Source of the DNA: Escherichia phage vB_EcoM_LNA2
Sequence record: MZ311865.1
Direction: 5' to 3' (one strand)
Length of the DNA: 64,000 bases
The notes beneath the pieces were generated by a model that was given only the letters and a program-made list of their open reading frames with translations, searched no databases and had not been told where the DNA came from. This document shows positions 1 through 64,000 of the stretch, piece by piece. A program made the position numbers and the translations under genes. Positions within the stretch are counted from its first letter, which is position 1, and every line of letters begins with the position of its first letter.

Positions 1-242
1 GCAACTAAGTTGCTTATGAATATCAAGGTGAGTTCCTTCAATTTATATTTCTCTGCTAGTTTTTCAAAGAAATATTTATCTCGGCGTTTTTGATACGCAT
101 TATCCGAAACACGCATGCACCAGTTATATTTGATTACGTCATACCGACCATTAAAATGTTGTTTGCACATCAAGTATAGTTTGTATACCGATTTTCCGTT
201 AATATAACGTTCTCCGTCAGGAGGCATGCGTATTTTAATCAT
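1..242 (-). CDS. 59: helicase-loading protein gp59, N-terminal part (gene runs off window start)
   Basis: Minus-strand ORF from ATG 240-242; N-term MIKIRMPPDGERYINGKSVYKLY... resembles recalled T4 gp59; synteny 59-33-dsbA-rnh. Confidence 0.6.
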   Translation of the reverse strand, partial: MIKIRMPPDGERYINGKSVYKLYLMCKQHFNGRYDVIKYNWCMRVSDNAYQKRRDKYFFEKLAEKYKLKELTLIFISNLV

Positions 243-577
243 AATAAGAAATCTAACGTATTAGTTTTTTCACCACGAGCAACTGATGGGCGAAGCATGT
301 TTTCGTCAATTGCTTCGCTTGTAATTTTTTCAACAATTCCTGTAGGAATAAATTTAGCAAATTGTGTTTCTGGAATAGAATTTTCTTCCAAGAAAGCAGT
401 TGTTGCTTCTAAATAAGACATACCAAATTGTTCAACCATGGATTCGATAATGAATCCGTTTTCTTGACGGTCAAGCAATTTAGCGATATCATCTTTATCG
501 TGTTTTACTGCTAATTCTTGTTCAGATAAACCGGCCTCATCAACCGGTTTAATATCACTTAGTGAAAACTGTGTCAT
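239..577 (-). CDS. 33: late transcription co-activator gp33
   Basis: 112 aa; MTQFSLSDIKPVDE...TNTLDFLL closely matches recalled T4 gp33; conserved position. Confidence 0.85.
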   Translation of the reverse strand: MTQFSLSDIKPVDEAGLSEQELAVKHDKDDIAKLLDRQENGFIIESMVEQFGMSYLEATTAFLEENSIPETQFAKFIPTGIVEKITSEAIDENMLRPSVARGEKTNTLDFLL

Positions 578-824
578 AAAGCTCGACTACCTCTTCATTT
601 TCAGCTTCAAATTGGTCACGAGCGTCTTTATGATAAAGAGCCAACAAACGATTAAACATTTTTCCATCGACGCCAAGCTCTTCTTTAGCACGAGTACGAA
701 TGTCTTTAATCAGTTCATTATAACCAGAAATTTTAAGTTTGTTATCGGAAGCTTCCTTGACTAGTTTAGCCAGTTCTTCACCATGCACATCTTGATTAAA
801 TTCAACTGCTTCTTTCTTAGCCAT
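555..824 (-). CDS. dsbA: dsDNA-binding protein DsbA
   Basis: Track ORF 555..842; likely start is internal ATG 822-824 (SD GAGGT upstream) giving 89 aa MAKKEAVEF...; matches recalled T4 DsbA. Confidence 0.8.
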   Translation of the reverse strand: MAKKEAVEFNQDVHGEELAKLVKEASDNKLKISGYNELIKDIRTRAKEELGVDGKMFNRLLALYHKDARDQFEAENEEVVELYDTVFTK

Positions 825-831
825 GTTTACC

Positions 832-1749
832 TCAGAATTCATTAATTACACTTGTTAATTTAGAAAGACCAGATTTTACAAAGTATGAATAAATCTTGCC
901 TTTAGGTTGTGGTTTATATGAATTATAATACTCTATAATGGTTGAAGCAATATTATCAGGGATATAATCAAAATCAATGAGAACCAAATTTTCTTGGTAC
1001 CGTTTATATTCTTCTGCACTTAATAATACTTCAGCTTGAGAACGGTCATTGGCAATTGCTTCAATAATTGATGTTTTCATGCTTGGAGTTCGTTCACCAT
1101 CAACTCGAGTAAACCAGAAGTCGCCACGAACTCGAACAGATGCAACGCCATCTTTACGGTCACCTTTAAGAATTTTAGTCATGCAATCAATTTCAGCAGA
1201 ACCGTTCTTAATTTTAACCCATTTTTTCTGTGGTGGCGACCACTGTTTAACGTTAGGGTATTTGTGTAATTGTGTAAAGTCACCGTCTGATGCAACAATA
1301 CATACCTTATGACCGGCTAATGACAAATATTTAGTTAATACACCGATATGGTCATCCGCTTCATACTTATCAATATCCATTACAACGTATGGCATGTATT
1401 TCTTAATCTCATCAACAACTTGGCGGAGTGCAGTAAAATATCCTTCCCAATCCCACTTTGAAGCTTCACGATCGGTTTTACGATTTTTCTTGTAATAGTA
1501 AGCAAAATCACGACGCCAATAACCTGAAGTAGCATTATCCATACACAATACAAATTTTGTATAGCCTTGCTTACGGAACATCACTACGTTTTTACGAATT
1601 GAATTCAAGATTACATGGCGAACCATCGGAACAGTAATTTTATCACCATCTTCAAAGTTGTTTAATGCAGCTGCTAATGCAATGTTACTAAAGTCGGCAA
1701 GTGCAATACCTTCTTTGTAATCTTCATCCAACATCATTTCTAAATCCAT
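832..1749 (-). CDS. rnh: RNase H / 5'-3' flap exonuclease
   Basis: 305 aa; near-colinear with recalled T4 RNase H (FEN-1 family); located immediately upstream of gene 34 as in T4. Confidence 0.9.
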   Translation of the reverse strand: MDLEMMLDEDYKEGIALADFSNIALAAALNNFEDGDKITVPMVRHVILNSIRKNVVMFRKQGYTKFVLCMDNATSGYWRRDFAYYYKKNRKTDREASKWDWEGYFTALRQVVDEIKKYMPYVVMDIDKYEADDHIGVLTKYLSLAGHKVCIVASDGDFTQLHKYPNVKQWSPPQKKWVKIKNGSAEIDCMTKILKGDRKDGVASVRVRGDFWFTRVDGERTPSMKTSIIEAIANDRSQAEVLLSAEEYKRYQENLVLIDFDYIPDNIASTIIEYYNSYKPQPKGKIYSYFVKSGLSKLTSVINEF

Positions 1750-1814
1750 ATGAACCTCTTGTTCAGTTAGTCAACTTATCTATAGTAACATACTCATTTG
1801 AAAGCGTAAACTGG

Positions 1815-1822
1815 TATAAATA
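1815..1822 (+). promoter_or_regulatory. T4-type late promoter TATAAATA upstream of gene 34
   Basis: Exact TATAAATA 31 nt upstream of gp34 ATG; late promoter consensus for gp55-RNAP. Confidence 0.5.
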
Positions 1823-1852
1823 AGTATTATTGAAACAATAAAGGAAAAACGA

Positions 1853-4800
1853 ATGGCCGACATCAAACGTAAGTTCAGAGCCGAAGACGGTCTGGACGCC
1901 GGTGGCGACAAGATTGTTAACGTAGCATTAGCCGACCGTACAGTAGGTACTGATGGCGTAAACGTTGACTTCCTGGTACAAGAAAACACCGTTCAAGTAT
2001 ATGATTCTACGCGTGGATATAACAAAGGATTTGTTGTTCTTTATGACAACCGTTTATATCAAGCAATAAATGATATCGTGTCTCCTTCCGGGGCATTTAA
2101 CCTTTTACAATGGCGTGCAGTTCGTACCGATGCACAATGGATAACTGTAGCTTCTGGGTCTTATCAACTTTCTTCAGGTGAATCGATTTCGGTTAACACT
2201 GGTGCCGGCAATGATATGGTTTTCACGTTGCCAAATGCGCCGGTTGATGGTGACACTATTGTTTTGGCTGATATTGGTGGAAGAACCGGGGCAGTTAAAG
2301 TACAGATTAACGCGTCTGTGCAGAGTATTTTAAACTTTAGAGGCGAACAAGTTCGTACAGTTTTAATGACGCGTCCGCGTTCACAACTAGTGTTTGTGTT
2401 TAGTAATCGTTTGTGGCAGATGTATATTACCGATTATGGTAAAGAATCAATCACTGTTACACCTGCTACACCATATCAAGCGCAAGCAAACGATTTTATT
2501 GTTCTTCGTTTTACTAGTGCAGCACCAATCAACATTACACTTCCACGTAATGCTAACAATGGTGATATAATCAGCCTAGTTGATTTAGATAAATTAAACC
2601 CACTGTATCATACGATTATTAAAACATTTGATGATACAACGTCTATTGGCGAAGTCGGGACTCATATCGTCGAAGGTAGAACTTCTTCTGACGCGTTTTT
2701 TGTTTTTGATGCTGCAAATAGTTTATGGCGTATATGGGAAGGCGACCAGAAATCACGTCTTCGTATTATCCGTACAGATTCAAATATTCGCCCAAATGAA
2801 GAAGTTCTTATTTTTGGTACAAATAACGCTACAGCAGAAACTATTAACCTTACGCTTCCTACAGGAATTTTGACCGGTGACACTGTTAAAATTTCAATGA
2901 ACTACATGCGTAAAGGCCAAACAGTAAAAATTAAAGCTGCCGAAGGTGATACAATTGCTTCTTCTGTTGCATTACTTCAGTTCCCTAAACGTTCTGAATA
3001 TCCACCTGATGCTCAATGGGTCTCTGTTACTGAACTAGAATTCAATGGCACTACTTCATATGTTCCTGTATTAGAATTAGCGTATATCGAAGACACCGAT
3101 TCTGACACTCATTATTGGGTTGTGCAACAGAATGTCCCTACGGTAGAACGTGTTGATGCTGGAACTGATGCTACACGAGCTCGTTTAGGTGTTATTGCTC
3201 TTGCTACTCAAGCGCAAGCAAATGTTGATTTAGAGAATACTCCAGCTAAAGAAGTGGCTATTACTCCTGAAACTTTGGCAAATCGTACAGCAACTGAAGC
3301 TCGACGTGGTATCGCTAAAATTGCTACAACAGCACAAGTTAACCAGAATTCCACAGCATCATTTGTGGACGATACTATTGTTACGCCTAAAAAACTAAAT
3401 GAGCGTACAGCAACTGAAACTCGTCGTGGTCTTGCTGAAATTGCTACTCAGGCTGAAACCGATGCTGGTCTTGATGACACAACGATTATTACACCTAAGA
3501 AATTGCAGGCACGTCAGGGCTCTGAAACACTATCTGGTATAGTTAAATATGTATCAACTACTTCTGCTACACCTGCCGCGACTCGTGGAGCTGCAGGCAC
3601 TAATGTTTATAATAAAGACACAACCACGTTAACTATTTCTCCTAAAGCCCTTGACCAATATAAAGCAACTTATGCTCAACAAGGTGCAGTAATTTTAGCT
3701 GTTGATAGTGAAGTAATTGCTGGTCAATCACAAGCAGGTTATTCTCACGCTGTAGTAACTCCTGAAACACTACATAAGAAAACTTCTACTGATGGACGTA
3801 TTGGTTTAATTGAAATTGCTACGCAAGCAGAAACTAATGCTGGGACTGATTATACACGTGCAGTAACGCCTAAGACGTTAAATGATAGGAAAGCTACGGA
3901 AGGATTATCCGGCATAGCCGAACTTGCTACGCAAGTTGAATTTGATACTGGAACTGATGATACTCGTATCTCGACTCCACTGAAAATTAAAACTCATTTT
4001 GATTCTTCTGACCGTACCAGTGTTAATTCTGATTCCGGACTTATTGAAGAAGGAACCTTGTGGAACCATTATACTCTTGATATTTCTAAAGCAAATGAAA
4101 CACAACGTGGTACACTTCGCGTAGCGACCCAGGCAGAATCTAATGCAGGAACTTTAGATGATGTTCTTATTACTCCTAAAAAGCTTTTAGGGACTAAGTC
4201 CACTGAAACGTCTGAAGGCGTAATTAAGGTTGCTACTCAGGCTGAAACTGTAACAGGAACTTCTGCTAATACTGCTGTATCTCCTAAGAATTTAAAATGG
4301 ATTGTCCAGTCTGAACCAACATGGGCTGCTACTACGGCGATTCGTGGATTCGTTAAAACTTCATCCGGTTCTATTACATTCGTTGGTAATGATACAGTTG
4401 GTTCAACACAACCTTTAGAATCATATGAAAAAAATAGCTATGCTATATCTCCATATGAATTAAACCGTGTACTTGCTAACTATTTGCCATTGAAAGCTAA
4501 AGCAGTAGATAGTAATTTATTAGATGGTCTAGATTCATCTCAGTTCATTCGTAGGGATATTGCACAGACGGTTAATGGTTCACTAACCTTAACCCAACAA
4601 ACGAATCTGAGTGCCCCTCTTGTATCATCTAGTACTGCTACGTTTGGTGGTTCAGTTTCGGCAAATAGTACATTGACTATTTCTAACACTGGAACGACTT
4701 CTTCTCGATTTACATTTGAGAAAGGTCCTGCTTCTGGTAGTAATGCTGATTCTGCATTGTATGTTCGTGTATGGGGTAATAAGTACAGCGGCGGTTCTGA

Positions 4801-5731
4801 TGTAACTCGTGCAACGATTATAGAATTCTCTGATGCTACCGGCTCTCATTTCTATTCTCAAAGAGATACGTCAAATAATGTGTTGTTCAACATTTCAGGT
4901 ACGATGCAATCAGTCAACGCTAGCGTTCGTGGTGTTCTGAACGTTACAGGTGTCTCAACGTTTAATAGTTCAGTTACAGCCAATGGTGAATTTATTGGTA
5001 AATCACCAAATGCTTTTAGAGCAATAAATGGAAATTACGGATTCTTTATTCGTAACGCTGGTAATGACACCTATTTTATGCTCACTGCAGCCGGCGACCA
5101 GACAGGTGGATTTAATGGATTACGCCCTTTAGCTATTAATAATCAATCCGGTCAGGTTACAATTGGTGAAAGTTTGATTATTGCTAAAGGTGCTACTATA
5201 AATTCAGGTGGTTTGACTGTTAACTCTAGAATTCGTTCTCAGGGTACTAAAGCATCTGATTTATATACCCGTGCGCCAACATCTGATACTGTAGGATTCT
5301 GGTCAATCGATATTAACGATTCAGCCACTTATAACCAGTTCCCAGGTTATTTTAAAATGGTTGAAAAAACTAATGAAGTGACTGGGCTTCCATACTTAGA
5401 ACGTGGCGAAGAAGTTAAATCTCCTGGTACATTGACTCAGTTTGGTAATACACTTGATTCACTTTACCAAGATTGGATTACTTATCCAACAACTCCGGAA
5501 GCACGTACCACTCGCTGGACACGTACATGGCAGAAAACTAAAAATTCTTGGTCAAGTTTTGTTCAAGTATTTGATGGGGGTAATCCTCCTCAACCTTCTG
5601 ATATCGGTGCTTTACCTTCTGATAATGCAACAATCGGAAACTTGACAATAAGGGATTTCTTAAGGATTGGTAATGTCCGCATTATTCCAGACCCTGTGAA
5701 TAAATCTGTTAAATTCGAGTGGATTGAATAA
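1853..5731 (+). CDS. 34: long tail fibre proximal subunit gp34
   Basis: 1292 aa; N-term MADIKRKFRAEDGLDAGGDKIVNVALADRTVGTDGVNVDF matches T4 gp34; internal ATQAE..ITPKKL fibre repeats. Confidence 0.95.
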   Translation: MADIKRKFRAEDGLDAGGDKIVNVALADRTVGTDGVNVDFLVQENTVQVYDSTRGYNKGFVVLYDNRLYQAINDIVSPSGAFNLLQWRAVRTDAQWITVASGSYQLSSGESISVNTGAGNDMVFTLPNAPVDGDTIVLADIGGRTGAVKVQINASVQSILNFRGEQVRTVLMTRPRSQLVFVFSNRLWQMYITDYGKESITVTPATPYQAQANDFIVLRFTSAAPINITLPRNANNGDIISLVDLDKLNPLYHTIIKTFDDTTSIGEVGTHIVEGRTSSDAFFVFDAANSLWRIWEGDQKSRLRIIRTDSNIRPNEEVLIFGTNNATAETINLTLPTGILTGDTVKISMNYMRKGQTVKIKAAEGDTIASSVALLQFPKRSEYPPDAQWVSVTELEFNGTTSYVPVLELAYIEDTDSDTHYWVVQQNVPTVERVDAGTDATRARLGVIALATQAQANVDLENTPAKEVAITPETLANRTATEARRGIAKIATTAQVNQNSTASFVDDTIVTPKKLNERTATETRRGLAEIATQAETDAGLDDTTIITPKKLQARQGSETLSGIVKYVSTTSATPAATRGAAGTNVYNKDTTTLTISPKALDQYKATYAQQGAVILAVDSEVIAGQSQAGYSHAVVTPETLHKKTSTDGRIGLIEIATQAETNAGTDYTRAVTPKTLNDRKATEGLSGIAELATQVEFDTGTDDTRISTPLKIKTHFDSSDRTSVNSDSGLIEEGTLWNHYTLDISKANETQRGTLRVATQAESNAGTLDDVLITPKKLLGTKSTETSEGVIKVATQAETVTGTSANTAVSPKNLKWIVQSEPTWAATTAIRGFVKTSSGSITFVGNDTVGSTQPLESYEKNSYAISPYELNRVLANYLPLKAKAVDSNLLDGLDSSQFIRRDIAQTVNGSLTLTQQTNLSAPLVSSSTATFGGSVSANSTLTISNTGTTSSRFTFEKGPASGSNADSALYVRVWGNKYSGGSDVTRATIIEFSDATGSHFYSQRDTSNNVLFNISGTMQSVNASVRGVLNVTGVSTFNSSVTANGEFIGKSPNAFRAINGNYGFFIRNAGNDTYFMLTAAGDQTGGFNGLRPLAINNQSGQVTIGESLIIAKGATINSGGLTVNSRIRSQGTKASDLYTRAPTSDTVGFWSIDINDSATYNQFPGYFKMVEKTNEVTGLPYLERGEEVKSPGTLTQFGNTLDSLYQDWITYPTTPEARTTRWTRTWQKTKNSWSSFVQVFDGGNPPQPSDIGALPSDNATIGNLTIRDFLRIGNVRIIPDPVNKSVKFEWIE

Positions 5732-5739
5732 GAGGTATT

Positions 5740-6867
5740 ATGGAAAAATTTATGGCTAAGTTTGGACAAGGATACGTCCAAACGCCATTTTTATCGGAAA
5801 GCAATTCAGTACGATTTAAATTAAGCATAGCGGGCTCTTGCCCGCTATCAACATCTCCTGCTTATATTAAGTTCCAGGATAATCCACTTGGGTCCCAGGT
5901 TTTTTCCGTTGGATTAAACGTTCGTGTAATAAATCCTACAACAGGTGCAGTAGTTGAATCTAAGACATATAATTTCTCTACTGAAAACGACGCCACGTCA
6001 AGTGCATTTGTTACTTTCATGGACACATATGCTTCAAATTTTATATTTGCTCTTGTTACTAACGCTAAAACAAACTTTCCACCAGAAGTTCTTGCATGGC
6101 TTACTAAATCTGGGAGTTCTGCTATTCCATTAGCTCAACAAGTTTTAAATATAGTGGACATTTCTTATTCTGCATTTTATATTTCTGGTAAGAATGCTAT
6201 AGCACTAGAACATATTAAGTATAGTAATAAGAAAACTTCAACCGACTATAGTACACCACTTGATGTTGTGTACGACACGATCGATGATATTGGTGCTACC
6301 GGCTTCCCTAGTCGTACGTACGAATCGACAGACACATTTTTATCTGCTGTTGGAGGTACTAATAATGAAATTAAAAGGATGCCTACAACGTCCCTTATTA
6401 CACCTCTCGCTGGGTATAAATTGAAGCCTGGAGATTTCCTTTATATGAAATTCCAACTAATGGCCGATGCTGATTTGTTAGCACAAGGGACGACACGACT
6501 TTCTATTCGTTTCTTTAAATCTCCTTCTACTTCACCTATTTCATTTAATGATATAAACTTTGATGGGGCTGCAGGTGAATGGAAGATATATGAAGACTAC
6601 ATAGAAATTCCTGCTGGTGCTGACGGGTTCATGATTTATTGTTATCGTACAGCTCCAGTCGGGCAAGGTGGATTAAGAAACGTTATATTCACTGAAGTGT
6701 CATGTAATGGAAGCGTTTCAAAACCTGCTGAGTTTGGTATAAATGGTATTCGTGTAAATTATGTTTCAGAATCTTTAAGTGCTCCAGACATAATGACATT
6801 ACCTACTCAATCTTCAACTGATACTGGTAAGGTATTTGGACAAGAATTTAAAGAAGCATCAGAATAA
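5740..6867 (+). CDS. 35: long tail fibre hinge connector gp35
   Basis: 375 aa ORF directly after gene 34, size and position as T4 gp35. Confidence 0.85.
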   Translation: MEKFMAKFGQGYVQTPFLSESNSVRFKLSIAGSCPLSTSPAYIKFQDNPLGSQVFSVGLNVRVINPTTGAVVESKTYNFSTENDATSSAFVTFMDTYASNFIFALVTNAKTNFPPEVLAWLTKSGSSAIPLAQQVLNIVDISYSAFYISGKNAIALEHIKYSNKKTSTDYSTPLDVVYDTIDDIGATGFPSRTYESTDTFLSAVGGTNNEIKRMPTTSLITPLAGYKLKPGDFLYMKFQLMADADLLAQGTTRLSIRFFKSPSTSPISFNDINFDGAAGEWKIYEDYIEIPAGADGFMIYCYRTAPVGQGGLRNVIFTEVSCNGSVSKPAEFGINGIRVNYVSESLSAPDIMTLPTQSSTDTGKVFGQEFKEASE

Positions 6868-6872
6868 ATTTA

Positions 6873-6897
6873 GGGAGACTTCGGTCTCCCATTTTTG
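6873..6897 (+). terminator. intrinsic terminator, UUCG tetraloop hairpin + T-run
   Basis: GGGAGAC-TTCG-GTCTCCC followed by ATTTTTGT immediately after gene 35 stop. Confidence 0.55.
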
Positions 6898-6905
6898 TAT
6901 AAATA
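6898..6905 (+). promoter_or_regulatory. T4-type late promoter TATAAATA upstream of gene 36
   Basis: Exact TATAAATA 25 nt upstream of gp36 ATG, with AAGGAG RBS. Confidence 0.5.
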
Positions 6906-6929
6906 TGGTATACATATAAGGAGACAACT

Positions 6930-7595
6930 ATGGCCGATTTAAAAGCTGGTAGTACAACTGGCGGTGCCGTTATATGGCACCAAGGTAATTTCCCTTTAAT
7001 GCCAGCAGGTGATGACGTCCTGTATAAAACGTTTAAACTCTATTCAGAATACAATAAACCACAAGCGGCTGATAACGATTTTGTTTCTAAAGCTAATGGT
7101 GGTACTTTTGCGTCAAAGGTAACATTTAATGCTGGTGTTCAAGTACCATATGCTGTAAACAATACAAACCAAAGCGGTATTTATCCTGGCAATGGCGACG
7201 CAGCTACTTTTGCTACAGCAAATATTGATATTGTTTCATGGTATGGTATTGGTTTTAAATCATCACAGGGTTCAGCAGCCCGAACTGTGGTAATTAACAC
7301 ACGTAATGGTGATATTAGTACAAAAGGTGTTGTGTCGGCAGCTGGTCAAGTAAGAAGTGATGCGACTGCTCCTATAGCAGCGAATGACCTTACTAGAAAA
7401 GATTATGTTGATGGACGAATAAATATTATTACAGATAACGCAAATTCCCGTGTATTGCGTAAAGGCGATACCATGACTGGTACTTTAACAGCACCAAACT
7501 TTTTCTCACAGAATCCGGCGTCTGAGGCTAATCATGTTCCTCGTTTCGACCAGATTGTAATTAAAGATTCTGTTCAAGATTTCGGCTATTATTAA
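6930..7595 (+). CDS. 36: long tail fibre distal subunit connector gp36
   Basis: 221 aa; position and size as T4 gp36. Confidence 0.85.
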
Positions 7596-7603
7596 GAGGA
7601 CTT

Positions 7604-10600
7604 ATGGCTACATTAAAACAGATACAATTTAAAAGAAGCAAAGTAGCAGGAGTTAATCCTACTGCAGCACAATTAGCCGAAGGCGAATTAGCGATAAACT
7701 TAAAAGATCGAACTCTTTTTACTAAAGATGACCTCGGTAATATTATTAGCCTAGGCTTTGCTAAGGGCGGGGATATTAACGGTAATGTAACTCAAAATGG
7801 AGATTATTTACAGAACGGTACATATAATCTCAATGGAAACCAGTTTGTTTATGCAGGAAAATATATTGAATTTTTACCTAAAACTGCAGGCAATGGTGCT
7901 TGGGCTAACCAACATCTGAATAAAGCTCCTATCTTTACAGATTTGAGTTCAACTACTTCTGTTTCAGAATATCATCCGCTGATTAAACAACGCTATAAAG
8001 ATGGAACTTTTTCTGTTGGTACGTTAGTAAACGAAGGAAGTTTTAAAATTCATTTTATGAATGAATCTGGTGATTCGAAATATTGGACGTTTCGCCGTGA
8101 CGGTGGATTTACTGTTGATGGTGGAGGTTTAGCAGTATCAGGAGGTAGTATAACTACATCTGGAAATATTGCAGCTCTCGGAAATATTACTTCGCCTCAG
8201 ATTAATACTAAAAATATTATTTTAGACACAAAAGCATTTGGACAATACGATTCGCAATCATTAGTTCAATATGTTTATCCTGGAACAGGCGAAGAAAATG
8301 GTGTAAACTATCTTCGTAAAGTTCGCGCTAAATCAGGCGGAACTATTTACCACGAAATCGCTTCAGCTCAAACCGGTAAGAATGATGAAATTTCTTGGTG
8401 GACCGGAAATACACTTACTACTAAATTAATGGGCCTTCGTAATGATGGCGCAATGGTATTACGTCGTTCGCTTGCTATTGGCACAATTACCACTGACGAA
8501 AATACTAATAACTATGGCTCTCCTACTCCAATGGGAGAAAGATATATTGCTTTGGGCGATGCTGCCACTGGTTTAAAATACATTAAGCAGGGTGTTTATG
8601 ATTTAGTAGGTAATTGGAATTCTGTTGCTTCTATTACTCCAGATAGTTTCCGTAGTACTCGTAAAGGTATATTTGGCCGTTCCGAGGACCAAGGTGGAAC
8701 ATGGATAATGCCGGGAACCAATGCTGCTCTCTTGTCTGTTCAAACACAAGCTGATAATAACAATGCTGGAGACGGACAAACTCATATCGGGTACAACGCT
8801 GGCGGTAAAATGAACCACTATTTCCGCGGTACTGGTCAGATGAATATCAATACCCAACAAGGTATGAAAATTAACCCGGGTATTTTGAAACTGGTAACTG
8901 GCGGTGAAAGTATTAGCTTTAATGCCGCAACTGGAAGTATTAATTCTACATTAGCTTTTCGTCTTAATAAAGGCATAATTATTGATGGACCTGATAATCA
9001 GGGATTCCAGTTTAACGCCCCGACGGCTGCAGATGGTACTAGAAGTATATACTGGAACAGTGGTACTCGCGCAGGTCAAAACAAAATCCCTGTTACAGTT
9101 AAAGTGTGGGGTAATTCATTTAACGCATCTGGCGATCGTTCTCGTGAAACGGTTTTTGAAGTAGCTGATGGGCAAGGTTACCATTTTTATTCTCAACGCG
9201 TAGCTCCTGCTCCTGGTTCTACCGTCGGACCTATTCAATTTCGAGTTAATGGTGGTTTATTAACTTCAGGTAGTATTGTTACTTCTGGTTCTATTACAAC
9301 TGAATCTTCTTTAAGTGTTAATAATGGCATGTCAGTAAACGGACAAGCTAAATTCGGTGGAACAGCTGATGCATTAAGAATTTGGAATGCTGAATACGGC
9401 GCAATTTTCCGTCGTTCAGAAGCATCATTATATATTATCCCGACTCCTAAAGATGCTGGAGAATCAGGCGGTATAAGTAATCTTAGACCATTGATAATAG
9501 AACTGAACACTGGCACAGTTAAAATGTCGCATGATGTTCATTTAGGAGATTCTGGATCTGGTACAGGATTATTACAAGTAAGTAATAGTCTTAAAACTAT
9601 TAAAATGATATGTCCAGTAACTATTACTGAACGTAATGCAGCGCTTACTCTAGATTCTCCTTCATCTTCTTCTGCTAATTATTTACAGGGTTCTAAAGCT
9701 GGAACTAGAACGTGGTATGTTGGTCTTGGTGGCTCTGGAAATGATTTATCACTTTATAGTCAATCTTATGGACACGGTCTTGTTATAAGCGATAATTTCG
9801 TGGCAATCAGTAAACCTCTTAAAGTTGGAAATGCTCAATTCGGTACTGATGGTAACATTACTGGTGGTTCTGGTAATTTTGCTAACTTGAATACCACAAT
9901 AAATAACCTTAAGACGGATATTGTGTCGAGTTACCCAATTGGTGCTCCGATTCCTTGGCCTACTGATACACCTCCTGAAGGTTATGCCATAATGGAAGGT
10001 CAAACATTTGATGCTGGCTTGTATCCTAAGTTAGCTGCGGTGTATCCTTCCGGCACTCTGCCTGATATGCGTGGTCAAACTATCAAGGGTAAACCATCTG
10101 GGCGTGCTGTATTAAGTACAGAAGCGGACGGCGTTAAGTCACATAGCCATAGTGCAAGTGCATCAAGCACAGATTTGGGTACTAAAACTACGTCAAGCTT
10201 TGATTATGGTACTAAGACGACAAGTAGCTTCGACTATGGTACTAAGACCAGTAATACCACTGGTAACCATAACCATACCGTGAGTGGTAATACTGGTTCC
10301 GCTGGTGCGCACCAACACGCGCGTTCAGGTCCTCAGGTACAAGGCGGCATACCCACTAGCGTATTCTATGATGGATACAATAGTGCTGGTCCAAACGGCA
10401 ACGCTAAATTCACTGCAACCGTGAGCGGTGCTACTGCATCGTCGAATATGGCCAAAACTTCTTCAGACGGCGCCCACACCCATAGTTGGTCAGGAACTAC
10501 TAGCGCTACTGGTAACCATGCTCATACTGTGGGTATTGGTGCTCATACCCATTCGGTAGGTATTGGTGCCCACTCTCATTCGGTAGCGATTGGTTCTCAT

Positions 10601-10687
10601 GGCCATACTATCACTGTAAATAGTACAGGTAATACAGAAAACACGGTTAAAAACGTTGCTTTTAACTATATCGTTCGTTTAGCATAA
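7604..10687 (+). CDS. 37: long tail fibre distal subunit / receptor-binding protein gp37
   Basis: 1027 aa; N-term [20 protein letters not shown] like T4 gp37; C-terminal His-x-His repeats ([33 protein letters not shown]) typical of gp37 tip. Confidence 0.9.
10178..10249 (+). repeat. tandem 30-nt repeat (2.4 copies) inside gene 37
   Basis: ggtactaaaactacgtcaagctttgattat / ggtactaagacgacaagtagcttcgactat / ggtactaagacc encodes [10 protein letters not shown] x2.4. Confidence 0.6.
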
Positions 10688-10692
10688 GGAGA

Positions 10693-10714
10693 AGGGACTT
10701 CGGTCCCTTTTTAT
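10693..10714 (+). terminator. intrinsic terminator, UUCG tetraloop hairpin + T-run
   Basis: AGGGAC-TTCG-GTCCCT followed by TTTTAT, 6 nt after gene 37 stop. Confidence 0.55.
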
Positions 10715-10717
10715 AAC

Positions 10718-11269
10718 ATGAAACTCTATCATTATTATTTTGACACTAAAGAATTTTACAAAGAAGAAAATTATAAACCATTAAAAGGCGTAGGATTTCC
10801 GGCTCATTCGACACCAAAAAAACCTTTAGACCCTAAAGAAGGCTATGCTGTTATATTTGATGAACGCGAACAAGAATGGGTATATGTTGAAGACCATCGC
10901 GGAAAAACAGTATGGACTTATGATAAGCAAAAAATTGTTATTGACACCCCAGGTGCTCTTCAAAATGTTACTACAGAAGAACCTGGTGAATTTGACATTT
11001 GGACCGGTGACGGGTGGAAGGAAGATGAAGCATATAAACGCGTAGTTCAACGTGATAAGAAAATTCATGAACTCTATAAATTATTCAGTGTTTTAAGTTC
11101 TCTTATTGACGCAGAGGTTGCTAATAGAGAAGAAAAACGAAAATTTAAAGAGCTCAAAAAATTCTTTGCTCTTTTAGAAAAACATGAACATCTTGGCGGC
11201 GAATTCCCTAAATTCCCTGACCTTGAAAACAAATCTATTATCAAAGCGATTATAAATATCTTTAAGTAA
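10718..11269 (+). CDS. 38: tail fibre assembly chaperone gp38 (T4-type)
   Basis: 183 aa; MKLYHYYFDTKEFYKEENYKP... matches recalled T4 gp38. Confidence 0.85.
   Translation: MKLYHYYFDTKEFYKEENYKPLKGVGFPAHSTPKKPLDPKEGYAVIFDEREQEWVYVEDHRGKTVWTYDKQKIVIDTPGALQNVTTEEPGEFDIWTGDGWKEDEAYKRVVQRDKKIHELYKLFSVLSSLIDAEVANREEKRKFKELKKFFALLEKHEHLGGEFPKFPDLENKSIIKAIINIFK
11251..11258 (+). promoter_or_regulatory. T4-type late promoter TATAAATA upstream of holin t
   Basis: Exact TATAAATA inside 3' end of gene 38, 20 nt upstream of t ATG. Confidence 0.45.
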
Positions 11270-11278
11270 GGAGGTATT

Positions 11279-11938
11279 ATGGCAACACCAAAAGTGTCAT
11301 TTTCGCCTAGTGATATTCTATTTGGGTTGCTAGATCGTATTTTCAAAGATAACGCTACTGGAAAGGTTTTAATGTCCCGAGTAGCGGTAATTATTCTTTT
11401 GTTCCTAATGGCACTAATATGGTACAAAGGAAGTATTTTGCTGGATTATTATGTAAGAGCTAAGTATGATACTTATACTGAAATAATCCAAAAAGAACGA
11501 GCTTTACGTTTTGAATCTGCGGCTCTAGAACAACTGCAAATAGTTCATATCTCATCTGGTGCAGATTTTAGTGCTGTGTATTCTTTCAGACCTAAAAACT
11601 TAAATTATTTTGTCGACCTTATAGCTTATGAAGGCAAACTACCTAGCACAATTTCTGAAAAGTCCCTTGGTGGATTCCCGGTGGATAAAACGGCCAATGA
11701 ATATATAATTCATTTAAGTGGCCGTCATTTCTCGTCTAAATCAGAATTTGCATTTTTGCCTACAAAATCTAAGACTGCCGAACTTTCTTATATGTATAGT
11801 TGTCCATACTTTAATTTGGATAACATCTATGCTGGAACTGTGACGATGTATTGGTATAAGGGGAATAATATACTTGAGGAAGATCGCTTAGCGGCTATAT
11901 GCAACCAAGCGGTCCGAATACTAGGAAGGGCTAAATAA
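11279..11938 (+). CDS. t: holin T
   Basis: 219 aa; MATPKVSFSPSDILFGLLDRIFKDNATGKVL... with one N-terminal TM segment; matches recalled T4 holin. Confidence 0.9.
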   Translation: MATPKVSFSPSDILFGLLDRIFKDNATGKVLMSRVAVIILLFLMALIWYKGSILLDYYVRAKYDTYTEIIQKERALRFESAALEQLQIVHISSGADFSAVYSFRPKNLNYFVDLIAYEGKLPSTISEKSLGGFPVDKTANEYIIHLSGRHFSSKSEFAFLPTKSKTAELSYMYSCPYFNLDNIYAGTVTMYWYKGNNILEEDRLAAICNQAVRILGRAK

Positions 11939-12211
11939 TTAGTTGTTAGAATACATCGCTAAATGACGATAAATATTTTCAAAACCTTCATTGAATTCAC
12001 TAATCAGTGTTTTCTTTTCTTCGGCAGTTAAATTTGTAATTAGTTTTCTGAACGAATTCTGATTTAGCTGCCGACCATCTTTTTTAATTCCAATCTCATT
12101 CAAGAATCCGATGAAACTTGCTCGGTCTTCAACAATATCTTCCCTAGAGAATTTAATCAAAATAGAAGCAATAGTAATAATTTCACGTACGATTTCAATG
12201 TCTTTATTCAT
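11939..12211 (-). CDS. asiA: anti-sigma70 factor AsiA
   Basis: 90 aa; MNKDIEIVREIITIASILIKFSREDIVE... near-identical to recalled T4 AsiA. Confidence 0.9.
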   Translation of the reverse strand: MNKDIEIVREIITIASILIKFSREDIVEDRASFIGFLNEIGIKKDGRQLNQNSFRKLITNLTAEEKKTLISEFNEGFENIYRHLAMYSNN

Positions 12212-12257
12212 AACGTTTTATTCATTCCACTTAATTGATAGGAGTATAGTACCATTA

Positions 12258-12419
12258 TCAGTGTTGATTGTAAACGGCTTTTTCTACGCTTTTAACGTAA
12301 TCGGTATAGTCTTCCTGTTCGTACGAGTGTAAGACCAAGAATTGAACTAATAGTTCATTATAGACTAAAGCCTCACGCTCACGTTCGGCCTCTACTACGT
12401 TCTGAAGATTATGACTCAT
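12258..12419 (-). CDS. hypothetical early protein (53 aa from internal start)
   Basis: Track ORF 12258..12473; internal ATG 12417-12419 has AAGGAA SD and avoids long overlap with upstream ORF. Confidence 0.35.
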   Translation of the reverse strand: MSHNLQNVVEAEREREALVYNELLVQFLVLHSYEQEDYTDYVKSVEKAVYNQH

Positions 12420-12708
12420 ATTGTTCCTTATAACTATCAATGTAGTCCTGTATGTCAAAGAATGACATTTCATATTCTAGGACATTAAGAGCCCGTTCTT
12501 CAGTATAGTCAGAACCAAAGACGATAGTGATTTCACCAGGATTCATGTGATTGAAATCGACACTAAAAGGAATACGAGAACAGACTTCATCTTCCATATC
12601 TACGATAACACTACGACACACTTCTCGGTTAACCTGATAAAGCTCTGCAAGTTCTTCACAATGAATAACAAGTTCAGTGGCAGGATTTTCTTTGATTTTA
12701 GTAAGCAT
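12409..12708 (-). CDS. hypothetical early protein (asiA-motA interval)
   Basis: Track ORF 12409..12795; probable start ATG 12706-12708 (MLTKIKENP...); acidic C-terminus; no recognisable motif. Confidence 0.4.
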   Translation of the reverse strand: MLTKIKENPATELVIHCEELAELYQVNREVCRSVIVDMEDEVCSRIPFSVDFNHMNPGEITIVFGSDYTEERALNVLEYEMSFFDIQDYIDSYKEQYES

Positions 12709-12791
12709 AGTCTTTACCCTTATGTTTTTGTTTACGTTTAGATTGAAGTTCTGATTTCTTTTTGTCCTTATGGACGGAAGCCTTATTGAAA

Positions 12792-13010
12792 TCATGTTTT
12801 GCTACAAGATTGTTCATAATGATTTATAACCTCGTTTAAACATTTGTCTGTGAAAGAAAACTTTTTAGCCACAGAACATTCTATAATGTGCTCTTTCAAA
12901 TCTTTAGAGTCAGTATATCCCATCTCAGTAATAAAGTGACGAATTAAAGCTTTATTCTTATCATTAACAGAATTAAAATAATCTGCTTTAGAATCAATTA
13001 TTCTCATCAT
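12792..13010 (-). CDS. hypothetical early protein
   Basis: 72-aa ORF, same strand and tight spacing as neighbours. Confidence 0.4.
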   Translation of the reverse strand: MMRIIDSKADYFNSVNDKNKALIRHFITEMGYTDSKDLKEHIIECSVAKKFSFTDKCLNEVINHYEQSCSKT

Positions 13011-13275
13011 CTAATTTCCTTAATTGATATTGCAATGAGCTAATAATTTCTTCGTTCATTTTAATATACATGTCGCGCAAGAAAGGTTTTAACCCATCAC
13101 GAATAATTGCTAACGTATCACCTTTACATAAATTAACCAAATAAGGATGGTCTAAAGCCTCCCAACCAGGCTGATTAGCATACATACCATAATTTTCTTC
13201 CATCATAGCATTCAGGCGTTTGATATGATTAATGTGGGCTTCAATAGCATCAATCTGGAGTTGTTTAAGATTCAT
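12994..13275 (-). CDS. hypothetical early protein
   Basis: 93-aa ORF in operon context; no motif recognised. Confidence 0.45.
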   Translation of the reverse strand: MNLKQLQIDAIEAHINHIKRLNAMMEENYGMYANQPGWEALDHPYLVNLCKGDTLAIIRDGLKPFLRDMYIKMNEEIISSLQYQLRKLDDENN

Positions 13276-13736
13276 TAGTAAAGGTCCTCAGAGTAAAGTT
13301 CTTTTTCATTACCACCACGTTCAATACGTACTTGTCCAGCGTAAGTTGCAATAATCATTGCTTCTTCACGTGTCCAATAATTACTATATTGGTCAATAAA
13401 CCCTTGGTCATCATCACAAACTTGTTGAGTAACTAATTGAGGTTTAACTACATCTAAAACTTCTGCCATATCTTTAGAATAATGACGAGCACCTGGAATA
13501 ATAAGAGTTCGTCCATCTTTTAATTTAAAACGGTTGGCTGCACAGACAATTCGTCGTTGATACTTTTGGTTTTCATCCCAATACAAAGTCTGCCAACAGA
13601 TTTCAGGAACTTCATCTAAAACATTTTGTTCTGTATATTCACCACCGTAAGAAGCTAATTTAGCAGCCAAACTTTCCGGAGTCTCACGAGATAAAGCTTT
13701 ATCTAACAGAGCTAAACGTTCTTTAAAAGTTTTCAT
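13275..13736 (-). CDS. hypothetical early protein
   Basis: 153-aa ORF, stop/start overlap with flanking genes. Confidence 0.5.
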
Positions 13737-14062
13737 TTAAACCATCCTTTAATACGTTGCCACAAAGTTTTCTGCTGAGCTTTGTTAACACCAATCGAAC
13801 GAATAACCGGTTGTGACTGCTGATATTCTTTATAATCTTCTTTATAGATTTCGTAAGCTGCATCAACAAATGAACTGATCGCTGCCATGTAGTTTTTACG
13901 AAGGCCAAATGGCGCGTCATTATTTTCACGAATAACCGTATATTGGCCTGCTTTAATCTTTACAATTGTCCCTAAATAAGCCCCGTGGTACCAAATATCC
14001 CATCCTTCCTGAGTAGGTTCTGCACATTTACGAAGTTCGTTAATAATATTCAGCTTATTCAT
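13733..14062 (-). CDS. hypothetical early protein
   Basis: Track ORF 13733..14083; ATG 14060-14062 preferred (GAGGAA SD), 109 aa [12 protein letters not shown]... Confidence 0.45.
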
Positions 14063-14072
14063 TATGTATTCC

Positions 14073-14705
14073 TCACAGTACATTAGTTACAAGGGTAATG
14101 ATTTCTTTGGACACATTAGGGAAGTCAATGTAAGTATATTTACCACCGATCTTAATCTTAACATCATTTTCAAGAGAAGTAAACAGCTTTGATTCAGTTT
14201 CTGACATGTTGTATGCAAAGATTCTAAGAGCGCCATCTCGACGAATTTCAATTTGGCGAATGCCTAGAACTCGTTTAGCGAATCGAACTTCTAAGTTACT
14301 ACGGTTTTCACCAATTTCTTTAACTTCAACTTTATCTTTAATATTTTCAAAAACAAAGTTTGCTAATTCATGCATTTCAGGAGTAACTCCACGTGCTTTT
14401 CTAGTGTTACGTTTCTGAAGAAGTTCTGGAGCATTTTCTTTGGCAAAGAGGTCTGCAGCTTTTTGGATAATATCCATTGCTTCGCCTGTTGCTACAAGTC
14501 CATCACCGGATTTTTCGACTAAACCTTTCTTAATCAATACACCAATGTTAGAGTTAACAACTGATGCATTGTATTCCGCTTCCAGAGCTTCACGGACATT
14601 GGCAGCAGTGGTGAAGTTGTTCTTAATGATATAAACCATTATTGCAGCAGTTTTTTCATTCAGAGCGTTTTCAGAAGCTTTGATGATGTAAGTAACTTTA
14701 GACAT
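14073..14705 (-). CDS. motA: middle transcription activator MotA
   Basis: 210 aa; MSKVTYIIKAS...NIGVLIKKGLVEKSGDGL... matches recalled T4 MotA; position between asiA and gene 52. Confidence 0.9.
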   Translation of the reverse strand: MSKVTYIIKASENALNEKTAAIMVYIIKNNFTTAANVREALEAEYNASVVNSNIGVLIKKGLVEKSGDGLVATGEAMDIIQKAADLFAKENAPELLQKRNTRKARGVTPEMHELANFVFENIKDKVEVKEIGENRSNLEVRFAKRVLGIRQIEIRRDGALRIFAYNMSETESKLFTSLENDVKIKIGGKYTYIDFPNVSKEIITLVTNVL

Positions 14706-14775
14706 TTTATTTCTCCAAATTAGTATTTGTTTTGATAGGTCTATAATATCATGTTTGAAGCAAAAGTAAACTTTA
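14701..14775 (-). repeat. copy A of ~75-bp duplicated promoter/5'UTR/start-codon cassette
   Basis: Near-identical to 15021..15097; includes GTTTAC -35, TATAAT-like -10, SD and ATGTCTAAA start of motA. Confidence 0.7.
14742..14771 (-). promoter_or_regulatory. T4-type early promoter (GTTTAC-N18-ATTATA) for motA
   Basis: Minus strand reads GTTTACttttgcttcaaacatgatATTATA; ~40 nt upstream of motA start. Confidence 0.5.
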
Positions 14776-14809
14776 TTTTGGGCTCTTTTTCCAAAAGCCC
14801 TGGTAAAAT

Positions 14810-15025
14810 TTACAAACTCATTTCTTTAATAAGGCCAATAAGTTTTGCCTTTTTAGAACGAAGCTTTTCTAAACGATGTCCATTTGAACCGCGAACCACT
14901 AAAGAATTGATTTCAACTTCTAAGAAATTTAATTCTTCAACAAGTGCTTTACGGGGAGCATTCATACCAGGTTTAACTTTACCAAAACGAGTAGTTGTGT
15001 TTTGGGTTAATTTCATTTTAGACAT
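14810..15025 (-). CDS. hypothetical 71-aa basic protein flanked by duplicated promoter cassette
   Basis: ORF MSKMKLTQNTTTRFGKVKPG...; starts with same ATGTCTAAA context as motA; lies between genes 52 and motA. Confidence 0.5.
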   Translation of the reverse strand: MSKMKLTQNTTTRFGKVKPGMNAPRKALVEELNFLEVEINSLVVRGSNGHRLEKLRSKKAKLIGLIKEMSL

Positions 15026-15097
15026 TTTATTTCTCCAATTTGGTTGTTTTGTTTTGATAGGTCTATAATATCATGTTTGAAGCACATGTAAACTGTT
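15021..15097 (-). repeat. copy B of ~75-bp duplicated promoter/5'UTR/start-codon cassette
   Basis: Near-identical to 14701..14775 (3-nt indel, few mismatches). Confidence 0.7.
15064..15093 (-). promoter_or_regulatory. T4-type early promoter (GTTTAC-N18-ATTATA)
   Basis: Minus strand GTTTACatgtgcttcaaacatgatATTATA upstream of the 71-aa ORF. Confidence 0.5.
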
Positions 15098-15103
15098 TTG
15101 TGA

Positions 15104-15134
15104 GAAAAATGCACAAAAGGGAGCCGAAGCTCCC
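15104..15134 (-). terminator. intrinsic terminator (UUCG hairpin + U-run) after gene 52
   Basis: Plus GGGAGC-CGAA-GCTCCC (15119-15134); on minus strand hairpin is followed by TTTTGTGCATTTTT. Confidence 0.5.
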
Positions 15135-15210
15135 TAATCATGTTTGTCCAACCAATACAGCCAAATCACTAGTGCAGCTATTGCACCGAGAAATCCTAAG
15201 GCTAGGGCAC

Positions 15211-16536
15211 TCAAAGTGCCTCCAAGTCTTTAGTGTACTCTGTCACAACATCGGTAGACTTCCAATACTCATTTTCTTCTTTCTTAGCTTTAGCTTCTTC
15301 GGCTAGTTTACGTGCTTCATCGGAAGTGATATGGAAGATGTTAAGACCTACCAGTTTATCGACATGTTCTTTATACATTTCTATTTGTGCTAGCTCTTCA
15401 GTCAAAGCTTTACGAGTCTTGCCCTGAATCACAATTTCACCGTTGATAACTTTTTTGATGAAGTGTGCCTTAGCAAAAGCCAGTTTAAATGCTTTTTCAG
15501 ATTCAAGGATTTTGTTGTCAATACGTTTCTGAACGTAAGTCTTACGGACTTCAACAAAATCTTTGATTAAGTCCACTACGTTATCGTAGACAGCTAATTT
15601 ACCCTTTTCATTAATCACTGTGATGTTTTGTGAACGACGTTCGATGAGACTAAAATCTTTCATGATTTTTTCATGACGTAGCTCTTCATCATCAGGAAGC
15701 GAGTACTCTTTACGGAACTTCACCTTAAACCCAAAGCCGTGTTCACCACAATCATCTTCCCATGAGATTAGACCTTTGTCTTCCAACGGGTCAAGAACCT
15801 TACTCACATACGTTTCACGGTCGAATTTATATGGGATTTCAGTTATCTGCATTTGAGTGCGAGATGTGAACTTATACGTTCCGTGAATCTCATAACGCCC
15901 ATCAACTTCATGTACTTCACCACGGAATTCCGGGAATTCAACTTTTGGCTTAGTGACATTTTTACCTTGAAGAGCTTGTAATACAGCCTTTTTTACCGAT
16001 TTAAAACTATGAGGCAGAATATTTGTTGCGTAACCGGTTGCAATACCAGAGACGCCATTCAAAAGAACTGTCGGAATAATAGGAAGATAGAATTTTGGTG
16101 GAATGTGTTCTTTATCTTCATGAGCTGGAGCATATTCAGTATCTTTATATACGTTATAGAAATTTTTACTTACACGAGCAAAAATATAACGAGATGCTGC
16201 AGCTTTTTGGACTGTTCTAGAACCAAAGTTGCCTTGGCCATCTAACAGTGGATAGTTGTTGTTCCATGTGTTAGCCATCAATGCACCTGCATCTTGTGCA
16301 GAAGATTCACCATGGTGATAACCTAAATCTGCAACACCGCCTGCAATTGACGCAAGTTTATGAAATTTTTCTTTATTACCACGAGCCAAATCTAACGCAC
16401 GATGGACCACAAAACGTTGAACCGGCTTAAATCCATCAATCATGTTTGGGATTGCACGGTTTTCAACGGTGTACATCGCATATGCTAAGGCTTCGTTATC
16501 AATAATACTTTTTAGATTACGAGAATTCAATTGCAT
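15211..16536 (-). CDS. 52: DNA topoisomerase II medium subunit gp52
   Basis: 441 aa; MQLNSRNLKSIIDNEALAYAMYTVENRAIPNMIDGFKPVQRF (GyrA-like) matches recalled T4 gp52. Confidence 0.9.
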   Translation of the reverse strand: MQLNSRNLKSIIDNEALAYAMYTVENRAIPNMIDGFKPVQRFVVHRALDLARGNKEKFHKLASIAGGVADLGYHHGESSAQDAGALMANTWNNNYPLLDGQGNFGSRTVQKAAASRYIFARVSKNFYNVYKDTEYAPAHEDKEHIPPKFYLPIIPTVLLNGVSGIATGYATNILPHSFKSVKKAVLQALQGKNVTKPKVEFPEFRGEVHEVDGRYEIHGTYKFTSRTQMQITEIPYKFDRETYVSKVLDPLEDKGLISWEDDCGEHGFGFKVKFRKEYSLPDDEELRHEKIMKDFSLIERRSQNITVINEKGKLAVYDNVVDLIKDFVEVRKTYVQKRIDNKILESEKAFKLAFAKAHFIKKVINGEIVIQGKTRKALTEELAQIEMYKEHVDKLVGLNIFHITSDEARKLAEEAKAKKEENEYWKSTDVVTEYTKDLEAL

Positions 16537-16540
16537 ATTT

Positions 16541-16681
16541 TCACCATATTAATGAACGAATATCCATTATAACATCTGAAATGAAAAGCACTACTTGGAT
16601 TAGTCCAAACATCACACCGTAGTACAGAACCGTAAGCAACAACAAGAGCCCGAAGGCTCCTGCTAAAATTTTCTTAATCAT
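16541..16681 (-). CDS. small hydrophobic protein (46 aa), ac/52.1-like position
   Basis: Hand-translated: MIKKILAGAFGLLLLLTVLYYGVMFGLIQVVLFISDVIMDIRSLIW; TAATG overlap with upstream small ORF. Confidence 0.35.
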   Translation of the reverse strand: MIKKILAGAFGLLLLLTVLYYGVMFGLIQVVLFISDVIMDIRSLIW

Positions 16682-16827
16682 TACTCGCCTTTTAACACGT
16701 TAAGAAGAGCTAAGACCGCTAAGGTACCTTGTGATACGGCCTGTTGAAATACTGTTGTTTCGCCTGTAACTAAAGTGCTAACGAATAAAAATGTCCAACA
16801 CAGCAATGCAATAATCCATGCTATCAT
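16681..16827 (-). CDS. small hydrophobic protein (48 aa)
   Basis: Hand-translated: MIAWIIALLCWTFLFVSTLVTGETTVFQQAVSQGTLAVLALLNVLKGE; GAGGTAA SD upstream. Confidence 0.35.
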   Translation of the reverse strand: MIAWIIALLCWTFLFVSTLVTGETTVFQQAVSQGTLAVLALLNVLKGE

Positions 16828-16879
16828 TTTAATTACCTCAAAAATAAATTAAAGGCCCAACTTAATAGGCCTGTATAAA

Positions 16880-17326
16880 TTAGTAACTCTGCAGAATGAA
16901 TTTGAAATTATCTGCCAGAAGACGGTTCATTTCAGTGAGTGTTTGATATTCTGATGTATGGTTGCGAGTGAATGCCAGAGCCAATTGACCTTTACCATAA
17001 CCAGTGGTCAGTGGTTTCATGTTCTTAGCTGCAACAAAGATTACATCATATTCAATATTGTTAGTGCCCATGGTACGGGCTAGTTGTGAACGGCCTTGAC
17101 GAATGTGAGAAAGAATTGCATCCAACCCTTGTTTAGAACGTTGACGTCCTACAAAGAATCGTGCTGCTACTTGTCGCCAATCAGATGAACCTTTAACGAA
17201 GAAGTAAAAACCTTCACGAGAACGAAACTCTTTAGAAACTTCAGAACCGTATTCGCCATTACGAACTACTGCAACAACTTCACCGCCAACTGCCAGAAGG
17301 TCTTTACGAGTTAAATATTTGGACAT
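16880..17326 (-). CDS. ndd: nucleoid disruption protein Ndd
   Basis: 148 aa; ...FYVGNQRSKQG..LSHIRQ.RSQLART...[38 protein letters not shown] matches recalled T4 Ndd. Confidence 0.85.
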
Positions 17327-17362
17327 GCTAATTTCCTCAATTGATTAATGTTTTTGTAATCC

Positions 17363-17396
17363 ATGAGAGCATTATACTCTGCTCTCAAGAGTTTGT
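17363..17396 (-). repeat. 34-bp exact repeat, copy 1 (promoter-hairpin module)
   Basis: atgagagcattatactctgctctcaagagtttgt identical to 62096..62129; contains inverted repeat GAGAGC/GCTCTC around the -10. Confidence 0.7.
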
Positions 17397-17399
17397 ACA
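17371..17399 (-). promoter_or_regulatory. early promoter (TGTACA-N17-TATAAT) upstream of ndd
   Basis: Minus strand TGTACAaactcttgagagcagagTATAAT; -10 lies in loop of 6-bp stem. Confidence 0.45.
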
Positions 17400-17402
17400 A
17401 TT

Positions 17403-17603
17403 TTATTCGGCTATATCAGAACGTTCAAAAAGCTCTTCAACAGTTAAACATTCAGTGTCATCTTCAATAAAGAATCGAGTCCAACACGTTGGGGCGATAC
17501 AGTTATGAGTTTGTCCGGCTATAGAAGCTACACGAATAAGCTGCTGGCCATTGTTCAGGACAAATTTTTCACCAATTTCAACATCTTTAAAAAGCTTAGC
17601 CAT
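17403..17603 (-). CDS. hypothetical early protein
   Basis: 66-aa ORF; promoter 17632-17661 upstream. Confidence 0.4.
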   Translation of the reverse strand: MAKLFKDVEIGEKFVLNNGQQLIRVASIAGQTHNCIAPTCWTRFFIEDDTECLTVEELFERSDIAE

Positions 17604-17631
17604 TTTGTGTTCCTCATGTTTCAGTAGGACT

Positions 17632-17661
17632 ACTATACCATAATCCTACCTTGTTGTAAAC
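17632..17661 (-). promoter_or_regulatory. T4-type early promoter (GTTTAC-N18-TATAGT)
   Basis: Minus strand GTTTACaacaaggtaggattatggTATAGT. Confidence 0.5.
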
Positions 17662-17663
17662 AA

Positions 17664-17774
17664 TTAAATTACATTAAAATATGTTAAAGCCAACCATGTT
17701 CCAGTGAACGAACATGCAATGTAAAAACCCGTATCACAAATTGTTCTTAGTACAATAAGAAGTGCAATTTTCAT
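17664..17774 (-). CDS. tiny hydrophobic peptide (36 aa)
   Basis: Hand-translated MKIALLIVLRTICDTGFYIACSFTGTWLALTYFNVI; ATGA overlap with upstream tiny ORF. Confidence 0.3.
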   Translation of the reverse strand: MKIALLIVLRTICDTGFYIACSFTGTWLALTYFNVI

Positions 17775-17857
17775 AAGTACCTCAACACAATTGAAAATAT
17801 TATACAAATCATTGGGATACTAAGCAACCATATTCCTATCCACATTTTAGAGCTCAT
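17771..17857 (-). CDS. tiny hydrophobic peptide (28 aa)
   Basis: Hand-translated MSSKMWIGIWLLSIPMICIIFSIVLRYL; start overlaps stop of upstream 87-aa ORF. Confidence 0.3.
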   Translation of the reverse strand: MSSKMWIGIWLLSIPMICIIFSIVLRYL

Positions 17858-18117
17858 ATCTCAACTTCCGCGAGTTCCATATATCCTTTGTTGATAACCT
17901 CTTTAAGGTCTTTAGAAAGAATAACACTAAAATGGTCGTTCATATGTCCATTAACTAAACGAGTTATTTCTGCTTCAGATGACATATAAGGCACGTCTGA
18001 GTCCCAATGAGATAGACCCAAATGGGTATAAATCATCCCTTCGTCATCTGCAGTGTTGTACATTGAAACAAATTCGCCTGTTACTTTATGTTTTGCGTAG
18101 AAAAATTTAAATTTCAT
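17854..18117 (-). CDS. hypothetical early protein
   Basis: 87-aa ORF with promoter 18144-18173 upstream. Confidence 0.45.
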   Translation of the reverse strand: MKFKFFYAKHKVTGEFVSMYNTADDEGMIYTHLGLSHWDSDVPYMSSEAEITRLVNGHMNDHFSVILSKDLKEVINKGYMELAEVEI

Positions 18118-18143
18118 GATGTTATCCTCTTTTAGATAGGACT

Positions 18144-18173
18144 ACTATATCATAGTCCTACTTAGTTGTAAAC
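18144..18173 (-). promoter_or_regulatory. T4-type early promoter (GTTTAC-N18-TATAGT) within stem-loop
   Basis: Minus strand GTTTACaactaagtaggactatgaTATAGT; plus-strand TAGGACT/AGTCCTA inverted repeat flanks the -10. Confidence 0.5.
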
Positions 18174-18185
18174 ACTTTTATGAAA

Positions 18186-18743
18186 TTAAAGATGAAGATA
18201 CCACCCGTTGTAGTTGCTCTTGCGGACGATTTTCTTTAGGTCTTCATGGTCTCCCACGAACTTTATAGAATAAGAGAAGACGTCAGGTGAGGTTTCTTTG
18301 ACATCTAATATAATAATGCAATCTGCGACTCGATGGTTCAAGAAGGGCCCTATATTGATTCCATTACCACCCGGATAATCACCACTGTATCCTGTGGTAA
18401 CTGAAATCCATTTAGAATCTATCTGGTGTGTCTTGACTTCTACACGAATTCCACAATACTTGGGATGGGCTAACACGTCCCACGCATACGTGTACGGGTC
18501 TTCTACGTCTTCAATACCTTTATTAACATATCCGTCTAGCCAATTTGCTACCACATACTCTGCAAAGACCGCAACCTTACAACGTCGAACTACATCTTCT
18601 TTGTTTTGGTCAGGATTTTGGCTCAGGGAATACCGAGCAGTGTCAGCAATCTTCACCTTCATTTCACTAGTCAAAAACTCATTCGACAGGATAAATGTCG
18701 GAAGATTCTTCAGTCTCAACAGTCCCAAGTTCGTCTTTACCAT
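18186..18743 (-). CDS. denB: DenB-like endonuclease IV candidate (185 aa from internal start)
   Basis: Track ORF 18186..18806; position between ndd and rIIB as T4 denB; start at ATG 18741-18743 gives T4-like length; sequence identity not verified. Confidence 0.4.
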   Translation of the reverse strand: MVKTNLGLLRLKNLPTFILSNEFLTSEMKVKIADTARYSLSQNPDQNKEDVVRRCKVAVFAEYVVANWLDGYVNKGIEDVEDPYTYAWDVLAHPKYCGIRVEVKTHQIDSKWISVTTGYSGDYPGGNGINIGPFLNHRVADCIIILDVKETSPDVFSYSIKFVGDHEDLKKIVRKSNYNGWYLHL

Positions 18744-18966
18744 AGATACCTCTGATGTGTAGTTCGCCAAAATAAATGCGGTCACCTTCTTCAAGATATT
18801 CAGCATCTACCGGTGGGATTTCAATAACAACTTCGTCGCATTCTAACCAGCCGTAGTGTGCATCACCAGGATGTTTTACCAATTTAGCACAATAAACTGA
18901 TTTACACTTATGATGACCACGAAGATTAGCAATTTTGGATTCTGATACGTCAAATGGATGAATCAT
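18679..18966 (-). CDS. hypothetical protein
   Basis: 95-aa ORF downstream of rIIB; contains HHKCKSVYC...C; overlaps denB-like ORF start, so one start is uncertain. Confidence 0.35.
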   Translation of the reverse strand: MIHPFDVSESKIANLRGHHKCKSVYCAKLVKHPGDAHYGWLECDEVVIEIPPVDAEYLEEGDRIYFGELHIRGIYGKDELGTVETEESSDIYPVE

Positions 18967-18977
18967 AATTACCCCTA

Positions 18978-19002
18978 AAGAAAAAAGGGGACCGAAGTCC
19001 CC
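18978..19002 (-). terminator. intrinsic terminator (UUCG hairpin + U-run) after rIIB
   Basis: Plus GGGGAC-CGAA-GTCCCC (18987-19002) preceded by A-run; minus strand hairpin then TTTTTTCTTT. Confidence 0.5.
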
Positions 19003-19007
19003 AATTA

Positions 19008-19955
19008 TTATTCTGCAAATAATTCAGTAACGTCTGAAATTACTTCATAACGACAAGTACGCATCTTAGCATCGCCATAGTCAACTGGGATAGATACAAC
19101 ATCACGTGGATGAACTTTAACCTTCACAACTTTATCTGAGCTTGAACCAAAGTGGCGAATATAAGATTTAGCACAAACGTGGAGACCGCGAGAACAGGTT
19201 TGAGTATCATCGTCGTTAACTCGAGTACGAGGCATTGAAACAACTTTACCTGGGGAGTTATCAAACGTACCACTATAGCAGTCTAAATAGTCCTTACGAA
19301 CTACTTTCCACGCATAGAAATGACCATCTTCAGTGATTTCAATATCGTTTGCAACCAAGAAGTCGAATAAACGTTGTACAGCTTTTTCGCTTGGGTTTTC
19401 TAACAGGTTTTCAAGGAATGGCAGATAGAATTTAAAGTCTTCACCTTTTTCCATGGAATCAATAATACGGTTAACCAGCCCTGAACGAATCTCTATACCT
19501 TGATAAAATAAACTACCACCTTCAATAACAACATTACCGTCAACAAACTTACTAATAGCTTTCTTGATGTTAATAAGTTCGACAGCTTTACTAAGGTTTC
19601 CTGCGACCAAATTAGCTTTAATTTCTTCAAAATTTGCATGACTTGATGGAGTCGCATTGTATGCTACGCGTCCTTCAATAATTGAAATAAATTTAGATGA
19701 CGCGTTCCATATGATTTCAGGACGATGTCCGCCGATAATAGGTTCATCATTTTCTGGAACTTCTTCGATTACATAAGAGGCATCGTTTGCTTCAGGGACA
19801 ACGCCTTCTGCTTTAAAATTCTTAACAATCTTACGAAGAGTATCTGTTGAAATGTCGAAGTAATCGGCAATTTCTTTACGAGTCCATTTGCCTGATTCAA
19901 CCAGGCCATAAGCTTCTAACTGTTCTTCTTGGGACAAGCATTTGATATTGTACAT
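19008..19955 (-). CDS. rIIB: rapid-lysis/lysis-inhibition protein rIIB
   Basis: 315 aa; MYNIKCLSQEEQ... and C-terminal FYAWKVVR...TQTCSRGLHVC.KSYIRHFGSS match recalled T4 rIIB. Confidence 0.9.
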   Translation of the reverse strand: MYNIKCLSQEEQLEAYGLVESGKWTRKEIADYFDISTDTLRKIVKNFKAEGVVPEANDASYVIEEVPENDEPIIGGHRPEIIWNASSKFISIIEGRVAYNATPSSHANFEEIKANLVAGNLSKAVELINIKKAISKFVDGNVVIEGGSLFYQGIEIRSGLVNRIIDSMEKGEDFKFYLPFLENLLENPSEKAVQRLFDFLVANDIEITEDGHFYAWKVVRKDYLDCYSGTFDNSPGKVVSMPRTRVNDDDTQTCSRGLHVCAKSYIRHFGSSSDKVVKVKVHPRDVVSIPVDYGDAKMRTCRYEVISDVTELFAE

Positions 19956-19964
19956 AATGTTTCC

Positions 19965-22178
19965 TTATTTGGCCGCTTCCACGGCCTTCATGAATTTAAC
20001 GATTTGAGCGACCTGTTCTTTAGAAAGAGTACCACGTCGTCCCATGTATTCTGACACAATATGATAATTGGTTTCAAATTCAATAACCATTTTATCATCA
20101 TTATCGTAAGCATTATCTTTAAGCTTATCGAAAATTTTAGCACACAATTCTAACTTCTTATTCAGATCTCTGTTAGTAGCACCCGAGAATCGATTCCAAC
20201 CCCAACGATTATTTACTGTTGAAAGTTTTGCAAAATCTTTACTGATTTCTTTGTTCTTAGAGCTAAAATACTTACTAAGGAAGTTAAGCTCTTCATTACG
20301 AGTAATATGATTCAAATAAGGCTGTGCTCTACGACTTGGTGATACATACTCATCATAATCCACTTTATCAATTAGCGTAATATAGTCGTTAATTGATTTT
20401 TCGAACAAGCATTCTACTTCACCAAGTTTACGAACTTTCTTAGCAATCTGTGGACGAACTACAGTGAACTCTTTAATACCTGACAAATCAGCAATACGGG
20501 TCAAGAAATTGGAGTCATAGTTCAACCAACCTTTATCTGCGTCAAGACATTCAGCATTAGAACGATTACGAACTATAGCATAACCTTGGATTTCATCAGC
20601 TTCACTCGCTGGAATAAAGAGATCTTCTAATACCCAAACATCGTTTTCATTCTTAAAGAACCGATGAGCACTTGGAGATTTAGGACGAGGCTCATTAGTT
20701 CGTTTCCTGACTTCAATCCATGGTTTAACGATTTGTAAAAGCTCTGAAGTCTTGTACATGTTAATGCTATCGCCATCAAAGATAACTTTAAGGCGTTCCA
20801 GAAGTTTCATTGCATCTTCGTCTGTAGGGTCAACGAATAGTACGCTTTTACCAAAACCGCGTGGAACTTTACCGGTTAATTTAACCTCGTCTTTAGACAT
20901 TTCAATTGAATTAAGAGCTCGCATTAATGGAACGCGTCCCTTAACGTCGTCAATAACAATTTCAACGTTTTTAATGTTAATGCCAATCAGACTGTTAATT
21001 GAAATGGTTGCCGTTGAGCTACCGCTTTCACGAATACGACGAAGACGAGGGGATTCAACGATATCGTATACGACACCAAGATTACACCACTCAGGCCCCA
21101 TTTTAAAACGTTTGTACAACTCAGAATAAGTTAGTTGTTCTTTAGAGTATTTCAGTGATTCAATATTAGACCCGGCCTTTTCCATGTATTTACGAGCGGT
21201 ATAGCCAAGAGAATCAATTTCACGGAACACATGACGTGGGTATTTACAATCAATCCATTTCTTAGAATCTTCAGCAAATAATTTTGCATCGATTTCTGCA
21301 ACACGTTTATGGATATTTGCTACTGTACGTTTATCAAATGACAATGCTTCACGAGACGGGGCTACATCTAGTTCACCCATAGGGAATTTAATATAAGCTG
21401 TAGTGCATCGCGTCATCATCCATGTTTGTTCTTTAATAACACTTCCGATTGGATATACAATACCACCATAAACAGCCATGATATTACCACGTTCACCCCA
21501 TGGAGCTTCCTTGGCCAAATATACATCGTCAAATTCTGGGAAGTATTTGATATCTTTAACACCGCGAACTTCTGCAATATCACCTAGAGGACGCATAACA
21601 TATGCAATTTCAGATGCGAACTTTTCAAAATCTTCTGGGTTAACCGGTACAACTACTTCTACACCCGTACGGTCATCAGGGCCCATCTTATCTACAAAGG
21701 TTGGCTTAATCTGTGGACCACTGTCATCTTGGTAGATTACGTAACCACGAACTTCACCATTGTGATAAGACGTAAGGTTAAACGTATCAGTATATGCTAG
21801 CGGAGCTTTAGAGCCGAGTCCGAATCCACCAATGAAATCGTTACTCGATGTTTTAGTTGAAGCAAAATATGAGTTATAGATTCCTGGCTCTTCGTCATTA
21901 CCTCGAATGGTGAAATCACTCATACCAGGACCAAAGTCTCGAACTACAAAACGTGGGTCTAAACGACCTGGAGCCTGAACAATAAACTTATCAGTGCAAC
22001 CGTTAAGAATTTGTCCATCGATACAGTTTGTAATTAATTCACGTACACAAGCCAATTCTTTGTTTGTATAAAGGTCATTAGACAAAATCTTATAAACTTT
22101 GCTATTGCCTTGAATAGTAAATGCTGTGCTCTTACCGCCTGAACCAATAATCGTTTCTTTAGCCGTTTCAATAATCAT
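19965..22178 (-). CDS. rIIA: rIIA protein
   Basis: 737 aa; MIIETAKETIIGSGGKS...ELITNCIDGQILNG (GHKL-like N-term) matches recalled T4 rIIA. Confidence 0.9.
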   Translation of the reverse strand: MIIETAKETIIGSGGKSTAFTIQGNSKVYKILSNDLYTNKELACVRELITNCIDGQILNGCTDKFIVQAPGRLDPRFVVRDFGPGMSDFTIRGNDEEPGIYNSYFASTKTSSNDFIGGFGLGSKAPLAYTDTFNLTSYHNGEVRGYVIYQDDSGPQIKPTFVDKMGPDDRTGVEVVVPVNPEDFEKFASEIAYVMRPLGDIAEVRGVKDIKYFPEFDDVYLAKEAPWGERGNIMAVYGGIVYPIGSVIKEQTWMMTRCTTAYIKFPMGELDVAPSREALSFDKRTVANIHKRVAEIDAKLFAEDSKKWIDCKYPRHVFREIDSLGYTARKYMEKAGSNIESLKYSKEQLTYSELYKRFKMGPEWCNLGVVYDIVESPRLRRIRESGSSTATISINSLIGINIKNVEIVIDDVKGRVPLMRALNSIEMSKDEVKLTGKVPRGFGKSVLFVDPTDEDAMKLLERLKVIFDGDSINMYKTSELLQIVKPWIEVRKRTNEPRPKSPSAHRFFKNENDVWVLEDLFIPASEADEIQGYAIVRNRSNAECLDADKGWLNYDSNFLTRIADLSGIKEFTVVRPQIAKKVRKLGEVECLFEKSINDYITLIDKVDYDEYVSPSRRAQPYLNHITRNEELNFLSKYFSSKNKEISKDFAKLSTVNNRWGWNRFSGATNRDLNKKLELCAKIFDKLKDNAYDNDDKMVIEFETNYHIVSEYMGRRGTLSKEQVAQIVKFMKAVEAAK

Positions 22179-22190
22179 ATTTTTCTCTCA

Positions 22191-22391
22191 TCACAAGTTA
22201 CGTTTAAAAATTTCTGCCACTTCGAGAAGTTCTTCTTTAGTAGCTGTATCGGTTTGTATTTTATATCGAATTTCTTTAAAGCGTTCTTTAAAGGACTCTG
22301 CTGACTCGATATCAAAAAATCTTTGGATAAGCCGGAATTCCCGGAGCACTGCTTTATCAAAAAGTTCCAAGTCCACGTTATATGTTCTCAT
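22191..22391 (-). CDS. hypothetical protein (rIIA.1 position)
   Basis: 66-aa ORF immediately upstream of rIIA. Confidence 0.5.
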   Translation of the reverse strand: MRTYNVDLELFDKAVLREFRLIQRFFDIESAESFKERFKEIRYKIQTDTATKEELLEVAEIFKRNL

Positions 22392-22483
22392 AATATTCTC
22401 TTCAGTAGATTCCTAGGGCACTATTACTAAAGACCATATAATCTATCATCTTATGTGTAATAGTGCCTCAGGCTATTCAGGAT

Positions 22484-23584
22484 TTACGCTGTGAAGATTT
22501 TATCCCACATCGCAACAACTGCATCTCGATTATACTTCTTCCATACTGCTTCAGCACGTTTAACTCGAGCTTCGTATGTGTCAGTGAATTCTAATACAGC
22601 TTTTGTGTAAAGCGCAACTACTTCTTTCTTAGGAGTAGAGGAATCAATTTCTACACGCACAGTATCTGGGTCGTATTCGAATGTCGCATGAGGATAATCC
22701 TTAAAAACTAACTGGATTACAGGGACACCTTTAGAGATGGCTTCAATAGAACTATTCTCTACCGTACCTGTGTCAGGACACGTATTAATAAGTGCTTTAG
22801 CTGTTTTAAGACGTTCCATAATTTCACTGTGTGGAGCATCAATAATAACAGGATATTTAGCCGGTGGCGCCCATTTACTAGGACAGTATCCTACACCATT
22901 TTCGCCTAGTGCTTTAATCGCTTCAAGAGCAACATCAGTACGACGCATTTTAGTGTCATAACGTTGTGCACTAATAATCAGATCCGTCGCCGGAAGAACT
23001 TCTGGCTTTTCAGTCAAACAAATAACCGGATAATCTTCGGCTTCAAACAACGGATTTGCTCGCCAATAATCATAATCAATTTTGTCAGTCAGACCTGAAG
23101 TCATATAACAATATTTGCGTTCAAATTCACGGAAGGCTTTAGTAGGAGCATAGCTCTTCCCACCATTCTTATGAATTTGAATAGTCTGGTCCCAAATTTG
23201 AACAATGCCACGAGATACTGGTTCAAATGGTGTTGCCATAAAATTCTTATGAACTTTAGAGAGACCTGCGTCTTTAATTGCCTGAACGGTTAGTTTAGTC
23301 GGTTCCATAGTAACAACAAAATCGTATTCATGGATGCCGGCTAGTTCAACAATCTTACGAGCCATAGTATAACTCATACCTAGACTGAATTTTGTCAGAT
23401 GACCAACAGGATGATGATTAACTTTCCAATCACCAAATGTGTCATTATCAAAACCGATATAATCAATATCAGCACCGATGGACACAAGATATTTCAACAC
23501 GTTCAAATGAACCGCTTCAAGACCACCTTGTACACGTTCTGGGTTAAATGGGACTGCACGAGATGGGATAAACATAACTTTCAT
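22484..23584 (-). CDS. GT-B fold glycosyltransferase, candidate hmC-DNA (arabinosyl)transferase
   Basis: 366 aa; C-terminal GTVENSSIEAISKGVPVI resembles GT-B donor-binding motif; occupies T4 gene 60/mobA slot between rIIA.1 and 39. Confidence 0.6.
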   Translation of the reverse strand: MKVMFIPSRAVPFNPERVQGGLEAVHLNVLKYLVSIGADIDYIGFDNDTFGDWKVNHHPVGHLTKFSLGMSYTMARKIVELAGIHEYDFVVTMEPTKLTVQAIKDAGLSKVHKNFMATPFEPVSRGIVQIWDQTIQIHKNGGKSYAPTKAFREFERKYCYMTSGLTDKIDYDYWRANPLFEAEDYPVICLTEKPEVLPATDLIISAQRYDTKMRRTDVALEAIKALGENGVGYCPSKWAPPAKYPVIIDAPHSEIMERLKTAKALINTCPDTGTVENSSIEAISKGVPVIQLVFKDYPHATFEYDPDTVRVEIDSSTPKKEVVALYTKAVLEFTDTYEARVKRAEAVWKKYNRDAVVAMWDKIFTA

Positions 23585-23610
23585 AATTAAGCCTTATTAA
23601 AATTAAAATG

Positions 23611-23628
23611 AAGCTCCCGAAGGAGCTT
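23611..23628 (-). terminator. UUCG-tetraloop RNA hairpin at 3' end of gene 39
   Basis: Plus AAGCTCC-CGAA-GGAGCTT; on minus strand followed by A/T-rich run. Confidence 0.45.
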
Positions 23629-25444
23629 AGGACATCCATTCTTTACGAAGTTCTGAATCATCACCCATCAACATTTCAAAGAGTTCTTTCCAATTTTCAG
23701 GAAGTTTAACTACGTCGTACACAGGGTTCTGAATCATTTCACGATATTCTGACTTTTCAAGGGAGCCTAATCCCTTGATGTATCGAATACTGTGCTTAGG
23801 CAGTGTATCTTTAACTTCTTCGTACTCAGCCACAGTATAAAACCATTTTTGAGTTTTGCCAATTTGTGCAATAATTACAGGCGTTTTAACAAAGCGAATA
23901 CGTCCTTGTTCAAACAATTCAGGCCAATTACTAAAGAAAGCAAGCAAAGCCGGATAGATACTTCCAAGACCGTCATGATCGGCATCGGTCATAATTGCAA
24001 TATTACGATAGTTCGTATTCTCTGCCTTTTCACCAAGAATAAGACCCGTGATAGCACAGATATCAAAGAGCTCTTTGTTCTTCATCATATCAGCATATGA
24101 CATACCCCAGCTATTCATCACCTTACCACGTAATGGGAATCCACCGTGTAGTTCACGGTCACGAACATCAATGAGATAACCAATTGCCGAATCACCTTCT
24201 GTTAAGAACAATGTCGTATCTGCATCTTTACCGCATTGGTTAGCTTTAATATGCTTATGAACCTTAGCTTTAGTTGCCTTTTTAGCTGCTTTAGTTTCTG
24301 CAGCCTTTTCTGCTGCCAATTTACGAGCTAATGCTGCTTCAACAATAGGCATAATCAAGGCTTCGTTTTTAAGAAGTGCCTGAGCAATTTTCTTAGCATC
24401 TAATTGGATATGATTACGAATATCACCATACGTTGACGTTAAACGTTCTTTAGTCTGAGAATCAAAACGCATGTTGCTCATGTCTCTAATAAACATCAAC
24501 ATTGTGAGACATTCTTTAACACGAGCTTTAGTGACTTCAATACCCTTATATTTCTTTTTAATACCAGGCAAAAGATGTTCGCAGATATCATCCATTACAC
24601 ATTCAACATGATGACCACCATTTTTAGTATGGATGTTATTCACGTAAGTTAAATGACGGAAGCCATCTGGTGATGTTGTGAATGCCATAGAGACTCTATC
24701 GTTTTCTTGAATGATGTTATCTTCGCCAAATTGTTTAGCAAATCGTTTAAAATTACCATCAACCTTTTTACCATTAAATGTGAACTTGATATCAGGATAA
24801 ACGACTGCCAATGTTTGAAGTCGGTCTAAAGTAATATCTAAATAAATTTGAGATAAATTATGCTCTTCAAATGAAGAGAAATCAGGAGTGAAGATTACTT
24901 TAGTGCCTTTACCTTTAGATTTCTTAGAAGACCATGATTTGTTTTCCATTCCGTTTGAACAGTTAACAGTGATTTCATTTTCGCCATCTGACGTGATGCC
25001 TGTAAACAACGTAGAGAAGATATTAGTTAAACTACTCCCGACGCCGTTCATACCACCAGTCTTGCGTTCAGAGTCATCACCAAAGTTACCACCAGCCTTT
25101 GGAATAGTCCAGGCTGCTACAGGCCCAGGAATTTGTTCACCTGTTTGGTCGGTAACTAAACCTTGAGGAATACCACGTCCGTTATCTTCCACTGAGACTT
25201 GATTATTTTTAATTTGCACATCGATTTTATTTGCAAACTTAAATGATGTACGAATAGCTTCATCAACCGAGTTGTCAATAATCTCATCGATTAATTTAAC
25301 CAGACCAGGAACATATTCAACTTGTTGATATTTGCCAAACAAAAAACGCTCATGTGCTTCTTTAGCAGAAGAACCAATATACATACCACTACGTTTCTTA
25401 ATATGTTCTACATCTGACAATACCTTAATTTCATTTTTAATCAT
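23627..25444 (-). CDS. 39: DNA topoisomerase II large subunit, fused gp39+gp60
   Basis: 605 aa GyrB-like ATPase (MIKNEIKVLSDVEHIKKRSGMYIGSS...); continuous ORF, unlike T4 split genes 39 and 60. Confidence 0.9.
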   Translation of the reverse strand: MIKNEIKVLSDVEHIKKRSGMYIGSSAKEAHERFLFGKYQQVEYVPGLVKLIDEIIDNSVDEAIRTSFKFANKIDVQIKNNQVSVEDNGRGIPQGLVTDQTGEQIPGPVAAWTIPKAGGNFGDDSERKTGGMNGVGSSLTNIFSTLFTGITSDGENEITVNCSNGMENKSWSSKKSKGKGTKVIFTPDFSSFEEHNLSQIYLDITLDRLQTLAVVYPDIKFTFNGKKVDGNFKRFAKQFGEDNIIQENDRVSMAFTTSPDGFRHLTYVNNIHTKNGGHHVECVMDDICEHLLPGIKKKYKGIEVTKARVKECLTMLMFIRDMSNMRFDSQTKERLTSTYGDIRNHIQLDAKKIAQALLKNEALIMPIVEAALARKLAAEKAAETKAAKKATKAKVHKHIKANQCGKDADTTLFLTEGDSAIGYLIDVRDRELHGGFPLRGKVMNSWGMSYADMMKNKELFDICAITGLILGEKAENTNYRNIAIMTDADHDGLGSIYPALLAFFSNWPELFEQGRIRFVKTPVIIAQIGKTQKWFYTVAEYEEVKDTLPKHSIRYIKGLGSLEKSEYREMIQNPVYDVVKLPENWKELFEMLMGDDSELRKEWMS

Positions 25445-25485
25445 GTTGTCTCCTCGTTATGAAGGTATTCTATCATCCGAAATCT

Positions 25486-25507
25486 AAAGCAAAAAGGGCC
25501 GAAGCCC
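25486..25507 (-). terminator. short UUCG hairpin + U-run
   Basis: Plus GGGC-CGAA-GCCC preceded by AAAAA; minus strand hairpin then TTTTT. Confidence 0.4.
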
Positions 25508-25951
25508 TTATTTAAATTTAATTTTCTGAAGTGCATCAATTGCAGCTAAACGCCCTTGTTCACTTTTAACTGTAATGACCACATCGCCTGATACGATCAC
25601 CGAACCATCAACAAATTCTATAGAGCCTTTTTTGAAATCGACAGCTGTATCTGGTTCCGGAACTTCTTCAAAGAATTTAAATTCTGCACCATAAATCAGA
25701 ATATCACCTTGCATACTAATGATTGTACGTCTAGGTCCATCGGTTTCAGCGGCAATCATTGAAACACCATAACCAATCATCTCTTCTACAATAAAATCTC
25801 TTGATAATAAAACTGTATGCAGAGTAGTGTTAAGACGTTTACCAGTTGTATTAAGAATTCTCAAGAAATTATCTTCTTGACCTTTGATAATACGATATTT
25901 CTTACCAACTTCAAAACCTTTAAAACCTTTAAAAGCCGTATTAAAAGCCAT
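25508..25951 (-). CDS. hypothetical early protein
   Basis: 147-aa ORF downstream of gene 39. Confidence 0.5.
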   Translation of the reverse strand: MAFNTAFKGFKGFEVGKKYRIIKGQEDNFLRILNTTGKRLNTTLHTVLLSRDFIVEEMIGYGVSMIAAETDGPRRTIISMQGDILIYGAEFKFFEEVPEPDTAVDFKKGSIEFVDGSVIVSGDVVITVKSEQGRLAAIDALQKIKFK

Positions 25952-25953
25952 AA

Positions 25954-26133
25954 TTAACCCTTCTTAAGTAAGTCGTAAAAACCACCGTTCACATGTTTAG
26001 GAGCAGAAACCCGACGAGTAGACAGACGATGACATTCAGGGCAAACATCGTTTTCTCGTTCAGAAATCCTTTTAATTTTTTCATATTCATGACCACAATC
26101 TTCAGATTGACATTTATAGTCGTATAACGGCAT
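25954..26133 (-). CDS. FmdB-like zinc-ribbon protein (59 aa)
   Basis: Hand-translated [59 protein letters not shown]; CxxC...CPxC ribbon; not in ORF track (<60 aa). Confidence 0.45.
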   Translation of the reverse strand: MPLYDYKCQSEDCGHEYEKIKRISERENDVCPECHRLSTRRVSAPKHVNGGFYDLLKKG

Positions 26134-26546
26134 TATTGTTCCTTAAAGTGAGCTTTCAACATTTGATACAAAGACCATGCCTGGTCGTTATTTTCGATAG
26201 TAATCGTCATCACCGGAAATTCAGACAATTCATCAAGTTCACCAGAATCTTGCTCTTCAGACTCTTGATACGGATTTCCAACTTCGTCAAAGAACTCTGC
26301 TTCATTCGTGGAGAGCCAGATAAAGTTTTCATCAAGGATGTCACCGCCTGTTGCGTATCCAACCATGCCAGTAGATGTCACAATTTTAGTAGGACGACCA
26401 AGATGGTCAACATCTAATATTTTAAATGGTTCCATGCCAAGACGTCGTGCGTAAATCCCATTATCAGTGTGGTCTTTAATAAACTCTTCTTGGGCACGTT
26501 TATCTTTAAATTGGTACCATGAGTTAACGCGGAATTTATTAGCCAT
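26133..26546 (-). CDS. hypothetical early protein
   Basis: Track ORF 26133..26564; ATG 26544-26546 gives TAATG coupling with upstream gene; 137 aa, acidic. Confidence 0.45.
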
Positions 26547-26773
26547 TAGTAAGTTTCCTTCCAATAAGTTGTACCATTTTCAGTGATTTCACGGAAGATA
26601 CCATAGATAGGCATTTCGTCACCGAGTTTTTCGTAAACGTAAACCACTTCAGTGTAGCATAAAAATTCAGTCCAGTTTTTCTGTACAACAACTAAATCAG
26701 GATTAAACAGAACATCTTCAAACTCATCGATGTTTGAATCAGTAGTTACGTTTTTAATGATTTGACGTTTCAT
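26546..26773 (-). CDS. hypothetical early protein
   Basis: Track ORF 26546..26818; internal ATG 26771-26773 with GAGGAGAA SD lies downstream of promoter 26802-26830. Confidence 0.45.
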
Positions 26774-26801
26774 AATATTCTCCTCTTGTTTTGATAGGTC
26801 T

Positions 26802-26830
26802 ATAGTATCATAGACCATAGTTGTTGTACA
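26802..26830 (-). promoter_or_regulatory. early promoter (TGTACA-N17-TACTAT) within stem-loop
   Basis: Plus GGTCTA-tagtatca-TAGACC inverted repeat encloses the -10. Confidence 0.4.
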
Positions 26831-27355
26831 TCATTTTAGCAAAATAAAATCAACTTGTTCTGCCAATGAACGTCTGAACATTAATTGACAACTTCCGAGG
26901 ATGAAATCAGGTGCTTCATAGACCGCGATGTAGTATCCTTTAGCTTTCAAGAGTTCAACATCCACCTGGTCATCAAACCATGCATAAACCGCGTCAACAC
27001 TTTCAAATCCAAAATAGAACTCTTGAGCCCAATCTTCGCTCAATTCAAATGTGTGCTCAATTCTATAGTATCTTAAGATATTTTGTTCAAGGAGTTTGTC
27101 TTCATTTACTGTAGGACGATTAGGGACATTATAGTTGTCGCCATGATGGTAGAAGTTACCTGAGAGTATTCCATGCTTATCAAGGAACTCCCATGTTTCT
27201 TCAGAGTTGTCGGTGCCCGACCAACCGTATGGCGAACGAGGTTCTTTATTCCAAGAGGTTTCCCAAATTCTGACGGCTTTACCGTCTTCAATAGCAATTC
27301 CTGGTAATGATTCACGTTGAGTACAAAAACTACGTTCTACGCGGTAAACTAACAT
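26831..27355 (-). CDS. hypothetical early protein
   Basis: 174-aa ORF; 5' UTR carries 12-bp inverted repeat that would pair with the SD. Confidence 0.5.
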   Translation of the reverse strand: MLVYRVERSFCTQRESLPGIAIEDGKAVRIWETSWNKEPRSPYGWSGTDNSEETWEFLDKHGILSGNFYHHGDNYNVPNRPTVNEDKLLEQNILRYYRIEHTFELSEDWAQEFYFGFESVDAVYAWFDDQVDVELLKAKGYYIAVYEAPDFILGSCQLMFRRSLAEQVDFILLK

Positions 27356-27360
27356 ATTAT

Positions 27361-27410
27361 TCTCCTCTGGTTGATATGGTTATAATATCAAAACCAGAGG
27401 AGAAGTAAAC
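27361..27410 (-). promoter_or_regulatory. promoter-in-stem-loop module: 12-bp inverted repeat sequestering SD + internal early promoter
   Basis: TCTCCTCTGGTT (27361-27372) / AACCAGAGGAGA (27392-27403) perfect inverted repeat; GTTTAC 27405-27410; -10 at 27381-27386 in loop. Confidence 0.5.
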
Positions 27411-27414
27411 AACT

Positions 27415-27834
27415 TTATGCAAAAGATGCTGGACAATATTTTTTGATTTGGAACTCAGGAACTACCATGAACTGTCCAGCAAAAACAATGTTATAAAGCT
27501 TGACTCCATCTTCAACCCATTGGTCACTGATGAACCCAGCGACTTGATTCGTTGTCCACGGTGTTCCATCTGTCGCAGAGGCAATGGTGAACTTGTGGTC
27601 TTTTACAACTAAAACCGATCTGCACAGTTTCCATTTGAACGCTTTTTCTTCCGGTTCAATGAATTGGCTTTTAACGTAACCAATGTTACCATCGGCGTCA
27701 CGAACTTTAACTTCGTTACGTCCAAAAACAGGATCACTCACATAAAGAACTTCAACCAACTTCCCGGCAACTTTAGAGCGAGAAGCATCCGATACGTGTA
27801 CATAATCACCAATAGAGAGATTTGCAATATTCAT
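27415..27834 (-). CDS. paralog family member A (139 aa), unknown function
   Basis: Shares C-terminal motif GFISDQWVEDG.KLYNIVF.G.F.VV with next two ORFs. Confidence 0.55.
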   Translation of the reverse strand: MNIANLSIGDYVHVSDASRSKVAGKLVEVLYVSDPVFGRNEVKVRDADGNIGYVKSQFIEPEEKAFKWKLCRSVLVVKDHKFTIASATDGTPWTTNQVAGFISDQWVEDGVKLYNIVFAGQFMVVPEFQIKKYCPASFA

Positions 27835-27843
27835 AATAATTCC

Positions 27844-28341
27844 TTAAGCTTTACGAGGAGACACATAGCGAGTGATTTCAGATTCTTCAACAACTCGGAA
27901 GTCACCTAAGAATACAATATTGTATAGCTTTTTACCATCTTCAACCCATTGGTCGCTGATGAAGCCGCACATAGTATCAGTTTTGCTTGGATAACCGTAT
28001 TCGTCGATGTAATCAAATTCTTTATCGGTTATAAATTCAACGCCTTTGCAAAGGGCCCATTTGAACTGTGTAGTAGGCTCAACGATATCGCTTGAAGCAA
28101 AGTGTGCAGGTGCAACTTCTTCGCTTGAAGCAAATTGGACTCGTATATGTTTTTCCAGGAATTTAGGACTTACGTAAGCATACTGGGCATCTTGTCCGCC
28201 AAAACTGGGGATGATTCGAACTTTAACTTCTTTAACACGTCCCATGCCGTTAGTACGAAGCCCTGCTACTTCAACCAGACGACCTGCAGCTTTAGAACGA
28301 GAAGCAGGAGATACACGAAGGATTTCACCAATAGTAATCAT
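27844..28341 (-). CDS. paralog family member B (165 aa), unknown function
   Basis: Track ORF 27844..28404; start moved to ATG 28339-28341 (MITIGEIL...) because promoter 28372-28402 lies inside the longer ORF. Confidence 0.55.
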   Translation of the reverse strand: MITIGEILRVSPASRSKAAGRLVEVAGLRTNGMGRVKEVKVRIIPSFGGQDAQYAYVSPKFLEKHIRVQFASSEEVAPAHFASSDIVEPTTQFKWALCKGVEFITDKEFDYIDEYGYPSKTDTMCGFISDQWVEDGKKLYNIVFLGDFRVVEESEITRYVSPRKA

Positions 28342-28371
28342 ATTTTTTCTCTCTTTGTTTAAGTTGAATTC

Positions 28372-28402
28372 ATTATACTCCATCCATCCTTGGATGTAAA
28401 AC
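28372..28402 (-). promoter_or_regulatory. T4-type early promoter (TTTACA-N17-TATAAT)
   Basis: Minus strand GTTTTACatccaaggatggatggagTATAAT. Confidence 0.5.
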
Positions 28403-28403
28403 A

Positions 28404-28898
28404 TTAATTAAGAATATTAACTACTGCACTACGTGGAACAACACTAAAATCACCAGCATGAACAACGTTAATAAGTTCAACACCATCTTCAATCCACTGG
28501 TCAGTTACCCATCCACTCACTGGACCTGCGAACGGACGTCGAATTGAAACGGCTTTACACAACAAATCAGTAGGCTCAATAGGCTTAATCAGAGTACCGT
28601 ACATACAAGCGATGTCCATATCAAAGTGGAGACCATCTTTAACAGGTGCTTCTTCAATCAAGAGTTCAAAGTCGGTGCTCGGAAGGGCAGTAGTAGAAAT
28701 TGTACCGTATGAATTTTTAATTTCTAAGAATAACCAAGGGCCTTCAACTTGTTTGATGAAGTTAACAATAGTGAAACTATTACCTTGAGTGGCACCTAAA
28801 ATTTCACAAAACTTTTCATAAGCTCGCACTGAAGCACCGTACCAATTGATTTGTTTTTCGTCTTTCAGGATGTAAGTAGCCGTAGTATTGATATTCAT
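28404..28898 (-). CDS. paralog family member C (164 aa), unknown function
   Basis: C-terminal SGWVTDQWIEDGVELINVVHAGDFSVV aligns with paralogs A/B. Confidence 0.55.
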   Translation of the reverse strand: MNINTTATYILKDEKQINWYGASVRAYEKFCEILGATQGNSFTIVNFIKQVEGPWLFLEIKNSYGTISTTALPSTDFELLIEEAPVKDGLHFDMDIACMYGTLIKPIEPTDLLCKAVSIRRPFAGPVSGWVTDQWIEDGVELINVVHAGDFSVVPRSAVVNILN

Positions 28899-28929
28899 AA
28901 TGTTTTTCCTGTTTGGTTAAGATAGAAAG

Positions 28930-28959
28930 ATTATACTCCAACCATCCTTGGTTGTAAAC
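28930..28959 (-). promoter_or_regulatory. T4-type early promoter (GTTTAC-N18-TATAAT)
   Basis: Minus strand GTTTACaaccaaggatggttggagTATAAT; spacer near-identical to promoter 28372-28402. Confidence 0.55.
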
Positions 28960-28964
28960 TGCTT

Positions 28965-29642
28965 TTATCGCTGTTTTACACTTAACGGGTCAGGATTCTC
29001 AGGGACATCTTCAAGGCCAAGCGCATAACGCTGAGCATATTTTAACATCAAAATATCTTTAGCACAATCATGAATACTATCATGGGCAACGAATCCTTTT
29101 AGCGTACCCATCGGTAATGGACACATACTTAATCCTCGTGTCAACGAGTAAGCTTCGATTGCTGTACGAATATCACGTTGAGCCCAGAATTTAACCGGTT
29201 CTAATTTATCAGTATCAATATCTGGTTCAAGAACACCTTCATCACGATAGAGGTCACGAATCAAATCGACCAAGATTGGGAAGTCAAAGCTCATACCACG
29301 GCACCACATCTGTGATTTCCATTGGTCAACTTTATTAGCTCGACAATAATCTAAAAAGATTTTAATGCCTTCAAGCGTAGTGACATCGTCTTCAGACGGA
29401 GCCAAGTTTTTACGCGCTTCAGCAGATTGTTCTTTCCACCATTTCATAGTGGATTTAGCGAAAACTCGCTTCCCTTTCTGAGAAGCTAAATTAAATTTAA
29501 TTCGCTTACCTCGTTGAACAAGGTCTTCAAATGATTCAACAACTTCTGGGTCGGAATTATATGCAATAACCGCAAGGTCAATAACAGCCGCTTTTGATGT
29601 ATTGCCGAATGTTTCAAAATCTATAATAACATCAGTGCTCAT
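28965..29642 (-). CDS. dexA: exonuclease A (DEDDh 3'-5' exonuclease)
   Basis: 225 aa; N-terminal IIDFETFG Exo I motif; position upstream of dda as in T4. Confidence 0.8.
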   Translation of the reverse strand: MSTDVIIDFETFGNTSKAAVIDLAVIAYNSDPEVVESFEDLVQRGKRIKFNLASQKGKRVFAKSTMKWWKEQSAEARKNLAPSEDDVTTLEGIKIFLDYCRANKVDQWKSQMWCRGMSFDFPILVDLIRDLYRDEGVLEPDIDTDKLEPVKFWAQRDIRTAIEAYSLTRGLSMCPLPMGTLKGFVAHDSIHDCAKDILMLKYAQRYALGLEDVPENPDPLSVKQR

Positions 29643-29651
29643 AATTTTCTC

Positions 29652-30965
29652 TCAAATAAAATGGACGTCAAACCGGCCACGAGTTGTGCCGACATACAAT
29701 AACTGTTTAGCTAATTCTGAATCGGCATAATGGATACACGGTGTATAAACAAAGGCCGTGTCAACAGACATACCCTGAGCCTTATGGAAGGTTGATACTG
29801 GTAGTGCCTTCACCTTAGTGAACATACGTTTAGCATCCCAGAATTCGCTCCATGGAGCTTTACCACCTTTATTCCAGAATTTGTATGTTTCTGCTGTCTT
29901 AGCCAAAAACAAATTGAATTTATAAAGCTCTTCTTCAGAAGAAATAACCTTTATATCTTCACGGATGTATTCTTCATCATCCCCATATGTTTCTACTGTA
30001 AGATTCCAGTATCGTATCATATATTCGCCTGAAACACCACGTGCTTTAACGAATGTAGACGTTTCTACAGCATCTCGAATACGAACGAATTGCCCATTAT
30101 TGAAAAGCATTTCGGTCATATTTTTACCGTCTAGCTTATATGTCTTAGTAAATGGCTCTTGTAGAACAATGACTTCGTCTTTAATAAATGGTTTTTCTGT
30201 TTCAAGAAGTTTTCGGCGAATAATTGAATTTAACTTGTCCACCGACTTATTTGTGAATGCCATCATTCGATTTTCGAAAAGGTCTTCAGGAGTTTTAACG
30301 ACGTTAAAATAGTTCATCATATACGATTTAAGGTCTGTATATCCATGAACACCGTGTCCATCAACTACTTTATCGTAAATCCATTTGCCATTACGAATAT
30401 CAGTCGCAACATCAATAATTGGTGCATTACTACGTTTAACTTCTGTAAGGTTGCATTGCACGAAGTCTTTGTGAGTGAAGAAAGGACTTAGATACGCAGT
30501 TGATTCGCCTGGGTCTACCGGTCGAATTTGACATCGGTCGCCGATTCCAATTACTGTGCACCATTTAGGGATACTAGCTAACATTATTTTAAACAGAGAA
30601 CGGTCGCACATTGACGCTTCATCAAATAACAGTACACGACACAAGGCTAAGTCGGGAACCTTTTTCTGTTCAAACAATACGTTTTCTTCGTATGTAGTTG
30701 GGTTGATTTTAAGAATGCTATGAATAGTCGATGCTTCTTGACCTGCAAGTTTGCTTAGAACCTTTTTAGCAGCATGTGTAGGGGCTGCTAAAATAATACC
30801 TGATTCTCCAGAAGAAATAAGGGCTTCAACGATGAATCTAGTAAGGGTTGTTTTACCTGTACCAGCAGGTCCATTAATAGTTACATGATGTTTCTTTTCT
30901 TTAATAGCTTCCATAACAACGTTGAAGGCGTTTTTCTGGCCTTCAGTCAAATCATCAAATGTCAT
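29652..30965 (-). CDS. dda: Dda DNA helicase (SF1B)
   Basis: 437 aa; MTFDDLTEGQKNAFNVVMEAIKEKKHHVTINGPAGTGKTT... near-identical to recalled T4 Dda. Confidence 0.9.
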   Translation of the reverse strand: MTFDDLTEGQKNAFNVVMEAIKEKKHHVTINGPAGTGKTTLTRFIVEALISSGESGIILAAPTHAAKKVLSKLAGQEASTIHSILKINPTTYEENVLFEQKKVPDLALCRVLLFDEASMCDRSLFKIMLASIPKWCTVIGIGDRCQIRPVDPGESTAYLSPFFTHKDFVQCNLTEVKRSNAPIIDVATDIRNGKWIYDKVVDGHGVHGYTDLKSYMMNYFNVVKTPEDLFENRMMAFTNKSVDKLNSIIRRKLLETEKPFIKDEVIVLQEPFTKTYKLDGKNMTEMLFNNGQFVRIRDAVETSTFVKARGVSGEYMIRYWNLTVETYGDDEEYIREDIKVISSEEELYKFNLFLAKTAETYKFWNKGGKAPWSEFWDAKRMFTKVKALPVSTFHKAQGMSVDTAFVYTPCIHYADSELAKQLLYVGTTRGRFDVHFI

Positions 30966-31273
30966 CGTAAAGTCCCTGCAATTGGAATACTAACAATACG
31001 GCCTGTATCCAGGATTCGTTGATACAATTTTTGCGTCTCCGCATCTAGTTTAATGTGTTTCATTTCAAGCTTATTAAACCAGAATTTACGCGGAGTTTCG
31101 ACCATTCTTAGAACTCCCATTTTTAAATCTGTTTTATACTGTGTTTTCAAAGTATCGAAAACTTTATCTGCAATATCCTTTCTAAAAAATACTGCAGGAC
31201 GATGCTCATCAAGTGGAACCGGGACAGTAAATCCTTCCATATCTCGATAAACTATTGCATATACATAAACCAT
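30962..31273 (-). CDS. hypothetical protein (dda.1 position)
   Basis: 103-aa ORF translationally coupled to dda. Confidence 0.5.
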   Translation of the reverse strand: MVYVYAIVYRDMEGFTVPVPLDEHRPAVFFRKDIADKVFDTLKTQYKTDLKMGVLRMVETPRKFWFNKLEMKHIKLDAETQKLYQRILDTGRIVSIPIAGTLR

Positions 31274-31275
31274 AA

Positions 31276-32022
31276 TTAACCTTTAATCAGTTGGAATAAT
31301 GATGCGCTAAGTGGTAAGCCACGTTTCAATTTTAATTTACCAATGAAACCGATCTTTTCAAAACGTTGCAGACCTTGGATAACTTTATCATATGTATCGA
31401 AAAGCGATTCAGCGTCAGTTAATTTAGTTTTAGTTTTCCAGTCAGAGCCTTTAAGAAGAACGTTGAGTTTAGTAAGTTCACGGCCTTCTGCTTGATGTGA
31501 GCCATTAATGCGTGCTTTCAAAGCAACAATTCTAAGTTTAGATTCGTTAGATAAAGGTTGATTTTTCATCATGTTCGCCATATGCTTAACACGATTTTCA
31601 CGTTTTGCTCGGATTTTTAAAATAGTACCATAAACCTTTTTAATTTGGGCCCATTTCTTCTCGTCGAGATTAAGTTTCTCTACTTTACTGGCAGAAGGAT
31701 TAGCGATACGTCTTGCAATGGCATCACGTTTCTCAATAAGCTCTTCTAATGTTAAATCAGAACGAGCCGTGTTATATTTTTTCTTAACTGGGATAACATT
31801 ACCTTTAATGTAGCCTATATCATTATTAAAACGTTCTAAGGATAATTTCTCACCTTCAACAGAGTTATTGAAAGATTCACCTGAGTAAGCGCAGACCTTT
31901 TGATCAAGAATGTTTTTAAGGTAATTAAAGTCTAAGTTAAAATCCTTAGAGCGCCTCTTCGCAGAAGCTCTGGTGTGGTCAAGACGACGATTGATTTTGT
32001 TAATTTTATTATTAGATAACAT
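31276..32022 (-). CDS. Srd-like protein candidate (248 aa, basic)
   Basis: Size and position (between mod genes and dda) fit T4 srd; sequence identity not verified. Confidence 0.4.
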   Translation of the reverse strand: MLSNNKINKINRRLDHTRASAKRRSKDFNLDFNYLKNILDQKVCAYSGESFNNSVEGEKLSLERFNNDIGYIKGNVIPVKKKYNTARSDLTLEELIEKRDAIARRIANPSASKVEKLNLDEKKWAQIKKVYGTILKIRAKRENRVKHMANMMKNQPLSNESKLRIVALKARINGSHQAEGRELTKLNVLLKGSDWKTKTKLTDAESLFDTYDKVIQGLQRFEKIGFIGKLKLKRGLPLSASLFQLIKG

Positions 32023-32070
32023 AATATTTTCCTCTGTCTTACGGACGTTAGGTCATTTAGCTGATGGGTC

Positions 32071-32099
32071 TATAATATCATGCCCTCAGGTAGTGTACA
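32071..32099 (-). promoter_or_regulatory. early promoter (TGTACA-N17-ATTATA) upstream of srd-like gene
   Basis: Minus strand TGTACActacctgagggcatgatATTATAGACC; shares GGTCTATAATATCATG motif with other copies. Confidence 0.4.
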
Positions 32100-32174
32100 C
32101 TCCTTTTTCGTAAAATGCTTTAATTTTTTATGTGTTATAATGGTTCTGAGTTCCATCCGGTTATTCCAATCCAG

Positions 32175-32783
32175 TCAGTAACCGACAATAGACAGATTCC
32201 AGATTGTATAACGTCCATCTTGAATAATAGAATCTACACGCAGTGTAGTCCCTATAGGGAGCATAAATTCACATTCGTCAGATATAAGCCTAGCATTAGA
32301 CCGTCTTGTCGCTTCAGGGAAAGCTCCATTGAACTCACAAGATGGCGCAGCCAGAATCATGTTAAGCATATGTTCACGGAAGTTGAAAGCAAATGGCGCA
32401 TCTTTGATGCAGAACATATTAAATGTTCCGTAAAAATTATACGAAGCAAAGTTACGTGCTACACCGAACACTGGGCTGAAGCTCATTACTCTGTCAAATT
32501 TAATAATACTACCAATGCCTTTATCATCAAGTGTGGCCATAGTTTTCTTAGAGATTCCACGATACATTGTCTCAGGAACAGAAGATGTCCAATTTCTACG
32601 AACGATTGAACTTAACTCCTGTTGAATACAGTCTGGCTTGTTTTCCATACACTGCCAAAGGATGCTTTGTTCATTATCGTTGAATTGACTATCAATTTCA
32701 TACTGCAATTCATCTTGATATTCAGGGTTTTGAGCACGTCGAACCATTTCTTCAATTTCACACTCGTTATACGGCATAAACAT
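32175..32783 (-). CDS. modA: Mod-family ADP-ribosyltransferase (ModA-like)
   Basis: 202 aa; R-S-E type motifs (MYRGISK, SFSP, DECEFMLP); paralog of adjacent ORF; modA vs modB assignment tentative. Confidence 0.6.
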   Translation of the reverse strand: MFMPYNECEIEEMVRRAQNPEYQDELQYEIDSQFNDNEQSILWQCMENKPDCIQQELSSIVRRNWTSSVPETMYRGISKKTMATLDDKGIGSIIKFDRVMSFSPVFGVARNFASYNFYGTFNMFCIKDAPFAFNFREHMLNMILAAPSCEFNGAFPEATRRSNARLISDECEFMLPIGTTLRVDSIIQDGRYTIWNLSIVGY

Positions 32784-32840
32784 TTAGGTTTCTCCTGTGG
32801 TTGATAAAGGTATAGTATCATCATCGGAAGAGTTTGTACA

Positions 32841-33422
32841 CTAAAAATTCAACATTTTCAAATGAATGATTTTGTATAATCGAGATAAAGGGTCATATTC
32901 TAAGTCTTCAATTTCCACAATCTCAAATCTAGAGATACCTGAGACCATGTACTCTTGTTCAGATTCAATCATATCTAGGATGTCAACACGCGTTTCTTCC
33001 ATAACATGCTTAGGGTTCTTTCCGGCGAGTACAATGTTAACCATGTTTTGGTAGTAATCAAAAATGAATGGAGCATTCCTGAGACTAAGAATAGTGTACG
33101 TCTGATATTCCCATCTCCCAGAGAATTGACGAGCTGTACTGAAATCAGTTGTGAATGATGTTACTCGTCCAGGAGACCAATAGCATCCAACAGAAAGAAG
33201 TGAAAGACGTTCTACTTCTTCTGGAGTTACACCACGGTAGAGTTCTACTGGTACTGTAGAAGTCATATGCTTACGAACAAGATGGTCTAATTCATAGTGG
33301 AAATCCGGGTCTTCCTTAGAATCGGTGCAAGCCCAGAGAATGTTTTGTTCTTGGCGGGTGAATTTGCTATCAATCAGATTTGTTAGGTATTCACGTTCTT
33401 GAAGTTCAGATTGACATGTCAT
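32841..33422 (-). CDS. modB: Mod-family ADP-ribosyltransferase (ModB-like)
   Basis: 193 aa; LYRGVT, SF.TTDFS, SEQEYMV motifs; shares N-terminal ...NILW.C... with adjacent paralog. Confidence 0.6.
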   Translation of the reverse strand: MTCQSELQEREYLTNLIDSKFTRQEQNILWACTDSKEDPDFHYELDHLVRKHMTSTVPVELYRGVTPEEVERLSLLSVGCYWSPGRVTSFTTDFSTARQFSGRWEYQTYTILSLRNAPFIFDYYQNMVNIVLAGKNPKHVMEETRVDILDMIESEQEYMVSGISRFEIVEIEDLEYDPLSRLYKIIHLKMLNF

Positions 33423-33449
33423 GATAGACCTCCATTTAAAGATAAGCCT

Positions 33450-33478
33450 ATCATAACACGAGAGGAGGGAATGTAAAC
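33450..33478 (-). promoter_or_regulatory. T4-type early promoter (GTTTAC-N17-TATGAT)
   Basis: Minus strand GTTTACattccctcctctcgtgtTATGAT upstream of modB-like gene. Confidence 0.4.
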
Positions 33479-33638
33479 TACTTTTTAAGCTTTCCTACTA
33501 AAGGTCCGTCAGGTCCAGGTTGTTCTAACATGAATAAGGATGCTTTAAAAAGCAATGTCAACCCTTTCACCATTCGATACCATGTCTCAAAGTCTTTTTC
33601 CTTGATTTCTAGTAAGAATTTCTCTTTAAATTTCTCTT

Positions 33639-33827
33639 TCATTTCCAAGGACTCCATGGTGGAGGGTCGTCATAATAAGAGGCAAGGTCTTTCAGGGCTT
33701 CAACAGGTAAACTAAAGCCGTGACGTTGTATAATACTATCTAGTTCATCAACAAGTTCACTACGATGCACTTTAGGAGCCTCAACTTCAGGCTCATCAAA
33801 CATACTCATCAAGTCCATATTATTCAC
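33639..33827 (-). CDS. hypothetical protein
   Basis: 62-aa acidic ORF. Confidence 0.35.
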   Translation of the reverse strand: MNNMDLMSMFDEPEVEAPKVHRSELVDELDSIIQRHGFSLPVEALKDLASYYDDPPPWSPWK

Positions 33828-34284
33828 CGAGATAAAAACTAGCAGGTTCAGAGAATGTTTCTAGCGCTACACCTTTTGTCTTAAAAAATTTCCAAATAGC
33901 CCGTTGCAAATGGATTAAATCCGCTAATGATGTGATAAAGTATTTTTTGGCAAAATACTTATGGTCTCGCTTTTCAAACAAGTCTAAACGCTTTTCTGGA
34001 TTCACATAAACTGCATTTTCCGTAGATTCATAACCTAAGTCCTTTATGCCTTCTTCAAGACTAAACGGAGAATTTTTAGAACGAGTAATAGCTCCAACTC
34101 GCTCTACACGAATTTTGTAACCTTTAGGAATCTGCAATTTACAGAATTCTTCTACGATATATTGCGGATTATTTAGACTTTTGTTAATGAGAATAGCTAT
34201 TTCTAGTGGAGTCTTATCTTCTACTGGTATATGTTTAAACGACTTGGCTTCAAGCAAATACATTTTAAATAACATAACATCCAT
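33820..34284 (-). CDS. hypothetical protein
   Basis: 154-aa ORF in soc-modB interval. Confidence 0.45.
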   Translation of the reverse strand: MDVMLFKMYLLEAKSFKHIPVEDKTPLEIAILINKSLNNPQYIVEEFCKLQIPKGYKIRVERVGAITRSKNSPFSLEEGIKDLGYESTENAVYVNPEKRLDLFEKRDHKYFAKKYFITSLADLIHLQRAIWKFFKTKGVALETFSEPASFYLGE

Positions 34285-34490
34285 TATAATTTCCTCGATG
34301 GTTCACCCATATAAAGTTTTACAATACGTTCGCCTTCATCTTCGATGAGCTTCTCTTCGTGTTTCTGGAATTCTTTAGCCATATTCTCTTCAAGAACATC
34401 CAGCCAATCTTCTGGACCGACACCATCGTCCCAGCTTTTAAACCATTTTACTATTCTGTTCATTCGCAGCTCCCTGAGCTTGAACCACAA
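34284..34490 (-). CDS. hypothetical protein
   Basis: 68-aa ORF, ATGA-type coupling with downstream gene. Confidence 0.4.
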   Translation of the reverse strand: MWFKLRELRMNRIVKWFKSWDDGVGPEDWLDVLEENMAKEFQKHEEKLIEDEGERIVKLYMGEPSRKL

Positions 34491-34660
34491 TCAGAATAAC
34501 TTGACCCAGAATCACCAGGCCAAGACGATACGTATGAATGATTATAATCGGAAGAGCTTGAAGCATTAACCTGTTTTGTTTTTGGACGAACAACTTCTTC
34601 CATCATTCCGTCACCGATATATTCCCAACTTTTTTCGTGTGTATCAGGAATAGGCATCAT
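34460..34660 (-). CDS. hypothetical protein with Ser-rich C-terminus
   Basis: Track ORF 34460..34783; start moved to ATGATG 34655-34660 to avoid 110-nt overlap; C-term SSSSDYNHSYVSSWPGDSGSSYSDCGSSSGSCE. Confidence 0.35.
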   Translation of the reverse strand: MMPIPDTHEKSWEYIGDGMMEEVVRPKTKQVNASSSSDYNHSYVSSWPGDSGSSYSDCGSSSGSCE

Positions 34661-34673
34661 ACCTTCGCCTGGA

Positions 34674-34901
34674 TTAACAGCAAACAACTTCTTCAGCATC
34701 GTAAGCATTAATTGTTCCTCGAACAAAACGAACACCGCCATCGTCCCAACGGATTTCGGCGTTAAATTTGACGTCTTCACCATCCATCATGAATGAGTGT
34801 ACGACTACATCATCATAGTATCCAAGACCATACTTCAATGAAACTTCTTGAGCAATCAAAGCACCTAATGTGTTATTAGGTTTAATCCAACGATTTAACA
34901 T
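34674..34901 (-). CDS. hypothetical protein
   Basis: 75-aa ORF with promoter 34930-34959 upstream. Confidence 0.4.
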   Translation of the reverse strand: MLNRWIKPNNTLGALIAQEVSLKYGLGYYDDVVVHSFMMDGEDVKFNAEIRWDDGGVRFVRGTINAYDAEEVVCC

Positions 34902-34929
34902 ATTGTTCTCCTCTTAAGTAAGTAAGAAT

Positions 34930-34959
34930 ATCTTAACACAGTTTTTAGTGGTTGTAAAC
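34930..34959 (-). promoter_or_regulatory. T4-type early promoter (GTTTAC-N18-TAAGAT)
   Basis: Minus strand GTTTACaaccactaaaaactgtgtTAAGAT. Confidence 0.4.
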
Positions 34960-34969
34960 TGTAGAAACA

Positions 34970-34998
34970 AAAAAAAAAAGGAATCCCGAAGGATTCCT
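34970..34998 (-). terminator. intrinsic terminator (UUCG hairpin + long U-run) after soc
   Basis: Plus A10 then AGGAATCC-CGAA-GGATTCCT; on minus strand hairpin followed by T10. Confidence 0.55.
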
Positions 34999-35005
34999 TG
35001 AATTA

Positions 35006-35242
35006 TTAACCAGCTACTGGTGTAGGCGTAAACATTGCGGCGTTCTTAGTTTTCCAATCAGATGCATCAGAAACTACAGTAGAATATGCTGCCTTTTCTG
35101 ACGGAAAGATTTGGTAATGAGAATCCGCAATCCGATGTTCGTTTGAATAAATCTCAAACGGCACAGAAACTTCCATACCTTTAACTTCTTTACCTTCACC
35201 AGCAGGATGCGTAAAGGTTTTGATGTTTACATAACCACCCAT
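35006..35242 (-). CDS. soc: small outer capsid protein Soc
   Basis: 78 aa; GYVNIKTF...HYQ.FPSEKAAYSTV matches recalled T4 Soc. Confidence 0.8.
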   Translation of the reverse strand: MGGYVNIKTFTHPAGEGKEVKGMEVSVPFEIYSNEHRIADSHYQIFPSEKAAYSTVVSDASDWKTKNAAMFTPTPVAG

Positions 35243-35273
35243 AATTAACTCCTTTGTTGTTTAATTACAGGTG

Positions 35274-35281
35274 TATTTATA
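35274..35281 (-). promoter_or_regulatory. T4-type late promoter TATAAATA (minus strand) upstream of soc
   Basis: Plus tatttata = minus TATAAATA, about 35 nt upstream of soc ATG. Confidence 0.45.
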
Positions 35282-35288
35282 TCAGTAA

Positions 35289-35810
35289 TCAGTAACCATT
35301 ATCCTGGCGTTCAAAGTTGTGTTGGTTTTTCAAGTAGTAAAGTTTAAAGATTTCTTCAGCGGAAAGACCAAGACCTTGGAACATATTCAGAACAAAGTGC
35401 AGAATATCAATCATCTCGAATTTAATTTCGAGCTGGTCTTCAGGAGACAGTTCATCGATACGACGATTTCGATATTCAGCATGTTGAGCTTTCCAAGGCT
35501 TCCATACAGAGCTAGCGGCTTTTTCACCATTGCTCATACCACCAAGTGAAGTCAACAGTTCACGGAATTCATCATCAATATAATCTTTCTGATTACGCAG
35601 CCAATCAACAACATCGCCAGCAGTGGCCAATTCGTCAGGATGTTTGTTATGTTCAGGCTTATCATTTGCCAGACGAACCTGTAAAGATTTCTGCATATCA
35701 AGCATTACCTGCAGAGGGTCTTTATCTTCATGAATCAGAGCATTAAAATAAGCTTCTTCTGCTTTATCAACACCAGAAATAAGTTGTGAACATTCGTTAA
35801 AGTGCGCCAT
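35289..35810 (-). CDS. 56: dCTPase-dUTPase gp56
   Basis: Track ORF 35289..35825; start at ATG 35808-35810 (MAHFNEC...); DPLQVMLDMQ...ETAGDVV.W...DDEFRELLTSLG matches recalled T4 gp56. Confidence 0.85.
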   Translation of the reverse strand: MAHFNECSQLISGVDKAEEAYFNALIHEDKDPLQVMLDMQKSLQVRLANDKPEHNKHPDELATAGDVVDWLRNQKDYIDDEFRELLTSLGGMSNGEKAASSVWKPWKAQHAEYRNRRIDELSPEDQLEIKFEMIDILHFVLNMFQGLGLSAEEIFKLYYLKNQHNFERQDNGY

Positions 35811-35900
35811 TATTTTTCCTTTCAATTCAGTATAAGAGAGTTTAATTCTAACATTAATTTTATAAAGCGTAATAAATAATAAGGTAACTAAGGAGATATT

Positions 35901-36098
35901 ATGTTTAAACTTCCATCGTTAATCAACGCTATTAAAGGCAATAAAAAGAAAACTGCTATCGCTGCAATAGTTGTAGGTGGCATTATTTCATGGAACTTCG
36001 GGATTGCGCCATTGTTAGTTGCCCATGGTGTTATGGTTCCTTCTGTTCCATTGGATACTGTAGTTGATTTGGCCTTTGCTATTATAGGGCTTGTTTAA
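35901..36098 (+). CDS. small membrane protein (65 aa) on opposite strand
   Basis: Strong AAGGAG RBS 8 nt upstream; two predicted TM segments; convergent with gene 61. Confidence 0.5.
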   Translation: MFKLPSLINAIKGNKKKTAIAAIVVGGIISWNFGIAPLLVAHGVMVPSVPLDTVVDLAFAIIGLV

Positions 36099-37117
36099 AT
36101 CTTAGAATAATGAGATAATCTCATTTTAGCATGCAACCCACTTGAAATATTCTGTTTCATATATTCTAAAATTTCTTGTGGTGTTGCATTTTCTTTCATT
36201 ACCATATCATTCACATCCTTTGATCTCCACGGAGCTCGGTCCCAGAACATGACACGTTCGCCTGCATCAACTAATCGCTTCATGCGAGCTATAGTATCCG
36301 GATGCCTAGGTTCATTATCCATCACCCATACCCGACGTTCTTTAAATGGTACCACATCTAAATCTATTGAGCCGCCTGTAATAGCTATTGCATTGGGTAT
36401 GAATAAACTATCAATAGGGCCTTCCATTACCCAGACGTCTCCTTCCTTAACACGTTCAACACCATAAATTTTTGTTGCAGACTCAAATGCTTTAATAGTG
36501 ATATATTTCTGAGGAGCATCTTTACGAAGTGCACGTCCTTGGAATGACTCAGCCTTCCCGTCTTTATTAAAAATAGGAATCACTAAACGTGGTTCGGGAA
36601 TCTCTTTCTTATACGTACCAGGTTGAATCTTGTTGACCAATTTAGGCCATTCTAATGTGAACCATAATCTGTTCCATGATTCTTTAGGAATGCATCGAGA
36701 CTTAACATATTTCACAATAGGATGCTCTTCAGGCAGCTTGTCCAGACGAGAACAAGACGGCAAAGAATTTATAGTCTTTTTCTCCGGTTCTGGTTTATGT
36801 TCAGGAACCTTTTCAATCTTTGGTTCCATTCTAGCTTTTTCTTTACGAACTTCCATTAGATATTCGCGGTAAAGCTCTTCATCATACTCTTTTAAGTATC
36901 CGGAAATTGTATTGTGGTATTGGCAGTTATAGCAATGTACATTACCAGGAGTACCGCCATAATACCATCCACGAGCTTTCATTGCATCTGTCTGGGAGTC
37001 GCCACAAACTGGACAACGAAATGTTAATTTAAATGTGCTTGAATTATTGATTTGTCTAAAACGAGGTAGGTGAGAAAACGCACGATAAGCAAATTCATTA
37101 TCTATCCATTCAGCCAT
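36095..37117 (-). CDS. 61: DNA primase gp61
   Basis: 340 aa; N-terminal zinc ribbon CPVCGDS...CYNC and TOPRIM-like core; position as T4 gene 61. Confidence 0.9.
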   Translation of the reverse strand: MAEWIDNEFAYRAFSHLPRFRQINNSSTFKLTFRCPVCGDSQTDAMKARGWYYGGTPGNVHCYNCQYHNTISGYLKEYDEELYREYLMEVRKEKARMEPKIEKVPEHKPEPEKKTINSLPSCSRLDKLPEEHPIVKYVKSRCIPKESWNRLWFTLEWPKLVNKIQPGTYKKEIPEPRLVIPIFNKDGKAESFQGRALRKDAPQKYITIKAFESATKIYGVERVKEGDVWVMEGPIDSLFIPNAIAITGGSIDLDVVPFKERRVWVMDNEPRHPDTIARMKRLVDAGERVMFWDRAPWRSKDVNDMVMKENATPQEILEYMKQNISSGLHAKMRLSHYSKI

Positions 37118-37156
37118 AGTATTCTCCAGAGGCCTTAAATTAATAAGGCCATCATA

Positions 37157-37624
37157 TCACAACTTATTAATATTTACTTTAATTCGCTTTCTTTTCTTGG
37201 AAGGAATTTGTTCTGGACCTTTATTTACGACTGCACCTGTAGTTGTTCCTGATGCAACAGCTTGAGGACTACCGCCTGAATCACCAGCAACCATATCCTC
37301 AAATAAAGGGAGTTCTTTAAATATTTCTTTCTGTTGTTCTTCCGTAATGTTATAGCGTGAAGCTACAGCACTCCAGGCAGACATCATTGAGGCCATTCCA
37401 TTAAGACCTGGAACAGTGCTCATCATTCGCTTCATTGAACGAACTGAAGCATGAAAAGGTGTATAAGCCGCTTTCTCTTCGGGAGTAGAAGGACGTTTAA
37501 GAACACTTCCACGTTCATCGATGATTTTGGCTTCGTATGCTTTCCATTCGGTAAAAGGTTTTTGCATTAGCCGAATAAACTTATATGCATAAACAGAATC
37601 TATTGCAGTGTTAATAATACCCAT
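37157..37624 (-). CDS. hypothetical protein (61.1 position)
   Basis: Track ORF 37157..37651; start at ATG 37622-37624 preceded by AGGAGG SD. Confidence 0.5.
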   Translation of the reverse strand: MGIINTAIDSVYAYKFIRLMQKPFTEWKAYEAKIIDERGSVLKRPSTPEEKAAYTPFHASVRSMKRMMSTVPGLNGMASMMSAWSAVASRYNITEEQQKEIFKELPLFEDMVAGDSGGSPQAVASGTTTGAVVNKGPEQIPSKKRKRIKVNINKL

Positions 37625-37643
37625 AGGTACCTCCTGAGTATAT

Positions 37644-37841
37644 TTAATCAATTACAAAGATTGCTTTGTCACCATTTATATCTGTGACTTCATACGTAGT
37701 GCCTTCATACTGTGGAATATTCCAAATTACACCATCATTAGCTTTTACGCTAATATGGCATTGGTGTTTTGAAACAACTTCATAATCTTCAAAACTTGTA
37801 AAAACACTAATTTTAGAACCAGTGCAAATTGCAGTAGTCAT
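37644..37841 (-). CDS. hypothetical protein
   Basis: 65-aa ORF. Confidence 0.4.
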   Translation of the reverse strand: MTTAICTGSKISVFTSFEDYEVVSKHQCHISVKANDGVIWNIPQYEGTTYEVTDINGDKAIFVID

Positions 37842-37842
37842 T

Positions 37843-38502
37843 TTAACCTCGATTCATAAATGCATTAAATATTTGGTCATCAACAGAAATTTCTAATTCG
37901 ACTTCAATTGTTTCAGCCTTTTCTTCAGGTGGTAATTCGTATCCACACACTACAATTTTTTCATCGATATCAAAATATACAGAAGCAATACGATTAATGT
38001 TACTTTCAGTTAAGTCTAAATCAACATCAACATCTTTTTGACCTACACTTAAAGGATAACTAATACGGGTTATTTTATTATCTTTAACAAAGAGTCCACC
38101 GACATACTCTGTACTACGTTTGAAGTTTACACGTTTCCGAAATGAAAGATATGATGCATCTTTACCGTGAGCTCGGCTCATAGGACATAATGAATAGCTA
38201 GAATAAGAGATGTCAAATCCTACACCTTCAATATGAGCCAACGCGTCATGATTAAACCAATTATAATCATATGCCAAATCCATTATATTGTAATATGTGA
38301 AAGGCACCGGATTAACATCATACGTTGTACCTTTAAAATCTGCCCAGGCAACGATTTCGTTATCTTTAACAATTACAAAAATTACACCAATATGGTATCC
38401 GTTATTATTTTCGTTAGGCGTTATATTATAACATTGTGCATTAGGAAATTTACCATATTTAAATGGCGCATTTTTGTGCATATAATAAATCATATTATTC
38501 AC
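37843..38502 (-). CDS. hypothetical protein
   Basis: 219-aa ORF between sp and 61. Confidence 0.5.
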   Translation of the reverse strand: MNNMIYYMHKNAPFKYGKFPNAQCYNITPNENNNGYHIGVIFVIVKDNEIVAWADFKGTTYDVNPVPFTYYNIMDLAYDYNWFNHDALAHIEGVGFDISYSSYSLCPMSRAHGKDASYLSFRKRVNFKRSTEYVGGLFVKDNKITRISYPLSVGQKDVDVDLDLTESNINRIASVYFDIDEKIVVCGYELPPEEKAETIEVELEISVDDQIFNAFMNRG

Positions 38503-38788
38503 CTGTGATTTCGGTTACGATATCTTTGTTATCGAAATTAGGGTCACAATACAAAACATAATTGTACTGCATGATACCACCAGACTTAAGTTGTTCAACA
38601 ACTTTATTAACCATATTAGGACGGTCTCGTTTAGTGATGTTCATGATATCAGAGAAGATTTGTTGTTCAACATCTTCTTGATTTGCAGTCATTGACCACT
38701 CACAGAGGTCTTTATCATAACCTGCTGTAACTGGAGCCGGTGCACATGATACTGCAAGTAAGATTGCTGCCAATGATAACTTTTTCAT
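38495..38788 (-). CDS. sp: Spackle periplasmic protein (Sp)
   Basis: 97 aa; signal peptide MKKLSLAAILLAVSCA; GYDKDLCEWSMTA...SGG.MQYNYVLYCD matches recalled T4 Sp. Confidence 0.8.
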   Translation of the reverse strand: MKKLSLAAILLAVSCAPAPVTAGYDKDLCEWSMTANQEDVEQQIFSDIMNITKRDRPNMVNKVVEQLKSGGIMQYNYVLYCDPNFDNKDIVTEITGE

Positions 38789-38817
38789 TTTAACTCCTTA
38801 GTTGATTTGATAGGACT

Positions 38818-38847
38818 ACTATACTATAGTCCATCTATAATGTAAAC
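38818..38847 (-). promoter_or_regulatory. T4-type early promoter (GTTTAC-N18-TATAGT) within stem-loop
   Basis: Minus strand GTTTACattatagatggactatagTATAGT; plus GGACTA/TAGTCC inverted repeat. Confidence 0.5.
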
Positions 38848-38851
38848 AAGT

Positions 38852-39100
38852 TTATTCTTTTTCGCGAATAATAATTACTTGTTGAGGCTGCTGAGCAGAT
38901 TTCTTTTCGGCAACGATAGACCAAATTAAAGTTCCAATCCAACCAATCATCGTCCAGTTAAAGAGTAAAGATACAAAGAAGATTGCTGTTGTGCTTTTTG
39001 TGCCACGAATAAGTGCGATTACCCAAGGCAACATGTAAATGATGATTGAACCAATACCTGCGATTAAAACTGCTACTGAACTAGCTACGAATAATTCCAT
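38852..39100 (-). CDS. superinfection-immunity (Imm)-like membrane protein
   Basis: 82 aa, two TM segments, motif LIRGTK...LLFNWTMIGWIGTLIWS resembling Imm family. Confidence 0.5.
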   Translation of the reverse strand: MELFVASSVAVLIAGIGSIIIYMLPWVIALIRGTKSTTAIFFVSLLFNWTMIGWIGTLIWSIVAEKKSAQQPQQVIIIREKE

Positions 39101-39161
39101 GTTAATTTCCTCTTGATTTGTTATGTTTATAATATCTTGTTTTAACTTTGGTGTAAACCAA

Positions 39162-39530
39162 TTAATTAAATTTGTTTAAACGTTCAATACACTGGACGTA
39201 GTTATTTGCGATTTGTTTCTGGGTAGGCTCTTTACCAGTTGTTTCAACATAGCGAATGAATGCGATTTCAGTAGCCTGTAGACAATGTTCTTTAACGCGT
39301 TGTTCTTTTGACAATGCTACAGTATCAGAGTCACGATAACGTTGAGCATGGGCATCAGCTTGAATCATTCGATTACCTACAGTAACCGGGTCTTCCACTT
39401 CAACTTTAGGTTGGTCGTACTGTTTAACATTCGGATTGTAAATCAGTTGGCCAACGTTATTAGGGATAAAGCCATGGGCACCACATCCGGTTAATCCAAA
39501 TACCATTGTTAAAGCGATTAATTTTTTCAT
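39162..39530 (-). CDS. putative lipoprotein
   Basis: 122 aa; signal peptide with lipobox LTGC (MKKLIALTMVFGLTGC). Confidence 0.55.
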   Translation of the reverse strand: MKKLIALTMVFGLTGCGAHGFIPNNVGQLIYNPNVKQYDQPKVEVEDPVTVGNRMIQADAHAQRYRDSDTVALSKEQRVKEHCLQATEIAFIRYVETTGKEPTQKQIANNYVQCIERLNKFN

Positions 39531-39559
39531 TTTAATTTCCTCTGTAGTTGATAGAAAGA

Positions 39560-39589
39560 TAGTAACATAGTATGTGGTGCTTGTAAACA
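39560..39589 (-). promoter_or_regulatory. T4-type early promoter (GTTTAC-N18-TACTAT)
   Basis: Minus strand GTTTACaagcaccacatactatgtTACTAT upstream of lipoprotein gene. Confidence 0.45.
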
Positions 39590-39601
39590 GTTATTTTAAA
39601 A

Positions 39602-39790
39602 TTATCGAAAATCTGCTTCGAAAACTTTCTCGTCATTAACAAATGCTTTAACTAATGCGTTGTTCACTTCAGCAAGTTGTACCGTAACCCACTCGATTTC
39701 TTCGCGATCACCTGATAACATGATATCTTTAGTGAACATCTCACCGCTTTTAAACCAACCGATAAAAGTAACTTTAGTTAATTTGCTCAT
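39602..39790 (-). CDS. dmd: Dmd antitoxin (discriminator of mRNA degradation)
   Basis: Track ORF 39602..39811; from internal ATG 39788-39790: MSKLTKVTFIGWFKSGEMFTKDI...VNNALVKAFVNDEKVFEADFR matches recalled T4 Dmd. Confidence 0.75.
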   Translation of the reverse strand: MSKLTKVTFIGWFKSGEMFTKDIMLSGDREEIEWVTVQLAEVNNALVKAFVNDEKVFEADFR

Positions 39791-40104
39791 ATTTCCTCGC
39801 AAAATGCCCATTCAGCGTGATAAACTGTAGCACCTTTAGTATCATTCATTTGAACTACGTCTACCGGAGAAATTACTCGATAGAGACGTGGTTCACCTCC
39901 ATAAGAGCGTGCTGCTCGTCCTGCATAAATCTTTGCTAAACCGATATCTTCAGTAAAGAATACACGATCCAAGTTTTTCTTACGTCCAGTTTCAGACAGA
40001 ACTCCTGTTTCCTCAGGAGGACAAAGCATGTTTTCGATGTTAGCTGAACTACTTGAACCGTGATAAAAAATCTTAAATTCTGCTTTACAATCGATGGTTT
40101 TCAT
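39787..40104 (-). CDS. hypothetical accessory protein (105 aa)
   Basis: ORF between 41 and dmd with no remembered T4 counterpart; contains FYHGSS...KIYAGRA...E. Confidence 0.45.
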   Translation of the reverse strand: MKTIDCKAEFKIFYHGSSSSANIENMLCPPEETGVLSETGRKKNLDRVFFTEDIGLAKIYAGRAARSYGGEPRLYRVISPVDVVQMNDTKGATVYHAEWAFCEEI

Positions 40105-40129
40105 TTTGTTCTCCAGTAGTTGATAGGTC

Positions 40130-40159
40130 TATAATAACACAACTACTGGAGAAGTAAAC
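40130..40159 (-). promoter_or_regulatory. T4-type early promoter (GTTTAC-N18-ATTATA)
   Basis: Minus strand GTTTACttctccagtagttgtgttATTATAGACC. Confidence 0.45.
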
Positions 40160-40534
40160 TTAAAAACGTAATTTAGATATATCTGCGTTGATTTCGGTTT
40201 GGTTTGCGTCGTATGCAATTAAACGAACAGCTTTAGATGGATCATTCAATGCATAGAAATGATGGAACATTGCTCGAACGATATCACCATTTACGAGTTC
40301 TACCTGGATAGGAGAACCTTTTTCGAGTTGGAAATGTTCATAGGCTTTGATGGTTCGCAGATAATCAAGTTTTTGATTTCCGGCTCCAACAATTTGTACG
40401 ATACGTTTGCCCATGTTTTCCATACGAGATACAATAGTTTTAGGAGCAAGAATAACGTAGGTTGCCAGCGGAGAAACTACTTCAACAGTGGTGTTTTCGG
40501 TGATTGCAGTAAAAATTGCTTGAGACATATTCAT
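40160..40534 (-). CDS. hypothetical accessory protein (124 aa)
   Basis: ORF immediately downstream of gene 41 on minus strand. Confidence 0.45.
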   Translation of the reverse strand: MNMSQAIFTAITENTTVEVVSPLATYVILAPKTIVSRMENMGKRIVQIVGAGNQKLDYLRTIKAYEHFQLEKGSPIQVELVNGDIVRAMFHHFYALNDPSKAVRLIAYDANQTEINADISKLRF

Positions 40535-40563
40535 AATGTTTTCCTCTTGGTTTGTGTAAGTAC

Positions 40564-40593
40564 ATCATATCATGCCTAGAGGAAGATGTAAAC
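40564..40593 (-). promoter_or_regulatory. T4-type early promoter (GTTTAC-N18-TATGAT)
   Basis: Minus strand GTTTACatcttcctctaggcatgaTATGAT directly after gene-41 hairpin. Confidence 0.4.
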
Positions 40594-40599
40594 CCCGAA

Positions 40600-40617
40600 A
40601 GGAGACCGAAGTCTCCT
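40600..40617 (-). terminator. UUCG-tetraloop RNA hairpin after gene 41 (no U-run)
   Basis: Plus AGGAGAC-CGAA-GTCTCCT; 5 nt after gene 41 stop on minus strand. Confidence 0.4.
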
Positions 40618-40622
40618 TTTTG

Positions 40623-42065
40623 TTAAAATTTTAACTCATTGGCTAAGCTATCTAGGTCAGCACGTGTTGCTTTGGCTTTACCTACGCGTTCCGTACGATT
40701 CACCTCTGCCTGACGCATCTGAGCACCTGCGTTTTCATTTACTGTGTTAGGTGTGTTCATGCCTTCTTGCTCAATCTCAACCCATTTCTGGTTGCCTTTA
40801 CGTACACCCATCAGGAATTTATTCCACTTATTCTTATCACCATATCGTGATTTGATTTGTTTGATAAGTTGTTGTTCAGCTTGTGCAAGTTCTTCGGTTT
40901 CAATTACGGCCAACATGAAATCTGCTGTTGCTGGTAAACCTGCTGATTCTGCAATATCGCTCATGTTCATATCCGAAGCATCCCATGCTGCACGTCCTAC
41001 TTGAGCTGCAGTCCATAGAACTGTTTCAGATTCTACTGCTAATGCACGAAGTTCTTCTGCGATAGCTTTAACTAATGTGTAGCTATTTTCAGTGTAAACT
41101 CTGATACGACAAGACCCACAAATACCTAAGTAATCAACCATGATTACAGATGGCACAAAGTTCTTCTTGAGTTTCAATTCATTAAGCAATGCACGGAATG
41201 TATTAGCATTAGCTCCGCCAGTAGGATACTGTTTAACTACTAAACGTCCTAATGTGGATTTTGAACGCCATTTTTCCATCTTGGCTTTATATTCAGCATA
41301 AGATACGTTACCATCATCAATATCATCGAGTGATACATCAAGCATGTTTGCATCTATACGCTTAGCACAAACTTCTTCGGCCATTTCCATGGAAATATAA
41401 AGAACATTATGACCTGTTTGAAGATAATCTGCAGCAAGTGAACAAAGGCCTAAAGATTTACCAACGTTAACACCAGCCATTAAAACATTCAGCGTACCGG
41501 TTTCAGCACCACCTTTAGTGATTTTATTCAGAATGTTTAATTTGAACGGGACCTTACGTGCTTTATTTAGATAAGAAAGCCAGCGTGCTTCATAGTCTTC
41601 CATCCAGTCATGTCCAACATAACTATCAAACGAAATTGAAAGTGCTTGACGCATAATATCAGGAATAGCTCCTACGTCAGGCATTTTCTTGTTACGTTGT
41701 TCTGGAGGTAGTTCAGCATTAGACTGAATCTCAATGATTTTGGACGTAGCGTTATACATCGCTTTTTGCTGGACATATTTCTCAGTTTCTTTAACCAACC
41801 ATTCGTGGTCTTCAGGAGTATCAGCCAATTTTTCAATTAGGTCTGAAGTTCCTTTATATTCAGCTTCAGTTAAAGAACTGTTATCTAAAGCCACCTTTAA
41901 TGCATTGATAGACGGCATTGCATTATATTCGTTAACGTGGCTCTTTATAATTTTAAAGACATTTTTTGCCGGTCCACGCTCAAAATACTCAGAATCCATA
42001 TAAGGCCAGACCTTAGAAAAATAAGCCTGGTCATATACTAGATGAGACAAAATAATTTCTACCAC
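40623..42065 (-). CDS. 41: replicative DNA helicase gp41 (DnaB-like)
   Basis: 480 aa; Walker A GVNVGKS, RecA-like core; position and size as T4 gp41. Confidence 0.9.
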   Translation of the reverse strand: MVEIILSHLVYDQAYFSKVWPYMDSEYFERGPAKNVFKIIKSHVNEYNAMPSINALKVALDNSSLTEAEYKGTSDLIEKLADTPEDHEWLVKETEKYVQQKAMYNATSKIIEIQSNAELPPEQRNKKMPDVGAIPDIMRQALSISFDSYVGHDWMEDYEARWLSYLNKARKVPFKLNILNKITKGGAETGTLNVLMAGVNVGKSLGLCSLAADYLQTGHNVLYISMEMAEEVCAKRIDANMLDVSLDDIDDGNVSYAEYKAKMEKWRSKSTLGRLVVKQYPTGGANANTFRALLNELKLKKNFVPSVIMVDYLGICGSCRIRVYTENSYTLVKAIAEELRALAVESETVLWTAAQVGRAAWDASDMNMSDIAESAGLPATADFMLAVIETEELAQAEQQLIKQIKSRYGDKNKWNKFLMGVRKGNQKWVEIEQEGMNTPNTVNENAGAQMRQAEVNRTERVGKAKATRADLDSLANELKF

Positions 42066-42074
42066 GATAACTCC

Positions 42075-42437
42075 TTAAAAGAATTTAAATTTTTTCTTGG
42101 TCCGTTCATTAAAAGCTTGTTGTACTTGCATTGTAATACATTTTTCAACATGCGGTGCAAGTTCTGCTTTTCTGTCCTGGTCAAGAACTGCAAAGTCCAT
42201 TACGATTTTACCATCAACCCAGTCTAGTTTTGTAATATAGACTATATGATGAGAACCATCTTCAAGTGTAATCAGAATCTCTTGAATGACATTTTCCATT
42301 GCTGAACGGATAATTTTAAGAGATTCATTAAACACTCGTTCTTTGCGAATGTCTTCCCCTTCCGAAGAAGGGGATTCATCAACGATTTCTAGATTTAAAT
42401 CATCGAGATTATTCATCGAAATCTTCCATTTCATCAA
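42075..42437 (-). CDS. 40: gp40-like head vertex assembly chaperone candidate
   Basis: 120-aa ORF between uvsX and 41 as T4 gene 40; assignment by synteny only. Confidence 0.45.
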   Translation of the reverse strand: MMKWKISMNNLDDLNLEIVDESPSSEGEDIRKERVFNESLKIIRSAMENVIQEILITLEDGSHHIVYITKLDWVDGKIVMDFAVLDQDRKAELAPHVEKCITMQVQQAFNERTKKKFKFF

Positions 42438-43581
42438 GGTCGTTTTCTATATCTGCTGCAGACGGAGCATCAGAAGTTTTAACCGGAACTTTAGTTGTTG
42501 CTTTGCAATTAATAAGGTCATTAACAGCGTCATCAACTTCTTTAATAGAAGAGATAGCACCTAGTTTATATTTAGTTTCAATTGCATCTCGGAAAGGTTT
42601 GTGTTTAAACAAAGGTCCCCAGAATTCTACACAATCAGTAGCTTTAGCACGCCATGATTTTTCTTCACGAATCATTTCGCCAGTTTCTTCGTCAAGGAAT
42701 TCACGAGCATACCAACCAGCTTTAGGCTTAACTACAAAACCAATTTCAGTTGCCATTTCTAACAAGCCACTGAATGGGTCGATACCACCATCAAAATTAA
42801 CAGTGATTGGGAAAGTAGATTTTTCTTTAACGGTGCGAGATTTTTCCGCTTTCAACGTGAAGTCATAACCGGTCAATTCTGTACCTTCTTTAACCTGACG
42901 TTTAGAGATAAAAAATACCGTGTTGGCAGAATAAAGAATACCTGTACCACCACCCATAATCTCTTTAGGATACAATCCGCCGATTTCCATTGCTGTATGG
43001 TTGATTGCAACACATGGAATATCTTTAATAGTCAGATAAGGAGTCACAATGCGGAACAGAGATTTAAGTGCCTTAGCACGAGACATATCACCTACAACTT
43101 TCTCGTTCAATGCATCTTCAGTTTCTTTCTTAGATGCAGTATTACCGATTGAATCGATAAAGATAATAACTTTATCACCGCGTTCAATCGCGTCAAGCTG
43201 ATTAGTCATATCAACTTTAAGTTGTTCGACAGATTGAATCGGAGTATGAACTACACGGTCTAAATCAACACCCATTGAACGAAAATAAGATTCTGAAGCA
43301 CCAAATTCAGAATCATAGAACAAACAAATTGCATCTTTATATTTCTTCATATATGCTGCAACCATGGTCAGCCCAAACAACGTTTTAAAGTGTTTAGAAG
43401 GAGCAGCAAAAATAGTTAAGCCTGATTGCAACCCGGCATTCAGTGCACCACCTAATGCAATATTCAACATCGGAATACGAGTAGGGACTTCATCACGATT
43501 ATTAAACAGCTTAGACTTAGTCAAGTCTGCAGTCATTTTAGAAGTAGAAGCTTTAATCAGACGAGATTTTAAATCAGACAT
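42409..43581 (-). CDS. uvsX: UvsX recombinase (RecA-like)
   Basis: 390 aa; MSDLKSRLIKASTSK...KNGWYAREFLDEETGEMIREEKSWRAK...FWGPLFKH.PFRDAI matches recalled T4 UvsX. Confidence 0.9.
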   Translation of the reverse strand: MSDLKSRLIKASTSKMTADLTKSKLFNNRDEVPTRIPMLNIALGGALNAGLQSGLTIFAAPSKHFKTLFGLTMVAAYMKKYKDAICLFYDSEFGASESYFRSMGVDLDRVVHTPIQSVEQLKVDMTNQLDAIERGDKVIIFIDSIGNTASKKETEDALNEKVVGDMSRAKALKSLFRIVTPYLTIKDIPCVAINHTAMEIGGLYPKEIMGGGTGILYSANTVFFISKRQVKEGTELTGYDFTLKAEKSRTVKEKSTFPITVNFDGGIDPFSGLLEMATEIGFVVKPKAGWYAREFLDEETGEMIREEKSWRAKATDCVEFWGPLFKHKPFRDAIETKYKLGAISSIKEVDDAVNDLINCKATTKVPVKTSDAPSAADIENDLDEMEDFDE

Positions 43582-43680
43582 TGTATTTTTCCATAGGCAT
43601 CATTATATTTTACTCATGTTTAAAAGATAAGACGATTATATAATAAGGGTTATACAGCATTTAAAACTTTAAACAGGCTC

Positions 43681-44229
43681 TTAACGAGCCCATTTGATAA
43701 TTTCTGTAATCAAATTATTACGTTCGCTTGCATTAAATCCTATAACTTTGTTAGCACCATCATGATTAAGTAATTGATACGTTTGGATTTCGTTATGAAT
43801 TGCAAACTCTTCAAAATATGAAATGACTGTATTAAAACCAAATGAAGACAAAGTAATAAGGTCGTCTTCAAAACTTTCAGTCATTTCGTTACGTGTTAAA
43901 ATAATTGTGAACACATCATGGTTTTGGCAAAGACGAACATAGTCCTGTTCATAAACGTCAAGAACCGAGTCCGCATCTTGTCGAATACGTCCGTAAACCC
44001 AGTTACTAATATATCCACGGTCTAATAGATAAATCTTAGTAGGGTCTAAATAATTCAACATCGTTTCGAAACAGCCAACTTCATTTCGAGACTTAACATC
44101 GAAACGTCCATCAACTGTTCGTTTAGGGAAATCAATCTTTACATATCTTTCACTAATTTCCATTATGTCATTAATGAAAGTTGTTTTACCAGCATTATCT
44201 GGGCCATCTACTAAAATAATTTTAGCCAT
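43681..44229 (-). CDS. P-loop NTPase / small kinase-like protein
   Basis: 182 aa; Walker A LVDGPDNAGKTT at N-terminus; occupies T4 uvsX-beta-gt interval. Confidence 0.5.
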   Translation of the reverse strand: MAKIILVDGPDNAGKTTFINDIMEISERYVKIDFPKRTVDGRFDVKSRNEVGCFETMLNYLDPTKIYLLDRGYISNWVYGRIRQDADSVLDVYEQDYVRLCQNHDVFTIILTRNEMTESFEDDLITLSSFGFNTVISYFEEFAIHNEIQTYQLLNHDGANKVIGFNASERNNLITEIIKWAR

Positions 44230-44230
44230 T

Positions 44231-45130
44231 TTATTCCTCGATTACGACATCTTCATATTTAGGTATATTATACGGTGAAGAAATTAAAGCGTTAAAGTAG
44301 ATGAACTCACCAAGACCTGGATGGAATACTTCTTCAGGATTTTCGAAATATTGAATTTTCGGACGTCCTTTAAGAATTTGATAGTACTCAGTTTTAGTTG
44401 GTTTAAAAATTCGAATCAACGCTTCTTCAGGATACTTATTTCTGTCGAAGCTATTATTTGGATCGGTTATATAAAGCGGTTGACCTAATTGAATTGCGCA
44501 TTCAACAACTTGTTCAAAACGATAGCATGGGTCACTAATTCGAAATGGATGAAAAATACCATCTAGATGAATAGGAGCCAAATCACCTACAAGACGCTGC
44601 ATGATGGAAGGACGTATAACTTTCTGCGTTACGATAATCTTATTACCATCTGCACCAGCGTTAACCAGCACTTCTTTTTGACGTTCATTCAACACAGTAG
44701 TTTGAAGTGAACGATTAACCGACAACATATCGGTTTTTAAGAATTCGTCAATATAAAAACGTGGTTTATTAGGGTCTGCAGTGATATTGAAATTGAATTC
44801 CGCATCAAAAGCGCCGTCATATCCAGTGATATCTGTGATTAGAAAATCACAGTCATAATAAGCAATTAATGAATCAACCACAAATTCATTTTCAGACCAG
44901 AAATATTTACGAGTGTTATACGCGTTATCTTTATACCATAATGGAACAAACTTAAATTCTGGAAAAAGACGTTCGCATTCTTTAATATCAGATGCATTAC
45001 GTGGATATGTAATCACATCACCCGGATTAGCACGGTGCAAATGAAGTTGGAAGTTGCCATCCTTAAGGATAGCATACTGTCCAGTTTCATAAGACCGCAT
45101 ACTCAAGATAGGTACGCGGAAAATAGCCAT
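44231..45130 (-). CDS. hypothetical protein in beta-glucosyltransferase slot
   Basis: 299 aa between uvsX and gene 42 where T4 has beta-gt; no resemblance to recalled T4 beta-gt. Confidence 0.5.
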   Translation of the reverse strand: MAIFRVPILSMRSYETGQYAILKDGNFQLHLHRANPGDVITYPRNASDIKECERLFPEFKFVPLWYKDNAYNTRKYFWSENEFVVDSLIAYYDCDFLITDITGYDGAFDAEFNFNITADPNKPRFYIDEFLKTDMLSVNRSLQTTVLNERQKEVLVNAGADGNKIIVTQKVIRPSIMQRLVGDLAPIHLDGIFHPFRISDPCYRFEQVVECAIQLGQPLYITDPNNSFDRNKYPEEALIRIFKPTKTEYYQILKGRPKIQYFENPEEVFHPGLGEFIYFNALISSPYNIPKYEDVVIEE

Positions 45131-45846
45131 TAGTCAAGGAATCCTTTAACATAATCAAAATCACGTTCAAACACATGGGCACTTACCATGGTATGAGTAT
45201 AATCACCAACTTCTACACCACATTCTTTAGCGATATAATGAAGTAATTTTCCTTGGAGATAAAAATCCAACTGCATAACAACAGCACAGTTCTGAGAACG
45301 CATATGACAGTGGGTATAAAGCTTACCATCACGAATATAATAAGTCACTGAGTCAGTACATGGATATTCAAGTGTTTCGTCCGAATCAAGCAAAGCCTGA
45401 TCAGAACTTTCTAGAATTTGGAACACAACTCTTCGAGAGTTAGGCTTCTCTTTAAGTTCTTTTAGAAGAGCTGGTAATTGGGCCGCAATGCGAGGACCAT
45501 AGAAAGTGTTGAAGTTCGCCGGCAAAACATCTGATTTTGGTTTAGAAATAAATTTAGCGACATTAGGATATGCCTTAAACGCTTCTTCTGCGTTGGTACC
45601 ACCAGAAATCATAAACTTCCAGAAGTCTTCGGCATATTCATAAGAGATGCGGTTAATACGTGGGTCGGTCATTTTGAATGATGATGGAGTGTCAACAACT
45701 ACTGTCATAGACCCAATTTCATTACAACGTCCAATACGAGAATCAGTTACGAATTCCGGGTTTTCTAAAATTTCACGATTGACAGCTTTAAATGCGGATT
45801 GAAAATCTGCGGCTTTAATATATTTCATTGTGTTATGTTTTCCCAT
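45130..45846 (-). CDS. 42: dCMP hydroxymethylase gp42 (thymidylate-synthase fold)
   Basis: 238 aa; YPCTDSVTYYIRDGKLYTHCHMRSQN resembles TS/dCH catalytic-Cys region; conserved position. Confidence 0.75.
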   Translation of the reverse strand: MGKHNTMKYIKAADFQSAFKAVNREILENPEFVTDSRIGRCNEIGSMTVVVDTPSSFKMTDPRINRISYEYAEDFWKFMISGGTNAEEAFKAYPNVAKFISKPKSDVLPANFNTFYGPRIAAQLPALLKELKEKPNSRRVVFQILESSDQALLDSDETLEYPCTDSVTYYIRDGKLYTHCHMRSQNCAVVMQLDFYLQGKLLHYIAKECGVEVGDYTHTMVSAHVFERDFDYVKGFLD

Positions 45847-45978
45847 GTTTACCTCAATACAATTTATTATATACTCAATTCATAAAGCTTATTTGAATTT
45901 CTTAGCGATGTTGATATAACGTAAAGCTTCAGCATCGATATTTCCAAGAACACTATGAAGAAATGCATCAGCGTAGTA

Positions 45979-46128
45979 TTACAGTTGAACAGGTTCTTTA
46001 ATCACTTTAGCCGCTTTAGTTTCAAACAGGCCCATCAGGGCCTTTTTAAGAATTTGTTCGTTAGTGTTCAGTTTCGTAGTCAAAATCTCTTCATTAAGTT
46101 GGTGGTTAAAAGTTTTTCTAGAAATCAT
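45979..46128 (-). CDS. small protein (49 aa) coupled to Cys-rich enzyme gene
   Basis: Hand-translated MISRKTFNHQLNEEILTTKLNTNEQILKKALMGLFETKAAKVIKEPVQL; ATGA overlap with upstream gene. Confidence 0.3.
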   Translation of the reverse strand: MISRKTFNHQLNEEILTTKLNTNEQILKKALMGLFETKAAKVIKEPVQL

Positions 46129-47285
46129 TCCGGGTACCTCAAAGCGTCATCAGAGTTAGTTATATCAATAATAGATATAGAGTTTTCTGATAACCCATTT
46201 TTAGATAACTGACGTTTATAATATCTTTCACAATATGTACACGTTGACCCACAGATTTCATTAGCACAATCGAAATCTGGATGTCTGAACCACCTTTTTT
46301 CTAAAAAGCCATCTAACAAAGAGGTTTCAATATTTACTGTATGTGAAAACTCAGTTTCGTTTTCAAGAGTGAAAATAGTCTCTAAAGGCTTCCACAGTTC
46401 TAACAAATTACCTTCAAACTTTTCAGAAGCGTATGCTTCAAGAACTTTCAAAATGTAGTCTGTGCTACCTGTACGTCCTGAAACTTTGAATTGAGTGATA
46501 CCAATATCATTATAAAGTTTCAAATCTTGAGGACGAACAAAACGAGTTCTCAACCAGTTAAATGGGTCTGTATCACGAGCTTTAATACAGTGCTGCATAG
46601 GATATCCGTTTAAGGATTTAGCATCATCAGCTGTAACATCAGTACTATGGAAAATATAGCAAGAGTCACGATAGCTACAATGTGTTGTATACCCTTTACC
46701 AGCATTAGAACAGAACTCATTTACAAGAACTTCAAATATTATATTGTTCTTATTACAAAACTCTGCTGCACGCTTCAGGAAAGAAACTGAACGGTTCTTA
46801 TGAATTCCACAGCAGACCTTTTTGATATTATATTGGTCGTGCAAGTATTTGATTTGAGTTACAGCATCGACATGTAGAATTGTTGAAACTTCAATCTCAA
46901 TGTCTTTATTGACTTCACGAACAATTTCCATAACAACAGGGTTAGCGATAGTAATACGCCATACGCCTATTGACCAAAGATACTGAACATAATCCTGAAT
47001 AGCTTTCTTCTTCCACTCAACTAGTTCTCTTTTTGAACCAGGATTTATCGTGTTGAGTGTATAGTTAAAGCAAATACCTAATTCGTTACAACGTTTAACG
47101 TAATCTTCTAACATCTTTTTGTCAACGTCAGGAAGCCTAAAATCAGGTCTGGCTGCTACAAAAGCCATTTCTCTTGTAGAGCCGTATACTTCGTTTATCA
47201 AGCTATTAGGATAAGTTTTATTGAGCTCTACGATTTTATCAAGAAGAGCTAAATCAAAATTCGTTCCGATTTTAAAAGTATTCAT
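46125..47285 (-). CDS. Cys-rich enzyme of unknown function (possible Fe-S/metal enzyme) in sugar cassette
   Basis: 386 aa; Cys clusters VCCGIHK, EFCSNAGKGYTTHCSYRDSC, C-terminal DCANEICGSTCTYC (CX3CX2C). Confidence 0.5.
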   Translation of the reverse strand: MNTFKIGTNFDLALLDKIVELNKTYPNSLINEVYGSTREMAFVAARPDFRLPDVDKKMLEDYVKRCNELGICFNYTLNTINPGSKRELVEWKKKAIQDYVQYLWSIGVWRITIANPVVMEIVREVNKDIEIEVSTILHVDAVTQIKYLHDQYNIKKVCCGIHKNRSVSFLKRAAEFCNKNNIIFEVLVNEFCSNAGKGYTTHCSYRDSCYIFHSTDVTADDAKSLNGYPMQHCIKARDTDPFNWLRTRFVRPQDLKLYNDIGITQFKVSGRTGSTDYILKVLEAYASEKFEGNLLELWKPLETIFTLENETEFSHTVNIETSLLDGFLEKRWFRHPDFDCANEICGSTCTYCERYYKRQLSKNGLSENSISIIDITNSDDALRYPE

Positions 47286-47343
47286 TTTTTTGCATCTCGC
47301 GTTAATTGATGCGATGGTTTTTTTGCAGGTCTTACTTAAATTA

Positions 47344-47745
47344 TTATAGATTCGGTTTATACGATTTAAATGTTTCGAATTCGCCTTTATTCATAAGAGC
47401 TTTGAATTCGTCAGGACGCATAGCTTTGTCGTCGATAATCCAATCATATACTGGTTTATGTGTTAGCAAATTATGGTACTTCAAGCCAATGTTTGCCAAG
47501 TTCTGAATCAGACTTGGGAGAATGTCAATTGCTATACGACCAGGACCTACTGACTTCATACCGCGAGCAGTGTAAAGCGTTATGGTATGCCCTGCATCAT
47601 ACAGAGCATTAATGGCAGACACCATTTCGGTGTCTGGTTTGAAGTTCACGTAATCACGATTGTTATTCCATTCCGTGATGCAATCATCGACATCAAAACA
47701 AAGATTAAGCATGTTTTCTACACGGTGCATTAGATTCGTTCCCAT
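47344..47745 (-). CDS. HAD-superfamily phosphatase (KdsC-like)
   Basis: 133 aa; motif I FDVDDCIT, motif II ITLYTARG, motif IV WIIDDK. Confidence 0.6.
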   Translation of the reverse strand: MGTNLMHRVENMLNLCFDVDDCITEWNNNRDYVNFKPDTEMVSAINALYDAGHTITLYTARGMKSVGPGRIAIDILPSLIQNLANIGLKYHNLLTHKPVYDWIIDDKAMRPDEFKALMNKGEFETFKSYKPNL

Positions 47746-49415
47746 TGATGAGTGATATCGCCACCGATTGGACGATAGGAAACACCAGTTTCTTTATCAG
47801 TTAGTACCCATTTACCAGGATTTTTTGTAATCAGAGTAGCCGTTACAGGTTCTGCTACGTCATAACTAATAGAGCCGTCTTGAAGTACACGGCCCATATT
47901 ACGTAATTGCTTAGTCAGAAGTTCCATACCTTTATAATATGCGGCTACCGCTTTAAGTGGATTATTCTTGAAATAACCACCTAATGCAATCCAGATAATT
48001 GCTACAGCCAAATGATGATACTCGTTAAACGAACTCATCTTTCCATATTTGTAAACTAGTGGATTGATGTTAATAGTCACATTACAAGTTGTTTCGTCAA
48101 TAGTAAACTGTCCCCAGGTCGGATTAGCGTTGAATTCATCATAACCTGAAACAGCATAAAGCACTTTAGCTTCATCGTACAATTTTGGCCCGTAAATCTT
48201 GGTTTCACCAAAATATCCACGAGGGTCGATAAACTTGACTTCGCCGTTATCAGTAATCATAGTATTACTGAAGTTCGGGTCGCCGTGAATAACAGAGTAC
48301 TGTCCCTGAGAACGGTTATGATAACGAATAAGGTGTTCTAAAGCTTGTTTCAGCATTGGCTTCAGACGTCCAATCTTAGTGTAGTTCACATGTGTGATTT
48401 TACCAAATGAATCAATCAATGGTTGAATGCTTTCACAACGATCAATAACTTTCGTATAGAATTCTTTAGTGAAATCACGACGAACAGTTTCAGGACTTAC
48501 AAAATAAGTGTCTGTGCTGAATTTCAGTGCATCTAAAATTGCACCAACAATTTGTGGACGAGCAAGACTTGATTTGGATTTAATATATTCAAATGCCGGC
48601 TTACCTTTAATGCGTTCCATTTCAAAGTTATTTTCATTAACAGAAACTAACTGAGGGACTGAATCTGATTTCACTTTAAGATACCATGAAATCTCATCTT
48701 TCTGAAGAGCTCGACCCTGTTCGGTTAATGCGAATTTAGTTACAGTTTCTTCACCAATTTCAACTGCATTAAAACTACGATTAAGTTCACGAACTTCATG
48801 AGCTTTTTCAAGTTTAGGCATATCACCTAAATCAATTAGATTCATAAGCTCTGATTTATTGAATGTGCTGCCGTAAAGGAATTCTACGAAATCACGTCCT
48901 TTGCAGTATTCATGAATTTCCTCATCAGTAGAACCCATATAGAATTCCCAGTCTTTGAACTGATAAATTCCTACAACATTACCACCTGTTGAACCTACGT
49001 TAGTGATATTTTCACCGTCGAAATTATATCGACATTCGTCACCCTTAACATAGATTGCGTTAACATTCCAAGACCATGAACCAAAATCGGGAATAATATC
49101 ACACCAGTTAACAATTACGTTATGGCCGTCTAAATCTTTGTGTAATTTAGCAAGAGCATAAGCAGAACCATACGCTTCATCAACTGTACGAATAGTCACA
49201 TTGAACTCTTCTTGCTCACAATAAGCTCGAACAGTTTCAGCAAATTTTGAATGAACTACTACAATAATTTCATCTGCGCCAAGGTCAGAATAAATTGTAT
49301 ACAAATTGCTCAGAATAGTGTCTTGTTTATAGTTAACAAGCACCTTAGGAATATGATGCGTTATTGGATACAAACGAGTTGCTAATCCAGCACCAAGAAT
49401 AACAGCTTTTTTCAT
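47730..49415 (-). CDS. bifunctional sugar-1-phosphate nucleotidyltransferase / anomeric sugar kinase
   Basis: 561 aa; N-term KAVILGAGLATRLYPIT (RmlA/GalU-type); C-term VIHGDPNFSNTMI...FIDPRG (APH/choline-kinase-like catalytic loop). Confidence 0.65.
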   Translation of the reverse strand: MKKAVILGAGLATRLYPITHHIPKVLVNYKQDTILSNLYTIYSDLGADEIIVVVHSKFAETVRAYCEQEEFNVTIRTVDEAYGSAYALAKLHKDLDGHNVIVNWCDIIPDFGSWSWNVNAIYVKGDECRYNFDGENITNVGSTGGNVVGIYQFKDWEFYMGSTDEEIHEYCKGRDFVEFLYGSTFNKSELMNLIDLGDMPKLEKAHEVRELNRSFNAVEIGEETVTKFALTEQGRALQKDEISWYLKVKSDSVPQLVSVNENNFEMERIKGKPAFEYIKSKSSLARPQIVGAILDALKFSTDTYFVSPETVRRDFTKEFYTKVIDRCESIQPLIDSFGKITHVNYTKIGRLKPMLKQALEHLIRYHNRSQGQYSVIHGDPNFSNTMITDNGEVKFIDPRGYFGETKIYGPKLYDEAKVLYAVSGYDEFNANPTWGQFTIDETTCNVTININPLVYKYGKMSSFNEYHHLAVAIIWIALGGYFKNNPLKAVAAYYKGMELLTKQLRNMGRVLQDGSISYDVAEPVTATLITKNPGKWVLTDKETGVSYRPIGGDITHQWERI

Positions 49416-49456
49416 GTTGTGGTCCTCATTGGTAAGTAGGTGTATTGTACACTATT

Positions 49457-49600
49457 CTAGTTAAAGCATTCATACTTTGCTTGTAGTCCAATCATAATCC
49501 ATCCAATTACAAGTGTTGGAATCATTACTGGAGCCGTTAAGCTCCAGTAGATAGTCATGGCAAGCATCAATAGTAAAAGTCCTATTGTTATTGCTTTCAT
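49457..49600 (-). CDS. small membrane protein (47 aa) inside sugar cassette
   Basis: Hand-translated MKAITIGLLLLMLAMTIYWSLTAPVMIPTLVIGWIMIGLQAKYECFN; start overlaps SIS gene stop. Confidence 0.3.
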   Translation of the reverse strand: MKAITIGLLLLMLAMTIYWSLTAPVMIPTLVIGWIMIGLQAKYECFN

Positions 49601-50232
49601 TGTTCGCCTCGTAACATGGCACCTAGTGCACCGCCTGGATGGAACTTAAGGAAGTCATTAGAGGTAAATCCACGTTCAGACGAAAGGTTGATAGCAAACG
49701 TATCGATAAGCGCTAACAACAATGTAGTGGACATAGTCGGAGCCAGAGAATTCTCATCAACCTCTACCGCGATGCCTGTACAGAAAGAGTAATCAAAAAG
49801 GGCTTCATTTTCTTGTGGAATGTCTGGGTTACAATGCAACAGAATCTGTTTGACGTTCGGTCGAATCATTTTAAGATGCTTAGCCACGCCTATCATTTCT
49901 TCAGTTTTACCAGAACGACTAATATGAATCAACACATCATTAGGCGCAATGAATCCTGCATCACCGTGAGAATAATGCCCAGTGTTCAAGTACATACTCG
50001 GGATACCGAGTGAAGCAAATGTCTCAGAAGCTTTAGTTGCAATATTAGCATTCTTACCAACACCTGTAATAATTACTCGGCTTTCATAATTACTAAGTCC
50101 CGGGCGTCGAAGAGTTTCTAGAATAGCATTATAACGAGCAGGGTTTTGACTAATTACTTTGGCCATAGCGGCCAAAGAAGAAGCTTGTTTTATGATTGCG
50201 TCAATAGCGATAGTAATAGGAGTAGTTTTCAT
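49597..50232 (-). CDS. SIS-domain sugar-phosphate isomerase (KdsD/GutQ-like arabinose-5-phosphate isomerase, no CBS domains)
   Basis: 211 aa; VIITGVGKNANIATKASETFASLG...LIHISRSGKTEE resembles SIS domain of API. Confidence 0.65.
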   Translation of the reverse strand: MKTTPITIAIDAIIKQASSLAAMAKVISQNPARYNAILETLRRPGLSNYESRVIITGVGKNANIATKASETFASLGIPSMYLNTGHYSHGDAGFIAPNDVLIHISRSGKTEEMIGVAKHLKMIRPNVKQILLHCNPDIPQENEALFDYSFCTGIAVEVDENSLAPTMSTTLLLALIDTFAINLSSERGFTSNDFLKFHPGGALGAMLRGEQ

Positions 50233-50272
50233 ATTTCTCTCATTTAATTAGTTTACCGTCCATGGCATTATA

Positions 50273-52984
50273 TCAAAAATCGAACATATCGAACAGAGAT
50301 GCTTTCTTCTCGTAATCGAGTTTCGCTGCTGATGTGAATCCTTCAAGTGGTTTAATAAATGTCTTCTCAAGGAGAACAGTGTAGTCCATCCAATGAAGTA
50401 CATCGTCTTTAATTAAATCTGTGATTTCAGTACCAGAAGGCCATGCGATACATTTATCACCGAATGGGTTTCCTTCACGTAAAGGCAGAACATATACTTT
50501 TTCACCTTCTACAACTTGTGGTGCATCGATATTACCTTTGATAGCCCGGTTATACGTCAGAATTCCACGAATATGGAACGGGCATTTAGGACCAGGGAAT
50601 CCACCGACGTCATATTTAGCAATGTTATTCGCAGAAGATACCGACGCGATGCTAATATAATTCAATTGACGGAATTCTTTTTCAAACTCTTTAAAATATT
50701 CTTGTAATGATTCTTCACCTTCTTGAAGCATACGACGAATACATTCTTTAAGAGCTTTCTGTACTGCTTTAGGAGTCGAAGATTTCTGAGTCTCTAGACC
50801 CATGATTTTGAGTTTAGGCTCAGCGTAACGAGTACCTTCCATATCCCACACGTTTAATGCATAACGTTTCTTACCAGTCCAAAATCCGCCAATACCTTTA
50901 GAACCGAGTGGAGGCCCAGCGATAGCTTCTCGGTCCATGAACATTAAGTGTTGTTTATTGTTCATGTATTCACACATTTCACGGAAACCTCTATCAATAG
51001 CAGGTTCCATACGTTCATGTGCAAACTTATCTAAGAAGTCTACCCAATGGTTGGTATCACGGAATTTAGATTCACCAACCTTATCAATAATTTTATCTGC
51101 AGATACGTAAATGGAGTCTGTATCACCATATAGAACGAAAGCTTCACCTTCTGTACCACAAACTTCATTCAGATATTCATTAACTTTACGTTCAATCCAC
51201 TGTAAAGCCATTTGCCCGAATGTTGTGATTGCAGTAGCATTACGCAAATCATAATAACGGAACCAAACGTTTCCAAGTGCACCATAAAGCGAGTTGATGA
51301 GCAATTTACGGTTAATCTGTGCAGTCATACCTGCAACTTCAGTACGTTGAGCTCTAAACAACATTTCATTAAGAGATTTAGCAGACAACTTTTTAATCTT
51401 TTCTTTAATCTCGTCAGTGAAGTCGAAACGATAATCAACATCTAATGGTTCGTCAACAGAAAGATTAGGATTATGCAATGCCTCTTTAATTATTTCACCA
51501 TTACGTTGAGCTGCAAGCATGTAACCTTTATGTTCTTTACGTTGATTAAAGACCTTAGTGATTTCAGTTGGAACTACACCATCACGGTCTTTATAATACA
51601 TCATGCCGTTAGGAGAACAACTGTACACATCAGAAGGACGTTCAGCAACAGCGTTAATATAATCATGCAATGGAGCTACTTTAAACGTTCCTGCTATTGT
51701 TTCTGGGCTAATATTCACTTGGCGAATGATGCTTGGATACAGAGATGTAAGGTCGAAACTCATTACATATTTGTATCGATTTGGAATAGGTTCCTTAACA
51801 AAAGCGCCAGGATAAGGTTGAACCGGGTGAGAACGACCTTGTGGAATCACCTTGTTCTGCTCTTTAAGGCTATTAAAAATAATAGCATCCCATGTTTTAA
51901 TTGGACTAAACACAGATTGAATCTGTATCTTAGCATAATAACCCATGTCCAAACTCAAGTTGATGAACTGACGCTTAGCATCAATTTGCAATACACGATA
52001 CACGTCGATAATGTTATAAGAAATATATCGTTGGTGATTGCTTTCACGAAGCTTAGAAATAGGGCCGTCATATTTCAGTTTACCAACGTTCAATTCAAAT
52101 TCTGAAATGTAATCCAGAGAATACGACGGTTGATTGGTAAAAGAGAATTTTTTGTAAAGGTCAATGTAATCAAGAACAGAGATACCGAACAATGTAATGA
52201 TTTCACGAGAACCATACATGTTTTCGATAACTTTAACACGAGTTTTACGATGTGGTGATAAACGTTTCGCAGTAGATTCGCCAAAAATATTCTTGATTCG
52301 GTTATACACATATGGAATATCAAATGACTCAACGTTCCATCCAGTCAAAATGACAGGAGTTTTCTGTTGCCAGAAGTTGAGATATTCCATCAACAATTCT
52401 TTTTCGTTATCGAACGGCATATAAATGATTTTATCGATAATTTCAGATGGAACTTCATCACCACCTTGTTCTTGAAGTTTAGCAGCGATTTCAATAGACC
52501 ATTCTTCTACATTACCGTATGGAGAATTCAATAGATCAAATACGTAGAACCTGTCGTCAATTGAGTCATAATGGGTGATAGCATCAATCGGATGTTTTGC
52601 TTGTGACGGCTCAGGGAACCCATCTGGAGATGTTACTTCGATGTCGAAGTTAGCCACACGAATTTTTGTATGGTCGTATTTGATTTCATAGTTATAAGTG
52701 TCAGACAAATACGCCAATTTGAAATCGTCCATGCCAAGTGCTTCAAGTCCGATATCTTCCATGCGTTTAATCCATTGGGAGGCATCACGCATATTAGCGA
52801 ACAACTTACGAGTACACGGCTTACCGTAGATATCGAAATATTTCGTAGCCTGACTTTCCGGACAATGAGCAAACAGTGATGGTTTATATTCTACTTCACG
52901 AGTACGTTCACGGCCATTAGAATCGATGTAACGTTCAAAAATTGAATCACCAATCTGTTCAACCGTTAAGTAAAATTCTTTCAT
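50273..52984 (-). CDS. 43: DNA polymerase gp43 (family B)
   Basis: 903 aa; MKEFYLTVEQIGDSIFERYIDSNGRERTREVEYKPSLFAHCPESQATKYFDIYG... matches recalled RB69 gp43; exo DIE and pol YGDTDS motifs. Confidence 0.95.
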   Translation of the reverse strand: MKEFYLTVEQIGDSIFERYIDSNGRERTREVEYKPSLFAHCPESQATKYFDIYGKPCTRKLFANMRDASQWIKRMEDIGLEALGMDDFKLAYLSDTYNYEIKYDHTKIRVANFDIEVTSPDGFPEPSQAKHPIDAITHYDSIDDRFYVFDLLNSPYGNVEEWSIEIAAKLQEQGGDEVPSEIIDKIIYMPFDNEKELLMEYLNFWQQKTPVILTGWNVESFDIPYVYNRIKNIFGESTAKRLSPHRKTRVKVIENMYGSREIITLFGISVLDYIDLYKKFSFTNQPSYSLDYISEFELNVGKLKYDGPISKLRESNHQRYISYNIIDVYRVLQIDAKRQFINLSLDMGYYAKIQIQSVFSPIKTWDAIIFNSLKEQNKVIPQGRSHPVQPYPGAFVKEPIPNRYKYVMSFDLTSLYPSIIRQVNISPETIAGTFKVAPLHDYINAVAERPSDVYSCSPNGMMYYKDRDGVVPTEITKVFNQRKEHKGYMLAAQRNGEIIKEALHNPNLSVDEPLDVDYRFDFTDEIKEKIKKLSAKSLNEMLFRAQRTEVAGMTAQINRKLLINSLYGALGNVWFRYYDLRNATAITTFGQMALQWIERKVNEYLNEVCGTEGEAFVLYGDTDSIYVSADKIIDKVGESKFRDTNHWVDFLDKFAHERMEPAIDRGFREMCEYMNNKQHLMFMDREAIAGPPLGSKGIGGFWTGKKRYALNVWDMEGTRYAEPKLKIMGLETQKSSTPKAVQKALKECIRRMLQEGEESLQEYFKEFEKEFRQLNYISIASVSSANNIAKYDVGGFPGPKCPFHIRGILTYNRAIKGNIDAPQVVEGEKVYVLPLREGNPFGDKCIAWPSGTEITDLIKDDVLHWMDYTVLLEKTFIKPLEGFTSAAKLDYEKKASLFDMFDF

Positions 52985-53044
52985 TTAATTTCCTTTAGAC
53001 GAGTTATTGTCTTTTGTTTGTTGATGAACTTATTATACTCCAAA

Positions 53045-53060
53045 TGGGACCGAAGTCCCA
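53045..53060 (-). promoter_or_regulatory. UUCG hairpin between regA and gene 43 (terminator and/or gp43 translational operator element)
   Basis: Plus TGGGAC-CGAA-GTCCCA; lies 61 nt upstream of gp43 ATG on minus strand, followed by TATAAT-like box. Confidence 0.4.
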
Positions 53061-53065
53061 TTGCT

Positions 53066-53434
53066 TTAATTACCAATTGTATATTTTGCTTTCAAAGTCC
53101 AGTCATCTTTCTGTTTAAAAGAGATGACACGGAAGTTATTAGTCAGGCCAAACAGATCTTCACGAGCAGAGTCTTCAATAACAATCAAGCCCCAGTCTTC
53201 AAGCAACTGAGCAATCGAATCACGTCGCTGATAGTCTTCACCATCAATATCAACCTGCCGTCCATCCATACGCAACATTTCTTTAAAGTGGACGATGTAG
53301 TATTTACCTTGCTTTTGGAGGATATGACAGGACTGATAAAGGACTTTATCCTTGTTATTAGCGATGCCCATACGGGTCAGAGTCTCTTTGACTTTCAGAA
53401 AATCTTCGGGGTTCTTCAATTTAATTTCGATCAT
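53066..53434 (-). CDS. regA: translational repressor RegA
   Basis: Track ORF 53066..53443; start ATG 53432-53434 gives 122 aa MIEIKLKNPEDFLKVKETLTRMGIANNKDKVLYQSCHILQK... matching recalled T4 RegA. Confidence 0.85.
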   Translation of the reverse strand: MIEIKLKNPEDFLKVKETLTRMGIANNKDKVLYQSCHILQKQGKYYIVHFKEMLRMDGRQVDIDGEDYQRRDSIAQLLEDWGLIVIEDSAREDLFGLTNNFRVISFKQKDDWTLKAKYTIGN

Positions 53435-53436
53435 TT

Positions 53437-54000
53437 TTACCATTCCAATGCTAATTTTTTAAATTGTTTTTGTTCTTTCACATTTTTTGTAACTTCTTTG
53501 AGAAACTCATCAGTGACCATGGCCTTCAGTTCTTTAAGGACTATTGGCAACTTGTTATTTTTTTCAAGGAGCCGCTTATACTCGGTAGCATCATTCATGT
53601 TGATTGTGTAATGTTTCATCAACAGTTTGATAACTAGTAACTCTGAAGTGTCTTCGACTAGTTTAGCCCATTTAGAGAATCGACGACCACGCGGAATTGC
53701 CGCCATCATATAGTTGAAGTGCGCTTCATCACTTAATTCAGAACCGACTAAGTTCATCATGTAAACAGCTGGCATACATTCTGGGAACTGGGATAATGAG
53801 TTCTCAACCATAAATTTTGAATAGTCGACCTGAGCAATTGACATAGATTTCTTTTCATTAATAGCATTAATGATTTTAAAAAATTCATTCTCAGGTTTTT
53901 CTTTAAACATATCAGCACATTTTTGAATCGCATCAGCGTCATTAGACTTCCATGCAATTTGGTGCTCGTTAAGCTGGACGTCATCATCAAATAAGTTCAT
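53437..54000 (-). CDS. 62: clamp loader small subunit gp62
   Basis: 187 aa; position between 44 and regA. Confidence 0.85.
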
Positions 54001-54001
54001 A

Positions 54002-54964
54002 TTATTTCCAAGTCAGTTCGCAGGTCAGTTGAAGAAGCATATACATAACATGTAATTCAATATTACTTGCTAATCCATGAAACTTATTATTTTCGCCTGC
54101 AATTTCATAAAGCGAAATAATACTTTTACCAGGTGCAACTTGGTCATAACATTCTGAAACTAATTTATCGATGAACCATGAATAATCTGCGGCATATTTT
54201 GGAGCTAATGCACGAAGCTGTTTGATATCTTTATTTTTCATTGCTTCTATGACATCATCTACTGTGCCACGATCATTGGTCACAATCGACAAAATACCTG
54301 CGTCAAGAACACCTTTAGACGAGTACTGGTCTAATTGACCAATTGTACGACGAAAGTCCGGGAAGTTCTTTTTAACCAGAGCTGCAACAACTTTCATATC
54401 AGCGATTTCGATATTTTCGTTCTTACAGATTTCAACCATACGATGAATCATTTTCTTCATCATCGAGATTTTATCTTCTTCGGTTGGACGTCCGAATTCG
54501 ATAACTCGACAACGACTACGTAATGGTTCAATAATTCCATCGATGTTGTTAGCAGTAATAATAATAGAACAGTTACTAGAGAATTCTTCCATGAATGTAC
54601 GAAGGTGCCGTTGTGATTCGGCGAGGCCACTACGGTCAAATTCATCAATAACAATAACTTTAGGCTTGCCTTCCATTGAGACTGAACGAGCGAATGCAGT
54701 TAACGGACCACGTACAAAATCAATTTTACAATCAGAACCGTTGACGAACATCATTTCAGCGTTGATATCGTTACATAATGCTTTTGCTACGGTTGTTTTA
54801 CCGGTACCAGGAGATGGAGAGTGCAAAATAATATGAGGAAGTTTTCCTTTAGATACTAAAGACTTGAATGTTTCATGGTCATACGCAGGCAGAATACATT
54901 CGTCAATGGAAGAAGGACGATATTTCTGTTCTAGAATGTGCTCTTTGGAATTGATAGTAATCAT
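54002..54964 (-). CDS. 44: clamp loader large subunit gp44 (AAA+)
   Basis: 320 aa; [29 protein letters not shown]...[10 protein letters not shown] matches recalled T4 gp44. Confidence 0.9.
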
Positions 54965-55039
54965 GTAATTTTCCTCATTATCATTAAACTGGAGGATTTC
55001 TCCTCCATAATCGTATCACAATAAACGTAAAGCTTTGAC

Positions 55040-55726
55040 TTAGAAGTCGTGAGTAGAATCGGCTTCCATCGCAATAACATAACTTACTTGAGAGCTTTCA
55101 AACTTAGCTGCAACTTTATCACCAGCTCCCCACAACATTACTTTATAGTTACCTGGCTGGATTTTCATATTAGCCATATTGATTACGAAGTTAAAGTTGT
55201 TAGAACCATCATAATCGGTAAGAGTCAAAGAATACTTAGGACGAGTTAGTCCAGAATCTTCAACTTTATTGTAGCCATTGATAACAATTTTACCATCTTT
55301 ATTTGTAATAGCAATTGTATCAATCTGAAGACCACGTGAAACTCGAAGCAATTGTTGAAGGTCTTCGGCTTTAATTTCAGTAATCACAGAAGCCACTGGG
55401 AATTGAATTGGCTTATTAGGAAAAACAATGGTGCTCTTGTCGGCAGCAGGCCAATAAACTGTAGAACGTGTATCTGCAATTTTAATATTGCCATCAGTAT
55501 GCATTGAAATTTCGGCATCATCAGACACTAGACTCAAAATGCTTAAGAAGCTATTCAAATCATAAAGTGCTACGTCAAAATCAATTTCATCAGAGATATT
55601 TGCTTCCGCATAAGTGGTGCCATTAACTGCACGAGTCATAATAAATTTACCTTGACTCAGCAGAATACCGGAGTTAATAGAGGCAAAGTTTTTCAGAATA
55701 GCGATAGTATCTTTAGACAGTTTCAT
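55040..55726 (-). CDS. 45: sliding clamp gp45
   Basis: Track ORF 55040..55741; start ATG 55724-55726 gives 228 aa MKLSKDTIAILKNFASINSGI... matching recalled T4/RB69 gp45. Confidence 0.9.
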   Translation of the reverse strand: MKLSKDTIAILKNFASINSGILLSQGKFIMTRAVNGTTYAEANISDEIDFDVALYDLNSFLSILSLVSDDAEISMHTDGNIKIADTRSTVYWPAADKSTIVFPNKPIQFPVASVITEIKAEDLQQLLRVSRGLQIDTIAITNKDGKIVINGYNKVEDSGLTRPKYSLTLTDYDGSNNFNFVINMANMKIQPGNYKVMLWGAGDKVAAKFESSQVSYVIAMEADSTHDF

Positions 55727-55768
55727 TTTATTTCCTTTCAAGACAATTCAAAGTTTATAACAAATTTA

Positions 55769-56185
55769 TTATGCAGCAACCATCTGCTTTTTAATAGCTT
55801 CAGGCAGTGATTCAATATATTCTGGAATTTTGGAAGCAACAATTTCGCCAGCTGCAATTAGTTGTTCGTCGGCATCAACACAATAGAAATCTTCCAGACG
55901 CTCAGAACCGTCTTTATCAAGAACGATTTTTCCGCCGGCTTCAATAGAATCTTTATAGTGCTTACGCATCAGATGAATCCACATATCAGATACATCGTTA
56001 TCAATAAAACCATAAATCATAAAACGAGTTTCTTGTGGCAAAGATTGGAGTTTTTTAGCACTTGCGTCATCACAATGCAGGACCCATGCTTTACGAACAC
56101 GATTATGGTTATGTGGGTTAGCGTCAGTACGGATAGAAGTAACTTTCAGATCAGCAGCAGTGAAACCTTTAGCAGTAGTAAACAT
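55769..56185 (-). CDS. rpbA: RNA polymerase-binding protein RpbA candidate
   Basis: 138-aa ORF between 45 and 46 as T4 rpbA; by synteny. Confidence 0.55.
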   Translation of the reverse strand: MFTTAKGFTAADLKVTSIRTDANPHNHNRVRKAWVLHCDDASAKKLQSLPQETRFMIYGFIDNDVSDMWIHLMRKHYKDSIEAGGKIVLDKDGSERLEDFYCVDADEQLIAAGEIVASKIPEYIESLPEAIKKQMVAA

Positions 56186-56197
56186 ATTATTTCTCTC

Positions 56198-56398
56198 TTA
56201 TTCGTAGAAGTCGGTAACTGTCCATGCGGAATTGCGATTAGACATTATTTTATTATACTCATCTTTAAAAGCAGATTTGAGCATTTGTTCAGTAACAATA
56301 TGTTCTTCACCTGAAAACGTATTGGTCAAAACATATTTTTTAATTTCAGGGACAACGAGAAGATGTTGACCGGTTGAATACTCCATGTTGTTCTCCAT
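56198..56398 (-). CDS. hypothetical protein
   Basis: 66-aa ORF. Confidence 0.4.
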   Translation of the reverse strand: MENNMEYSTGQHLLVVPEIKKYVLTNTFSGEEHIVTEQMLKSAFKDEYNKIMSNRNSAWTVTDFYE

Positions 56399-56440
56399 TT
56401 AATTTGATGTGGTCATTATAACCACATCATGTTAAAGCGT

Positions 56441-58129
56441 TTATGAAACAGTCATTACCGTAAATCGTCCAACTTTGCTCATCTGAAGATGTTGTCCATA
56501 CCGTTGAGGGTCATGGTCTCGATGAGAGATAATGAACACATTAGTATTTTGTAAACTTCCAAGAATGGTATCTATAGCCTTAACAGCCTCAGAATCGACA
56601 GCACCATCAAAAACCTCATCAAGAATCAGAGTGTTGATTTTAACACCAGAGACCTTTTCAGCAATATCTCGCCATGTAAACAACAATGCGATATCGATAC
56701 GTGCCTTTTCACCTTGACTAAATGAAGCATAGCTAAAATCTTCACGACCACGTGATTTTATAGATTCATTGAATTCTTCGTCAATAGAAAACACGTAATC
56801 AGCTTCCATGATTTTAAGATAATGATTAATCTGCTTGTTGAACAGAGGCACATATTTTTTAATGATAGCACCTTTAATACCAGAATCTTTTAACATATCT
56901 GTGATAATACCACGATGGTATTTTTCAAGAACGATATCCGATTTTGTTTTAATGATTTTATCAAGTTCTTTTTGAAGCAAAGCTATCTCATCAGCATGGT
57001 CGATAAATTCCGCCGAGGCTTGTTCTATTGCAGCTTTAACTTTCTTAGCTTTATCAATAGTGGCAATCATTGCTTGTTTCTTGGTACGAATATCAGATGC
57101 AAGGTCCTGTTTAGTCTTAACATTAGCTCTATATTCGTCCACTAGGACACTCAGATTATCTCTGTGATAGGTAAGTTGCTCGAATGAGTGATTACATTCA
57201 TGAAGCTTATCGGTAATCTTAGAGACAATAGGATCGCCCTGATGCAACTGTGATGCACAAGTAGGACATGTACCGCCATCATGATACATCTTAATAACTT
57301 TGTTATATGAGTCAATTTTAGATTTAATCAAGAATGCTTCTTGTCCTATCTTGTTGAATGCCTCAGTAGGGTCTTCATCAAGAACGATATTAAGTAGTCG
57401 CTCATTAGCTTCTTCGATTTCTGCTTTTAATGAACGAGCTTCTTTGGCTAGGTCGTCATACATATTCTGTAGACGCGCTACATTATCACCAGATAATTTC
57501 TTTTGACGTTCGATATTCTCGTTATAAATCTTAATTTGTTGGATAATACCATCTTTCTTGGCATCGAGAACTTGTCCCTGGGAATTAAGTTCTCGAACTT
57601 GAGACTTATTGATTTTATCCATTTCAGCGAGTGTGCCGACTTCTAAAAGGTCTTCGACAAGTTTTCTACGAGCAGGGGTGCTAAGAGCCATGAAAGGGGT
57701 ATACCCTGCCGTCCCAAGCACAACGATCTGTTTAAAAGACGCGTATGACATTCCGATGCTACGTTCAAATTCTTCTTGGAAGTCACGACTGCTGGCAGAT
57801 TCATCAAGACGAACACCGTCAACGGAGATTTCGAAAATATTGGGCTTTTGGCCACGTTTAATGAAGTATTTTTTATCATCGAATTCCATCCAAAGCTCAA
57901 CTAAGAGCTCTTTCTTGTTCGTGCTATTAATGATTTGTCCTTTCTTAACATCACGAAATGGTTTACCGAAAAGTCCGAAAGTAATGGCTTCTAACATCGT
58001 AGATTTACCACCGCCATTTTTACCAGTGATTAATGTCTTTTGGACTTTATCTAATTGGATATCAATAGGATTCCCACCTACCGACATGATGTTTTGATAA
58101 CGAACACGATTTAATTTAAATGATTTCAT
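56441..58129 (-). CDS. 46: recombination endonuclease subunit gp46 (Rad50/SbcC-like ATPase)
   Basis: 562 aa; Walker A GKNGGGKST, coiled-coil centre with CPTC zinc hook, signature and Walker B at C-terminus. Confidence 0.9.
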   Translation of the reverse strand: MKSFKLNRVRYQNIMSVGGNPIDIQLDKVQKTLITGKNGGGKSTMLEAITFGLFGKPFRDVKKGQIINSTNKKELLVELWMEFDDKKYFIKRGQKPNIFEISVDGVRLDESASSRDFQEEFERSIGMSYASFKQIVVLGTAGYTPFMALSTPARRKLVEDLLEVGTLAEMDKINKSQVRELNSQGQVLDAKKDGIIQQIKIYNENIERQKKLSGDNVARLQNMYDDLAKEARSLKAEIEEANERLLNIVLDEDPTEAFNKIGQEAFLIKSKIDSYNKVIKMYHDGGTCPTCASQLHQGDPIVSKITDKLHECNHSFEQLTYHRDNLSVLVDEYRANVKTKQDLASDIRTKKQAMIATIDKAKKVKAAIEQASAEFIDHADEIALLQKELDKIIKTKSDIVLEKYHRGIITDMLKDSGIKGAIIKKYVPLFNKQINHYLKIMEADYVFSIDEEFNESIKSRGREDFSYASFSQGEKARIDIALLFTWRDIAEKVSGVKINTLILDEVFDGAVDSEAVKAIDTILGSLQNTNVFIISHRDHDPQRYGQHLQMSKVGRFTVMTVS

Positions 58130-58380
58130 ATGTATTCTCTTCGAATGAAGTCCTCTACATATTTTAACATGTCATCTCTATCAGCAAAATACTCATCTAG
58201 TTCTGCATACATAACAACACCTGGTGCGTACTCGCAGGTAACATACATTGTTCCAAAGAAACGAGGAGTTGATTCCTCGTAATTCTCAGTCCATTCAACG
58301 ATACCAATATAACCATCACCAATACTAAATTCATGACGATGGATTTCATAATCAGTCTTCGTCATTATACGCATCCTCAA
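58126..58380 (-). CDS. hypothetical protein (46.1 position)
   Basis: 84-aa ORF coupled to gene 46. Confidence 0.45.
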   Translation of the reverse strand: MRMRIMTKTDYEIHRHEFSIGDGYIGIVEWTENYEESTPRFFGTMYVTCEYAPGVVMYAELDEYFADRDDMLKYVEDFIRREYI

Positions 58381-58609
58381 TACACGCTTCAGCCATTTTA
58401 AGAATAGATCCAGGAGTATCGTTGTCCATTATATTAAAGCTAAATTCAATAGCCCAGTCGGTGCAGACATGAACTGCTTTAACTTCATTGCCTTCAACGC
58501 GTAATGGCTCAATCCAATACTTGATAGTGTTCTCGAATCCATCATCATCTTTAACGTCCATTTCAACTTCAAGCCCGAGCCCAGCATTATTAAATTCATC
58601 TAAAGTCAT
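58352..58609 (-). CDS. hypothetical protein (46.2 position)
   Basis: 85-aa acidic ORF. Confidence 0.45.
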   Translation of the reverse strand: MTLDEFNNAGLGLEVEMDVKDDDGFENTIKYWIEPLRVEGNEVKAVHVCTDWAIEFSFNIMDNDTPGSILKMAEACIEDAYNDED

Positions 58610-59625
58610 TGTGTTGCCTCAATATAAAGTTCGTTGGAATATTTGACCAGCGCTTCTCTGTCTTCGTCTGAGATATCTGGAATCGCGTCAATATATTCTT
58701 TAATGATATCTTGAAGTGATTTAATCTCGATTTCCTGGTCGTCATCAGATTCAACACTGTTATCAACTTTAGAAACCATACGAAGAGAGTGAACTACTTT
58801 TTCAAGTTCAGATTCAAACTTAGTCAACTCTGAATCAATTTCTGATACTATAACACGTACGGCTAGATTAGTATAATCAGAATAATTGATTTTGCCTTTA
58901 AACGGATAAGTGATTCGTCTATGCCATGTTGTTTCATTAGGAATAAATTCCATACGTTCAACATCAGTGTCAAATACCCAGAATCCGCGCGGGTCATTCT
59001 CATCACCTGCAGTAAGGGTCCATGGTGTCCCAATATATTTGACGTTAGCAGCTTCAGAGATTGTGTGGAAGTGGCCAGACCAGACTTGTTTATAGGTCTT
59101 TAAGAAATCAGGTTCAAGCCCATGAGACTTCATTCCTTTATAGAAATAAAAGCCGTTCAGTTCCCAGTGACCAACACAATACGCAGCAGAAGAAGTCTTG
59201 ATGTGCTCTAAGATTTCACCTGTATTTTCTTCACACATCCATGGAACGATATCAATCAGACATCCGTCAAAATCTACAGTAGTTGGATGCTCGTAAATAG
59301 TAAAGTTTTCAAATTGAGTCAACAATTCAGAAACAGTGTTAGGTGTTATTGTATTCTTAAACGCCATGTCATGGTTTCCTATCGTGACATGAACGTGAAT
59401 GCCTGCTTTAGAAATCATATCAACGATTTCACGATTGAATTCCATTGTACGATGTGTTATTGCTTTACGGACGTCAAACCAATCACCGTACTGAATCCAA
59501 GTTTTAATCCCGTGTTTCTTAGAGTATTCAATTGCTTGTCGAATACCATCACGTTGAATATCTTGAACCCATGGGTCGTCTTGTTTGACTCCGATATGGA
59601 AGTCGCCTAAGTGCAAAATTTTCAT
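58606..59625 (-). CDS. 47: recombination endonuclease subunit gp47 (Mre11/SbcD-like)
   Basis: 339 aa; phosphoesterase motifs LHLGDFH, GDWFD, GNHD, GHWE/GHFH. Confidence 0.9.
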   Translation of the reverse strand: MKILHLGDFHIGVKQDDPWVQDIQRDGIRQAIEYSKKHGIKTWIQYGDWFDVRKAITHRTMEFNREIVDMISKAGIHVHVTIGNHDMAFKNTITPNTVSELLTQFENFTIYEHPTTVDFDGCLIDIVPWMCEENTGEILEHIKTSSAAYCVGHWELNGFYFYKGMKSHGLEPDFLKTYKQVWSGHFHTISEAANVKYIGTPWTLTAGDENDPRGFWVFDTDVERMEFIPNETTWHRRITYPFKGKINYSDYTNLAVRVIVSEIDSELTKFESELEKVVHSLRMVSKVDNSVESDDDQEIEIKSLQDIIKEYIDAIPDISDEDREALVKYSNELYIEATQ

Positions 59626-59670
59626 ATTATTTCCTCATTAGTTAATTCATTTTATCATCCGTTTATAAAG

Positions 59671-59697
59671 CAAAAAAAGGAACTCCGAAGAGTTCCT
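59671..59697 (-). terminator. intrinsic terminator (UUCG hairpin + U-run) upstream of gene 47
   Basis: Plus A7 then AGGAACTC-CGAA-GAGTTCCT; minus strand hairpin then TTTTTTTG. Confidence 0.5.
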
Positions 59698-59869
59698 ATC
59701 CACATAGTACACCGTACAGAGGCTCATTTGAACTTTTAAATCGAATGGGCTTGTACGTAATAGTTCCTTCGGCTTTAGCTTTATCATAAGACTCTTTAAA
59801 ACGTCTCATTCTTTCTGCTTTGCCTTTACGGATTTTATCAAAATTTTCAGAAGTCAGGATGTTCGTCAT
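59696..59869 (-). CDS. small basic protein (57 aa)
   Basis: Hand-translated MTNILTSENFDKIRKGKAERMRRFKESYDKAKAEGTITYKPIRFKSSNEPLYGVLCG; not in ORF track. Confidence 0.3.
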   Translation of the reverse strand: MTNILTSENFDKIRKGKAERMRRFKESYDKAKAEGTITYKPIRFKSSNEPLYGVLCG

Positions 59870-59908
59870 GCATAAGCACCTCTCAGAAAATGCCTAAACC
59901 GATTTCTC

Positions 59909-60130
59909 TCATCGTTTCCACCATTTCTTAACTTGAAATGAATCGACCCACACGAGTTGTTTTGGGTCTGCCTTTACAATAGGCGGACAAATTTCTGTAA
60001 TAGAACCGTCGTGATATTCCTTTTCAGAAATTTTAACACAAAGAGGACCTCCCAATTTAAGGGTGAACCCTGCGTTCAGCTTCAGACGTTTAAACTTTGT
60101 TTGAACTAGCGCCATTAATGATGTCCTCAA
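59909..60130 (-). CDS. hypothetical protein (start uncertain)
   Basis: 73-aa ORF overlapping next ORF by 40 nt. Confidence 0.3.
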   Translation of the reverse strand: MRTSLMALVQTKFKRLKLNAGFTLKLGGPLCVKISEKEYHDGSITEICPPIVKADPKQLVWVDSFQVKKWWKR

Positions 60131-60413
60131 TAGCCTGACGAGTAGTAACCCACTGGATTTTAATTAACTTGTCATTATACGGTTGTCGTAGAATATCCCG
60201 AGATTTCTTAATAGCATATTCGTAAGCTTCGAAGTTGTTTTGAATTGCTGCTTCTTGAGCATGAGCATAAAGACGGTTTAGTTCAAAACGATTCTTTTTA
60301 AGAATCTTTTCGGATTTTTTACGTGCTTCAGCTTCATTTTTCTTTTGGATTTCTTGTAGCATTTTAGCTACTGCATCTTCTGCTTCTTTATTTTCAATAA
60401 TCTCGGTAGTCAT
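60090..60413 (-). CDS. hypothetical protein
   Basis: 107-aa ORF, Lys/Glu-rich. Confidence 0.45.
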   Translation of the reverse strand: MTTEIIENKEAEDAVAKMLQEIQKKNEAEARKKSEKILKKNRFELNRLYAHAQEAAIQNNFEAYEYAIKKSRDILRQPYNDKLIKIQWVTTRQAIEDIINGASSNKV

Positions 60414-60414
60414 A

Positions 60415-60624
60415 TTATCTCATTAAATTAAAATAAAAACGTCCATCCTCTTCAATACAGAACTCATATTCAACTGGAGTCCCGTTTATCGAAAATGACA
60501 CGTCATGTGGGTTCAAAGGGTCGATGTCAAAATTAATTTTAAATTCACGACCCAACAGTTTTACCAAATAAGGGATTGCTTCGTCAAAAGGTTCTTCTAA
60601 GTAGTTAGAGATGTCAATTGTCAT
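60415..60624 (-). CDS. hypothetical protein
   Basis: Track ORF 60415..60708; internal ATG 60622-60624 reduces overlap with gene 55. Confidence 0.4.
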
Positions 60625-61171
60625 CCTCATATAAAAAATCCAAACTAGGCGAATCGCTAACAACTTCCTTCTTTTCAGCCCCAGGAGCTTTATAAGCGGA
60701 TTCTTCATAATGCGTCATTTTATCGTAGATGTCTTGAATAAACGTTTCATCTACCAACGCTACCATATCATCGTCATGACTGTCGTAGACATTATGAACG
60801 AAGTAACTATATTTCTTTGCAACTTCCTTACGTTCTTTTTTGATACGTTGGACAAAAGCATTAAAACAAGCTCGAGTTATGTATGCATGTGGGTTATTGT
60901 ACTTAGTTTCGTCGAAATTATGAAGTCCCTTAATAGAGGCTTCAATCCCATCTGCAATCATCTCCTGCTTCCAAGACTGGGTATATCCTGAAAAGTTGAA
61001 ACGTTTGGACAGGCCTTCGGCGATAAGCATAATTGCTAAACCGATGGTATCATTCTGACGAATAATTTTGTTTGGGTCTTTATTATTTAAGAGCTCCTTT
61101 TTCCACTCGATTATAGCGGCGAGAAGCTCTTTATTATTCACATAGTTATTTTTAGGTTTTTGTTCAGTCAT
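60614..61171 (-). CDS. 55: late-promoter sigma factor gp55
   Basis: 185 aa; ...[77 protein letters not shown] near-identical to recalled T4 gp55. Confidence 0.9.
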
Positions 61172-61243
61172 AAGTACCTCTTAGCTCAATTCATAGGTCT
61201 ATTATATCATAATATTTAGAGACCTATCTTAAAGCACGAGATA

Positions 61244-61513
61244 CTATCGGAGCAAACAATAAGCCTGAAACACTTTTTCCATTAAACGTTTGAACTCATG
61301 GATATCGATATAAAGCTCAGTAAGACCGGCATTATAAAGAAAATCTAAAAAGTTCTCATGTGTTTCGTTATAGTCGCCTTCGTTTAATTTAGATACATGA
61401 GTTTCCCAAAAACCAACACCTTTAACGAATGGAAAATACGTGACTTTCATATATTCGTCAACATAAAATTCGCCCAGCTTTTCTTCAGTTATACTGATTC
61501 GAGTTAATTTCAT
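61244..61513 (-). CDS. hypothetical protein
   Basis: 89-aa ORF. Confidence 0.45.
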   Translation of the reverse strand: MKLTRISITEEKLGEFYVDEYMKVTYFPFVKGVGFWETHVSKLNEGDYNETHENFLDFLYNAGLTELYIDIHEFKRLMEKVFQAYCLLR

Positions 61514-61737
61514 TCTAGTTCCTTTGCTGCTTCAAGAGCATCATCCAACGAATCAAATTGGTCAACGAAATCGATATTCAACGCATCGTCAGCCGTAGCA
61601 TATAGCCACCATTGTTTGAATTCATATTCTAGGATAAATCCAAGCCCTTCAATCTGAGAAAGACCTAGGCTATTTGTACCAACTTCGTAACCAGCTAGAC
61701 GCAGGTCATTAATCAAAGATTCTGTTAATACGCTCAT
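61510..61737 (-). CDS. hypothetical protein
   Basis: 75-aa acidic ORF. Confidence 0.45.
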   Translation of the reverse strand: MSVLTESLINDLRLAGYEVGTNSLGLSQIEGLGFILEYEFKQWWLYATADDALNIDFVDQFDSLDDALEAAKELE

Positions 61738-62066
61738 TTTACCGCCTTAACAATTTTCAGGTCAACGAATTTTTTCTTACGTTGATTTTTCATACGACGG
61801 ATAGTCTTTTCAGAGATTTCATGTTTCTGATAAGCTTTAGATTCAACACCAAATGCAGCAACATCAAATTCAGAAAGAATATATTGTACTAGAATTTCAC
61901 GAATAGAATTACGTCCAATTTTCTGGTCGTGTTTTTGCATGATTTCATAAAGACGGAATTCCCACGCGTCAAGAACTTGAGGAGTAACAATATTGCCGGA
62001 TTCCAGAAGAGCAACAACTTTATCGAAAGCGAAAGAATTAACTACATTTTTGATTTTAGTAGACAT
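61734..62066 (-). CDS. hypothetical protein
   Basis: Track ORF 61734..62105; ATG 62064-62066 has GAGGAAAA SD (MSTKIKN...); longer ORF would start inside promoter repeat. Confidence 0.45.
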   Translation of the reverse strand: MSTKIKNVVNSFAFDKVVALLESGNIVTPQVLDAWEFRLYEIMQKHDQKIGRNSIREILVQYILSEFDVAAFGVESKAYQKHEISEKTIRRMKNQRKKKFVDLKIVKAVK

Positions 62067-62095
62067 ATTATTTTCCTCGGTTATTTTATTATCCA

Positions 62096-62129
62096 ATGAG
62101 AGCATTATACTCTGCTCTCAAGAGTTTGT
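62096..62129 (-). repeat. 34-bp exact repeat, copy 2 (promoter-hairpin module)
   Basis: Identical to 17363..17396. Confidence 0.7.
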
Positions 62130-62132
62130 GCA
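62104..62132 (-). promoter_or_regulatory. early promoter-like element (TGCACA-N17-TATAAT)
   Basis: Same -10/hairpin as ndd promoter; -35 diverges just outside the repeat. Confidence 0.4.
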
Positions 62133-62372
62133 TTATTCCGTGATAAGATAATGTAAATAGTTTGCTTGACGAACACTGATATCAACACCCATATCAAAGA
62201 TACCTTTATAGAACGGGTATTTGTTTTCAGTAGAATCTAGACTAAAAGCCTTTCCACCACAACTAACGGTAATAGCATCAGTTAAAGTGTCATATACAAA
62301 CTTAATAGTTGAGCCATTCACTACGACTTCAAGACGTTTTTTCGATGTAATAACGTCTAATTCTTGTTCCAT
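62133..62372 (-). CDS. hypothetical protein
   Basis: 79-aa ORF. Confidence 0.4.
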   Translation of the reverse strand: MEQELDVITSKKRLEVVVNGSTIKFVYDTLTDAITVSCGGKAFSLDSTENKYPFYKGIFDMGVDISVRQANYLHYLITE

Positions 62373-62435
62373 GATATTTTCCTCATTTTAAGACGATAGG
62401 AAGATAATAACATGACTTCCTATCGTTGTATATTA

Positions 62436-62648
62436 TTATCCGAACTTTTTAGCGCCTTTCCAACCTTCGTACATAGCTGCGCAAGTCAATAGCACGGCAT
62501 GTTGGCATTCTTTGTATTTGTAAATCCAGAACCAGCGTAAGAAGTCTTCATCCTCAACGCCGTTGAGTTTCATATTGGCAAAGAATTCGGCACGTTCTTC
62601 ACGAAGCTTTTGCGATAACATAGATTCAGGATTCATTTTGTGTTCCAC
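62436..62648 (-). CDS. hypothetical protein
   Basis: 70-aa ORF. Confidence 0.4.
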   Translation of the reverse strand: MEHKMNPESMLSQKLREERAEFFANMKLNGVEDEDFLRWFWIYKYKECQHAVLLTCAAMYEGWKGAKKFG

Positions 62649-62860
62649 GCCCCATTTTCATCGATGAACTTAATCCAGTCATTTACAGACCATTTAGTTG
62701 TATCACCCTTTGGATTAACATTTAAAGTATATAATCCCTGCTTAAAAAGCATTCGTTTGATATTCATAATTTCCTCAACTGTAACGATAACATTCGTTAG
62801 CTTTACGTTTGGCTTCAGTATGAGAAGTATTATAATCATACTCTTCTTTACTGTAAACAT
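62633..62860 (-). CDS. hypothetical protein
   Basis: 75-aa ORF. Confidence 0.4.
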   Translation of the reverse strand: MFTVKKSMIIILLILKPNVKLTNVIVTVEEIMNIKRMLFKQGLYTLNVNPKGDTTKWSVNDWIKFIDENGAWNTK

Positions 62861-63068
62861 CTTTTTTCAACTTACGAACTTCTTTGCGGAGTTGTCGATT
62901 CATTTCATTCTTGACTTCAGAATCAACGCCTTTCATACGTTTCCATTTATCTGAGCGGAAAATGTTTTCAACCATGTCTTTGTGGCTAACACCGTCAGGA
63001 GCTTTACGCTTACCAAAATAGTCGTAATCGCGAACTTTCAAATCTTTACGACGATATGTTTTACCCAT
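62775..63068 (-). CDS. hypothetical basic protein
   Basis: Track ORF 62775..63095; ATG 63066-63068 with GAGGT SD (MGKTYRRKDL...). Confidence 0.4.
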   Translation of the reverse strand: MGKTYRRKDLKVRDYDYFGKRKAPDGVSHKDMVENIFRSDKWKRMKGVDSEVKNEMNRQLRKEVRKLKKDVYSKEEYDYNTSHTEAKRKANECYRYS

Positions 63069-63075
63069 AAGTACC

Positions 63076-63324
63076 TCAGAGGTTGATTGATACAACGCGT
63101 TTGATAAAATTCACTTCACTTACTGAAAGGTCTTTAAGACCGATTGATTCTAAACGCTGAGTAAGCGTCAACATCGGGATATAATCCCAATGAGTTTTAG
63201 TTGCTTGATAAGTACGAACTCCATTAGCAATTTCAACGTTCAAATCGGAAATGGTAATGAATATCGGACGCTCGTCATTAACTTTAAGGGTTAGAACAAC
63301 TTTCTTTGAATCTAAACTAATCAT
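63076..63324 (-). CDS. hypothetical protein
   Basis: 82-aa ORF. Confidence 0.4.
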   Translation of the reverse strand: MISLDSKKVVLTLKVNDERPIFITISDLNVEIANGVRTYQATKTHWDYIPMLTLTQRLESIGLKDLSVSEVNFIKRVVSINL

Positions 63325-63503
63325 GACTTAATTTCCTTCGCAATTGAACAGAAGATACCACGGTCACAAAGCATTTCACCAATTTCTGGATATTTGATTG
63401 AACGGTACCAAACATCCAGGCTTGAAACTCTGGTTATCTGTATGGCATTACCATTGACAGAATAGTACTGGTCAACCTTAATTTCTTTATCTTCAATTGT
63501 CAT
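63321..63503 (-). CDS. hypothetical protein
   Basis: Track ORF 63321..63665; ATG 63501-63503 with GAGGAAA SD (MTIEDKEIK...) preferred; long N-terminus is hydrophobic run through promoter region. Confidence 0.35.
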   Translation of the reverse strand: MTIEDKEIKVDQYYSVNGNAIQITRVSSLDVWYRSIKYPEIGEMLCDRGIFCSIAKEIKS

Positions 63504-63669
63504 TTTATTTTCCTCTATAGTAGATGGTTTAATCTTAACACATCTATTGAGGATGTAAACTGTTTTATGAAAATATTTTTTGATTTGAGAGGGGCACAAG
63601 GAGATAGTGAAGTGAAGATTCCAATGGATTATATTAGAAATGAGATAAAGAAGACCAGGCGGCACCTGG

Positions 63670-63978
63670 TCAATCTTCTATGATATCAGAGTCATATCCT
63701 AATGAAATCAAGGTCTTTTTAAACTCTGCAATATTCTTTTGTTTCTTATCATTTAAAAATATGACAGGATAACGAATATTAAGTGAAGTGAATCCTGCAC
63801 GTTTAGCAAGAGATACGATTAAAGGACGGTCATATTCAATCTTACCATTATTAGTGAGGACTTTATAAAATGTATAAGGGGCATTGAGCTCCTTTAAAAG
63901 TTTTGTAACAGTATAACATCCTGGACAACGTCCTACTTCTTCAGGGATGCCATAAATTTCAATCTTGTTGTGTTCCAC
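63670..63978 (-). CDS. nrdH: glutaredoxin-like redoxin (NrdH-like)
   Basis: 102 aa; N-terminal CPGC redox motif (IEIYGIPEEVGRCPGCY); located beyond gene 55 as T4 nrdH. Confidence 0.5.
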   Translation of the reverse strand: MEHNKIEIYGIPEEVGRCPGCYTVTKLLKELNAPYTFYKVLTNNGKIEYDRPLIVSLAKRAGFTSLNIRYPVIFLNDKKQKNIAEFKKTLISLGYDSDIIED

Positions 63979-64000
63979 AATTATTCCTTACCAAAAACAG

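Follow-up and report, generated by a model that had tools for sequence, protein, structure and literature searches.

The spacer between regA and gene 43 in the phage analysed here raises the question of which of its elements is the site through which the DNA polymerase controls its own synthesis, and what the remaining elements do. The system is a classic one, in which a replicative DNA polymerase autogenously represses its translation and which became the first SELEX target; our analysis leaves this picture unchanged. The translational operator of T4 gene 43 was reportedly described by Andrake et al. in 1988, and is said to have been the target of the first SELEX experiment, that of Tuerk & Gold in 1990. 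An initial annotation of the window, by which we mean the whole 64-kb stretch of DNA that was analysed (64,000 nt), had singled out a UUCG hairpin in the spacer and proposed that it serves as the gp43 operator, as the regA terminator, or as both. The biology of operator, promoter and hairpin at regA-43 is all already known. We consider it very probable that the spacer of this phage consists of three separate elements of previously described kinds placed in series, namely the UUCG hairpin, a promoter and the gp43 operator. The evidence presented comprises sequences, identity to RB69, folds, stem covariation and positional conservation.

The window derives from an RB69-type phage of the genus Mosigvirus. 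A 301-nt region around the spacer (52900-53200) has matches in 158 phage records, in all of which regA followed by the gene 43 DNA polymerase is annotated; it is 100% identical to Shigella phage SHSML-52-1 and 99.3% identical to Escherichia phage RB69. From 91 nt upstream of the gene 43 ATG through the first 12 nt of the gene (-91 to +12), RB69 and the window are identical. The gene 43 product matches the RB69 DNA polymerase chains 1clq, 1ih7 and 1waj over its full length (residues 1-903, 2093 bits), and regA is found by tblastn in 2365 phage records. The open reading frames, the RB69 annotation and the match to the RB69 polymerase chains show that the initial assignment of regA and gene 43 was correct. 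Since the spacer and the polymerase are the same as in RB69, publications on RB69 are directly applicable to the window. Read on the minus strand, the order of the spacer is TAA AGC AAUGGGAC-UUCG-GUCCCAUU U GGAG UAUAAU AAGUUCAUCAACAAACAAA AGAC-AAUAACUC-GUCU AA AGGA AAUUAA AUG (Table 1). An Rfam scan of 52800-53300 with E values up to 10 returned chance matches only (best E 1.4, far below the gathering scores), and neither of the two spacer hairpins matched a curated family. The records AF158101 and NC_000866 carry no promoter or terminator features in the regA-43 spacer.

Table 1. Features of the regA-43 region, with positions in the window; hairpins, promoter and operator are predictions.
Feature	Position	Strand	Basis
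regA, translational repressor, 125 aa	53443..53066	-	ORF list; homologous RB69 CDS annotated RegA
regA stop codon TAA	53068..53066	-	sequence
UUCG-tetraloop hairpin AAUGGGAC-UUCG-GUCCCAUU, 8-bp stem	53062..53043 (core 53060..53045)	-	sequence and fold
GGAG and TATAAT, -10 box of the gene 43 promoter, T4 P43 homologue	53041..53032 (TATAAT 53037..53032)	-	exact match
gp43 translational operator hairpin AGAC-AAUAACUC-GUCU, 4-bp stem, 8-nt loop	53012..52997 (loop 53008..53001)	-	RB69 identity, fold, covariation
Single-stranded 3' part of the operator, equal to the RBS: AAAGGAAAUUAA and AUG	52996..52982	-	sequence; review on RBS overlap
gene 43, family-B DNA polymerase, 903 aa, the repressor itself	52984..50273	-	homologous RB69 CDS annotated gp43 DNA polymerase

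The expectation that the interval 52985-53065 holds the gp43 operator was borne out, in the form of a second, weaker hairpin that the initial annotation had missed. It occupies positions -28 to -13 relative to the AUG (13-28 nt upstream), with 2 nt between the end of its 3' arm and the SD sequence AGGA (52994..52991), which precedes the start codon at 52984..52982. We take its loop, AAUAACUC, to be the wild-type loop of Tuerk & Gold 1990. According to a review of post-transcriptional control in T4, the gp43 operator consists of a hairpin and a stretch overlapping the ribosome binding site; the hairpin measures 18 nt in T4 and 16 nt in RB69, with UAAC in its loop, the UAAC loop was the predominant sequence selected in the first SELEX experiment, and gp43 binding and autogenous translational repression have been reported for both RB69 and T4 (PMC3014915). 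We adopted the operator boundaries from this review. The hairpin in the window has the published RB69 length of 16 nt and the UAAC-core loop, and is identical to that of RB69. The element as a whole (53012..52982) lies in the gene 43 leader and reaches the RBS, contains the 16-nt hairpin with the AAUAACUC loop, is homologous to an experimentally mapped operator and combines stem compensation with a constant loop. We therefore have high confidence in predicting that this hairpin is the gp43 translational operator, retained from RB69 without change.

Taken alone, the operator hairpin is of low stability: its folding energy is -2.2 kcal/mol, and 12 of 200 shuffled sequences were as stable. It is the only structure predicted in the inferred leader, and it is also present in the minimum-energy fold of the whole spacer. 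No other AAUNACYY loop in the 64-kb window combines a flanking stem with a downstream SD sequence and start codon. The octamer AATAACTC occurs at two other places, 17961 and 31862; both were rejected, having neither a flanking stem nor an RBS, and three occurrences are the chance expectation.

A comparison of related phages shows how widely the operator is retained and on what its recognition can be based. The comparison set consisted of 76 loci, 15 from annotated T4-like phages and 61 from IMG/VR contigs found with an alignment of gp43 N-terminal sequences; a single protein query had returned 2 IMG/VR loci, and the 12-sequence alignment query returned the 61. The loop motif AAU[ACU]ACU[CU] is present at most 40 nt from the gene 43 ATG in 53 of the 76 loci, which represent 19 distinct 24-mers. 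The stems that enclose it differ in sequence while pairing is kept (AGAC/GUCU, AGUC/GACU, GUCC/GGAC, GACC/GGUC, AGCC/GGCU, AUUC/GAAU and GGUC/GACC). Among 17 distinct stem sequences, 89% of the cells pair, whereas column shuffles give 60%; double changes are present in four of the five pairs, and the covariation score is 0.83 versus 0.26, a value that none of 500 shuffles reached. Sliding the 3' arm in register lowers pairing to 20-47%. The loop columns are invariant except for position 4; as the sequences had been selected by the loop motif, the stem test alone is unbiased. RNAalifold, applied to an unanchored MAFFT alignment of the last 48 nt, returned the same 4-bp helix with three compensatory pairs. 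The operator can thus be recognised by its conserved loop together with its covarying stem. The loop motif is absent from the Krischvirus (RB49-like), Pseudotevenvirus and Angelvirus loci of the set, which is consistent with the remark in the review that some T4 relatives have other loops or no autoregulation (PMC3014915).

Some of the operators compared have a loop that deviates from that of RB69. Upstream of gene 43 in Serratia phage PS2 (locus L049, 460-475), the operator position is occupied by GUCC-AGCAACCU-GGAC, and the leaders of Serratia phages Muldoon and SP1 and of Cronobacter phage vB_Cdu_VP8 are 91-94% identical to the PS2 leader. At locus L055 (460-476), GUCC-GAGCAACCU-GGAC is found at the operator position. 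When the full text of papers was searched for AAUAACUC and AGCAACCU, all matches were to siRNAs or primers and unrelated. In the first SELEX experiment, AGCAACCU was reportedly selected as the "major variant" loop alongside the wild-type AAUAACUC. The PS2 lineage would accordingly make natural use of the SELEX "major variant" loop. This touches on a question left open in the 2010 review, namely whether any phage has the -CAAC- variant naturally (PMC3014915).

The comparison with mapped operators is closest for RB69 itself (Wang, Pavlov & Karam 1997; Petrov & Karam 2002, via PMC3014915), in which the 16-nt hairpin, the AAUAACUC loop and the position beside the SD are all the same; the cognate polymerase of the window is essentially the RB69 protein, and no difference between the two operators is detectable. 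The T4 operator hairpin, AGCCU-AAUAACUC-GGGCU (18 nt), is found at the homologous position and has the same 8-nt loop, the same location in the leader and the same order of promoter and then operator. It differs in having a 5-bp stem (AGCCU/GGGCU, -5.2 kcal/mol) instead of the 4-bp stem of the window (AGAC/GUCU), and in the 10-nt spacer (AUAAACUA...) that separates the hairpin from the SD, whereas the hairpin of the window abuts the SD. In addition, the T4 hairpin lies 3-4 nt from the mapped transcription start, compared with about 14 nt from the inferred start in the window.

The promoter lies between the two hairpins. Where a TATAAT-like box had been noted, the sequence is an exact TATAAT, which corresponds to a sigma-70 -10 element and is followed by the A-rich leader; most of the Tevenvirinae compared have kept GGAGTATAAT or a close variant upstream of gene 43. 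The start of the T4 middle promoter P43 is given as 29933 (Hinton 2010, Table 1, PMC2988021), a position that precedes the gene 43 ATG (29893) by 40 nt and the operator hairpin by 3-4 nt, and follows the homologous TATAAT at a distance of 5 nt. By analogy, the gene 43 mRNA of this phage would start at about 53027-53025. Since the UUCG hairpin lies upstream of the P43-homologous -10 box, it should by homology be absent from the promoter-proximal gene 43 mRNA. The same homology suggests that the promoter is of the middle, MotA-dependent class. The consensus of the MotA box is (a/t)(a/t)(a/t)TGCTTtA, and 12 +/- 1 bp separate it from the -10 box downstream; the best match in the spacer of the window, TGGGACTTCG, agrees at 5 of 10 positions, lies 13 bp from the -10 box and is located inside the UUCG hairpin. 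MotA tolerates deviations from its box, and because the box is weak here, we infer the promoter class from T4. In phages of the Karam, Moon, Gelderland and Jiaoda types, MotA boxes that match at 7-9 of 10 positions (TTCTGCTATC, TCATGCTATT and TTTTACTTTA) are located between the GC-rich hairpin and the same -10 box, at 11-12 bp from the latter, and the predicted layout would be hairpin, middle promoter, operator and gene 43.

A MotA-box/-10 pattern is also present on the plus strand at 53062-53087 (TGCTTTA-N11-TATATT), directed antisense into regA. It overlaps the regA stop and the TAA(A)GCAA sequence that is conserved before the UUCG hairpin in many lineages; its -10 part lies within regA codons, and the pattern as a whole is lost in phages with an inserted ORF at this place. 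This pattern may be a coincidence.

Transferred to the window, the mechanism described for T4 and RB69 would operate as follows. Transcription from the TATAAT would start about 5-7 nt downstream of the box and yield a leader of approximately 42 nt that does not include the UUCG hairpin. Free polymerase, not engaged on DNA, would bind the AAUAACUC loop and the single-stranded 3' flank AAAGGAAAUUAAAUG, and the bound 100-kDa protein would block entry of the 30S subunit, given that the operator hairpin ends 2 nt from the SD, and so repress its own translation. Engagement of the polymerase on primer-template DNA would release the mRNA, which would then be translated; according to a review on the replication proteins of T4 and RB69, gp43 cannot bind specific RNA and DNA at the same time (PMC535899). 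The repression steps are taken from the T4 and RB69 literature, and what the window itself displays is the same cis element and the same protein.

The UUCG hairpin has a different character. It is present where it had been reported: its core reads TGGGAC-TTCG-GTCCCA on the minus strand (TGGGAC-CGAA-GTCCCA on the plus strand), and between the 3' end of the core, 53045, and the A of the gene 43 ATG there are 60 nt, a difference of 61 positions. The hairpin starts 4 nt past the regA TAA and has a stable GC-rich stem with four GC pairs among its 8 bp. As RNA, it folds with -11.1 kcal/mol, compared with -3.4 +/- 1.8 kcal/mol for shuffled sequences (z -4.3; none of 200 as stable). Being the most conspicuous structure of the spacer, located upstream of gene 43 and having a core that, coincidentally, is also 16 nt long, it had been taken primarily as the hairpin of the gp43 operator. 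We regard this interpretation as highly improbable. The published T4 and RB69 operators have an 8-nt loop containing UAAC (PMC3014915) next to the RBS, whereas the loop here is UUCG and the distance of 60 nt to the AUG is too large for occlusion of the RBS. Moreover, the -10 box that corresponds to the one behind the mapped P43 start in T4 is located downstream of the hairpin, the window contains at least 12 hairpins of the same type beside unrelated genes, and in relatives the loop at this site varies, in contrast to the constant operator loop. A perspective on the tetraloop also states that CUUCGG loops are bound by no proteins (PMC4371310). Comparison with the T4 and RB69 operators places the operator hairpin at 53012..52997, not at the UUCG hairpin.

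It should be noted that a scan ranking hairpins by stability picks the wrong element here, because the operator stem has only 4 bp and a folding energy of -2.2 kcal/mol. The practical value for annotation is that the operator of an RB69-type polymerase is the inconspicuous AAUAACUC hairpin abutting the RBS rather than the eye-catching UUCG stem-loop.

The UUCG hairpin of the regA-43 spacer represents a general class of intergenic elements, the C(UUCG)G hairpins, which were first described in T4 mRNA (PMC4371310). The stem-loops of this type in the window, numbering at least 12, are located on the same strand, most of them with T-runs after the stem, next to unrelated genes. Compared with intrinsic terminators and with the C(UUCG)G hairpins found between cistrons in T4 mRNA (Tuerk et al. 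1988), the hairpin in the spacer has the same GC-rich stem and C-UUCG-G loop, and the same location after a stop codon with U residues following; its U-tract is shorter (3 U), and termination at this hairpin is probably partial. We have moderate confidence that the hairpin acts on the 45-44-62-regA transcripts as a leaky terminator or attenuator, as a stabiliser of their 3' ends, or as both; most likely, it would attenuate transcripts of the 45-44-62-regA cluster or protect their 3' ends. The proposal that it is the regA terminator is therefore a better reading than that of an operator, although the U-tract speaks against its strict form: only three U (53044..53042) follow the stem before GGAG, which falls short of the U-rich tract of an intrinsic terminator. 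A scan for terminators on the coding strand (at least 5 T in 8) missed the hairpin, which was called on the plus strand only; the U-tract on the minus strand is too short for a call. Efficient termination is doubtful for these reasons. A literature search for data on termination at T4 regA-43 yielded nothing usable.

Nearly all relatives have a GC-rich hairpin followed by T residues at the same site, located after whichever ORF precedes gene 43, which is either regA or a small inserted ORF. Both the stems (GGGAC, GGGGC, GGGCC, GGGAG, GGAGCC, AGGCC and GCGGG) and the loops (UUCG, UACG, UCCG, GAAA, AAC and CGAA) of these terminator-type hairpins vary, while the operator loop is constant. Pair counts give 96% paired with double changes in 8 of 8 pairs, figures that are inflated by the use of a hairpin finder to pick the set, and which mainly reflect positional conservation of a variable stem-loop. 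An ORF of 54-79 aa is inserted between regA and the hairpin in Gaprivervirus, Dhakavirus, Moonvirus, Tequatrovirus wV7 and Karamvirus (L002, L003, L004, L006 and L010), and is absent from T4, RB69 and the window. In the loci of the Gapriver, Dhaka and wV7 types, the right-hand junction of the insert is at the conserved TAA(A)GCAA, just 5' of the hairpin. In Escherichia phage EcWhh-1 (L003:1289-1308, an UNVERIFIED record), the stem is that of its Dhakavirus relatives and the loop is reverse-complemented, with CGAA for TTCG, as would follow from inversion of a palindromic hairpin or from an assembly artefact.

The short U-tract may also be explained in another way, namely that the hairpin is not a terminator but mainly a barrier to 3' exonucleases after readthrough or processing, or a nucleation site for folding. 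The three U followed by GGAG, the missing terminator call on the coding strand and the exceptional stability conferred by the UUCG tetraloop are in line with this explanation. In addition, the GGAG on the 3' side of the hairpin is similar to the core of RegB cleavage sites, and cleavage there would place the hairpin at a new 3' end. However, in T4 and most relatives the tails 3' of the hairpin are more U-rich (UUAUUU, UUUU), and the record of a Salmonella phage has an annotated terminator at the equivalent site. Of the 7 positions that follow GGAG in the RegB consensus GG*AGRAYARAA, the sequence directly 3' of the hairpin, GGAGUAUAAUA (53041..53031, minus strand), matches only 5, and GGAG itself belongs to the promoter-proximal TGGAGTATAAT that is shared with early promoters in the window. 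We consider the barrier explanation rather unlikely. As TGGAGTATAAT is also found in two early-type promoters, the conservation of GGAG is explained at least equally well by promoter function, and together with the partial consensus this led us to reject GGAG as a conserved RegB site. RegB cutting at the GGAG of readthrough transcripts, which would leave the hairpin as a protective 3' cap, is a possibility.

The two promoters in question, of the T4-early type (GTTT(T)AC-N18-TATAAT), are located on the minus strand at 28426..28372 and 28984..28930. They share GGATGG(A/T)TGGAGTATAAT with each other, and the TGGAGTATAAT part also with the gene 43 promoter region.

The position of the weak MotA match inside the hairpin raises a further alternative, in which one sequence would be used twice: as RNA, the hairpin would end or stabilise the transcripts of the regA cluster, and as DNA it would form the -30 region of the gene 43 promoter. 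In its specific form, CTTC would supply the CTT core of the degenerate MotA box TGGGACTTCG, 13 bp from the TATAAT. Both the general and the specific form appear improbable to us. In favour of such use, the centre of the 10-mer is ACTT, as in T4 P46, its distance to the -10 box is 13 bp, and T4 P43 is listed as MotA-dependent with no other candidate box. On the other hand, only 5 of 10 positions match, the T4 alignment gives a spacer of 15 bp, outside 12 +/- 1, and the CTT is lost in the inverted loop (CGAA) of EcWhh-1. Furthermore, the good MotA box of other lineages is downstream of the hairpin, and UUCG loops are common in the window without promoters. The hairpin loop was therefore rejected as the P43 MotA box, on account of the 5/10 match, the wrong T4 spacing and the loss of CTT in EcWhh-1, and is kept as a low-probability alternative only. 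If double use were true, termination upstream and activation of the polymerase promoter would be physically coupled in a single 20-bp sequence.

Our preferred reading of the UUCG hairpin, that of a leaky terminator or 3'-end stabiliser placed before the gene 43 promoter, has parallels in other phages and elsewhere in the window. In RB49 and phi1, gene 43 is bordered by PeSL cassettes (Arbiol et al. 2010, PMC2839356), which likewise combine a stem-loop terminator with a sigma-70-type -10 element in a short intergenic region. They differ from the spacer of the window, which lacks an early-type -35 sequence (GTTTAC) and whose T4 promoter homologue is middle and MotA-dependent. In the window, TGCTTYA-N11-13-TANNNT has 12 matches compared with 2.0 expected, a six-fold enrichment that none of 100 shuffles reached, and two of the UUCG hairpins, at 59697..59678 and 25509..25494, run straight into this motif. 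The combination of a UUCG hairpin and a following MotA-box/-10 motif, that is, of hairpin and middle promoter, is thus a recurrent cassette in the genome.

The two cassettes extend over 59697..59649 and 25509..25467 on the minus strand, and consist of a UUCG hairpin with a T-run followed by TGCTTTA-N11-12-TA(A/G)AAT; their arrangement of hairpin and middle promoter is the same as that upstream of gene 43 in other lineages. A cassette of another type, caaactcttGAGAGC-agagtataat-GCTCTCat, is found on the minus strand at ~17400..17360 and ~62135..62095, upstream of two different genes. It has a 6-bp stem whose loop is the -10 box, and is similar to one subclass of PeSL, that with overlapping stem-loop and -10 (PMC2839356).

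Follow-up and report, generated by a model that had tools for sequence, protein, structure and literature searches.

It was concluded that the 64,000-nucleotide stretch of Escherichia phage vB_EcoM_LNA2 analysed here (record MZ311865.1; hereafter the window) very probably belonged to an RB69-like Mosigvirus that had kept the a-gt.5 to a-gt.2 block of small genes, did not glucosylate its DNA and carried arabinosylated 5-hydroxycytosine of the RB69 type instead. The analysis itself covered the gene content, the orthology, the absence of glucosyltransferase homologs and the GT-B fold, and the chemistry was taken from the RB69 literature.

The window was ~98% identical to phage RB69 over 25 kb, corresponding to ~2% nucleotide divergence, and on the basis of this identity it was assigned to an RB69-like T-even phage of the genus Mosigvirus. 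The lack of the alpha-glucosyltransferase gene (alpha-gt) between genes 47 and 55 was therefore attributed to the RB69-like nature of the phage. The interval at 59626-60613 was 99.2% identical to vB_EcoM_G53, JK45 and other Mosigvirus phages, and the same alpha-gt-free arrangement was present in at least 146 phage records. Four ORFs of this region were already labeled a-gt.2, a-gt.3, a-gt.4 and a-gt.5 in the RB69 record.

The interval comprised 988 bp, and its edges were exactly the start of gene 47 (ATG at 59625, minus strand), which formed the downstream boundary, and the stop of gene 55 (60614), which formed the upstream one. The longest ORF within the interval in all frames was 107 aa, and four small minus-strand ORFs occupied 89% of its length. 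The genes were as follows:

58606-59625, minus strand: gene 47, SbcD/Mre11-like subunit of the recombination nuclease (339 aa); identity of 76% to T4 gp47 and 100% to RB69 gp47; Pfam Metallophos.
59696-59869, minus strand: a-gt.2 ortholog, 57 aa; 75% identical to T4 a-gt.2 (E 1e-28) and 96% to RB69; Pfam DUF5486 (E 4.5e-28); phrog_2140.
59909-60115, minus strand: a-gt.3 ortholog, 68 aa; 71% identical to T4 a-gt.3 (E 4e-35) and 100% to RB69; phrog_1648.
60090-60413, minus strand: a-gt.4 ortholog, 107 aa; 58% identical to T4 a-gt.4 (E 3e-38); Pfam DUF2654 (E 1e-27).
60415-60630, minus strand: a-gt.5 ortholog, 71 aa; 46% identical to T4 a-gt.5 (E 6e-18) and 100% to RB69; Pfam DUF5491 (E 5.5e-13).
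60614-61171, minus strand: gene 55, late sigma factor; 91% identical to T4 gp55 and 99.5% to RB69 gp55.

The Pfam scores for DUF5486, DUF2654 and DUF5491 were 97, 97 and 50 bits against the curated cut-offs of 27, 25 and 27, respectively, and no Pfam family was matched by the a-gt.3 ortholog. All four small proteins matched PHROG families of unknown function (E 1e-24 to 7e-37) and were 96-100% identical to their RB69 counterparts. The order.5,.4,.3,.2 after gene 55 was the same in T4, RB69, SH7 and Mineola. On this similarity and order, the four ORFs were identified as orthologs of T4 a-gt.2 to a-gt.5 rather than anonymous filler. Consequently, the slot that was empty in the strict sense was reduced to the 70-bp spacer at 59626-59695 alone. 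The original prediction, which placed only short hypothetical ORFs of 57-107 aa and a hairpin in the interval, was thus accurate, except that the ORFs have named orthologs in T4.

The a-gt.3 gene and the 3' end of a-gt.4 share 26 nt, and the start of a-gt.5 shares 17 nt with the end of gene 55. The a-gt.3 product would be 73 aa long if an upstream TTG were taken as the start, and in the mechanical ORF list a-gt.5 ran to 97 aa, into gene 55. By tBLASTn, a-gt.4 was detected in 1442 phage records spread over the Straboviridae, and an early listing already counted it among the conserved ORFs with no assigned function (PMC1524935). The AlphaFold model of a-gt.4 was all-helical (pLDDT 74), and the fold search with it gave no significant match, the best being generic helical hairpins such as PspA/Vipp1 (E ~0.6). 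In the literature on a-gt.2 to a-gt.5, DUF2654 and DUF5486, no function was found and only genome-description papers were retrieved. An Rfam search of the interval returned nothing credible. Taken by itself, the interval contained nothing unusual.

Glucosyltransferases were searched for by tBLASTn with T4 alpha-gt, T4 beta-gt and the alpha-gt and beta-alpha-gt of SH7 (T2-like) as the queries; the targets were the window and two complete genomes, RB69 and vB_EcoM_G53, each pieced together from its separate loci. This was the check proposed for the original prediction, extended to two complete genomes. No homolog of alpha-gt, beta-gt or beta-alpha-gt was detected in any of the three targets. The best match of alpha-gt had an E value of 0.11 and was a 69-aa chance match inside gene e.5, and neither beta-gt nor beta-alpha-gt gave a tBLASTn match at E <= 1 in any of the three targets, so the missing beta-gt was confirmed as predicted. 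In the positive controls, T4 was recovered at 100% and SH7 alpha-gt at 91%. The T4 genes 47.1 and mobB likewise had no counterpart in the window, complete RB69 or complete G53, and the 70-bp spacer contained neither an alpha-gt gene nor an alpha-gt remnant. BlastP analysis of RB69 was also reported to yield no glucosyltransferase homologs (PMC6024577). Because homologs of all three glucosyltransferases were absent, the phage almost certainly does not glucosylate its DNA, judging from its gene content.

Further, a different set of sugar-related genes was found elsewhere in the window. Seven minus-strand proteins encoded in the region between uvsX and gene 43 were 98-100% identical to RB69 gp45 to gp55, and a further glycosyltransferase gene adjoined rIIA. 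These genes, with the NDP-arabinose supply block at 46125-50232 (minus strand), were as follows:

22484-23584, minus strand: second GT-B (GT4-like) glycosyltransferase, 366 aa, counterpart of RB69 ORF003c/gp3 (98.9% identical to ORF003c), proposed second arabinosyltransferase.
43681-44229, minus strand: thymidylate-kinase-like nucleotide kinase, counterpart of RB69 gp45 (98.9% identical), annotated as thymidylate kinase in the RB69 record.
44231-45130, minus strand: GT-B fold glycosyltransferase, 299 aa, intact counterpart of RB69 gp46:47 (98-100% identical to the two RB69 fragments), proposed first arabinosyltransferase.
45130-45846, minus strand: thymidylate-synthase homolog in the gene-42 position, counterpart of RB69 gp48 (98.3% identical); Pfam Thymidylat_synt.
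46125-47285, minus strand: U32-like protein, counterpart of RB69 gp50; Pfam Peptidase_U32.
47344-47745, minus strand: HAD-like phosphatase, counterpart of RB69 gp51.
47730-49415, minus strand: nucleotidyltransferase-kinase fusion, intact, 561 aa, counterpart of RB69 gp53:52; Pfam NTP_transferase and weak kinase-family matches.
49597-50232, minus strand: SIS-domain arabinose-5-phosphate isomerase, counterpart of RB69 gp55; Pfam SIS.

The counterparts of gp50, gp51, gp53:52 and gp55 were 98.5-100% identical to RB69, and their roles in NDP-arabinose supply are proposals (PMC6024577, PMC13326640). Hence, the genes that mark the RB69 type, namely a gp48-type homolog, two GT-B candidates and the NDP-arabinose supply genes, were all present.

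The 299-aa protein adjoins the ThyA homolog, in the position held by beta-gt in T4. It was modeled by AlphaFold with a pLDDT of 94.4, and the top Foldseek matches were GT-B enzymes such as MshA (3c4q, E 8e-7), the same PDB match that has been reported for RB69 gp46:47 (PMC13326640). Its profile showed no similarity to T4 beta-gt, T4 alpha-gt or SH7 beta-alpha-gt (hhalign probability <=0.2% for beta-gt and beta-alpha-gt), and the gp46:47 family profile gave only chance matches against PDB sequences, the GT-B fold being visible only by fold search. Along its full length, the 366-aa protein was nearly identical to PDB 9IQZ/9IR0 (E 6e-249), an entry described as "phage HY126 glycosyltransferase with UDP"; 9IQZ was not mentioned in the literature searched. 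An ORF003c-family profile built from only 6 sequences gave no signal against T4 alpha-gt, which is a weak test, since much larger HMMs were needed by Thomas et al. 2018. The GT-B fold was thus predicted for the protein at 44231-45130 and solved in a close homolog of the protein at 22484-23584. A glucosyltransferase homolog elsewhere in the genome, which had been named in advance as evidence against the original prediction, was therefore absent at the sequence level, but at the level of fold and function putative DNA glycosyltransferases were encoded elsewhere.

[quoted passage not shown] 2018, PMC6024577). The RB69 base was later determined by MS and NMR as mono- or di-arabinosylated 5-hydroxycytosine, not hydroxymethylcytosine (Lee et al. 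2026, PMC13326640). In the same work, RB69 gp48 was shown experimentally to make 5-hydroxy-dCMP with O2 and a flavin-like cofactor; the roles of gp46:47 and gp3 as the first and the second arabinosyltransferase, respectively, are only proposed, and the acceptor of the first arabinosylation, a mononucleotide or DNA, was left open (PMC13326640). Functional work on the Aat arabinosyltransferase of phage Bas46 is ascribed to Mahler et al. 2025 in a paper citing it (PMC13216743).

As the enzymes are 98-100% identical to those of RB69, the same pathway was proposed for this phage, and by analogy the chemistry of its DNA would be that of RB69. The distant thymidylate-synthase homolog in the gene-42 position would make 5-hydroxy-dCMP. 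The isomerase, phosphatase and kinase-nucleotidyltransferase encoded between uvsX and gene 43 would supply NDP-arabinose, and the GT-B enzymes at 44231-45130 and 22484-23584 would add one or two arabinoses to 5-hydroxycytosine. In the interval under study, the a-gt.5 to a-gt.2 block is followed by a module of a stem-loop and a Mot box, leading straight into gene 47, with mobB, alpha-gt and 47.1 absent.

Two other readings of the DNA modification were weighed against arabinosylated 5-hydroxycytosine. The two GT-B enzymes might be divergent glucosyltransferases of a non-T4 type, by which the phage would still glucosylate its DNA. Two points speak for such enzymes: T4 alpha-gt and beta-gt likewise have the GT-B fold, and UDP, with which the HY126 homolog was crystallised, is also a carrier for glucose. 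We nevertheless gave this reading very little credence. Glucosylation would have no use for the arabinose-5-phosphate isomerase and the sugar kinase-nucleotidyltransferase that the phage encodes, given that UDP-glucose is supplied by the host, and in RB69 the DNA hydrolysates contained arabinose rather than glucose (PMC6024577) and arabinosyl-5-hydroxycytosine was found by NMR and MS (PMC13326640).

According to the original prediction, this was a hydroxymethylcytosine (hmC) phage without glucosylation, i.e., one that would make hmC by a T4-like gene 42 and leave it unglycosylated after the loss of both glucosyltransferases. The undetectable alpha-gt, beta-gt and beta-alpha-gt homologs and the presence of a thymidylate-synthase-family gene in the gene-42 position fit such a phage. 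Bare hmC was still considered highly improbable, as the window carries intact genes for two GT-B glycosyltransferases and for the whole NDP-arabinose pathway. Moreover, the gene-42 counterpart was only 24.8% identical to T4 gp42, while its neighbours 41, uvsX, 43, 62, 44, 45, 46, 47 and 55 were 62-91% identical to their T4 orthologs. This difference is consistent with a changed enzyme, and the label "hmC phage" is therefore probably wrong. Additionally, 5-hydroxy-dCMP is the product of the RB69 ortholog, to which it is 98% identical, and the arabinosylation of RB69 DNA is complete (PMC13326640). The statement that the phage does not glucosylate its DNA was right, but in the narrow sense only: it holds for glucose and does not extend to unglycosylated hmC, since the full RB69 arabinosylation set is present.

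The junction of a-gt.2 and gene 47 contained two elements, the first of which was obtained by a terminator scan:

59697-59678, minus strand: terminator-like hairpin GGAACUC-UUCG-GAGUUCC with a UUCG tetraloop.
59649-59672, minus strand: Mot-box middle-promoter-like site upstream of gene 47, consisting of TGCTTTA (59672-59666), 11 nt and TAAAAT (59654-59649).

The hairpin overlaps the stop codon of a-gt.2 and is followed by seven T (U in RNA) at 59678-59672. Its folding energy was -13.8 kcal/mol (z = -2.3 against shuffles), and the same hairpin is annotated as a terminator in the vB_EcoM_G53 record. Next after TAAAAT come a GAGG ribosome-binding site and the ATG of gene 47. The pattern TGCTTNA-N11-13-TANNNT was counted 12 times in the window, where 4.1 ± 2.0 would be expected, and this number was reached in none of the 100 shuffles; a MotA homolog is encoded at 14073-14705 (phrog_1345, E 1e-89). 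From these consensus matches, the hairpin and the Mot box were taken as a candidate attenuator plus middle promoter for gene 47. The RB69 spacer was the same as that of the window except for one T in the T-run. The module after a-gt.2 could be aligned as orthologous in the window, T4, SH7 and Bp7, and a second, similar copy was present after alpha-gt in T4 and SH7.

It has been proposed that cassettes in T4-like genomes are shuffled via composites of a stem-loop and a promoter, termed PeSL and, with a Mot box, PmSL (PMC2839356, PMC4122927). The module described here has the structure of a PmSL, with a GC-rich stem-loop, a TGCTT Mot box and a correctly spaced -10 element. As in the known motifs, the stem-loop is directly followed by the promoter at a boundary of differing gene content between related phages; no description of a PmSL at the a-gt.2/47 locus was found in the motif literature (PMC2839356, PMC4122927). 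We proposed that the alpha-gt cassette may have been gained or lost via recombination between such modules.

The gene content from gene 55 to gene 47 was compared across genera:

T4 (Tequatrovirus):.5,.4,.3,.2, mobB, alpha-gt, 47.1.
SH7 (Tequatrovirus):.5,.4,.3,.2, alpha-gt, 47.1.
Mineola (Jiaodavirus, Klebsiella phage):.5,.4,.3,.2, alpha-gt.
RB69 and the window (Mosigvirus):.5,.4,.3,.2.
Bp7 (Dhakavirus):.5,.4,.3 and an unannotated.2.
CGG4-1 (Gelderlandvirus): small ORFs,.4 and an unannotated 47.1; no alpha-gt.
RB49 (Krischvirus):.5,.4, HNH endonuclease.
Miro (Slopekvirus):.5-sized ORF,.4.
Apostate (Lazarusvirus): small ORF,.4-like ORF.

The location of alpha-gt between genes 47 and 55 in T4, on which the original prediction relied, was borne out by this gene order. 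Homologs of alpha-gt were found in 657 phage records, nearly all of them Tequatrovirus (>=90% identity) or Klebsiella Jiaodavirus (~66%). An alpha-gt in this slot was not specific to Tequatrovirus, as Mineola (Jiaodavirus) has it there.

Two histories of the junction were considered. The junction without alpha-gt may be ancestral; in that case, cassette shuffling would have brought alpha-gt, together with the hairpin-promoter module downstream of it, into the lineages of Tequatrovirus and Jiaodavirus. Six of the eight sampled genera lack alpha-gt at the junction, including outgroups outside Tevenvirinae. The orthologous module after a-gt.2 in the window, Bp7, T4 and SH7, with the second copy after alpha-gt in the latter two, also agrees with an insertion, and the shuffling of modules at motifs of this kind has been documented (PMC2839356, PMC4122927). 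This history was judged to have somewhat better than even chances, although the presence of alpha-gt in both Tequatrovirus and Jiaodavirus would require two same-site insertions, lateral transfer or later losses. Alternatively, an ancestor of Mosigvirus may have had alpha-gt here, and the gene would have been deleted after arabinosylation had been acquired. Such a loss would account for alpha-gt lying in exactly the same slot in two genera of Tevenvirinae, Tequatrovirus (T4, SH7) and Jiaodavirus (Mineola), and the two similar hairpin and Mot-box modules around the T4/SH7 cassette could recombine and delete it. It was nonetheless regarded as plausible but rather less probable, given that Dhakavirus, Gelderlandvirus, Krischvirus, Slopekvirus and Lazarusvirus also lack alpha-gt at this place and that no alpha-gt remnant was left in the 70-bp spacer. 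We therefore lean slightly towards an insertion in the alpha-gt-bearing lineages over a loss in Mosigvirus.

It was also observed that the a-gt.5/a-gt.4 pair lies directly downstream of gene 55 in every sampled Straboviridae genus, and that in most genera a 17-nt overlap joins the stop of gene 55 to the gene that comes next, which suggests translational coupling. It is conceivable, though unlikely, that the pair is not dispensable but works together with the late-transcription machinery (gp55) or with the gp46/47 nuclease; in that case, an accessory module found almost universally in T4-like phages would be concealed by the name "a-gt.N".

The absence of alpha-gt and beta-gt and the arabinosylation of cytosine in RB69-like phages are already known, having been published in 2018 and refined in 2025-2026, and the feature therefore carries little weight as a discovery. 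For annotation, it indicates that a missing glucosyltransferase in a T-even-like genome is not proof of bare hmC DNA. Alternative sugar pathways should first be looked for between uvsX and gene 43 and beside rIIA, and hmC production should not be assumed from a thymidylate-synthase homolog in the gene-42 position.

Among known systems, RB69 has the same gene order from 47 through a-gt.2 to a-gt.5 and 55 as the window, with 98-100% identity between the arabinosylation proteins. In the RB69 reference record, gp46:47 and gp53:52 are both split, whereas the window has each of them as an intact ORF; the split is ascribed to sequencing errors (PMC6024577, PMC13326640). T4 has the same flanking genes, the same four small genes (46-75% identity) and the same hairpin and Mot-box module after a-gt.2. 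Since a-gt.2 to a-gt.5 lie between genes 47 and 55 in T4 as well, the difference from T4 within the interval is confined to the a-gt.2/47 junction, which spans 70 bp in the window and 2283 bp in T4, where it holds mobB, alpha-gt, the second hairpin-promoter module and 47.1. Between uvsX and gene 43, T4 carries segA, beta-gt, 42, imm and imm.1, whereas the window carries the arabinosylation set. T4 alpha-gt and beta-gt share the GT-B fold with the two glycosyltransferases of the window, but no sequence or profile similarity between them was detectable. T4 makes glucosyl-hmC, whereas the phage studied here lacks the alpha-gt and beta-gt of T4; according to the RB69 literature, the sugar and the acceptor would be arabinose on 5-hydroxycytosine, in contrast to glucose on hydroxymethylcytosine in T4 (PMC13326640).

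In the window and in phages T4, Bp7, RB49, Apostate and Mineola, the gene following gene 55 was found to start within gene 55, the two sharing exactly 17 nt. The overlapping gene was a-gt.5, except in Apostate, where a small unnamed ORF occupied this position. The overlaps were located as follows:

60614-60630, window
19601-19617, T4 (locus L002)
2715-2731, Bp7 (locus L012)
2670-2686, RB49 (locus L013)
2754-2770, Apostate (locus L015)
1391-1407, Mineola (locus L019)

Further downstream, a-gt.5 was separated from a-gt.4 by a single nucleotide. This arrangement suggests a conserved translational coupling to the late sigma factor gene.

Across the interval between genes 47 and 55, Shigella phage JK45 (L001, NC_054940.1) was 99.2% identical to the window and likewise carried no alpha-gt. 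This phage is assigned to Tequatrovirus in the RefSeq taxonomy line and to Mosigvirus in the current NCBI taxonomy. Two unannotated ORFs were also noticed near this junction in other phages: an a-gt.2 homolog inside a 300-bp gap of the Bp7 record (L012, about 3500-3690) and a 47.1-like ORF, overlapping the start of gene 47, in phage CGG4-1 (L016, about 4095-4240).

A pattern resembling Mot-box middle promoters was recorded at 12 sites in the window, approximately threefold over shuffled sequences. The predicted sites included the following:

59649-59672, minus strand, directly upstream of gene 47
49444-49468, minus strand, directly upstream of the nucleotidyltransferase-kinase gene of the arabinose cluster
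25467-25491, minus strand, directly upstream of gene 39

Upstream of gene 47, just past the -10 element, the 12-mer TAAAATGAATTA (59643-59654, minus strand) was observed, which exactly matched the T4 sequence across the mobB start codon (L002, around 18670-18690, minus strand). This match could be due to chance or could represent a remnant of a common ancestral spacer.

The gene-42 position is occupied by a thymidylate-synthase homolog (45130-45846, minus strand) that shared only 24.8% identity with T4 gp42; the surrounding replication genes were 62-91% identical to their T4 orthologs. Such a low gp42 identity fits the published switch in chemistry from dCMP hydroxymethylation to hydroxylation.

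In RB69, nrdG and nrdD, the genes for anaerobic ribonucleotide reductase, lie between 55.8 and gene 49 (L008, 2089-5731); both appear to be missing from vB_EcoM_G53 (L004, 43900-45330). This comparison covered G53 and RB69 outside the window, which stops at nrdH.

Two minus-strand ORFs, of 299 aa (44231-45130) and 561 aa (47730-49415), were unbroken in both the window and vB_EcoM_G53, whereas their counterparts in the RB69 reference record (L003, 9438-10338 and 12935-14621) were each broken into two ORFs. Since both were whole in these two phages, the published attribution of the RB69 splits to sequencing errors was independently supported.
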